From: Piromyces finnis finn
Taxonomy: Eukaryota; Fungi; Neocallimastigomycota
DNA: 64,000 bases
Assembly (NCBI GenBank): GCA_002104945.1
Contig: MCFH01000001.1
Location: 248,001-312,000 of the forward strand
Reading direction: 5' to 3'
The stretch's first letter is position 1; every line of letters starts with the position of its first letter. The notes beneath the pieces were generated by a model, which saw only the letters and a program-made list of their open reading frames with translations, was not told the origin of the DNA and ran no database searches. This document shows positions 1 through 64,000 of the stretch, piece by piece. Position numbers and translations under genes: made by a program.

Positions 1-2049
1 GATAGATATAAAGATGTAAATGTATTTCTATTTAAATTATTTTTTATTTCTTAAATGTAAAACGAATTATTTAAAAGGTCATAGAATAAAATTCTTTAAA
101 GTATGAGAATAATTTATGATATTTGTAAAAAAAGTCAATGACCTATACAATGATTGTTGAATAAATTAATACAATTAAATAAAAAATAAAAAATAAATAT
201 TTAATAATTAAAACTCTTTATATAATATAAATATACTATATTATTTCTTATTTTTTTTAAATTATTTGTTTTAAAATTAACATTTCTTTTTTTTTTTTTA
301 AAAAAAAAAAAAAATATTATAATAATTTTATAATTTTAACTTTTTATTCTTTATTCTTTTTTTTTTTTTTTATTTATATATAAAGACAAGGAAATTACAA
401 GTTGTGAATTAAATTCTTTTACTATACATATATATATATATGTATTTTGAATTACCTTTTTAGAATCAAATTGAGGTTTAGTATTTTTATTAAAGAACTT
501 TTTTTTTTTTTTTATAATTTAGGATAAAAAAGTTAATCAACCACATTAAATACATTTTTTTTTTACAATAATGTTTTGTAAAAGAATTCTGTGATACATT
601 TTCAATACACTACTTTAAAATTAGTTGAAGGCTTACTTTTATATCCTTCTTTTATTCATACATTTCAATATAAACTATTACCTTTCTCATTATTAATCTA
701 TTACTATAGTATATATCTATTTTTAACATAAGTAATGCGTATTTTGTATATGCCTTTAATACGTTTAAAGTCTTTTTTTTTCTTTAATATCTAATACATT
801 ATATATTATATAAATTGACATACAAATACTTTTTTCTTTATAATATAATCTTACTATTTATAAATAGAAAGAGGAAAATACATTTATTTATCTTTTTATT
901 TAAATTTCTGTTAAAATACTAGTAAAATAAATACTTTTTTGTAAAAAAGTGCTGCCAAAATACCTCTTTGAAAATACAATTAATTTTTTCTTTCATTTTA
1001 TTATTCAATGTCTCCAACACGATATTTACAAAATTTTAAGTTTTGTGTAACAAATAAATATATTTTTAATTATCAATAAAATTTTAAACTCAAACTGGTT
1101 ATTAATTAAAAATGTATTTTTCATAATAAAAACTATACCTTATAGGAATGTTTTCAATAGTCTTGCTTAGATATTAATACTAATGATATATTATTAAAAA
1201 TGATTTATAACACTCTCATATTTAAAATTATGTATAATCGTAAAAAAAAATAATTAAAATTGAGTATAGTATCGTTTTTATGCTATAATATATATTTTCA
1301 TACTATATGAATGTGATATAATAATTTACAATTATACTCCTATATTACTAAAACAAACTTTACACACAAAATTGTTTTTATTATAAAATAAATATGCATT
1401 TATTTAAAAGTACTTTTAATAGAATATATATACATTAAATAGATTAATTTTTTTAAAAAAAAATTATAATACATTGAAATTAACAGTAATAAAATGTATA
1501 TAAAATCTATATATTATATTTAAAATATATATAATATAAAATAATATTTGTTTTTAGTATAGAAAATATATATATAATAATGCATTACAAGAGTGTAATT
1601 ATAATTATTTATACTAACAATTATATATATGTTTTTAAATATACTTTATTATGGTAATTTTATTAATATTTCATTACAAAGATTTAATTAACAATAACAA
1701 GTATGTATTTATACTAAAATTATGGCTTATGCTATAATACAGACATTTTACAAATGAATAAAGTTTATAATAAAAATTGAGATTTTCTAATATAAAATAA
1801 TATTTTATTAATACATTATACATTATATATTATTTCTTAATAATTAAAATAAAATTATATTTATAATTATAAAATTTAAAAAGAATATTTAGAATATTTT
1901 AATATTATTGACTTATTGATAATAAAAAAGTAGATATTTTTTTCGTTTATTATATATATAGGCTTATGGTATATTTATATTTACATTATAAAATAAAATC
2001 AAAAATATCAATATATAATGAAATTAATATTCTTGTAACATTTGAAAAA

Positions 2050-4017
2050 TTAGTTTCTAGTTTTTTCTGGATTCCACCTTTTCATTCTTATTTCATAAAT
2101 TGAATATTCCTTTAAACAATTTACATAATCAAGATTTACATTATCTGGTATTACTACATAACAGTAAACGAGTTTCTGAAAGATATATACAATATATTAG
2201 TATTTAAATAATACTGCTATATTTAATTTACTTTTAATAATATTTAATTACCTTTAAAACTTGGTTACAAACTCTATTGGTGCAATTAATTTCATGAATT
2301 GATGGCATGTTTTCAACATAGTTATGTTGGTTATCTTGATTATTTATTACCGGTATAATTGAAACTGCATATCTAAATAGTAATTATATATATATATAAT
2401 TACTATTAATTATATTTAAATATTTATTTTATAATATACTTACTCTGAGTGAGAAAATGCTGGTCCTTTTTGATATAATACTATTATATTACATTATAAT
2501 AATTATTAATTAATATAATAATTGTATCGAAATAATAATAACAATAATAATTACCATAATCAACACCATATTTCAAACCCTCTTTTACAATCCAGCCTTG
2601 ACTTCGGTAATAGTGATAAACAACATATTTTAAAATAAATTGATCAGATGAATCACTAATATTGTTTCTAAATATTTTCCAACAATCATCAATACTTAAA
2701 ACCTTAAATATTGTTTTATATAGAAAAAAAAATATATATTAATAATCATGAATAATTAAAGATAATAAAAATACTATTTGCAAATTAATAGCATTATTGT
2801 TAATGAATATAATAATAAATGGATAAATATTATATATATAAATTTTGAATAATAATAATAAATAAATAAACATGAATTAAAAACAATAAATTATAGATGT
2901 TAATATACGAACTTTATGATTATCTCGAATGGAAATGCAATTTAAAGCATATTTCAAGAAAAAGGCTTCCTGTAAATCCAATTGTAAATATTCCATACTT
3001 TTTAAATCTGATGTTATAAAATTTTGCTTAGCTCTTTTTATTATGTAATGATTAATTTTCTGCTTCATTTCGCTCCAATAATAATGAGGTTTGACAATCA
3101 AATTAACAATATCTTGAAGTAAACATTGAATTAAAGAAAATCCAAACTTTGATAAATTAATTAACAATTGACTATTCCAATATCCACATTCTATAAGTTT
3201 TATTTTATATATATCCATCATTTATAATTTATCAATTATTTAAAATAAATATATTAATTAATAATTAAAATAAACACTAGAATGAAATATCAAAAATGAA
3301 TTACTTACCTTTTATTATTAAACCTTTTGTTTCAATTAATTTATTAATAAATAAAAAAGAACTACCTTTATTTTCATTTGATATTAATAGATTTCCCCTC
3401 CTTTTTTTTATTTGATTTTCAAAATTTTCATTATATATTCCAGAATGTTTTTTAATTATATCTTTAAGGATTCTCTCCGTCCAATTTGGTTCACTTCTTG
3501 ATAAATTTCCTTTTCCAAAAAAGCCATTATTCCAGCAAGTTCTTATTGAATTATGGTTTGATACGACAACACATGGTATACTATTTAAATTAGTATCAAA
3601 TTCACTATCTGAAAAGTTAGAGTTTTTTAAAAACATTAGTTCACCTCTAATAGGGCTGAAATAATGCCTTAATGAATTAGGAAAAAACTCATTAACGAAA
3701 TAATCCAATATTTTCTTTGTCCATATGTTATTTTTATAGCCTTGTCTTTTAATAGATTTTGAATCTTTTTTTCCACTTATATTTATATTCTTATTGATAG
3801 TATTTGAAATTATTAAATTAAATATTGGAAAAGGATTATAATACCTTTTCTTCTTTACATTTTTTTTGGAATTTGATTTTTTAATTTTTTCATTATATGA
3901 TTTACCTTTATGGTTTTTATTATTATTTAAATTTATTTTTCCATTACTTTTATTATTATTATTATTATTATTATTGTTTGTTGATAATACACTTTTTTTA
4001 TCTATTACTTTCTCCAT
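2050..4017 (-). CDS. SEN2: tRNA-splicing endonuclease catalytic subunit Sen2 (multi-exon; span given)
   Basis: Exons translate to CWNNGFFGKGNLSRSEPNW, EYLQLDLQEAFFLKYALNCI, YVVYHYYRSQGWIVKEGLKYGVDY, LLYQKGPAFSHSE and a terminal RMKRWNPEKTRN*. These are hallmark Sen2 motifs, including the catalytic Tyr/His. Exons are linked by GT-AG introns. Confidence 0.9.
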
Positions 4018-4162
4018 ATTTTTACTAAAGATTATAATCCACTAAAATAATATTTAATATCTGAACCAAAAAAAAAATTATTTTTTAATGTTATACATTT
4101 TATTTTTTAATAATCCATAAACTCTAAATTATTTGTTGTTTGTAAGCTTGTGTAATTAAATT

Positions 4163-4264
4163 ATTTATTTATTTATTAATTTATTAATTTATTTATTTAT
4201 TTATTTATTAATTTATTTATTTATTAATTTATTTATTTATTTATTTATTTATTAATTAATTAAT

Positions 4265-4315
<51 letters not shown>

Positions 4316-4320
4316 TTAAT
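4163..4320. repeat. imperfect (TTTA)n microsatellite
   Basis: Direct reading of tandem tttatttattta units upstream of SEN2. Confidence 0.9.
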
Positions 4321-4865
4321 ATAATTCCAATAATTATACTTCAAAAAAAAAAAAAATATAATTTAAAATAATGATATTATGTAATTTATTCTGGGAGAAA
4401 AGTAAAATTGATAACCTTTTATTTGATTAATTGAATTTTTATTGAACTAATCATCCATTCAATTTAATTATAACTTATAATCTTTTTCATATATACAAAT
4501 TAATATGTCATTACTTTTTATTAGTTATCGGATGAATGACTATTATTTATTAATCAGAAAAATCATCACTTTAAGTAGAATTAATGCTACCAAAAATAAT
4601 AAATTAATTAATGAATTACTTTTAATTAAAATTAATTCACAACTAATAGAAACTACTTGGAAAAAAAATGACATATACAGATAAAGTATATATATATATA
4701 TAATGATTCTTATTTAAAATTATTATAAAAAAGAAAAACATCATCATAGTATAAAAATTTTATTTAAAAAAAAAAAAATAATTTATTAAAATAAAAAAAA
4801 AATATTGACAACTGACTACAATATATAGATAATATAGATATTAAATATATTATAATATATTTCCA

Positions 4866-7147
4866 ATGTTCATCGACACAAACCAAAATGATTGTGTATT
4901 AAATGGTAGTGGAATAAATAATGTAATTTGCCAGATGAATTCATTACTTGATCCTACATCTAATAAAAATAACAAAACTACGCTAACAGTAGGAAAAACT
5001 GACTTAACTAATGTAATTTAATTTATTTTATAATAAATATATTCATTGTTTAAAATAAAATTATTATAAAAGATTTAATAATTATACGGTTATACATTCA
5101 TATTCTAAGGATGATATGTTGATGTTATCAACTTGGGATTACTGGTTTCAAAATCAAGAAAAGTATAATCCTAGTGCATTAGATTTATTAAGTAATAATT
5201 ACTAAATAACAATCATTAAAAAAAAGATTATTTAATAGTAATTGTAAAAAAAAATCTTACAATATTATAAAATTAGGTCTTAGTAGTGAATTATGTGCAT
5301 TATGTCTATTGGGAAGAACTATAGTAAAACTAGCACACACAGAGAATTCACCATTAATTGTACATGTTGGAAATGAAATAAGAATGATTAGAAAATACAA
5401 TAAATGGAATGTTGTAAATATAAAAAATAAATAATTAATAATTAGAATAGTATTTATATACTATTAAAATATTGGTAATGAAGTAATCATTAAATATTAC
5501 TTTATTTTACAATATTATATTTAAGAACGAGGAATTATCATGGGCAGAATATTTAAAAAAAACATATGATGAAGAAAAAATGGGTATTATTGATTATATG
5601 GAATGTCAATCTCAAATAACTGACACTAATGATGAAAATAATTGTCAACAAAGAAAATTGAAAGATATCATTCATATTATATCTGCATTAGCATCAATTA
5701 CCGTATATATAATATTTTAATTTCTATTATTTATTATATCATATATTATATAAAATATAATTTTTATTAAAATGATTTTTTTTTTTTTTTTTTGCTTTTT
5801 AAATTCAATTATTATTAGACTGAAGATAATCAAATTATTCTTTTAAAAATTTTTCTAGAAAGAATATCATTGGTATCTAATATGCTTTCAACTGATTATC
5901 AAAACGAAATTATAACTGCTAGAGCAGTATTAGAATGTATATAATTAATAGTAATAAAATAATGAAATATACATTAACAATATTAACCAATAAATTTTTT
6001 TCGTATTAACATTATTAGTACGCCATCAAAGCTTATTGTCATCATTATCATCTTGTAGTATAACTCAAGTTCTTTTTAAAATAGGAAATTCTATTACATT
6101 TTATCATATCCGACCATATGACCTATTTGTTATTTCCCATTCTTTGTAAATAATATATAAAAAAAAACTTTATACTATTTGAGTATTCAGAGCTAACTAA
6201 ATTTTTCATAAAATAAAAAAAAATATTATAGATTATCACAATACATATATATAAAATTCAATAATGAATGGGTATCCCGGATTAATTTGAATTTTTCAGG
6301 AAATAAGCATTTTTTTAAAAAATTCAAATATTTTATTGATAATTGCCTTACAGCAAACAATGAAGGTAATATAACATCAATATGTAATTATATCTATTAT
6401 AAATAAAAATAATTTAATTATTCCATCCTATTATTATAATAAAAATAAAATAGCTGAAAGATTTGAAAATAAAAAGGTAAATAAAGGAGTAATAAAGAAT
6501 TTAAAAGAATATGGATTAATTTCATATCTCCTTTCTTCTTCCTATGGAAATATGAAAATTCCATCGAGACTTGATGTTATAAATTATCTATTAGATATAT
6601 CACCATCATTTACAAATACTGATACTATTTTAATATATGAAGGTATTTTTTTTAATAATAAAATTAATTATATATTTTTAATGCTTTTATCATTTAATTA
6701 ATAAAAATAATAATATTTATAAATTTTTCATATATTTTTTCAATCGATAGTTATAAATGCTATTAATAATTATCAATTACCAGAAGATATTTCTAATTCA
6801 TTAATTACTATTTCACTATTTTCATCATATACTGGTATTTGTTTTTTATTGATTGCATCAATATTTAATAAATTTGGTTACTCAATTAATGATGATTTAA
6901 AATTTAAGTCAACCTTCTTTAACAAAGATTTAATTCAACAAAATTTTGAATATAGTGTATGTTATAATACTTTATTATCAACCCAATTTGATGTTGTAAG
7001 TATTAAACCATATTTTTATTAATATCTATATTAATAAAATAAAAATACCGATTTTTTAATAGTATTAATAATTAATATTACATTACATTATATTACGTTT
7101 TATAATTACAGAATTCATGTTCTATTCTTCAAAGTTTTTTTAACTAA
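4866..7147 (+). CDS. multi-exon protein of unknown function (start uncertain)
   Basis: About 10 GT-AG-bounded open segments with protein-like translations: MFIDTNQNDCVLNGSGINNVICQ, DDMLMLSTWDYWFQNQEKY, LSSELCALCLLGRTIVKLAH, EELSWAEYLKKTYDEEK, GLISYLLSSYGNMKIPSRLDVINYLL, and NSCSILQSFFN*. No family recognised. Confidence 0.6.
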
Positions 7148-7349
7148 ATATATAATAATTTTCCTTGAATAAATGAATATAATGTTATGATATTATATAC
7201 CAATTTTTTTTTTATTTTTTTTTTATTTATTTATTCATTTTTAAATTTATTTACAATAATAGATGAAAAAAATGATAATACAAAATAATGTGTATTAAAA
7301 AAAATAATAAAATAAATAAATATATAATTAAATTAGATGTATATTTTTA

Positions 7350-10300
7350 TTAAAACCAAACTGGATTATCTGGTGAAATTCCAGCATTTTCATCACCAGC
7401 TAATATATTTTCTATATTTTTAATTGAATATAAATTTAATAAATAGGTGTTTTAATAAATTAGTATTTTCATATTCTCATATTTATTTTAGATTTTATTA
7501 ATCAAAATATTATAAGGATATTTACTTGATTTAATTAACTCATCAAATATGTAATTAAGACTATCATTATTTTCTTGTAAGAATTTATTAGCTTCTTCAG
7601 TAGCACTTAATTTATCTTTGTTCATATTCTACATAATAAAATAATAATATGAAATAAAAATATTAAATAAAAATTTTTTTAAATACTGAAACTGATTTAT
7701 ATTTATTTTTTTTTTAAAAATAAGGACATACTTGATCATTTGTAACTATTTTTTTTGCTAAATTTAATTGTTCATCGTGTTCTTGTTTTTTTTGCTCATA
7801 AAACTTTTTGATTTTTAATATTTTTTCTGTTCTTCTAATTGTTTTTCAATCTTTTCTTTATATTCAATTTGTTCTTTCTGTAATTGTAATAATTTTTTTA
7901 ATTCATTTTCATATTTCATTTTTTTCTCTAATAAAGCCATACAAGCTTTTTTGTCATCAAGATTATCTAAATTTATATCATCTATATCATCTATATCATC
8001 ATCATTATTATCCAACAATGATGATTCTTTACTACAATCCTTATTCTCATCTTTTAAAATGGAAAGATTTTCTTGAATATTACTGTTGTTATCCTTATTG
8101 TTATTGTCATTATTATTACTATTATTATTATTGTTGTTGTTGAATTTATTATTTTTTAATGTATAATCAAGTTCACTATATAATTGATCATATATGTTTT
8201 CTGAAATAACATTTTTCTTATTTTTTAATAACATATTGTTACAGCACTTTTCCTTTTTTTCGACATTATTGTCATTTAAACTTTCTTTATCATTTTTTTT
8301 AATAGTATCATTTTCAGAATTATTAGTTGAATAAATATTTTCGATTGTTTCATAATTATCGTTATTAGGCATAGTCATATTTTGTGTATTTTCATTTTCA
8401 CTAATTCCATCATCGTATACTAAATTTTCAATTAATAATAAAATTTTCTGCCATTGAGTTTCATTTTCGATTTTATTACATAATCTAAATAATTGTAATA
8501 AGAAGTATGGATATTTTTCATTCTTGGATATTAAATTAGAAACTTCATTGTAAATTCTTTCACTAACTTTGCTATTTAGTCTTTAAAAATACATATGATA
8601 TAGTAATAAAAATTAAATTTTATTTTTTGAAATCATATTTTATGGAATAATATTATTATATTAACAAAAACTATAATATCTATAATTACATATTATTAAT
8701 ATTGATGTAACATTGAGAGAGTTGTATAGAAGAATTATCTGAATTCATTCTTTCAATTCTTTTCTCTTCTCTAAAACAATTAAATAAATAAATTTTAATT
8801 TTATGATATTTTTTATTTTTATATTACTAATAATATATTATTTACTTATTAACCGAATTTTCTTTCTTGACATTATATGAATGATTTCCAGATTCAGATA
8901 TTTTCCTCATAGCTGTTATCAATATCAAAAATATTAATTTGTATTAGAATAATACTACTTATATTTAATATAAAAGTAAAATAATAAAATAATAATAATA
9001 ATAATAATAATAACCTTCGATGGCTTCCTTTATATGAATATCGATTGATTCTTTATTATTTGTGTTATCATTATCAGCACGTTCTTCTTCGATAATCGAG
9101 TTATCATTAATAAATTTATCAATATTTTTTTCCTCCATTTCTAACGATACAGATTGAGACTTTAATATTTTTCTTAATGAATTTTGTCTTTTCTCTAATT
9201 CTTCTAATTTATCAAATAATTCTTGACTTTCTTTGTCAATATTATCGATATATGATAGATTGTATTTATTATTTTCCTTTAGTTTGCTGCCATTTGATTC
9301 AATTCTATTATTTGGCTTAGTTATTTCATAGCTGGAATAAATATCTTCTAAATCATCATCATTCATATTCTTATCATCAGTTTTTCCAATATTTTCTTGA
9401 GTTAATTTATCATCATCTTTTTCCTCCTTTTCTATTGTAACTAATGTTTTTGAGGTTTCTTTATTATTTGATAATTCTTCATTATTACTGATGTTATTTG
9501 ATAATTCTTTTGAAGGTAATAAATCGATGCTAGGAATTTCACCTTTTTTATTACTATCAATAATACTACTACATTTTTGATTAACAGTATTTGCATATTC
9601 TTTCAAATAATCCATGTATTCTCTAAGTTTTTTTAATTCTTCCTGTTTTTTATTTATTTCCATTAATTTTACAAATATATCATTATCAATATCATCATTA
9701 GATTCATTATTAGCGTTATTATTTATCAGTTTTTCATTAATATTATTAGATTCTTCAATTAAAATATCTTGCAATAAATTACTAAGACGATCTTCATCTG
9801 AATAGTCATCTTTTTTAGTTATAGTATCTTCACTTAATTTTTTCTTATTCTTATCATTGTTTTCATCACCATCTTTTTCGAGTTCATTTTCACTCTCATT
9901 ATCATTATATTCATCATCACTATCACTAGATGAACTGTCATTGGATTCATCCTTACATTCTTTTTGTTGCTTAATTAAACTTTCTTGAGCATCTTGTAAA
10001 CGTTTCAATTTTTTCTTCAATTGAACTAATGAATTTTGTTTTTTCTCTAAGTTATATAAATAGTTTAATATATTAAACTCTTCGTCATTATAATTATTCA
10101 TTTCGTCTTCGTCTTCATCACTTTCATCGTCGATGTTACTGTCATTATTGATATCATCATTAATATCTTTCTGACTTTCAAATTCATCATCATCATTATT
10201 ATTATTACAACTATCGAAATTTTTTACTTCTGAAGAATTATATAAACTTAATAAAGCTTCGCTATTATTAAATATATATTTTAATAATTCATTATTAATC

Positions 10301-11824
10301 TGGTCTTCATCTTGTTCATTAATGTCAATATCAGATGTATCTTTTAAATCATTATTGCTTGATTTTATTGTTTGGACAGAATTGGAAATTTCTACATCCT
10401 TATTATTGTTAATCCTATATGCATTTTCAATATCTGATTCTTTTCTTATTTCATCATCTATAATATATAAAATAAAAAAGTTAGATAATGATAAATATTT
10501 ATAATATTTAAATTATAAACTTTTTTTACCATTATTATCTTTAGTTTTTTCATCATCAATAACATTATTATTATTATTTTGTTCTTTAATATCATTTAAA
10601 TTTGTAAAAACAATAGAATTATCATTATCAATAACATCATTTTCATTTTCATTAATAGAATTCTTTTCTTTTTCTTCAACCTTCTTTTCATGATTTGTCA
10701 ATAGTTTATTCATTGCTTCCCGTAAATTAAATAATTGTTCTTGTTGATTTTCTTTATATTATTTATATTAATTTAAAAGTAACAATTAGCTATATTAATT
10801 ATATTTTCTTTATATTTATTTATAACTCCTACTAAAATAAATTAAATACCTGTTTTCTTTTCAATTCCATTCTTAAACTTGTTGATATATATGCAAGAAT
10901 AATGAATGATATATAAAATATTTAATTACGATAATATTTTAAATATATTAATTACATATTAAATAGTTTGAGTAACTATACCTTATTATCTTTATTTAAC
11001 TCATGTTCAGATTCAATATCAGATTCTATAAATGCATATGGTTTTGAAAATTGTATATTTTCATCATTATCTTCACTATCAGAACTTTCATATTCATCAA
11101 ACTCATCACTATCTTCATCACTTTGAATTGGTGGTTTAGAAGTAGCTTTAACTAAATTGTTAGTATCTTTAATTTTTAATTCAATGAATCCATCTGATGA
11201 AGAAGTATTTTTTGTATTTTTCATTATATTTTCAATATCCTAAAATAACAAAAATATTTATTTTAATAAACATTATATATCTAAAATAAAAAAAATAAAA
11301 AAAAAATAAAATAAAAAAAAAAAAACTATATTATAATAAAAAGAAAAAAAAATTATTTAATACGTTTTTTGAATTATTAAGACGAATATTTTCATTTTTA
11401 TTTAATATTTCTTGTTGTTCCTTGAAAATTTTTTTATTTTTTAAGTTACCTTTTTTTTTTTAAATATATATACATTATTATCAAATAAAATATAATGTTA
11501 TGGAATTATGAAAAAGACTTTTTTATAAATTAAATAATATAAATAAGAGATGTCAATTAAATTACTTGTATTCATGATAGGGATCTGAGTTGGAATAATA
11601 ATTGATTTTTCTTTGTCTTTATTTTTAGAGTCATTTTTCTCTTGATTCAAATTTAATTTCTCATTTTTCATAGTGTTAGTTACGTTGGAGTTACTTGAAG
11701 AGCCAATATCAATAACCTCTTCATCTACCTTGCTTGTTGTAACTTCATTCTCTTCAGTCTCCTGATTAGTATTACTACTAATCTCATTTTGATTATTATC
11801 TGTTATTATTTGTTTTAAGTTCAT
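7350..11824 (-). CDS. large acidic/coiled-coil protein with a PCM1-like conserved motif (multi-exon)
   Basis: ORF pieces 11498-11824, 10976-11224, 10513-10713, 8965-10101 and 7815-8378 join through GT-AG introns and end in KNILAGDENAGISPDNPVWF*. The exon at ~8400-8582 reads LNSKVSERIYNEVSNLISKNEKYPYFLLQLFRLCNKIENETQWQKILLLIENLV, resembling metazoan PCM1 as I recall it. Confidence 0.75.
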
Positions 11825-12431
11825 TTTTATGTAAAACAACTAATTTTATAACTAATAAAAATTTTTAAAAGTTAACAGTTTTCAAAAAAATAAAATTTTT
11901 AAATATAAATTAATTTTATAAAAATTAATTTATTTTTAAAGTTTTTCTTTTAATTAAAATTTCAAAATTAAAAAAAATTTAATTAGACAAAATTTAAGAT
12001 ACTTAAAATGTATAAAAGTTAAAAAAAGAACATTAATACAAAAGAATGAATGGTATTAACTTTTTTTTTTCTTCAAGTTTTATATATTTTAAGAATTCTA
12101 AGTATATCTATTATTTTATATAAATGAATATATAATATAATAGTAAATAATTAAGAAAAATGAAATTTTAAAATTTGTTACTATTGAAAAAGCCAGCCAA
12201 TCTTACCTGAAAAAAATAAATTTATTTGCCTACCTTATTTTATACAGAAAAGAGTTTTTTTTTTTTCATAAAATATTTAAATTAATAAAGGGTTATGTTA
12301 TTTTGATGTTAATTAAATTATAATAAAATTTAATTACCATCATTACACCACAATAATTCTTTAAAGGAAACCTAAATTTTATATAAAAATTTATATAAAA
12401 TTGATTTATTTTTATATGAAAGGAATTAAAA

Positions 12432-15400
12432 ATGACATATATAGATATTACAGATTTAGTTAATCGGGCAACAGAAGGTTCAATATTTATATATATAATA
12501 ATAAAAAAAAATACATTAAATTTATGAGAGCATTATATTGATAATAAATAATTATTTTTATTAAAAAGATTTTGCTGTAGGCCAACTTCTGAAAAAAGAT
12601 TCGTTTACTTTATACGAAACAATGTCAGCCATTGAAGTAATTAAATATTCATTTAATTAATAAATATAATAAAGGATGCATGTTATACAATATACTTTCT
12701 ACAATAATTATAATTTTATTTAACAAAATTTTATATATTTAATTTTTTATTAAAAAAATAATAATAATAATAATAAATTGATATTATAAAGATAATGGAT
12801 CCCAAAATGGATTCAGGAATGAAATGTAAAAAACCAAAATATGATTTTAACTCATTAAAAACATGTTCAATTTCAATGGAACAAGTTATAAAAATTATAG
12901 ATAAGCTTAATGGATTAGAAGTAATTTATATATATATTGATAATATAATTAAAAAGTATAATAAATCTATATTGTTAACAAATATTATTATTATTATTAT
13001 TATTAAAGGTTCAATGGTTAAAAGGATATATGATATATCAAACTTTGTTAACTTGTTTATTCGTAAATGATCCTCTTAATATTTCAAATTCATATTTAAA
13101 AGCATACGTTAATGGATTATTGAAATGCTGTTATTATTCTTATAATTACATTACAACGGCTGCAGTATATTCGGTAATAAATCGATTTTATTATTTTATT
13201 TCAACATAAGAAATTTTTTTTTTTATTATTTATTTATTCAAAATCCGAATTTTATATTAAAAGGAAGAAGATTTCGTAAGAGATTCAACTGGATTTATTG
13301 ATAGTTATTTTCCAAAAGATATACCAGATGCTGAAATTGTTGGGGATTTACAAAAAATTGAAGAAGAATTGATGAAAAAACTAAAAAATCAAAAAAAGAA
13401 TAATAATTCAAATGAAGGTTATTATTAAAATAATTTCAATTTCCTAAATAAAATCAATAATGATAATTATAATATTAAATTTTAAAACATTTTTTTTAAA
13501 AAAAAAAAAACATATCCTTAGAATTACCAGAAGATCCTAAAAATGAAGTTGAAATTATTAATTCATTACTAGCAAGAATTCGTTTTAGAAGAGTAAATAT
13601 GATAATAAAAATATTAAATTAATAGAATATATTTCAATAATTATATATATACATTATATTTACTTTATTTTTTTTCATAATAATACCTATGCTCTTATTT
13701 AGGCATTCCTTAATGTTTTAAGTAATTTTGTTCAATCAAATAAAAAAAATATGAATAAAATTAAGAAATCAATAACATTTGCTTCAACACAAATACCTAT
13801 TATGAAAGAAACGGAAGAAACAATTAATGCTGATATAGATGGTACTTATAATGCATTATCATTAATAAATACATTATAAAATATAACTTTATATTAAATC
13901 ATGACAACAAATTTTAATATTCTATGATATTTTAAATAAATCATCAGACTTTTTCGATGAAAATATCAACAGAAAAATGTATTCTCAAATGCCTCGTGTT
14001 ACTGTAAAATTTACAAGCGAAGAGGTATGTCTCGATACAATAAATATCAAATAAGCAAATAATAATTTTATATATTAAATTAAATATAATTGTTATAATT
14101 ATTAAAATGACTATAATACTTTGTATATATATATATAAAAAAAAAAAAAGACATATGAATATTATACAAACTTTTTTAATGAAGCTATCTATTTATGTTC
14201 ATTAACAACTGAAGCACCATATCAAGCATTAATAGTAAATAATTATGGTTAAATATAAAATAATTTTCATAAATTCTAAAGTAAACTAACAAAAAAAATT
14301 TTCTTACCATACTACATCAATAAACAAAAAAAAAAAAAAAAAAAAAAAAAGAATATTGCAAAAAAAATTTCAGGAAGTAGTAATACTTCAACATTATTAA
14401 GAGCTATTTTACATGTATGTAAAAAAAAAAAATATATATATATATATATATATTAATAAGTAACAATTAATAATATTTTTTTTTTTTTTTTTTTTGTATA
14501 TTTTTATATTATCAATAGTGTATTATATTTGACAGTAATACAATTATTTCAAATCCAAAAGAATCAAAGTTATTAAAACGTATGAATCTTGTTGAATGTA
14601 TAAAAGAATGGTTAATATCCTTTTGTGATCCTGTTATGTACATGCAATCAGATAATGAAGAAATAAAAGAATTGATGAATGCCTTTTATGATAGATATTT
14701 AAATGTAAGTAATAACAAATATAAATATTATAAAATATAATAAAATAGTAATGTATGTATTAACTTTTATATTTTTTATTATTGATTTTTAGTCTGCAGT
14801 TGATTGTATAAGAATATATGGATATAACAGGGCAAGATTAAGAAGATTATTAGTTAAATTTATAACTGAATGGGATAAACTTCAAGAAGAGGTAATAATA
14901 ATTAATAAAAAAATATAATATTTAATTATATATATTAGTACTAATATAGTAAATATATATATTATTAATTAATAAAGTGTGAATTGCTGGATAATAAACT
15001 TTGGGATATATTAGTAATGTCAACTGGATTATATAACGTAAGTAATAAAAAAATAAAATATTACTTAATAATAATTATACTTTATAATAATTATAATAAT
15101 AACAATAATAGGAAGAAGAGCCAAAGTATTATATATCATCATATATATATCATATTAAATTATTATATTTAGAAGAATTTTTATCTTTGGGCATTGAATT
15201 AGAAATTTTTATGAAGCATGAATTACTTTATACCTACTGGTAAATTCATTAATTTAAATTAAAAAAAAAAAAAACTAAATAATCATTTTTTTTTTTTTTC
15301 AAATAAAATAATAGCAATAATAATAATAATGATAATAATAATAATAATAATAATAAAATATCAATATATTATTTTGTTGAATTTTACTTTTAGGTATTTA

Positions 15401-16350
15401 CATTATCTTTATGATGTTCATGAAGATCATTTAGAAAGATCAGAACAATTACAGTCATTTTCATCAAATTACAAAAAAATTAATATGAAATCAAAAGATT
15501 ATAATCTTGAAAAGAATCTCGCAGATTTAAAATTATCATCTTATAGTTATTTATATGAAAAGATGATTATATCAGCTCATAAAGTTATAAGCAATGCTTA
15601 TGTATTTGTAAGTGCTTCAAAACCAATAAATTATATATATAAATGCAAATATCCTTAAAATAGATATTGAATTATAAAGCTATTGATTAATAAATCATTT
15701 AATTATAATGTCCAATAAATATTCCAGATGTTTATTGCATTTAGAAAAACACAAATATGTAAAAACCCTGAATGTGAATTTGATAAGGAAAATGTAAGAT
15801 TTTTCCATAGATTCAAGCTTTTTACTGAAGTCAATAGTCCAGCTATTGTACCTTATGAGATATTTTTACAAAATATTGAAGCTATCCAGTCTGAAGAAAA
15901 TAGCGTAATTATTTAATAAATTAATAATTTAATTTCTATTAAAGTATAAATATTAATTTTTTTTTTTTTACCATATTATTTATTTCATTTTAAAAAACTT
16001 ATTAATGTCATACAATTATTATAATATATATAATAATAATTAATTAGTTAAATAATTGTTTTGCTTATGCTGCTACAGAATTTAATAATGCTAAACAATT
16101 ATTACTTCGTATTAAACAATTCCCTGATAATGTTACACAAACACAATTTTATCATGATGCTTTCCTCAAAGATATTGATGATCTATTAATCGTAGTTCAA
16201 AAGAATATCGATAATATTAATATTATCTCAAGAAAAATATCTATCTTTATGAAAATTAAAAGTATGAACACTAATGTAAATACTAGAAAAATGAATATTA
16301 ATTTGAACTTTGAACACAATAAAATATATCCAATTATTGAAATAGATTAA
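12432..16350 (+). CDS. NAA35: N-terminal acetyltransferase C auxiliary subunit Naa35/Mak10 (multi-exon)
   Basis: MTYIDITDLVNRATE, FTLYETMSAIE / IMDPKMDSG, WLKGYMISQTLLTCLF and EEDF are Mak10-family N-terminal motifs. The last exon ends FEHNKIYPIIEID*. Confidence 0.9.
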
Positions 16351-16787
16351 GTATTATTATTATCATTAATAATAATAATGTAGAATGAATTATAGAATAA
16401 TACAATAAAACCAAATTAAATAATAAAATTATTATTAATAGTTTTATAGTAGCAAAATAATAAGCAAAATATAAAGTACAAAATACAAAATACAAAAAAA
16501 AAAAAAAAGACTAAATAAATTATATAAGATTATATAAATTAATATAAAAACTGTAATGTAAAAATATGGAAATTAAATTTTATTATTTCTAACAATAACA
16601 ATGTTAAAGTTATTAAAAAGTAGTTAGCCTTATAAAATAAAATATTTCATTTTAACCCGTTAATAATAAAAAGTAACATAAATTATTATTATGTCAATTA
16701 AAATATGGAATATTTATAAATTATTTTGTTATGAACTATTTTTTTAGTGTCATATTTATTCAAGTAAATTTTTTTCCCATTTAATAG

Positions 16788-17022
16788 TGTGAAAATAAAA
16801 TACATTACAAAATAATATTTTATGTATTTTTTATGTATTTGTATTTTATAAAATTATAAATTAATATTGTACTACATTTTTATTCTTGGGTTATTTTTTA
16901 ATAAAAAGATTTTAAGAAAGTTACAATATTTATATTATAAAATAAATATAAATAAATAAAAGATTATAAAAACCCAAATAGTTTTATAAATAAATTTAAG
17001 TGTAAACTAAATTTATCTGACA
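16788..17022 (+). repeat. 5' LTR
   Basis: tgtgaaaataaaa...tttatctgaca; no differences from the 3' LTR seen by eye. Confidence 0.97.
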
Positions 17023-17044
17023 GATTAAGAGTCTCAATTGCTCT
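17023..17044 (+). promoter_or_regulatory. primer-binding site complementary to the anticodon arm of tRNA-Lys(CUU) (half-tRNA type)
   Basis: GATTAAGAGTCTCA abuts the LTR's CA end. It is the reverse complement of TGAGACTCTTAATC, the anticodon stem-loop of canonical eukaryotic tRNA-Lys(CTT). There is no TGG start. Confidence 0.8.
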
Positions 17045-17070
17045 TATATTTAAGTAAGTTTTTTTTTAAT

Positions 17071-20000
17071 ATGTCAAAAAGAAAATCTAACGGAGATACT
17101 GGATCAATTCCTATATTCGATCCTACCGTTATGCTAGGAAAGGTCACTTATGAATTGAACAATAAAAATTTCATAACGTGGCAAATGTTTATGAGGAATA
17201 TTTTAAATTATTATGGTCTTGAAGATTGGGTTGATGAAAACAAAACCCCAAAGATCAAAAGTGACGAAGGAATGGATATCGACGGAGAAGAATATCTAAA
17301 GGCACCTTTTGAAATCAATACCTACTATGATAAGAACGTAACCGAAGATGACTTAAAAACAGATAGGAATATCCAATTTTTAATTAGGTATACTTTAGGC
17401 CCAAACTGCCAACAAGATATCCAAGATAGGTCTTTAACAAGCTACGAAATGTGGAAACTATTAGAAGACATTTATTTAGGGGATAAAATAGAAAGAAAGA
17501 ATAGGCTTATTAAGGAAACAAACTCCTTAAAATACGACCCGAAAGAAAGTTTCTCAAGATTTGTAAATAAGTTAAATTCCAACTTTAATAAGTTAGAACA
17601 ACTAAATGTGAAAATAGATGATGAAGAAAAAATTGGTTTACTGTATCAAGCCTTACCAGAAAAATATAGGAAAGTCACAGTCCTTAAGCATGAAGACTGG
17701 GAAGAATGCAAAAAGGACACAGCAAGAATGATAGATAAGATGAACAAATTTGATCCGAAAGAGAAATCTGAAACCTTCGGAATTAGACATATCTTTAGTG
17801 TTGAAGGTAGTTACAAAGGTGATAAAAGAAAGGAAAGTACTAAATACTACCGCAACAAACAAAGTAATAATCATAATAAAAATACAAATAAAGGAAAAGA
17901 AAAGTCCAATGAAGAAAGAAATTGGAATAACAAAAATAAACAAAACATTACATGTTATTTTTGTCATCAAAAAGGACATACTGTAAAACAATGTCGTATT
18001 CAAAAAGAACTTTCAGAAGAAGTTACAAGAAGGCTAAGAAAAGAGAAAAATAAAGGCAAGGAAGCATTTTTAGCAACAGGTGAAATAGTAAATAAACAAA
18101 CCACTGAAGACTTTGAACCAGAAGTTGGATATCAAGATTTGTTTACAGTTGATTACAATACATTATTTGACAATAACAATGATGAATGTAATAATAAATC
18201 ATGCAATTACGTATCTTGTGAAAATGTACCTACAAGTTTTACTACATGGACTTTAGATTCTGGTGCTTCTAATCATATTACCAAAGATATAGGAATTCTC
18301 AAAAATGTTTTTGAACATGTAGAACCAATCAATTATGCAAATGGAGCGACTACAAAGTCAACACATATGGGTGAAGTAAATGGATCTATTAATGAAGAAC
18401 CAATAAAATTAGAAGATGTAATGTACATCCCAGATGTAAAACGAAATTTAATTTCTGTTGCCAAGTTAGTTAAAAGTGGCTACCAAATAATCTTTGATGA
18501 GAAGAACAATAATGTATTTGCATATATAAAAGATAAGAAAACAGATAATGTATACGAAGTTAAAGCAAATGAATATGATGTATTCAATTTGTACATCAAA
18601 GAAGGTAATGTAGTTAATAATTACTCAATGTGCGATAATGTACGAAACAATGGTGAATACTGGCATAGAAGAATAGGGCATCTGAATTTCAACAATAATG
18701 ATGAAAAGAACAATATTCACAATTGTACAATATGCATGAGAAGCAAAATGAAAGAAATCCCTCATAAAAGGTCAGATAGTAGAGCATCAAGTGTTTTGGA
18801 ACTAGTACACATCGATTTGGTAGGTCCAATCACACCATCAATTCATGACAACGTATACTTTTTAAGTATCTTAGATGATTACAGTCGATATGGATGGGTA
18901 ATATTTGTCAAGAATAAAAGTGATGTTTTCAAAGAATTTGGAAATTGGCTGAATAAAACTACTAATGAATTATCATCCAAAGTAAAATATCTTAGAAGCG
19001 ATAATGGAACTGAATTCACTTCTAATAACTTCAAGGAGTTATGTAACGAATATGGAATAACTCAACAATTCACCGTCCCTGGAAATCCGGAGCAGAATGG
19101 AAGAGCAGAAAGATTCAATGGAAAGTTAATAAAAACTGCTACTGCAATGTTAATGGACGCAAGGTTATGTCGTCGCTTTTGGGAAGATGCTGTGAAAACA
19201 GCGAACTATGTTCATAATCGAGTTCCGCACAGTGGAATTAATGGTGAAATACCATTTGAATTAATGTACAACAGAAAAGTTGATTATAAAAATTTAAGAG
19301 TATTTGGATGTAAAGTGTATTATTTAGATGACAGTAACATTCCAAAATTTCAAGACAAAACTAAGGAGGGAATCTTTATCGGATATGATGAATCTTCAGT
19401 AGGATACAGAATATTCGACATAAAATCAAGGAAAATTAAAGTGAAAAGAGTCGTAGGTTTTTTAGAAGAAGAACCTGGTGACTACAATTATAATTTAGAA
19501 AAAGAAAATAATAATGAAACATATAGTCAAGATACAGAAACTTTTCAAGTAAGGAACTTTAATTATATGTATGATAAAGAAAATGAAAACAATAACAATA
19601 AAGACAAAAAAGAAAAGGACATTTCAAATGAAAATGATAAATTAATGAATGAAAACCTAGAAACACTCAATGATAAAACTAGTAATAAAGAAGACTTAAA
19701 AGAAGTAAATTATGAAGAAAAATTTAGAAATATAGAAGAAAAGCTGGATAAGCTCACGTCACTATTAAATAAAGAAAAAAATAATAGTTCTGAAAGTTTT
19801 ATGCAAGTCTGCGAGGACACTAATGATAGTAATATGAGTATAGAAGACTCAGAAGAAGAAGACTTAAATCTCTTAGACTATATTAAACTAAAAGAAAAGA
19901 AAAAAGAACGTTTGAACAAAAATAATTACCAGAAAATTGAAGGAATGGAAGAAAATAAAGAAATTAAAATAAGTACTTCAATGGAATCTGTAAGTGAAAC

Positions 20001-22524
20001 CAATAAAGAAAAAGAAAACAATAATGACATTTCAGGAAGTAACGACGGCAATATAAATAACTTTACCTTGGAAGAAAATAATTTAAAATATAATAATTTA
20101 AAATATAATAGTGCTGACGAAACTGAAATTTGTGAAATTAAAGAAGTGAATATAAAGAGAAATGACGACAAGAAAAATAAAAATATAAACAGTAAAGACA
20201 ATTCAAATATATCAAAGGATAATAAAAGGAATAATAAATACCTGAATGCAAAAGGAAATGTTTATTTTATAGAAGAAAATTCAGACATTGTAAATAAAAA
20301 TGAATTAATTGAAGAAGTATTAAAAACACCATCAGAAATGGAGATAAATGATTTAACTGGAGAAATTGACAATAATGATTTTTTAAATATCCTGAGTCCT
20401 GACATTGATTTAGGAACAAGAAAGAAAATTGATTTTGAAAATATTGAGAGTGTCAAAAATAATATAAATAAAAATAATAGAAAAGAAATAGAAAATAATT
20501 ATTCAAATGTAAAAGTAAATTATAAGAATGAAGAATATTATAAGAAAAATTACATACCTATTAATGAGAATGAAATAAGAAGAAATTTGAATAAAGAAAA
20601 TATCAATATTCCTGAAGAAAAGTCCAAATTTAAAAATATTTCTGATGAAAAAGAAAGTAATTTAAATAATCAAAATAAAAAGGAATATAATTTGAGAAAT
20701 TTAAAAAATAAAAATGAAATTAAAGATCCAATCAATAAAGATAAATCTAAGAAAAAATTTTTTGATAAGAAAAAGTTATTATCAAAACAAAATTTTTTGA
20801 ATAAGAGAAATCTAAATAGAAAATTAAAATCCAATAAAAATTTTAAATTAAATGAAAATCATCCACCAAAGGAAGAAAAATTCCCAAGAAAGCGGAAACT
20901 TGTTCCAAGTGAAGATGTCATAGAAGAAAAATTTAGTAAGCCACATGAACATGAACCAGAAAAGAAGAAAATTAAGGAAGTGGCGCTAACTATAGCACAA
21001 ATCAAGGAGCCAAATTCCTATAATGATATATTTAAAAGAAAAGATAAGGATAAGTGGATAAAAGCAATAGAAGCCGAATTGCTAAATATGAAAGAAAGAA
21101 AAGTGTTCAAAAGAATAGATGAAGTTCCAGAAGACGCCAATATTATTGATTCAAGATGGGTATTTAAGATAAAAAGGAATAGCACTGGTGAGATAGAAAA
21201 ATACAAAGCTAGACTTGTAGCCAGAGGTTTTACACAAGAATATGGAGAAGACTACAATGAGACCTTTTCTCCTACTCTAAAACAAGACTCATTAAGAATC
21301 CTAATAGGAATAGCTGCAATTAATAACTATAAAATCCATCAATTAGATGTTAAGGCCGCATATTTGTATGCAGATTTAAAGGAAGATATATATATGAAAG
21401 CACCTGAAGGAGATAAAATGTATAAAAAAGGATTATGGAAATTAAATAAAGCATTATATGGCTTAAAACAAGCAGCAAGAGAATGGAATAACAACATCAG
21501 CAATACTCTCATTGAACTAGGATTTCAGAAATTAGTTAGCGAACCATGCATATTTATAAAGACCAAAAACAATAAATTAGTATGTTTAGTTGGAATATAT
21601 GTTGATGACATCCTAATAACTGGTAAAAAGGAAGAAATAGATAAAACTATTAAATTAATTAAAGAGAAATATGTTATCACGGATGTTGGTGATGCAAATT
21701 TCATCATAGGAATCAAAGTAGAAACGTTAAAAGATGGGTATTTGTTACATCAAGAAAGGTATTTAAAGGATATATTACACAAATTTGGTTTAGAAAACTG
21801 CAGAGGATCAAAGACAACTACACCAATCAAGAATGATGAACAACTCAATCAGCCTTTTGACCCTACTACTTATAGAGCTGCAATAGGAAGTCTTTTATAT
21901 TTAGCCATAGGTACTCGTCCAGATATCTTATTTTCAGTAACCAAAGCATCTAGGTTCTCACAAAATCCTACTATCCAAAATTGGAAGAATGTATTACAAA
22001 TATTCAAATATCTGAAAGAAAATCCTCATTATGGAATCCGTTTTGAAAGAAACTTAAATTTGAAGATTTTTGTAGATTCAGACTATGGGGGAGATGAAGA
22101 AACAAGAAAATCTACCACTGGATTTGTATTTTTATTGGGAAATGGACCAACAAGCTGGTACTCAAAACTGCAAAAATGTGTATCAACTTCAACCGCCGAA
22201 GCAGAATATTATGGACTTTGTGAATGCTCAAAGCAAGCTCTGTGGTATAGAAATATTTTTAGTGAATTAAAAATAAAGGAAGAATGCTTAAAAATCAATA
22301 TTGATAATCAAGCAACTATTTACAACGCAAATAATGAAACGATTAATCCAAAGTCAAAACATATTGATATTAAGTACCATAAAGTAAGAGAATTAATTAA
22401 AGAAAATAAAATCAGTCTAGAATATATAAAATCAGAAGAAAATTTAGCAGATGGTTTTACTAAATACTTGAATAAAAATAAAATGAAAATATTTAGAGAT
22501 AGTTTATTATATAAATACAAATAA
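17071..22524 (+). CDS. copia Gag-Pol polyprotein (~1817 aa from the ATG at 17071)
   Basis: Zn knuckle CYFCHQKGHTVKQC; protease WTLDSGASNH; pre-integrase WHRRIGH; integrase HIDLVGP, LDDYSR, RSDNGTEF, QNGRAER; RT KARLVARGF, HQLDVKAAYL, IYVDDILI; RNase H FVDSDYGGD, EAEY, IDNQ, ADGFTK. No stops. Confidence 0.98.
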   Translation: MSKRKSNGDTGSIPIFDPTVMLGKVTYELNNKNFITWQMFMRNILNYYGLEDWVDENKTPKIKSDEGMDIDGEEYLKAPFEINTYYDKNVTEDDLKTDRNIQFLIRYTLGPNCQQDIQDRSLTSYEMWKLLEDIYLGDKIERKNRLIKETNSLKYDPKESFSRFVNKLNSNFNKLEQLNVKIDDEEKIGLLYQALPEKYRKVTVLKHEDWEECKKDTARMIDKMNKFDPKEKSETFGIRHIFSVEGSYKGDKRKESTKYYRNKQSNNHNKNTNKGKEKSNEERNWNNKNKQNITCYFCHQKGHTVKQCRIQKELSEEVTRRLRKEKNKGKEAFLATGEIVNKQTTEDFEPEVGYQDLFTVDYNTLFDNNNDECNNKSCNYVSCENVPTSFTTWTLDSGASNHITKDIGILKNVFEHVEPINYANGATTKSTHMGEVNGSINEEPIKLEDVMYIPDVKRNLISVAKLVKSGYQIIFDEKNNNVFAYIKDKKTDNVYEVKANEYDVFNLYIKEGNVVNNYSMCDNVRNNGEYWHRRIGHLNFNNNDEKNNIHNCTICMRSKMKEIPHKRSDSRASSVLELVHIDLVGPITPSIHDNVYFLSILDDYSRYGWVIFVKNKSDVFKEFGNWLNKTTNELSSKVKYLRSDNGTEFTSNNFKELCNEYGITQQFTVPGNPEQNGRAERFNGKLIKTATAMLMDARLCRRFWEDAVKTANYVHNRVPHSGINGEIPFELMYNRKVDYKNLRVFGCKVYYLDDSNIPKFQDKTKEGIFIGYDESSVGYRIFDIKSRKIKVKRVVGFLEEEPGDYNYNLEKENNNETYSQDTETFQVRNFNYMYDKENENNNNKDKKEKDISNENDKLMNENLETLNDKTSNKEDLKEVNYEEKFRNIEEKLDKLTSLLNKEKNNSSESFMQVCEDTNDSNMSIEDSEEEDLNLLDYIKLKEKKKERLNKNNYQKIEGMEENKEIKISTSMESVSETNKEKENNNDISGSNDGNINNFTLEENNLKYNNLKYNSADETEICEIKEVNIKRNDDKKNKNINSKDNSNISKDNKRNNKYLNAKGNVYFIEENSDIVNKNELIEEVLKTPSEMEINDLTGEIDNNDFLNILSPDIDLGTRKKIDFENIESVKNNINKNNRKEIENNYSNVKVNYKNEEYYKKNYIPINENEIRRNLNKENINIPEEKSKFKNISDEKESNLNNQNKKEYNLRNLKNKNEIKDPINKDKSKKKFFDKKKLLSKQNFLNKRNLNRKLKSNKNFKLNENHPPKEEKFPRKRKLVPSEDVIEEKFSKPHEHEPEKKKIKEVALTIAQIKEPNSYNDIFKRKDKDKWIKAIEAELLNMKERKVFKRIDEVPEDANIIDSRWVFKIKRNSTGEIEKYKARLVARGFTQEYGEDYNETFSPTLKQDSLRILIGIAAINNYKIHQLDVKAAYLYADLKEDIYMKAPEGDKMYKKGLWKLNKALYGLKQAAREWNNNISNTLIELGFQKLVSEPCIFIKTKNNKLVCLVGIYVDDILITGKKEEIDKTIKLIKEKYVITDVGDANFIIGIKVETLKDGYLLHQERYLKDILHKFGLENCRGSKTTTPIKNDEQLNQPFDPTTYRAAIGSLLYLAIGTRPDILFSVTKASRFSQNPTIQNWKNVLQIFKYLKENPHYGIRFERNLNLKIFVDSDYGGDEETRKSTTGFVFLLGNGPTSWYSKLQKCVSTSTAEAEYYGLCECSKQALWYRNIFSELKIKEECLKINIDNQATIYNANNETINPKSKHIDIKYHKVRELIKENKISLEYIKSEENLADGFTKYLNKNKMKIFRDSLLYKYK

Positions 22525-22546
22525 TGAATTTATAACTTTGGGGGAG

Positions 22547-22781
22547 TGTGAAAATAAAATACATTACAAAATAATATTTTATGTATTTTTTATGTATTTG
22601 TATTTTATAAAATTATAAATTAATATTGTACTACATTTTTATTCTTGGGTTATTTTTTAATAAAAAGATTTTAAGAAAGTTACAATATTTATATTATAAA
22701 ATAAATATAAATAAATAAAAGATTATAAAAACCCAAATAGTTTTATAAATAAATTTAAGTGTAAACTAAATTTATCTGACA
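22547..22781 (+). repeat. 3' LTR
   Basis: Direct repeat of 16788-17022, preceded by the polypurine tract. Confidence 0.97.
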
Positions 22782-24605
22782 AATAGTATATCACCTTTCT
22801 ATCAATCTAACCCTATTATTGATTATATTTACATAGATATTCAAAACCAATAATTGATATTGTAATTATATTATTGTTAATGTAATGTATTTAAATTTTA
22901 TAAAGTTAGGATTAGAATACCTAATTATTGTAAATAACCTAATCTTTTAAAATTAAAACAATTATTCTATATATATTTTTAACTATTGTTGTTATGTTGT
23001 TTTTGTTTAAAACAAAAAAAAATATTATTGACTTGTACATATTATAGTGTTAATTAGTATTATTTTTATATATGTTGTATGATTTAAAAGCAATAGCAGT
23101 ATGTTTTAAATATTTAAATAAACCTTTTTTTAAACTTTTACTATTATAAATAAATTAAAATTATTTCTTATTAAAATTTATTACTAAAATCATAAAAAAA
23201 AAAAAAGAAAATACCTCTTTATATACAAATTTTTATAATTATGATTTGTAAGAATATGGAAATTAAGATATGATTTGTAAATACATATCTTTAACAAAAT
23301 GACGTAATTCGTAATTGCATAATCAAAATAAAAAAAGATTATTTACTAACATTCTATAAAGCAAATTCTTTTGCATATATACACATTATATTTTAAGTTT
23401 TTTTTTTTTAATTTTATTAATTAATAATAATAATAACAATAATATTATTATATATATATATATATATATTTTAAATATGCAATGCGAAGTAATTTAATAT
23501 TATTTTATTTTTGTAAACATATTAATTCTTTATAGAAAAGTTTAAAATAATATACTAATTATTATATATTTATATATACTATTATAAATATAAATAATAT
23601 AAAGTGAATTTAGATATTTTTAATGACAATAAAAGAAAAAGTTTTCAGATTATTATTCATATCCTATATTTTAATTTATTTACCATATATATTTAATAGA
23701 AATAAGAATTTAACAATAGACATATATTTCTATACTAAATATAATCTAATATAAAATCCATTTATTTTTAAATAAGATAAAAAAAAAAAAAAAATAGCAT
23801 ATGCAAATATTTATTAATAAAATAAAATTTCAATTTAATTAACTCTATTCATGCGTTATTCTATTGTCACTTTCAGATCTGACAATGAGAAATTCATTCT
23901 TTTTCTAGTAAAATTGTTAAAATTAATAAGTATGAATTCGTCAATTGTATGTTTGAAAGAAAGCCTATTTTAGACATTATAATATATTTAATTTCTATTT
24001 ATTAATAAAAAATAAATAAGAATAGTAATAAAAATAAGAATAATAAAATTTTTATTATAATTAGTAATGCTAAATAATTATTATTACCTTTTTTTTTCTT
24101 ATTGAATCAATAATAATAATATTTAAATTTAGATTTATTTGTTTTTTAATTAATTTTTCCAAAAAGTAATTTCTGTGTAATTCAATCTTTTTTTTTTCTA
24201 AAATGTAATATCGATCCTGATACTATTGGTCAAAAATCAAATAATAAAATATATTAAACCTTAATTAATCTAATAATATATTAACTAATAATTAGTTAAC
24301 TGTAATTTAAGTATTAGTTAACACATAAATAACAAAATATATTGATTAAATGTTAACTAATCATTAGTTAATATATAAAAGTATTGGATCATTATTAAAT
24401 AATTATTTGTTAATTAATTTTAATTTATTAAAATCCTTATTTCCATCATAATCATAATGAAAAGATGAAATAATATTTATTGAATATTGGCAGGGGATAA
24501 AATGTTTTATTATTTATTAAATAAATAAAGCAACTGCAGATGATATTTGTTATTATTCCATCTATTGATTTATAATAATAATAATAAACATAATAATAAA
24601 CATAC

Positions 24606-24712
<107 letters not shown>

Positions 24713-26146
24713 AATATAGAAAAATGATACAATGATACAATGCTATTGTATAATAGAAAGATAGTTCTACTATTTATTCTATAATAAAATACAATATAGT
24801 TTTTTTTATTCTTTTTTATTATAAAATAGGGTTACAAATTATGGTTTAAAATTTCAATTATCTATTGATGATACAATAATAAATGCTATTCTATAAAATA
24901 AAATACATTAAATTTATTGAATATTTTTAATTAATCTAACTCCGAAAATTCAATCTATTTTGATCTTTTAAAGTTTAAAGATCTTGTTAATAATATATTT
25001 CTTTTCTATTATAATAATTCAACTGCATAATGATAATAATTATTTATTTTTAATAGAAATAACTTTTTTTTTTTAGTATTAGTGTTAATTTAAATATCAG
25101 TAAAATAATCATTTATTTAATGTTAAAAAGAGAAACTTGTCCAATTTTGTTAAAAATAACAAAGATACATAAACAATTTGGGATTAATCACCCTTTTAAC
25201 TTATTAAAGTTTTTTGGTTCATTAATTAAGGTTAATTTTAATAATATTATTTTAGCATTCTTATTTTAAAAGGTAAATGTAAATATGCTATAATGTGATA
25301 GTAATAGCATTATTATTCTATTCATCAAGATATTGAAAAAGGGAATCGTTCTTTTATTTTCTATTCATCTTATAATAAATAGCAAATATGATCTTTTAAA
25401 TGAATAATGTTCTAATTAAAATTATGGGTTCTCCATTCAATATTTTTTTATTGGCTATAATTTAACTAATGGAAAGTAAATATCATTACGATTATTGGTC
25501 TAAAATCAACTAATTATTCGTAGAAATGCTTCTTAGAAAAACTAATGTTTAGTTAACATTTTTTCGTAAATTACCTTCCAATCATAATTAAATATATTAT
25601 ATATCACATTCTAATTAATTATTTATCCAATCAAGATAAAATAAATGTATTAATTTGATATAGCATAAATATATGGAATATATTATATTGCTGTGTAACC
25701 ATAATTGGTCTTTAATAATAATTTAATATTTATTAGCATATTAATATGGCTATATATGGAGAAATAGTTAATGTAATTATTTTCGTTATTTTATAAATCA
25801 TATATTAAATTTATTTTATAATATATTTCATGTATAATATTTTATATGAATATTTTTTTATAAAATTCAATTAATATTAATCCCAATATATTGGTATATG
25901 AATATAATATAAACTGGAGTATATATTTAATTATGTTTAATTGTTGTATATTACATTTTTTTATATTAAAGTTTATTTATAATAATTTTATTATTATTTT
26001 TTTTTTTTTTGAAATTTTCATATATATACCACTGTAAAGAACGCTAAAAAATTTTTTTTTTCTTCACTGTCATAAATAAATTTTTGGTTTAGATATTCTA
26101 ATTTTAGGGTTTTAAATTAGTAAATAACTAAATAATTATTATAAAA

Positions 26147-28695
26147 ATGGTTACTGCTACTAATCTTGGTTTCGGACGTATTGGTATTAAGCGTCAATTA
26201 AAGTTCCTTGTTGAAAAATACTGGAACGGTAAGGTTACTTACGATGAATTAATTGAAGGTTCTAAGGTAAATAAATAAACAAATAAACAATGATAACTTT
26301 TAAAGAATAAAAATTAATCAAGTAGAATGTTAAATTGAAAATATAATAATAATGAAAAAGGATAAAACATTTAAATAAAGGAAAATAAAGATAATAGTGT
26401 ATTAAAAATAAATTGTTAAAATTATTTATTTTTTATAATATATATATATATATATATATATAATTATTTTAAAAGAACCTCCGTGCTGCTCACTGGACTG
26501 CTCAAAAGGAAGCTGGTATTGCTGATGGTCACATTCCATCTAACGATTTCTCTTACTACGATCATGTTTTAGATAATTCTTTCATGATTGGTGCTATCCC
26601 AGAAAGATACCAAAAGTTAGATATTGTTCCAGTTGAAAGATACTTCGCTATGGCTAGAGGTTACCAACGTGATGATATTGATGTTCAAGCTATGGAAATG
26701 AAGAAGTGGTACGATACCAACTACCACTTTATTGTTCCAGAATTAGTTGAAAACCAAGAATTCAAGTTAGCTTACAAGGTTAAGGCTGTCGATGAATTCC
26801 TTGAAGCTAAGGAATTAGGTATCAAGACTCGTCCAGTTTTACAAGGTCCAATTACTTACTTATTACAAGCTAAGGTTAAGGGTGTTGATGCTTCCTTCAA
26901 CAATTTAACTCACTTCGTTCCACGTATTATTCCAGTTTACGTTGAAATCTTAAAGCGCTTAGCTGATGCTGGTGCTGAATGGATTCAATTTGATGAATCT
27001 TACTTAGTTATGGATATTGTTAATGAAAAGTACACCAAGGAAATTATCCAAAACGCTTACCAAACTGTTTACAAGGCTTTCAAGGAAGCTGTTCCAAGCC
27101 TTAAGTTCTTAATTGCTACTTACTTCGACAAGGTCGATTCTAACATTGAATTCGTTGAAGCTATTGCCAATGAAATTGACGGTTTACACATTGATCTTGT
27201 TCGTGCTCCACAACAACTTCAACCAGTTGTTGAAAAGGTCAAGTCTTTCTCTAAGAAGATTGTTTTATCTGTTGGTGTTATTGATGGTCGTAACATCTGG
27301 AAGACTGATTTAAGTAAGGCTATTAAGACTGTTCAAGTTGCCATTGATGCTCTTGGTTCTGAAAACGTTTTCGTTGCTCCATCTTGCAGTTTACTTCACG
27401 TTCCACACACTCTTTCTACTGAAGAAAACATTAAGAACAACAGTCCAGAAGTTTACGATTGGTTATCTTTCGCTGTTGAAAAGCTTGATGAAATCAGCAC
27501 TGTTGCTAAGGCTGTTAACGGTGAAAATGTTAGCGAAAAGCTTGAAGCTAACCAAAAGTCTATTAACAACCGTAGCACTTCACCACTTATCCACAAGCCA
27601 GAAGTTAAGGAAGCTGTTAAGAATGTTACCCCAGAAATGCTTACTCGTGGTACCCCATTCGCTGAACGTATTGTTGCTCAACAAAAGATTCTTAACCTTC
27701 CAAAGTTCCCAACCACCACTATTGGTTCTTACCCACAATCTAAGGAAGTCCGTTTAACTCGTCAAAAGTTCCGTAAGGGTGAAATTACTAAGGAAGAATA
27801 CGATCAATTCATTAAGGATGAAACTCTTCGTTGCATTAAGAAGCAAGAAGAATACGGTTTAGATGTTATTGTCCACGGTGAATTCGAACGTACTGATATG
27901 GTTGAATTCTTCGGTGAAAAGATGGAAGGTTACATCTTCTCTCAATTCGGTTGGGTTCAAAGTTACGGTTCTAGATGTGTTAAGCCACCAATTCTTTACG
28001 GTGATATTGTTCGTCCACAACCAATGACTGTTGAAATGATCAAGTACGCTCAAACTTGTACTGAAAAGCCAGTTAAGGGTATGTTAACTGGTCCAGTTAC
28101 TATTCTTCAATGGTCTTTCGTTCGTGATGACCAACCAAGATCTACTACCGCTTACCAACTTGCCTTAGCTATCCGTAAGGAAGTTAAGGATCTTGAAGAA
28201 GCCGGTATTAAGGTCATTCAAGTTGATGAAGCTGCTCTTCGTGAAGGTTTACCATTAAGAAAGGCTGATCAAGACAACTACCTTCAATGGGCTATTGATA
28301 CTTTCTTATTAGCTACTTGCTGTGTCAAGCCAACTACTCAAGTTCACACTCACATGTGTTACAGTGATTTCAACGATATCTTCACTTCTATTAAGAGAAT
28401 GGATACTGATGCTATTACTATTGAAAACTCCAGATCTGACTTAAAGCTCTTAAATGCTTTCAAGCAATACGGTTACACTAACGGTATTGGTCCAGGTATG
28501 TACGATATTCACTCTCCACGTGTTCCATCTTACGAAGAAATTCTTGAACGTGCTCGTGAAACTCTTAAGTACATTGACTCTGAATTATTATGGATCAACC
28601 CAGATTGTGGTTTAAAGACTCGTGGTTGGGCTGAAGTCGAACCATCCTTAAAGAACCTTGTTCAAGTTGCTGTTACTCTCCGTAAGGAAAACTAA
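26147..28695 (+). CDS. MET6: cobalamin-independent methionine synthase (exons 26147-26266 and 26476-28695, ~779 aa)
   Basis: N-terminus [13 protein letters not shown]; [63 protein letters not shown]; Zn ligands THMCYSDF and NPDCGLKTR. Strong optimal-codon bias (CGT, AAG, TTC, TAC, AAC) suggests high expression. Confidence 0.98.
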
Positions 28696-29519
28696 ATTTA
28701 GAAATAAATTTTTTATCTTTAATAGTAAGGATAAATTCCTTATGAAGACATTTTCTTAAAAGTTGATTGTTTTAAGAAAATTTAAATAACAAATATATGA
28801 ATAAAGCGTTTTTTAATCGTGAAAGAAAACATGTAAACTAGAAAACGAATTTGAAACCAAAATTATGAAAGATACACAAAAATAATTATAAAAATAATCA
28901 AAACCCTACCTTTTTTATTTCCATTTTTTTTTTGTAAAAAAAAAAAAAACCCAAAAATTATAAACCAAAAATTAATCTTATCGATTTAAAACTAATCAAT
29001 AATTTATAATAATCATATTTAAAAGCACATATTTATCTAAAGAAAAAAAACATTAATATACGTTTTGCTTATAGAAATTTTAATTTTTTTAAAATTTTTA
29101 TTTTTTTTAGAATCCTAACTATTTAAGCACATAATTTCTATTATAAAAAAGAAACATTTCATTATAATTTTTTTAGAAGCATAATTTATAAATATCATTT
29201 ATGTAAATAATGAAATAAATAATTATAAAAAAACATAATAAAAATAAAAAATAAAAAAAAAATTAAAAAAAAAAAAAAAAAAGTAATTAGAGTGTTTATA
29301 TTTTGAATTTTATATTATTGTAAATATTTAGTAAGAGGAATAAAATTTTATATTGAATTTTTATTCTAGAGCTATAGAAGTTAAAATTTTAAAATAGTTT
29401 ATATCATTAGTAGCACAATGTGTTCCTTTTTGGTGGAATTTTAGTTTATGATTTGGTTATTAGATTGTCCAAGCTGCTAAATTTGTTGATCCAGTTTGTC
29501 CTAACTACTGTCCATTCCC

Positions 29520-29648
29520 GGGCCAGCGCAACCAATGGAGATCATAATTTTGTCCCATGATAAAATTTTGATCTTTGGCTCGGTGTCCCATTGGAAGTCA
29601 AATACAATTATTATACTTTAGTATGATAGTGGCTTTCTTACTTTAATT
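29520..29648 (+). repeat. 129-bp direct repeat, copy 1 (copy 2 at 35019-35147)
   Basis: gggccagcgcaacc...ttcttactttaatt occurs twice, with one visible mismatch (ggaagtc versus ggaaatc). Confidence 0.95.
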
Positions 29649-29649
29649 T

Positions 29650-29896
29650 CCCTCTTGGGAACGTGCCTTCATTTATTTAATAAATGTAGTTTCTCAAGGG
29701 GGTCTACTCATGCTCATGGTACTGAGAGAGTAGAAAGAATTAAATCCAAGTATTGCGCAATGGATGCTTGGTGCCCTCTTAGGAATGTGCCTTCATTTAT
29801 TTAATAAATGTAGTTTCTCAAGGGGGTCTACTCATGCTCATGGTACTGAGAGAGTAGAAAGAATTAAATCCAAGCATTGCGCAATGGATGCTTGGT
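29650..29896 (+). repeat. tandem duplication of a ~124-bp hairpin-rich monomer
   Basis: ccctctt(g/a)ggaa(c/t)gtgccttc...atggatgcttggt starts at 29650 and again at 29774, with about 3 differences. Confidence 0.95.
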
Positions 29897-30544
29897 TAGT
29901 CTTCAAGGGAAAATTATTAGGACTAAGCTCATGGTACTGAGCGATTAAAAAACATTTTATTCATCGAATTTAAGTATTTGATGAATAAGTTGAATGTTTG
30001 ATATTCAGGTAAGTTTGTATAGTATTTAATTAGAAGAGTAATACATTTTGTTGCTGTATTTTTTCTTTTATTCATGTATTCTTGTAGTACTACTCTTCTC
30101 TTGTAAGAATCCAATGTAGTCAACTTTAGCATTTGCATTGTACTTTTATATTCATGTAGCTATTGTTGTATTGTTTCTTGTAAGAGACTGATTCACTCTA
30201 CATCATGTAAAAATACTATTCACAAGCTTTCTGGTGTCGACATTCTTGATTCAAATTTTTTACCAATTTAAATATTTAATGAAAAGTAAAGTCAAACAAG
30301 TTTAGTGTCAAAAAGCGATTCGAATTTACTAACAACAAACCAAAACTAGAATTTTTAAAAAAAGTTAACAACTAGAATTCAAAAAAAGAAACTTTAAACT
30401 TTAAACAAAGTATCGTAACAATTTTTGTACTATCCAGTACTTTTAAGAAGAGAGAGAGAGACAGATTTTTTCCATATACGTTATATTTATAATTTTTATT
30501 AGTATTTATTTTATATTCAATTTTTTTAATTAGAATTAATTATC

Positions 30545-33500
30545 ATGTCAGTCCTTTATATTAAAGATAAGAATTATATCAGACGTGGTACCCGGTCTTA
30601 TGGTATCCCCTTAGATGATATTCGCTCCTTCTTTATCCGTGGTATTCGATCATGGTCAGTAAATATGCTATGGGAAAAACTCGAGGTTATTCTAGAAGAT
30701 AAATTTAATTCAGTTATTAGTGTTAAATATTTTCAGACTTTCAATGATCACTTTTTCTTAGTCAAGGTTCATGGTTCATCGAAAGATTGTATTAAAATCT
30801 TACACATGTTAAAGAAGAAACTTTCAGTTACCTCAATTTCCTTTTCAGCTCGTAGTAGAAGGAATCACAAATACACTTTTTCCACTCTCAAACGTAAAAT
30901 TTTAGTTTCTAATAAACATCAACATTCTATTCAACAATCATTTCAACAATCAGTTCAACAATCTCATCAACAATCCGATCTTCAACTAGATCTTCAACAA
31001 GATCTTCAACAAGTTTCCAATCATGAAAATATTCCAGATCTACAGCAAACACAATTTCAATCTCAACATTCAACAATTAATTCTAATAGCTCTATCAACT
31101 CTGATAACAGTTCAATAGTTGATAGTTCTTCAGTTTCACAGCCATCTAGTAATAGTTCTACTTATTCCTCTGATGCATCATCCATTAATAACGATGACTT
31201 TAATAATAATAATAATAGCAACGATTCTTCCTCATCCAACAAGCCTGATAACTTTTCTTTTTGTCTTAGTTGGAACACCAATGGGTGGAATCACGAAAAG
31301 AGAGATAGTATTAGCTATTTCACAGCTATTTTCAAACCATTATTTTTATGTTTCCAAGAAACTGGTAATGGTTCTGGATCGAATACAGATTATCCTTGTC
31401 GTGTTACTTTGCGAAACTATAGACACTTTTTCAAGAAAGCTGACGAATCAGTTCCAGGAATGAGAGGTTTATATTTAGGTTTTCACAATTCATGTCAAGC
31501 CTCACTTGAAAACTTCTCTGGAAAGTACATTATTTCTATTTATACTTTTAGTCTCTGGAATAGATTCAAATGCTCGATTGGTAATGTTTATATGCCTCAT
31601 AGTCATCACAACATCTATGTTGATCATGCAAAGTTAGAAGTTCGCTTGTGGTTACAAACTCATTCATCCCATCCATCGATTCTTGTTGGTGATTTTAATA
31701 TGTCTAAAGTAAAATTATCCAACTGGTTATCAACTAATGGATTAGGAGATTGGGAAATTCTTCCGCTTAGAGGGTCGACTATCTCTTGGACTCGAGGTGA
31801 TCAATCTTCCGACATTGACTATGCTCTTATTAATTCGAAGATGAAAGATCTTATTCACTCAGGATCATTTATAAATAATTTTTATCCTGTATCAGACCAT
31901 AAGCCACTTCTTATTAATGGTAAAATTATTCCTATGGAAGATTTTTCTAATGACTTTAATGTTCCTAAGAAAATTCTGAAATGGAATAGATTAAAATGTA
32001 TTGAGGAAAAGGAATCTATTCTCAGTCATAATAAATTCCAAATACTTTCAGCAAAATCCAACGATCCTAATGTTTCTACAGATGAACTTTCCAAAGAGTT
32101 TACTTCAACTGCTTTTTCAATTGCAGACGAGCTCAGTATTACTTCAGCAAATAATGTTTTAAAGTCTTCATTTCATATTTCACAACAAATTTTTAATCTT
32201 CAAAAAATCAAAATGAAGTTGTATAAGAGATTTAAAAAAGAAAGAATTTATGATATAGATGAATTTATTAAAAGAATTAAAATCTACCGTAAACTCATTG
32301 ATTACATCCACAAAAGATGTAATGAATTTAGGAAGCAAGAATATCTTCATTGGATTAAAACAGGATGTGAGTATATGAAGAGTCATAATCCTAAGAAGGC
32401 CTGGAAATGGATCAAGAAAACTGCAAAAATTGGAAAAGATTCTTTCTTTATTGCTCAACCAATTAAAAATAAAAATGGAGAATTAGTTGTTGCTACGGAA
32501 GAACAACTAGATGTGTGGCATGATCATTTCGAAAATCTTGCATCAGACCCAAGTGGTGTAAGTCTTGATTTGGAGCATTGGTATGAAGAACCAACGAATA
32601 AACGTTTTTCACTTCCTATGCTTGATGAGTGGGATATCAACCAAGATATTAGTATTGATGAAGTCAAGTCAGCTATCCTCACTACTCCAAATTATAAAGC
32701 ATCAGGTCCGGATGGTATTCCAATTGAATTTTACAAAGCATTAGTTCCATCAAGTAATGATTCTAATAATGCTACAGATAATAATTCTTCTGGTAATACT
32801 ACTTCAGATAATGATGCTCATGGTTTAAATTTTATTCTTAAATTATTCAACCGTATTTGGGATGGAGATTTCCCCAACTCATGGAATGAATCCAGTATTG
32901 TTTCTATTCCTAAGAAGGGAGATTTGACAGATTGTGATAACTATCGAGGTATATCACTTATCAATAATGGTATTAAGTTGATTTCCAAAATTGTCACCAC
33001 TAGAATCTCAGAATATGGTTTAAAGAATAATTTCATTAGACCTGAACAATTTGGTTTTCGAAAAAAGGAAGAAAGTATTAGTCTTTTCATTTCAATCCAA
33101 GAAATATGCCGTAGACGTCAATTAGATAATAAAGAGACATATTTGGCCTTTTTAGATCTCAGGAAAGCATACGATTCAGTCCCAATCGGTAATATTCTCC
33201 ATAAATTAGATTGTTTAGGAATCCGAGGTAAGAGTTTACAATTTATCAAAAATTTATATTTAACATCTAAGGCTAATGTCAAATTAGATGGACAATTCTC
33301 GAAATCTTTTGATGTGAAGAAAGGAGTCCGTCAAGGTTGCCCTCTTTCTCCTATTCTCTTTAATCTCTTTATTAATGATATATTTAGAGAGTGCGAAGAT
33401 CTAGGAGTCAGTTTAGGTGACACTCGATGCTGTGGTGGACTTTTTGCAGATGATATAATTATTTGTGCTCCAACAAGAGGATGCTTAAAAAAGATGCTTA

Positions 33501-35059
33501 GAAGAGTTAATGAATGGGCATTGTATAATGAAATGGAATTTGGTATCCAGAAATGTTCAACGATGGTGATTCGTCCTGAATCAATAGAAAATCAGAACAA
33601 GAGAGATCCAACATTTTACTTAGCAGGACAACCCATTCCAACTACTGATTGTTATACTTATCTTGGTGTTCCATTTGATAAGAATCTGTCCCTTAAACCA
33701 GTAATTAAAGCTCTTAATAACAAGGTTTTGAAAGGGCTTTTCTCAGTCAGTAAATTCTTAAGAAATCCTAATATTCCTATTCCCTTCAAAAAGCTAGTAC
33801 TTAACTCACAAGTGATTAGCAGAGTTTCATACTTTGCACCATTACTTGGATCCAACAAAGCTAGGTCTAGGATTGCTCAGAAGCATGTTAACAAAGGAAT
33901 ACGATGGGTTGCCGGAGTTCATAAAGCTGTATCGTTTATATCTTTATACTCTATCTCAAAAGATTTGAATATTCCTCCATTGTCAGCCAAATGTGCGTTA
34001 GCTCAGGTTAGATGTTTTAACAAATGGAAAAACTCAAATTGTATTATCTCACACCTTGTTAATTACATTCCTAAATTTAGAAAATACACGTGGTGCAAAT
34101 CAAGTAGGACACTTGATAAAAAATTAAAGAAACATGGAGATGTTAAAGCAGTTAAAAACTTTTATTGGAAAGATCTCAAAGGGAATTCAATCAAAGCGCA
34201 ATATTATGATGATAATAAATTTATTGAAACTAAAGATTTTATTAAATTATGTTATGAATACCCAGAGTTTGCCTATGGCTTCTACTGGCTATTGAAAGCA
34301 AGAAGCGGATACAAGTTGGATGCTAGAGTTGCCAAAGCTGCCAAATTTGTTGATCCAGTTTGTCCTAACTACTGTCCATGTTGCAAGTGTGGAGATCAAA
34401 GTATTAAACATTGGTTATTAGATTGTCCAACATTTAGAGATATCCGTATTAAATATTATGTTTCTATAGTCCATCTATTAAATTTTTTCAGTCAACGTAA
34501 TTCCAATAGTCCTATCAATAATAATGAAATTGATAATGTCAGCAGAGATAGCAATAACAGTAATAGTAATAGTAACAATAGTAATAATAACAATAGTAAT
34601 AATAACAATAGTAATAATAACAATAGTAGTTATAGAAATAATAATACTAGTAATGATAGCAATAGTGAAGATAATAATTCTAATTTAGATAGTAATTTAG
34701 TTAATGATAGTAATAATTCTAATAATCCGGTGAATATTAAAGTGTATGATTATTCTAGTGTGTGCAGTAAAATATTTAAATTCCTTCTTGGGGGAAGAAG
34801 TTTTAACAATATCAATTACAATTCAAGGGAATGGAAAGAACTTTGCAAGTGTCTGATTCAATCTGGTACTAATGAAGGAACACCATTCTTGACGGTAACC
34901 GCGGAACTTCTAACCAAAATCATGCCTTTTGCTATTGGCCAGCAATGGTCAATGTTCAAAAGGTTTGAAGCATCATCCAAGAGCGTCAATGCTGAAGAAA
35001 CAGTAAGACAGGCCAGGAGGGCCAGCGCAACCAATGGAGATCATAATTTTGTCCCATGA
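30545..35059 (+). CDS. LINE polyprotein: APE endonuclease, reverse transcriptase and CCHC Zn knuckle (1504 aa)
   Basis: APE motifs LSWNTNG, FQETG, GNVYMP, LVGDFN, IDYALI, SDHKPL; RT motifs ASGPDGIP, NYRGISL, EQFGFR, FLDLRKAYDSV, GVRQGCPLSPILFN, LFADD, YTYLGV; C-terminal CPCCKCGDQSIKHWLLDC. Confidence 0.97.
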   Translation: MSVLYIKDKNYIRRGTRSYGIPLDDIRSFFIRGIRSWSVNMLWEKLEVILEDKFNSVISVKYFQTFNDHFFLVKVHGSSKDCIKILHMLKKKLSVTSISFSARSRRNHKYTFSTLKRKILVSNKHQHSIQQSFQQSVQQSHQQSDLQLDLQQDLQQVSNHENIPDLQQTQFQSQHSTINSNSSINSDNSSIVDSSSVSQPSSNSSTYSSDASSINNDDFNNNNNSNDSSSSNKPDNFSFCLSWNTNGWNHEKRDSISYFTAIFKPLFLCFQETGNGSGSNTDYPCRVTLRNYRHFFKKADESVPGMRGLYLGFHNSCQASLENFSGKYIISIYTFSLWNRFKCSIGNVYMPHSHHNIYVDHAKLEVRLWLQTHSSHPSILVGDFNMSKVKLSNWLSTNGLGDWEILPLRGSTISWTRGDQSSDIDYALINSKMKDLIHSGSFINNFYPVSDHKPLLINGKIIPMEDFSNDFNVPKKILKWNRLKCIEEKESILSHNKFQILSAKSNDPNVSTDELSKEFTSTAFSIADELSITSANNVLKSSFHISQQIFNLQKIKMKLYKRFKKERIYDIDEFIKRIKIYRKLIDYIHKRCNEFRKQEYLHWIKTGCEYMKSHNPKKAWKWIKKTAKIGKDSFFIAQPIKNKNGELVVATEEQLDVWHDHFENLASDPSGVSLDLEHWYEEPTNKRFSLPMLDEWDINQDISIDEVKSAILTTPNYKASGPDGIPIEFYKALVPSSNDSNNATDNNSSGNTTSDNDAHGLNFILKLFNRIWDGDFPNSWNESSIVSIPKKGDLTDCDNYRGISLINNGIKLISKIVTTRISEYGLKNNFIRPEQFGFRKKEESISLFISIQEICRRRQLDNKETYLAFLDLRKAYDSVPIGNILHKLDCLGIRGKSLQFIKNLYLTSKANVKLDGQFSKSFDVKKGVRQGCPLSPILFNLFINDIFRECEDLGVSLGDTRCCGGLFADDIIICAPTRGCLKKMLRRVNEWALYNEMEFGIQKCSTMVIRPESIENQNKRDPTFYLAGQPIPTTDCYTYLGVPFDKNLSLKPVIKALNNKVLKGLFSVSKFLRNPNIPIPFKKLVLNSQVISRVSYFAPLLGSNKARSRIAQKHVNKGIRWVAGVHKAVSFISLYSISKDLNIPPLSAKCALAQVRCFNKWKNSNCIISHLVNYIPKFRKYTWCKSSRTLDKKLKKHGDVKAVKNFYWKDLKGNSIKAQYYDDNKFIETKDFIKLCYEYPEFAYGFYWLLKARSGYKLDARVAKAAKFVDPVCPNYCPCCKCGDQSIKHWLLDCPTFRDIRIKYYVSIVHLLNFFSQRNSNSPINNNEIDNVSRDSNNSNSNSNNSNNNNSNNNNSNNNNSSYRNNNTSNDSNSEDNNSNLDSNLVNDSNNSNNPVNIKVYDYSSVCSKIFKFLLGGRSFNNINYNSREWKELCKCLIQSGTNEGTPFLTVTAELLTKIMPFAIGQQWSMFKRFEASSKSVNAEETVRQARRASATNGDHNFVP

Positions 35060-35320
35060 TAAAATTTTGATCTTTGGCTCGGTGTCCCATTGGAAATCAA
35101 ATACAATTATTATACTTTAGTATGATAGTGGCTTTCTTACTTTAATTAAAATTACTAGAATACATTATACCCAATTTTTATTCATTTGTGTTTATTTAAA
35201 CCTATTTTTTTTTTAATTTTTTATTTTTATTTTTAATTTTTTATATTACATGTATTATAATTGTAATTAAATTAATAATAAAGTTTAAAATATTTGATGC
35301 CGTTAAAAAAAAAAAAAAAA

Positions 35321-35720
35321 GGCGGAACAATGACATTTGAATGAACAACTTTACAGTTCATCGGGGTCTCATGTTCCATAGGTCGGGGGTCTCGCGGCTT
35401 TTCTTACTAAAACAATCCCTATCATTAGTAGCTCTATGAGGCTACTTTTTGATAGGTTTAGTAAGACACCTAACGTTATCGAGAGCGCCGACGTCGTACC
35501 GATATGGCAAAGGAACATTCCTAATGTTCCGTACACAAGGTTCAATGTTGGTATTTCTTTGAATGAAAACATTATGAGCTCATGGGAGGGAGAGTTTAGT
35601 GGGCATTACACTATTCTATCTACATGGAATGTTACTTTTCTTTTTTATTTCATTTAACTTATTAGGTAGGGACCAATTCTACACACAGTACAAATTGTAG
35701 AGTTCATTGAACTTTTAGGC
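35321..35720. other. GC-elevated, self-complementary island; candidate structured ncRNA or foldback element (unidentified)
   Basis: Nested inverted repeats in 35376-35507 and a marked rise in GC over the flanks. No known RNA family motif matched by eye. Confidence 0.4.
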
Positions 35721-37045
35721 AACTTTATATTTTTATAATATATATATATTTATATTGATAGGTATTATCACCTAATATTATGTAATATCTCAAATAAATA
35801 AAATATAAGAAGTAGTGTATTCTCTTCCTAGTTTAAAAAAAAAAAATTGAAAATTTTATGGTATTGATCACTAAGGATTAAAAAGGCACAAAAAAAAAAA
35901 AATTTAAACAACAACCAAGAACATATGGCATTGCTAAAAAAAAAAAAAAAAAAAAAAAAGATAGACCATATTTCCAATTAGTTTAGAAATAAAATTTACA
36001 CTAAAATAAAAATAAAAAAAAAAAAAAAATTCAATTATAATAAACATAATAATAATGGTTTTCTAGTCTGATGAACATTGAAATGTATAACTATTTTAGT
36101 TGACAGTAAAAAATATATTTAATTTTTTTCTTTTAGAAAGGAAGAAAAGAAATTTTAATAATAATAGGAGAAGGAAGGAAAAGAATTTTTATTAGTTCAT
36201 TAAACTAAATTAGACACTTTTAAGTCACTTTCAGAATTTCTTATTATAATACATTATCTTTTATTAGTTATTGGGATATATATATATTATTATTATTATT
36301 ATTATTATTTCAAAAAATAAAAATATATTAGATTCTGGATCTAATATTACTATATTTCTCTTTTTTTTTTTTTTTTTTTCCTCAAAAAATCAAAAAATTC
36401 ATGGATCATGTTTTTTTCTTGTATTTGACAATAATTTCAAAAAAAAAAAAGTGTATATGTATATATGTATTTTTAAAAGCATTGATGATATTGATATTAT
36501 TGATATATTAGTAGGTAATCCAGAATAGATAGAGCAAGGATGCATCCACTTTAAAGATTTTTTAAGCGAAGGGAGAAAAAAAAAAAAAATTAAATATTTA
36601 ATTGTTATATTGCATTGGTAAAAACTGAATATAATTTTAAAAATAATAAATTTGAAAAGAATTTTACATTTTATTCATGCAATAAATTTGACATAGATTC
36701 AAACCATTAAGAAAAATCTTTTATAAAAACTCAACAGTTAAACAACAAACATTTTGAATAAAAGATTTTAAAATTAAAAAGAATTTTAATTATTTAAATA
36801 TAAAAGAAGTACTAAATGGTTTATTATTTTTTTTATCATTGTATATACCTAAGAAATATATGTTTATATATAACATTTATTTTATTTTAATATTATAATT
36901 TGTATTTTATAAATACATCATTTTTTATATCTACAATTAAAAAACTATATAAACTTTATTTTATAATAGAGGTATTATAACAATTTATTAAAAGTAATGA
37001 ATTAGTAAAATGCGAGTAAAATATAAAATGTAGTTTCATGAAGAA

Positions 37046-37076
<31 letters not shown>

Positions 37077-37639
37077 AAAGTTAAAAAGGAGAGAAAAAGA
37101 TATATATATATAATGATAATGATAATAATAAAATAAAGTATAAAATTTTAAATCCTATTATATATTTTAAATCTTATTATATATTTCTTTATAAGTTTAA
37201 AAGTATAGAATCTTTTTTATCATCAATTAAACTTTATAATGAACATTATTTTATAATAATTTTAGTAAAACCTTCAATTCTTATTATTCTTAATAATTTA
37301 TTTTTTTTTAAAGAAAAGAGTTAATCAAAGAAGGGTTAATATTTATTTTTATTTTTTTTTTTTTTCGTAATTTATTTTATATTTCCATTAATAAATAAAT
37401 CAAAGATCAAGAAAAAGAAAAAAGAAAATAGTACATTAATATTAAATATTATTTACTTTTTGAATATTATTACATGATATATATTTATTAATAGGAAAAG
37501 ATTAAAAGGTAAAATTAATAATAAAAAAACATAAACATAATAGTTAATAAACATTAAAATATACATATACATGAAAATAAACATAAATGATAGTTGATAA
37601 CAAACCTAATAACAATAACAAAATAATAAAAAACAAGAG

Positions 37640-37676
<37 letters not shown>

Positions 37677-39821
37677 TAAATATAAATAATGATAATGCAA
37701 ACTAATATTTATTTATATAATAACGCAACAATGAATCATTGTAATATTTATTATGATATAAATAATGAATAAGAAAATTTTATAAATTTTATTATATATT
37801 TATGATGAATATTGATATATATATATATATATATACATTAAAAGAAAATATGAAATTAACCCAAATTTGATAATAAAATAAATCTTTGATTCTTTTTCTT
37901 AAAAATTGTTTTAATAATCACGTTTATTTATTTTACAATTATTGATAAAGTAAAAGTAAAAATAGTAAAGATATCCATTCTTTAAAAAAAAAATATCCTA
38001 TAATTGAGATCAATTCTAAATTTTTAAGTAAAAAACAGAAGAAAAAAAAAATTAAACACATTAAATGTACCATTTTATAAGAAATACAAAATATATATTA
38101 TTCTTTTTTCTTTATCTAAATAGAATCATCAAAGATGTCTTTTTTTTTTTTTAGAAAAAAATGTCATGTACATCACCAATATATAAAGTATAACTAAAAA
38201 CTTTAACCATTATTTTACCCACAAAAGAAAAAAGTATTATGAAGTTGATATAATAATAGTACCTGATTATTTGTAAATGATTTAAATTACAACCACAAAA
38301 TAATGCCTATAATAAAAATTATAGTACCAATAATTTCTGGTATAATAATAAAAGATGAATAATAAAGTATTTTTATAATAATTAAATTTTTAGTGATAAA
38401 AATATATAAAATTTAAAGTTTATTTGAAATATAATTAGAATATATTAATTAATATACCGCATCAATAAAAAATTATAAAATTTTATATTTTCAAAAATAA
38501 AATTTATTTAATTTAATAAATTAAAAATATATTAATAAAATAAACTATAATTAATAATAAATTAAAAAATAGGGGATAAAAAATTCATTATTTTATTTTT
38601 AATAAACCAAAAAAAAAAAAATATTTGTAAATCCACCCAACATTTTTAATATCAATGAAAGATGATAATGATGCTTATTTTTTAATAATTTATAAATAGA
38701 AACCATTTTAAAAAGCACCAATAAATAAAACAACACCATAAATGATGGTTATTTAAAGTAAATAAAAATTAATATTCCTTTCCTTTTTTTTTTTTAAAGG
38801 AATAAATTTTTTGTTAATAAAGTAAAAAGAATATTACTTTGATTTTTATGACATGATACCCAAAATAAAATAATATAAAAAATAAATTATAAATAAAACA
38901 TTTTAATTAAAAATTTCAAATTGTAATGTAGAAAAAAAAAAATAAAACAACATCATGAAAAAGAAAAACTAAAAACTAAAAACTAAAAACAATACATTAG
39001 GTTAAAAATGTTTTTTTTTTTTTTTTCTGAACAACACTTCAATTTAAACCTTTTAATGTTACTTTTATTATTATAATGAATATTTAAAAAGGTTTATTAT
39101 TTTCAATAGATGAAATTTTTTATGTAACCAACAAAATTTTAAATAAAATTAAATATTAAAACAATATAATATTATCATTTTAATTAAATATTAATTAAAA
39201 ATTAAATATCCTTTGTAAACCTAATGATTTAATATTAAATATTAAAAAATCTAACTTTTTATTATTATTATAAATATTCTAAATATTCTATATAAATAAT
39301 ATCTTTTTTTTATTCTTTTAAATAATCATCAATCTATTTTTTTTTATATAATCTTCTTCGTTAACAACACACCTTCTTCTTCAATCTTTGTATGAAACTC
39401 TATATTAAATATCATCACTTTTAAATTATCAACGAAAAAATAAATAAATAAAATTAAATATTCAATAACAATAATTAAATTAAACATACCAATTCTAAAC
39501 TCTTTATGATAACAACAAATTATCAAACTATTAAATTATTTATTATATAAATACTAAAAACTCGAACATATCCATCATTTCAATTTCAAATTCATTCTAT
39601 ATCATCCTTCAATTTAATTATTAAACTTTTATTATAAAACTAAATATATATATATTTTTAATACACTATTGACATATAATAAATTTATATGTCATTTTAA
39701 TTGTTTTATTTAACATTAAATTCAATAAAATTTATCAATTTTATAATATATATTTTATTTACGGATACATACTTCAATTTTTATACTCTATATTTAAACA
39801 TAATTTAATAATATTATCAAA

Positions 39822-44477
<4,656 letters not shown>

Positions 44478-45329
44478 CTTTTATAATATCTGAAATTAAA
44501 AAAAAAACAACAAAAAACAAACCCAAAATCCCCAAAAATGACAACTAAAAAATATTAATTAATAGTAATAATAAAAAAAAAAAAAAAATACAAATAATTT
44601 CAAAAATTTAAAGACAAAATTAACAAATTAATCAAATAAAAATATTTGATTATCATTTATATAAAGTTATTATCCTTGATTTTGATGATAAACAAAAAAC
44701 AAAAAACAGGAAAATAACTAAATCATATATTATATATACTATACTTTATTACTATATCATAAAAAAAAAAAAAACTTATACTATTTAAAAGTAACATATC
44801 ATAAAAAAAAAACTTAGATATTTTTTAGTATTTAGATGTAAAATAATAACTAATATTATATATATATTGTATAAATTATAAAGATATATACATAGAATTC
44901 ATATAATTTTTAGTATGTAAAAAAAAAAAAGAATTTTATATATTTTAAGTTAATCTAAAAAAAAAAAAAAGATATAAATATATTTTTTTTTCTACCTTTT
45001 GTACACATATACTATTCTCTAAATAGTTTATATAAAAATTAATATACTATTTATATTATTAATATATATACTATTTCTATATAAATAATAATAATTGAAA
45101 TTAAATACTTTTTTTTTTCTTGTTGTTGTTGGTGTCAAGGTGTTATCAAAATATATATATATATATAAATATTTTTTTTTTCTTTTCATTTTATATTTCT
45201 TCAATATTGTTATATTTATAAGTTACAAAGATAAGCATTAGAAAAATTATTAATATATGGGTTAGATTATAATATTTAATTTTAAGTTTTTAAATTTATA
45301 ACATTTATAAGCTCTAAGAAATTTCAGTT

Positions 45330-45401
45330 GCCTGTTTGGCTTAGTGGTAGAGCGTCGCTCTTGTAAAGCGAAGGTCGGTGGTTCAATTCCGTCAATAGGC
45401 A
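45330..45401 (+). tRNA. tRNA-Thr(UGU), intronless
   Basis: Acceptor stem GCCTGTT/AATAGGC, D-loop AGTGGTA, anticodon stem TCGCT/AGCGA with loop CTTGTAA, T-arm GGTGG-TTCAATT-CCGTC, and a downstream T-run terminator. Confidence 0.93.
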
Positions 45402-46185
45402 ATTAATTTATTTTTAAAAATATTTCCTATTAATTTATTTTTTTTTTCCGTCAAAGGTTCAATTAATTAATAAAGAATTTATATCATTTAATGAATCATA
45501 GGATGTGCAAAATTTTTTCTTTTCTTTTCAAAGAATGTAATAAAAATTTTTAATTATTTATTTATCAATAATATATTCAATAGATACACGCACTCATTTC
45601 TTTATTATGCTTTACATAATTATTTTTTTGAAAAAAATAAACTATTCTATTGAAAGCATTATAAATTGTGAAAATGAAATAGAATATATTATAATATTTA
45701 ATAACTTGTAAGAAATGCTATTCAGTTTCTTTGTACAAATTATTAAATATATAATTATTTTCATAACTCAATTTTATTTTTGGTCAACAATAATTTCATC
45801 ATGTCTCACTACTCATTATCTTCTCAAATTCCATGATCATTACTTTAAGAAAATTCGTCGTAGTAAACCGATAAAAGTTTATTGGTAATAATAATATATG
45901 TGTATTTTTAAATTACTAGGTACTTTCTTATAGCTAAAAATTTAACAGGTCTTTTTAATATTTTAATTTGAAATTGACTGGTGATTGATAATTTATAATT
46001 TTACCAAAATTCATTATAGCAATGGTGGCTTTAAAAATAATACCTTTTTTATATTCTTATATTTCATATAATATTACAATAATGATATTTAAACAAATAA
46101 ATAATTATGGTATATTGATAGAAAGTATTACTCCAAATGACATATTAATAAAATTTTTATTCCATTTTGTGTTGTATATAAATGA

Positions 46186-46202
46186 ATGAATGAATGAATG
46201 AA

Positions 46203-46233
<31 letters not shown>

Positions 46234-46254
46234 ATAGATAAACAAATAAATACA

Positions 46255-46285
<31 letters not shown>

Positions 46286-46290
46286 ATTTA
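46186..46290. repeat. compound (AATG)n-(TAAA)n microsatellite
   Basis: Direct reading. Confidence 0.85.
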
Positions 46291-48526
46291 ATTAATTAAT
46301 AAACATTTTTAAACTATAAAATATCCAAGATAAAATACAAAAGCAATTTTAATTAAAGAAAAAATACTTTATTTCCCATAATATCTTTTTAAATTGTATA
46401 AAAGTATTAACTATCTTTCAATTCCACATCAATTTTCATTCCTTTACATTTTTTTTCTTTTCAGATTTTCATTCATTTTTTTTCAGTTTGAGAATCATGA
46501 ATAACTTTGATGTTGTAAATTACAAATTTCATATTAATTTTTTTATCCTTTCAAAAATGGTTAAATTAAAAGTTTACTTTTTAACTCTTTTGTACAAATT
46601 ATTATTGAAAATGTTTAATATATATTTTTAGTTTAATAATTATATATTTTTTTTCTTTTAGTAATGTCATTATGGGAAAACTTTTTAAAAGCTATTAGAA
46701 TAATTTTTTTAAAGTAACTTAATTTACCTAGTAAATGTAATTTAATGAGGTAAAAAAAAAAGGACTTTTAAAAGATTTTTTCTTTCATTTTTTATCCATT
46801 TTCCAATAAATGTAAAGCAAAAAGTTAATTAAAAATTTATAATAAATATTTTTTATCACAACAAAATTTAATAAATTATTTTCCATTTATATATATAATA
46901 CATATAACATAATAAATTCCATTATATTATTAAATTGAGTTTTTAAAAAATTGTTACATTTGGTATACAACAAATCTATTTAGAATTCTATTGGTTCTGT
47001 TTCAATTTTTAGTGTTACATTATAATATATTCTAATATATTATTCATGATTTTCCTTTAAGTTTTTTGGTAGTACAAATGTATGATGTCTGAAAAAAATT
47101 TTGTTAAAAACTTTTTCAATTAAGGCGATTTACTTATTACTATTGAGCAAAAATAGATGAAAGTTTAGAAAGCCTTTGGGGAAGGATAAAATACATTATA
47201 ATAATAAAAAATGTAATATCGGAGCATGTTGAATATTGAAATACGAGAAAAAAAACATTTAATAAATTTATTTATTTGTAAAAATACATATTTCCACCAT
47301 TTCATTAAACCTTTTAATATGATACAAAATTTTAATTTAATATTAATTTAATATATACTTTAAAATAAATTTAATTTTTTTTTTAAAAAAGTAAAAGTTT
47401 AATTAATATAAAAATATATATATATATATTTTGTTTGCTTTGCTATATTACTTTATTCTTTTAATGATACTTTTAACTTTATTTTTTTAAAATTTAATCT
47501 TTAAAGAAATAATAAATAATAATTAAATGTATATATAATTGGAAAAAAACAAAAAACAAATACTTAATTATACTATTGATAAGTGTATTAATATTATTCT
47601 GAATATTTATATTTAATTTTATTTGTAAGAAGTTTATTTTTTTTTAATATTCCATATACATTTATGAAATAATTATCATTATTCATAAATATAATATAAT
47701 TCATTTTATAATAAAACAAGATAAATTGAAACTTTTTTTTTTTTTTAAAAAAAAGAAAAAAGTAATAAACATTGTCTTTTGTTTGCAATCAAATTACATT
47801 TTTAGGTTTTTTTCTGATTTTTAAAAATTTTGATTAACATTAGCTTATCAATAATATTGTATTTAATATCATAGGATAATATATACTTTATATTAGTTTT
47901 ATTATATATAGAAAATACTTAGTTTTTTTAAAAAAAAAGTTTTAAAAAAACAAATTGATTCTATATTGTTATATATATATATACGTAGTTATTATTGTTG
48001 TTTCTTTAGATTATATTTTAATAAATAAATAGTAAAATTGTAAAAATTAAAAGAAATAAAAATAATAATAGAAATAAAATAAAATTGTAATAATAGGAAA
48101 AAAAAACAATAAGAGGAAAAATAAAAATAAAATTTAAGTAACAAAATAACAAAATAAATATTATAAAAAGATATATTAATTTTTATGAATTAAGCCTTTT
48201 TCATAAATTTTAATAGTAAAATAATAACAATAACAGTAATTAAAAAAATATCAATAAAAAAGAGAAAACAAAAAAAAAAAAAAAAAAAAGAGAAAGAAAA
48301 AAAAAACAATAATTGTAAGAAGCTAATAATAAATTCAATATAATTCGAAAGTAATAATAATCTATTAAACTTATTTGTCAATACTTGTTGAGCATTATAC
48401 AATTTGATAATACATATTTAAATATTCAATTATTTTTTAAATATATATAAAAGAAATAAACAACCTATATCTTTTAAATTCGATATCAATTGTCATTGCA
48501 TTTTACGAAAGTTTAAATAATAAAAA

Positions 48527-49003
48527 ATGAGAATTAAATCACTATCATATTTATTAATATCAAGTATATTTATAAAATCTATTCATGCAAAAAATCAATG
48601 TGAAATACTATATGATATTATAAATGAAATAACAGATAGTATACAGGATTTTACAAAAGTCTCAGATGTTAACATGGATTGTTGTGATTTAGATTTTATT
48701 GGTTGTGCAGATGAAGATGGCTCCAAAATTATTACTAATATGTAAACTATTTTAATAGAAAACAATAGTAATTTATAATGATAACTAATAATAAATTATT
48801 GTTTAACACTAACATAAAAATTTATTTTATAATTTTGTTGGTAATGATATATATAAAACAATTAAGTGAATTAAATGGTGAAAGATTTAAATTTGTTAAT
48901 CAAATACCCGAATCATTAACAAATTTAAGTAACCTTGAAAGAATGTAATAATTAAATATATTAGTTTTGTTTCTTTTCTTTTATTCTTTTAATAATAATA
49001 AAC

Positions 49004-49034
<31 letters not shown>

Positions 49035-49718
49035 CACCTTTTTTTTTATATATTATTAATTTTATTTTATATAGCGGTATTACTAAAGTTAATAATGGTG
49101 GTATTAAAATTCCTGATTTTCTCAGTAAATTAAAAAATTTAAATACATTGTAAATATAATTTTATTACTATTATAAAATTATAAGTATAATAAATAGCAT
49201 GAATTACTTAATTTTCTTGTTCAATTATATTATTATTTTAGAGAACTAATGGAAAACTATTTAGAAAAAGATTTCCCTGATGCTGTCATTAAAATTTCAA
49301 GTTTAAAAACATTGTAATTAAGTTTAAAAAGCATATTAATATTATGATTATAATATTTAAAAAACAAGAATTTAATTATAATATTTTAAATAAAAGATAT
49401 ATAAAAAATAATAATATAGGTGGCAATATCCCTGAGAGTATAGATGAATTATCTGAACTCGAATATTTGTAATAAACTCATGTATTTTTATATTAACCGT
49501 ATAAGATATATTTATTAATTTTATTATTAACGTCACTATTTTTAATAAATAAAATTATTAATAATTATTTATAGGTACATTCGCAATAATCTAATTAAAG
49601 GGAAAATTCCAAAAAGCATAGGAAACCTAAAAAATATTAAAGAAATGTAATTTGTTTTATCTATGCTTTTTGAATTTACATTATTATTATTATTAAGATT
49701 AACAATTTATTTCTGTAA

Positions 49719-49758
<40 letters not shown>

Positions 49759-51217
49759 ATAGACATCTTGATAATAATTTATTAGAAGGAGAGATACCAA
49801 AATCAATAGGAGATTTGACTCATATTAAAAAATTGTAATTCCCTTTTATATAATACTATATTATAAAATATTATATATAATAGTAAAATAATAAATTTAT
49901 TATAAAATATTATATATAATAGTAAAATAATTAATTTATTGAATGAATAACAATTAAAATTTTATAGACATTTAAATGGAAATAAGCTGACAGAAAAAAT
50001 TCCTGAAAGCATAGGAGAATTAGAAAATCTGGAATCACTGTAACTTTAAATTAATATAAAATTCATTTTATTATAAATACTTTTATTTATGAGAACTTTT
50101 TTATCTATTATATTTTCAATATTTATATGGGTGTATAATTATTTAGAGACTTGAGTGAAAATTCTCTTACTGGATTAATTCCAGATTCAATTGAAAATTT
50201 AAAGAAACTTAAATATTTGTAAATATTTTATCAATACTATTATTTCAACATTTTACTATACTATATTATTATATTAATATATTTTAATTTTTATTTACAG
50301 AAATTTATCAAAAAATAAGTTGAATGATGTCATTGATTTTTCTGGTAATTTACCAGAATTAAGTAAAATGTAAGTAATGAAATATTATTTTGATTCTTCA
50401 TTTATATATAAATATATAAATGAAAAAAGTTTTGTATTATTGATTAAATATTAATTTATTCCATTCAATTTTTTATTTTTTTTTATTATTTATAAAATAA
50501 TGAATGTAAAAAACATAATTCTATAAACACATTTATAATAATATAAATAGAGATTTATCAGAGAGTGGTTTATATGGTATTATTCCAAATTATCCAGACT
50601 CGGTAATTTCTTGTGAATTTAAAAGTGGAGAATTTTGTATTAAATTAAATGAGAAACCTTCCTGTTCTAAAATTACTACGGAATGTTCTCCAGAACTTTT
50701 AAAAAAAGTTGAAGAAGGAAGATCCTATCGTAGTTCTTTTTTTAAAAGAAGTGGTATTTCAAATTACATTTTACCATTAGTTATTATATTGGTTCCTCTA
50801 ATTATTTTAGCAATATTTTTGAAAGGATATAATATCTACAGTTTAAAAAAAGAAGATGATTTAATAGTAAAACATATTGATAGAATTAATAGTAAAAATT
50901 ATCAATCAGGATTAAAAGATATTAATTCGGATACTGGATCAGATGAATTATTATTAGTAACCCCCGATCATAGAAAATTGAGTCGATATGGTACACAATC
51001 CTCACCAAAGGCTATTTTTAGTGATTCTAATGAAAATGATGATGATTTACTTCATATTGAAAGGGAAATGACTGAATATTATAATAATCATACTAATCAT
51101 ACTACTACTACAACTACTACTACTACTAATAATAATCCTAATAATAATACTCCTTATAGTTCTTCTTACAATCAACCTTATACGCAAGTCCAATATAAAT
51201 TAAATAGGAATTTTTAA
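48527..51217 (+). CDS. secreted/single-pass LRR receptor-like protein (11 exons), no kinase domain
   Basis: Signal peptide MRIKSLSYLLISSIFIKSIHA; Cys cap; plant-type LRRs such as HLDNNLLEGEIPKSIGDLTHIKKL; Cys-rich C-cap; TM segment YILPLVIILVPLIILAIFL; ~130-aa low-complexity tail. Confidence 0.9.
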
Positions 51218-53475
51218 ATATTTGTTAAAGAAAAAATAATAAGATTTTTTAAAGAATAATTCTTTTTTTTTTTTTTTTAATGACTGTAAAAGACAATATA
51301 TATCTATATAATGTTGTGTATCATACAACATTATATAGGTATATTTTCTTCTTTAATAATAAATAAGAATTTTTCATATATAAATAAATTTTTATTATTA
51401 ATATGAAGGGTATATGGCGTCTATTAAATGTATAATATTCATTTATATTCATTATTCTTTAAAAAAGTAATAATAAATTTCAATAAATAATAATAATAAT
51501 AATAATAATAAAAAGAGTCAATATTATATGAAAGCATTTTTATAGTATTAAAAAAAGGAAATTATCAATTTTAATTTTTTTTTCTTTTTCTTTTTTAAAT
51601 ATAAGATTCATCCATCCACTTTTTTTATTTTATTAATAAATTAATCCTCTTTTTAATTCGTATATTAAAAAAAATTATTTAATATAAAAATATGATATTT
51701 TATTTGCGGTCAATTTTTATTATGTAAAATGTCAAACGGCGGTAATATTTAAAGATAAAAAAAAGTTTACTTTGAAAAATAAAATGTATATTTTTTAGCC
51801 TTTTTTTTCTTTTTCTTTTTATATTCATGCTTCATATTAGCATTGGTAATAGAATAAAAAAAAAAAAGTTATTCAACTTAGGATAGACCTTTTATATTAT
51901 TAAAAAAAAAAAAAAAGTAAAGCACATAAATGAAACCAAAAAGTATTTTTTAATTTCTTTTTTCATGTGATATAAAGGATAAAAAATCAAAATTTTTCAT
52001 TCCATTCAACATTTGACAGAATTTTCAAAAATTGAAAAATTGTTCGTTCAGTAATAAGAATTTTAGACAATGAACCGGATTAATAATAACAAATGACAAG
52101 TAGCAATGAAATGGATTCTTTCTTAACTCTTAAATAAAGGAAAGGATAAAGTAGACCTTTATTCCTTTTTTTTTTAAATAACCTATTCTTTTTTACTATT
52201 GTGTTTTTTTTTATAATAAAATATTAAATTGTTTTAAAAAAAAGTGTTTTAATTGTTTTCTTCATATTACATTTATTACATGTGATGAATAAATATAAAT
52301 AGATATATTGAATAATATATAAAAAATAGTAAAGTCTATTGTGTAACCCTATTGATTAAAAACCAAATTGGAATATTTTGTAAAACCAATTTCCTTAATT
52401 ATTATTGGATAAATGTAGATTGTTTATTAAACTCTATAAAAATTAAAATTCCATTCTTTCTTTTTTTAGTGAATATGTTTTAAAAGTTTAATTATATTTC
52501 ATTTGAATTTTAATATATATTTATTAGATTCTATATACTATACAATACTATATAATAATATATAATAATATATAATTATTATATATAAAAAAATTATTTG
52601 AATAAAAAAATTTTTTTCTTCATAAATTAAAATTTCATATTTTAATAATTATTAAAGTTTATAGTGTAATACAATATATTAAATAATCCTTTTATAAATG
52701 AATAAAAATAGTTCTATTATTTTATTATTTTTTATAATTATTAAGGTTTAGAGTTGAATGATTTTCAAGATAGAAAACAATTTACAAATGAAAGAATATA
52801 TTAAAAAATATTTTAAATATAGTTAATATATTGGTTTTAATATTGTGATGTCTTTAAAATATTCTTTTTTTTTTTTTCTTCTTAATATCACTTGTATTAT
52901 TCAAAAAAAAAAAAAAAAAAAGAGAAAAGAAAAAAGTTAATCAATCAATTAAATTAAAACTCTTTATTGACAAACGACAAGAGTTTTAATTTGAAGCTTA
53001 TTTTTTATTATTGCTATTATAATTTTACAATAAAAATTAATAATATTCTTAAAAGAAAAAAAATATATGTAAAATACTATCAATAATTAATATAATTTAT
53101 ATATGCAAAGGTGAATTAAAAGAAAAAAAGATCCAATATAGAATATTGTATTATTGTTTTTTTTTTTTTTTTTCTTAATATTAGATATTTTAAACGAAAC
53201 AAAAAGAATAATAGTAATAATTCAATATTTTATTTTATAGGAAGAAACAAAATTATTAAATAATCATATCTACATTCCTAAATTAAAAAAAAGAAATTGA
53301 AATTTCAAATAATTATATCAAGCTTATAAATTATATTTATATAGTTAAAGAGTAAACAATGATATTCAATTGTTGATCCTTTTTTAAAAAATTAATAAAT
53401 TAAAATTTTGATGAATACCAATAATAATTATATCCTATATATATATTTTCTTGAAAGAATTTGAAAATTGTAATA

Positions 53476-56445
53476 ATGAAATTTAATTCAATATTAAAAT
53501 TAGATTTAATATGTTCATTCATATCAATATCGACTTCGATACCCATAAAGAAAGAAGACGTATCAAACAGTAAGAATACTAAAAATAATAATAATCTTGT
53601 ACGAAGAAATGATATTTCAGAGAATAATAATGAATTACCATTCCCAATGCCATTTGATTGGGGTAAGATGGGAAATGATAATAATCCTTTTCCTTCTTTT
53701 CCAATAAATAATAATAATAATGAATTACCATTCCCAAATCCATTTGATTGGAATAATATGGGGAATGATAATAATAATAATCCTTTTCCATCTTTTCCAA
53801 TGAATAATAATAATAATAATGAGTTATCACCCTTCCCGATGCCATTTGATTGGGGTAAGATGGGAAAAGATAATACTCAAAATCAAAATAATAATAATGA
53901 ATTTCCTTCATTACCAACGTTTGCACCAATGCCATTTGATTGGAATAAGAAAGAAAAAGATAATGAAAACACCCAAATAACAACATCTAAAAGTAATAAT
54001 AAAGACCTTAATGAAACCCCTACAATACATAAAACAGTTACTGAATCAGCTTCTAAAAAAACCACCATACCTAAAACTATAAACAATATTATACCTACTA
54101 CTACTACTACTACTACTACTACAACTGTATATATAAGTGAAGAAATAGTAAATACTAAATCAAAACCTACTACACTAATTGATAATAATACCCAAATAGA
54201 AAAAGAAATAATACCAACTACAAAACTAAAATCAGGATCTAAAACATCAAAATATTCAACAATATCTACATCATCGTTAGACGAAACAACAAAAATACCT
54301 ACGAAAACTACCTCAACCCAAATTGAAACATTGACTCCAACACAAGATAAAACAACTACAATTACATCATCAGCATCAATCATTGAAACTTCTATAATGG
54401 ATGAAGTCATTTCAGATAATACATCATTATCACAAACAAAAACTGTACCGTTAACAGCTTCATCGACAGTTCCCGTCGAAACATCATCATACTCAGATGA
54501 TAGTACTGATCAAAGAATTAATGATGGTAGAATGATAGAAATTACAGAAAAAAAGGAATCATATTCAGATGATAGTACTGATCAACTAATTAATGATAGT
54601 AAAATGATAGAAATTACAGGAAAGAAGGAAGACACAGAAAAAACCAAAAGTCAATTTGTTAATCTTGGAAGATCAAGTGGAAATAATAATAATGACGATG
54701 ATATTTATGTAAATTATGATGATGATAGTAATAGATTAAGAAGTACCAATAATAATAATAATAGATACAATAATTTAGATACAAATAATACTATAGAAAC
54801 AAATAATGATGATAATTTAAATAGTCAAAATAATAATCAAGATGTTCAATCTAACAATGTTATTGATATGGATAACAAAATAAATAATGAAAATAATATT
54901 AATACCACTAATAATAATGATAATAGTGATGATACTACTATAACTACCACCGCTGTTGCTACTACTACTACTACTACTACTACTACGAATAATAATAATA
55001 ATAATAATAATAGTCAAAATGATAGTTACAGCTTAAATGGCGTATCGAATATAAGCTCAAATACAATAAGCACAAATGTAGATATTGAAAATCAACAAAA
55101 TACCAGTTATAACTCTAATATTAGTCAAAATAATAACAACAATAATAACAACAGTAATAACAATAATAATAGTAATAATGAACAATTAAATAATCAAAAT
55201 TATGGTAATGATATTCAAAATAATCAAAGCAATGAATATCAAAACAATATTAATCAAGGTAATAAAGATCATGGTATAATTGATAATCAAAATAATGAAA
55301 ATTTCAATAGTATAACCTCAAACAATAATGGCAATAGCTCCTACCAAGAAAATATTTCATACAATGAAAATAATCAAATAGGGGATGATCAACAAGATTT
55401 ATATCCAACATATGAAAACGACGTACCAACACCTGTCATGCCAACAATTACACCAACCATTTCAGTATTAAACAGTAAGCTTTTATTTTTAATTATAAAT
55501 ATTATATTTATTCCTATCCAATCCTAAAATACTACAAAAAGCTAATATTTATCTAATTCCTTTTTTTTTTTTTTTTTTTGTTAAATTTTAATTTTTATAA
55601 TTAGCTGAGGTAAAAGTGGTTTGTTGGACATTACCCGAAAAACCATGTTGTGAATCTTGTAAAATTCATAAAGCCTTTAATTACACCGAAAATATAGTCA
55701 AATTTTATGGATGGGAAAATAATGATTTATGTGGTATAAGTGATAGATGTATTACACCCTGGTTAGAAAATAATAATAATAATATTTCTTCAGAAGATGT
55801 AGCAAATGATAATGGCGTTATTACTGTTAATGGTGTACCAATTCAAAAGAATATAGATGACTCATTAATTAACAATAATAACAATAATAACAATAATAAT
55901 AATAATGGAATTTCCAATGAAGAAAGTATAAAAGAAAAAGTTATTGTTGTTCCAATTTGTTGGTCTACCTCCTTACCATGTTGTAAAAGTTGTAGTATTA
56001 TTACCACGGTAAATGAAAAGCTTGGTCAATATCTTGGATGGGAAAATGATAACTGGTAAGTAAAAAAAAAAAAAAAAAAAGCTATTTATAATAATAAAAA
56101 TGAATAATATATTTAAATAACCTATATTTTTATAATCTATAAATTTCAAAAAAAAAAAAAAAAAAAAGGTGTGCAATCCCAGATTCTTGTGGTCCAACAA
56201 ATACTATTCCTAATTTAACAAGAAGTAAAAGTGTAGAAAATAATTTTCAAACTAATGAAGATATCACAATAAATGAAGTTACAAAACAAGAATACAATGT
56301 AGTTAATTCTGGTTGTTGGTCCTATCCACATTATCCATGTTGTGAAGATTGTACAAGTGTTGAACTTTTAATTGATGCCGTAAATAATAATTATATTGGA
56401 TGGGAAAATAATAATTGGTGTGGTATTCCAGAAGAATGTCTTTAA
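53476..56445 (+). CDS. secreted low-complexity protein with three C-terminal fungal dockerin (CBM10/NCDD) modules (exons 53476-55474, 55605-56055, 56169-56445)
   Basis: Signal peptide; dockerin-type motifs CW...PCC..C...GWENNDLCGI, CWSTSLPCCKSC...GWENDNWCAI, and CWSYPHYPCCEDC...GWENNNWCGIP. No catalytic domain recognised. Confidence 0.88.
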
Positions 56446-56683
56446 TCACACCTCCTCTCTCCTTTTTTCCCTTTTTTTTTTTTTTTTTTAATAGAAATAG
56501 CCATCTTTTTTTTTTTTCTGTTTGTTTATTTGGTTTTCTTTTAATTTTATAAATCATAACATTACTTTTTTATAAGAAAAAAAAAAAAAAAAAAAATTGA
56601 ATAGAAATTATTCCCCAACAAGAATAATAATTTTGTACATTAAAAAGAATCATTTTTAAAAAATAATTTATTGAATAAAATAG

Positions 56684-56729
<46 letters not shown>

Positions 56730-57187
56730 TGAATAAGATATAGGTGTATATATATATATTTTTTTTTATTATTTTTACCAAAGTATTTTTTTTATACTTT
56801 CTCTTTTAATTTTTTCTAATGCATTTTTTTCTAAATAAATTTCTAAATAAATTTGTCTATTATTGAATCTTTTATTTCAAAAAAAAAAAAAAAATAAAAA
56901 ATAAAAATAAAAAATAAATAAATAAAATACTATTCATAATGAATTCATGATAAAATTAAAAAAATGTTAAAATGGTATAGATTACAAAATGAAAAATAAA
57001 CTATCCTTCTACATCTACATATACCTTTATATTGTGTAAATTTTGTATGAAAATAGAAAAATAAAAATTAAATAATAAATCTAACAATTTTTTTTTTAAA
57101 ATTTAATAGCTATACTATCAAATCGTAGGTATAAATATTAGGTTAAATAGTTACTTTTTTTTTTTTGTTTGTTTATATATTATTCCT

Positions 57188-57218
<31 letters not shown>

Positions 57219-57528
57219 CCATTTTCATTTTCACTTTCTTCCATAATTAAGATAGGCTTCATATTGTTCTTCATTGATAATGGGTATCGTTTCATTTTCT
57301 TTTTTTATTTTTTTATTCGTTTTAGACGACGAGGAATAACTTCGTTTTTCCTTAATATCATATTTTCTTTTTTTCTCATCTTTTTTTTTTTTTTTGGTAA
57401 GAAGGGAGGAAGGAAAAAATTAATATTTTTCAATTTAAAAAAAAAAAAAAAATTAGAATGATAATTACTCTATGGACTATTTAATAAAAATATAAATTAA
57501 ATACTGCTACTAGTAATAGGTTCAACTA

Positions 57529-60547
<3,019 letters not shown>

Positions 60548-61323
60548 TGTTTAATATATAAATGTTGTATTATTTTGTAAAAAATAAATGATTATTCATA
60601 AATTTTGTTTTACAGCCATTCATTCAAATATTTTAAATAAATAATTTTGTTTTTTTTATTTTTTTTATTTTTTTATTTTAATATATTAAAAAATTGTTTG
60701 TATTTTAAAAAAAAAAATTATTTTTTTTAAATGCATATTTTCAAAAACCAATTTTTTGTAAACTTTAAACTTAAATTATTATTAAATTTTTTTTAACCTT
60801 TTTTTTTCTCGTATTCCTGGGTCCATTCAACAAGAATCATCTATTTTTTTTTTTTTTCAATACTTAAAGATGGGTATTTTTTTTTTAAAAAAAAAAAAAA
60901 AAGTATGGTATGTGTGTGTGTGGATGGGATTAATAATTTTTTGTGGATCATTCAGTTTTTTTTTTTTTTAATTTTAATAGTAATTATAAGTGATAGATTA
61001 TCCATTAATATTTAATATAATATCAGAAAAAAAAAAAAAAACTTTGCAAATTTCTTATAATATTTTAAAAAGTATTTATTTTTTTTTAATATTACTTTTT
61101 CATTTCTTGAAAAAAGTTACTTAATAACCTCTTTTTTTCTTTTTTTTTTTTTTCTTCTTCTTTTATTATAATAAAAATTTTAATTTTATAAATTTTTTAA
61201 TTTAATCCATTTTTTTATTAAATTTTTTTAATATTAGATTAAATTTTTATTTTTATTATTTTTATTTTTTTTGCTTTTTTTTTAAAAAAAAAATATATAT
61301 AAATTTCAAAATATATAATAACC

Positions 61324-62646
61324 ATGGTATATAGGAAACATAGAACATCAACGACAAGTACAACAGAAACTTCAACAAATATTGAAGATTCAAATTCAGT
61401 AATTGAAAATGAAGAGGAAGAAGAAGAGGAGGAAGAAGAAGAAATTGTAAATTTATATAAAAAAAAAAAAATTAAATAATATTTTTACTTTCATTAAGCA
61501 TCAATGATTAAATGAACAATTTTTTTTTTTTTTAGAAAATATAAATGTTATCTAACAATACTAAACCAAATTTTATTTTTTCTTTCAGGAAAACTAAATA
61601 TACTCTTTTATTTTTATTATATATATTATTGATATTATTAATAATTAATAGGAAGAAAGTGATTCTGATGTATGGACACCTGAAATGGAGTTAACATTTT
61701 TACATGCAATTACAAAATTTAAACCAGTAGGCATTCATAAACACTTTAGAATGATCAATTTACAAAGATATTTTAATTCAAATAGTTCAAAAAAACTATC
61801 TACACAAGAACTATGGAATAAATTTACTACATTATATAATCAAGAAGCATTGGATGAACAAGTAGGTTTCTATTCTATATTTTAAGACAATTGAAAAAAA
61901 AAATAATAACCTTAAAGATAAATTATTTTTCCATTTATAATGAAATTCATTCCGTTAAATAATAATAATAGGATATTGTGTGGAAAATGTATAGCAAAAA
62001 TACATAAATTCATTTAAAGTTTTAATTTTTTTTAAAATTCTTATTACTAAAATGACAATTTCAATTTTAAAATATTAATATTCTTTTTTAGTATATATAA
62101 TGAAAGAAAGTGTGCTTTAGTTTATAATTATTGTTACTTGAATGAATAATTAAAAGTTTTTTTTTTTTAATGAATTGCACAATTTCTAATTTTTTTTTTT
62201 AACAAAAAAAAAAATAATAATAAATATTCTAATGTTAATTAAATTTTAAAATGTAACACTTTTTATAAATAATAGGCTAATAGATATAATCAAGAATTAT
62301 TAGAAACTCAACCGGCGAAAAAAAGAAAAACATTATTGTCTCCTGTACAAATAAATATAACAGAATTTGTATTACCAGCAGAAGATTTTGACACTATTAT
62401 ATCAGAACAAAGAAAAGCAACTTCACCTACAAGCACTTCACCTTCTCATTCTAGTGAAACAACAGAAAGTAATTATATAAAATATAGTTTTTTTTTTTTT
62501 ATTATTATTCTTATTTTCATTATTATAATTGCCATTATTATTTCTTTTTTTTTTTTTTTTTTTTTTTCAAGAAAAAATCTTTATATTTAAATAAATAAAT
62601 TTTTATAATACTCGTCATGATAACTAACCATATTTTTTTTTTCCCA

Positions 62647-62677
<31 letters not shown>

Positions 62678-62922
62678 TAGCTGAAAATTCACCTGCTCCA
62701 ATAACAGCATCAACACCAACAGTAACGCCAACACCACCAACGACAACATTGACATCAACAACAACGACATCAACAAAGAAAAATAGAGGACGTTCCGCTA
62801 GAGCATCTTTATCACAGAATGAAGAAAAGACGACAAAAACACAAAGTCCTTATACCTCTGGTACTAGAAGAACAACAAGAGCAAGAGCTATAAATTCACC
62901 ATCACTTAAAAGAAAAAGATAA
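61324..62922 (+). CDS. EAF7: NuA4 subunit Eaf7/MRGBP (multi-exon)
   Basis: WTPEMELTFLHAITKFKPVGIHKHFRMI...LWNKFTTLYNQEALDE and EFVLPAEDF match the Eaf7/CT20 family. The C-terminus is S/T-rich and basic. Confidence 0.9.
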
Positions 62923-62946
62923 TAATCATAAAGTGAAATGGAAATG

Positions 62947-62979
<33 letters not shown>

Positions 62980-64000
62980 ACAAAATTATATAATCATGAT
63001 AGAAATAAAAGTTTTTATATAAAAAAATTTTTTTTTTTGTTTTTTGTTTATAATGTACACATCTCGTTTTTTGCTACCAAATAACTAAATAAATTAAATG
63101 AAATTTTAAACACTAAAATTGATAGCTGAATCATTTTTCTAAACATCAAAATCCTACAATCCTCCACCTCACCTTTATAAAATAAACCCTATTTCTATTC
63201 CAATAATGCATAAAAAAAAAAAAAAAGATCCATTACAAAAATTTCCTCTATATAAACCTTTATAGAAAGAAAAACTTTCCTTTTTTAAAATTTACTTCTT
63301 CTTAAAACTCTATATACATTTCACACCTTCCCCTCCTCTCTTTTTAAATATTTAACCTATTTTTATCAAACTACTTTTGACCTTAAAATGATAGTATTTA
63401 TATGACTAACACTAACTTCATTAAATACATTATTTTTATATTTTTGAATTTTTTATTTTTTTTTATTTATTTATTTATTTTGCTATTATGAAAGGTTTAT
63501 TTTGATAAAGGTTTATGTGTAAAAAAAATATATATATAAAATAAATAAAGTGTACTATATTTATTTAGTTTATATTAAATCTTTTTTTGTTTGTTTATAT
63601 TTATTGTTGTTTCTTTTCTATTATATTTTGTTCATTTTATCAAGATTTTTCTTTTTCTATATTGTTTTTATTTACTAAAAAATATATAAACTTATATATA
63701 TATAAGCTATATTCTTTTTTTGGTAATTAAATAAATAACAAAATTATTTTAATAAATATATAACTTTATATTATTTATAATTTTATGTAAATATATTGTG
63801 TATATTTTATAATTTTTGTATTTATGATTTTTTTTTATTTTTGTAATATATTTGCTTTATTTAATTATTTGTTTATGTTTTAATATTATTACTTATATTA
63901 TAACGTTAAATATTATATATTTCCTTTTTTGGAAAAAACATTGATTATTTATATTTATATTGTTGTTTTATAAAAAATATTGATTTTCTTTCTAATTGGC

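Follow-up and report, generated by a model that had tools for sequence, protein, structure and literature searches.

Does the anaerobic gut fungus Piromyces finnis keep PCM1, the scaffold protein of centriolar satellites? The question is raised by a peptide encoded on the minus strand of the window, by which we mean the whole 64,000-nt stretch of contig MCFH01000001.1 that was analysed here. A preliminary description of this stretch had read the peptide as a PCM1 motif, and had taken PCM1 to be usually an animal or holozoan protein. Pachinger et al. 2025 (PMC12094185) had reported PCM1 orthologues across opisthokonts, including choanoflagellates, chytrids and Blastocladiales (Allomyces macrogynus KNE68704 and Batrachochytrium dendrobatidis OAJ39354 are accessions in their Table S1), and did not find PCM1 in higher fungi. 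The older opisthokont origin proposed in the preliminary description is reasonable but not new, as an opisthokont-wide origin of PCM1 was already argued in the same paper (PMC12094185). Neocallimastigomycota, the group to which P. finnis belongs, are absent from its Table S1 (PMC12094185). In 2026, a survey that covered 184 fungal proteomes (that of P. finnis among them) found PCM1 homologues exclusively in Chytridiomycota and described the pericentriolar-material and satellite modules of Neocallimastigomycota as markedly reduced, its negative for PCM1 coming from an orthogroup pipeline (PMC13358043). Set against this literature, the identification described below is correct but largely known, and what is new in it is Neocallimastigomycota as a PCM1 lineage. 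Even this was hinted at by a database name, as UniRef100 A0A1Y1VMW2 (the same protein as ORX60758.1) is called 'Pericentriolar material 1 protein C-terminal domain-containing protein', while in GenBank it is a hypothetical protein.

Gene structure and the public model

The locus lies on contig 1 (2.6 Mb) of a genome assembly of 56.46 Mb in 232 contigs, and the window is extremely AT-rich (15-30% GC). The public gene model, ORX60758.1 (BCR36DRAFT_578842; P0001 in what follows), describes a protein of 1091 aa. It supplied the full-length sequence used throughout, the exons having been searched one at a time. Mapping P0001 onto the window frame by frame placed the exon boundaries with an accuracy of ~2 nt and, together with the comparisons described below, gave the following features:

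7350..11824, minus strand: PCM1-like gene, public model ORX60758.1, 12 exons
~11824-11558, minus strand: exon 1
~11441-11364, minus strand: exon 2
~11239-10982, minus strand: exon 3
~10877-10851, minus strand: exon 4
~10752-10531, minus strand: exon 5
~10458-9016, minus strand: exon 6, the largest, 481 codons inside a 515-codon open frame
~8913-8845, minus strand: exon 7
~8769-8692, minus strand: exon 8
~8580-8017, minus strand: exon 9, carrying the PCM1 motif
~7834-7732, minus strand: exon 10
~7628-7527, minus strand: exon 11
~7409-7350, minus strand: exon 12
8418..8564, minus strand: PCM1 signature motif, P0001 residues ~821-869, placed by the Pfam PCM1_C match and a gap-free alignment
7835..8016, minus strand: 182-nt stretch, probably coding although the public model makes it an intron (acidic linker and K/E/Q-rich helix)
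7821..7826, minus strand: A6 run, closely followed by the stop at 7815-7817

The introns of the gene are short, AT-rich and of the GT-AG type. The peptide quoted in the preliminary description is present, letter for letter, in the open minus-strand frame 8582..7818, which runs for 255 codons with no stop until the one at 7815-7817. An AG acceptor at 8582-8581 precedes the motif exon, and the first base of the exon (8580) finishes a codon that is split with the upstream exon. Considering that random stops at the local base composition would take up 11% of codons, the chance probability of an open frame of 255 codons is ~8e-14, and that of the 515-codon frame around exon 6 is ~3e-27.

The encoded protein is acidic and N-rich, with a pI of 4.48, 22% D+E and 18% N, in agreement with the long acidic protein announced beforehand. 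Its largest exon (9016..10458, minus strand) supplies an acidic, N/D/E/K-rich middle region with K/E/L-rich strings, and is mostly missing from the protein model of Pecoramyces. The three K/E/L-rich strings that had been quoted are all present in the DNA, one of them inside the stretch that the public model splices out. By a crude heptad score for coiled coils, P0001 could not be separated from its shuffled versions.

Sampled words of the interval 7400-11900 were present at a share of 0.65-0.69 in four runs from one organism and three studies, a value to be set beside the exonic share of this interval, which is 0.73. The two shares would fit spliced transcripts, which we take as no more than a hint of expression, the type of the runs being guessed.

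At its 3' side the motif exon appears to be truncated in the public model, which splices from 8017 to 7834 and thereby removes 182 nt and changes the frame. Three related proteins (P0002, P0003 and P0017, the last from Pecoramyces ruminantium) read through the equivalent of 7835..8016, which is conserved and in frame, and in P0002 the whole exon is one uninterrupted 271-codon ORF. Past the A6 run, it is the window frame shifted by one base that matches the continuation of P0002 and P0017. Probably the assembly gives the length of this A6 homopolymer wrongly, unless the frameshift is real, and on the simplest reading the annotation bridged the one-base shift at the A-run with a false intron. 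A length error or frameshift bridged in this way would make the true protein ~60 residues longer, and if the gene model is indeed wrong, the public protein lacks ~60 conserved residues, which matters to those who use it.

Similarity of the motif to PCM1_C

The Pfam family PF15717 (PCM1_C) has a profile of 628 positions and a gathering score of 27.4 bits. When the whole genome was searched in six frames with this profile, a single candidate came up, at window 8358-8564 of the minus strand, with 16.2 bits and an E value of 0.12. A Pfam scan of the 80-aa piece P0001:806-885 put PCM1_C first, with 22.5 bits (E 5.6e-5) and no other plausible family. Neither of the two scores for the P. finnis piece reaches the gathering score, and in the Pfam check advised in the preliminary description the expected family thus came out on top but under the cut-off. 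PCM1_C was not listed by hmmscan when the whole 254-aa exon, the whole of P0001 or the whole of P0017 was presented; presumably, HMMER filters reacting to the biased flanks dropped these whole-sequence matches, because the 80-aa piece alone does match. Nothing past profile position 79 was matched in the genome search or the Pfam scans, positions ~80-628 remaining empty there, and the matched part of PCM1_C amounts to ~60-65 of the 628 positions, at the start of the profile.

In the other direction, 74 residues of the motif region (window:8358-8579, minus strand) were used as a phmmer query in an exhaustive search of 1.84 billion representative proteins at E<=1e-3. This yielded 16 matches: P0001 itself, with 100% identity; its close kin P0002 (72% identity) and P0003 (60%); P0004, which is repeat noise; and twelve others with library-wide E values from 7.6e-6 to 7e-4. 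Ten of these twelve lie above the PCM1_C cut-off, with 42-114 bits over profile positions ~5-75, and the other two lie below it, with 26.6 and 21.8 bits. Apart from the kin and the single repeat-noise match, the only family returned by this reciprocal search was of the PCM1 type. Most matches are metagenome fragments, and the named fungal ones (Piromyces, Pecoramyces, Quaeritorhiza) are all zoosporic; for absence from Dikarya, the source is the literature (PMC12094185). P0005 and P0006 sit on eukaryotic metagenome contigs. Two PCM1_C-positive sequences, P0007 (114 bits) and P0009 (92 bits), carry a string nearly identical to the one that the preliminary description gives for human PCM1.

Across 15-16 sequences the motif aligns without a gap; the residues Y, I, P, L and F never vary, E hardly does, and the motif sequence itself is not low-complexity. 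The claimed gap-free I-Y-x-E-V... pattern holds in this alignment with PCM1_C-positive proteins; in the window, P0001 I824 to V869 corresponds to 8555..8418. Comparison by hhalign of six fungal-like with nine PCM1_C-positive sequences gave 99.3% probability (E 1.3e-20) over 65 gap-free columns, and an HMM built from nine PCM1_C-positive fragments matched only one of the 1702 ORFs in the window, the motif frame, at 57 bits, but the sets for both were chosen by likeness to the query, which makes these results partly circular, consistency checks and not independent proof. When the ESM Atlas was searched by features, the three best clusters were all PCM1_C (0.89, 0.88 and 0.77).

Reciprocal HMMER searching, the Pfam model, profile-profile comparison and the ESM Atlas thus agree on the PCM1 reading first made from the sequence alone, and they support, at the level of sequence, homology between the motif and the start of Pfam PCM1_C. 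The resemblance goes far beyond chance because the twelve matches reach their E values against a library of 1.84e9 proteins.

AlphaFold2, given a 15-sequence alignment, modelled P0001:806-885 with a mean pLDDT of 77 and a core of ~90, placing helices at 4-29, 34-46 and 50-66 of the piece, so that the motif and the residues just upstream are predicted to form a three-helix unit. Foldseek found no meaningful match for this model in the PDB (best E 2.1). An empty Foldseek result is usual for helical units this small.

Probable orthology and the alternatives to it

The motif occurs once in the P. finnis genome. P0017 of P. ruminantium is collinear with P0001 in both halves, at 44-46% identity, and the nearest relatives of the motif exon are those of other anaerobic fungi, at 60-75% identity. 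Further away, the motif also occurs at residues 1431-1496 of a full-length chytrid protein of 1677 aa, KAJ3089265.1 (P0012) from Quaeritorhiza haematococci; this protein stands above the Pfam cut-off (42-49.5 bits), yet it matches PCM1_C positions 6-71 only. BLASTP of P0001 against KAJ3089265.1 aligned the motif with 40% identity over 53 residues, and detected no similarity outside it, the N-terminal region included. When the motif was used to build a maximum-likelihood tree, the three sequences from anaerobic fungi came out as a separate clade (96/93), and the nine PCM1_C-positive sequences lie across a branch with 92/95 support, the anaerobic fungi being outside; as far as motif sequences can tell, this tree gives no sign of a recent transfer from an animal.

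Two genome searches touched on neighbouring families. SAS-6_N, the centriole cartwheel family, is present in the P. finnis genome with 75 bits. A search of the genome for ADIP, the satellite-related family of SSX2IP/Msd1, stayed below the cut-off, and prokaryote controls matched this profile too.

In our judgement it is very probable that the gene at 7350-11824 on the minus strand of the window is the single-copy PCM1 orthologue of P. finnis, with the motif as the only part that is recognisable from fungi to animals. An orthologue in a flagellated fungus is what the preliminary description had envisaged, and the single copy, the collinear protein in Pecoramyces and the chytrid counterpart with its score above the Pfam threshold all speak for it. 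That the protein is orthologous over its whole length and that it acts in satellites are things that we infer, because detectable similarity is confined to the ~65-residue motif; whole-protein orthology rests on this one short module, the single copy and the collinearity within fungi. A match limited to the motif is nonetheless what distant PCM1 orthologues normally show, because the chytrid protein is itself limited to positions 6-71 and the homology of insect PCM1 is likewise largely restricted to the conserved C-terminal part (PMC12094185).

The same observations could be read as homology of the domain only, in which case a mobile three-helix interaction module would have come to lie in an otherwise unrelated acidic protein that is not a PCM1 orthologue. 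The lack of likeness to the chytrid protein beyond the motif is what one would expect from such a module, as are the remaining ~550 PCM1_C positions that were not detected and the length of the fungal protein, which is about half that of the chytrid one (1091 versus 1677 aa). Against this, there is one copy per genome, all informative matches of the exhaustive search are of the PCM1_C type, and no second protein family carrying the module was among the phmmer matches to the 1.84e9 proteins. The restricted match does not single out P. finnis either, as the chytrid protein, in spite of its score above the cut-off, has the same restriction and accepted orthologues such as Combover show the same pattern in the literature (PMC12094185). 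We consider the domain-only reading unlikely.

With 18% N and 22% D+E in the protein, a Pfam score under the cut-off and one match in 16 (P0004) being plain repeat noise, chance resemblance in a helix-prone protein of biased composition had to be considered. It is hard to reconcile with E values down to 7.6e-6 in a search of that size, with a Pfam E of 5.6e-5, with 12 of 13 matches (self and two close kin excluded) belonging to one family, or with a motif of ordinary complexity that aligns gap-free around invariant residues, and we regard it as effectively refuted. The same holds for the idea that an animal host was the donor of the gene or the exon, or that contaminating DNA entered the assembly. 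Anaerobic gut fungi do live in animals, and horizontal gene transfer is a known trait of theirs (PMC13358043), but the exon has the extreme AT content of the genome, the gene has many exons separated by short, AT-rich GT-AG introns and lies on a 2.6-Mb contig, its closest relatives are in other anaerobic fungi, and its place in the motif tree is outside the PCM1_C-positive group; an animal or contaminant source is thus as improbable as chance.

Reading the gene as a PCM1 orthologue, the P. finnis locus and its Pecoramyces counterpart would, on sequence grounds, contradict the PCM1 negative of the 2026 survey for Neocallimastigomycota. Anaerobic gut fungi would then join the lineages that keep PCM1, in support of the published view of a satellite scaffold in the opisthokont ancestor that tracks centrioles and flagella, and the overall picture held by the field is left unchanged by the identification.

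Proposed role and comparison with known PCM1 proteins

The part of the fungal protein that is conserved is the ~65-residue module at the very start of the PCM1_C region, for which a three-helix fold is predicted, and the remainder (long, acidic, low-complexity and helical) would have diverged beyond recognition. By analogy with animal PCM1, this long acidic helical remainder may drive self-assembly into cytoplasmic granules. Such granules could gather the proteins of centrioles and flagella or, as put forward for PCM1 elsewhere, help to translate them (PMC12094185). The conserved module would be the likeliest docking or assembly surface, perhaps for a partner that is equally conserved and equally old. 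The activity would be needed in the sporangium during the formation of zoospores, as their basal bodies and flagella are assembled. Put together, this suggests a model in which Neocallimastigomycota keep PCM1 and the module is the sole pan-opisthokont element, the core of the ancestral scaffold, the rest being a replaceable, condensate-forming spacer; we see the chances of this model being right as about even. In practical terms, the conserved core of a fast-evolving scaffold is narrowed to one short foldable module, which offers a target for mutagenesis and for partner screens.

Vertebrate PCM1 (PF15717) shares with the fungal protein the module I-Y-x-E-V...L-I-S-x-N-E-x-x-P-x-F-L-x-x-L-F at the start of PCM1_C, and in either case one gene encodes a long protein that is largely helical or disordered. 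The fungal protein differs in being about half as long, and its ~550 other PCM1_C positions and its N-terminal region are not detectably similar to those of the vertebrate protein. Vertebrate PCM1 is a satellite protein, while its fungal counterpart is known here from sequence.

Combover (CMB), the PCM1 orthologue of Drosophila, is likewise highly divergent, with similarity to the human protein lying largely in the conserved C-terminal pfam15717 part (PMC12094185). For Combover there are foci, centrosomal and ciliary phenotypes and a proximity interactome, a body of evidence that sets it apart from the P. finnis protein. Its detection nevertheless depended, like that of the fungal protein, on intermediates or profiles. 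A third comparison is with Quaeritorhiza KAJ3089265.1. The chytrid motif, at 42-49.5 bits, passes Pfam, whereas the Neocallimastigomycota motif, at 22-23 bits, fails; at the same time, KAJ3089265.1 is also a protein of a flagellated fungus in which the motif is the sole PCM1_C match.

Public gene model and acidic middle region

The public model of the P. finnis PCM1 homologue (ORX60758.1, here P0001) places an intron at window positions 8016-7835 on the minus strand. The approximately 60 residues encoded by this segment recur as a conserved, in-frame stretch in P0002, P0003 and the Pecoramyces ruminantium orthologue P0017, all related to P0001. The stop that ends the open frame (7815-7817) is preceded by a run of six A residues (A6; window 7821-7826, minus strand), and past this run the sequence of the relatives continues in a frame shifted by one base. 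The frame break at the A6 run is probably either a homopolymer error of the assembly or a real frameshift, which the model would then bridge by a false intron. For the acidic middle region of P0001 (residues ~275-636; window ~10458-9400, minus strand), no counterpart was found in the 799-aa model of P0017, which could mean either that the region is lineage-specific or that exons are missing from the Pecoramyces model.

Downstream neighbour

The PCM1 gene has the following downstream neighbour:

Window 2880-4017, minus strand: two ORFs, 238 aa and 114 aa long

The 114-aa ORF, listed second, weakly matches the tRNA intron endonuclease N-terminal domain, with a sub-cut-off score of 17.8 bits (E 0.0023), and the neighbour may be the gene for a tRNA-splicing endonuclease subunit.

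Matches to the PCM1-type module

P0004, a 484-aa tandem-repeat protein, matched the 74-aa query spanning the module with an E-value of 1.4e-6, but did so via six short stretches; we rejected it as a false positive, a case showing that repeats are able to inflate library-wide E-values. The same module as in P. finnis is present in two exon-sized metagenome ORFs:

L002:6001-6459 and L003:509-1255: ORFs P0006 and P0005, on two eukaryotic metagenome contigs (108 kb for the first, 34.6 kb / 1.7 kb for the second)

P0006 and P0005 score 21.8 and 26.6 bits against PCM1_C, slightly below the Pfam cut-off (27.4 bits), and in the motif tree P0005 clusters with the chytrid sequence (Quaeritorhiza haematococci KAJ3089265.1).
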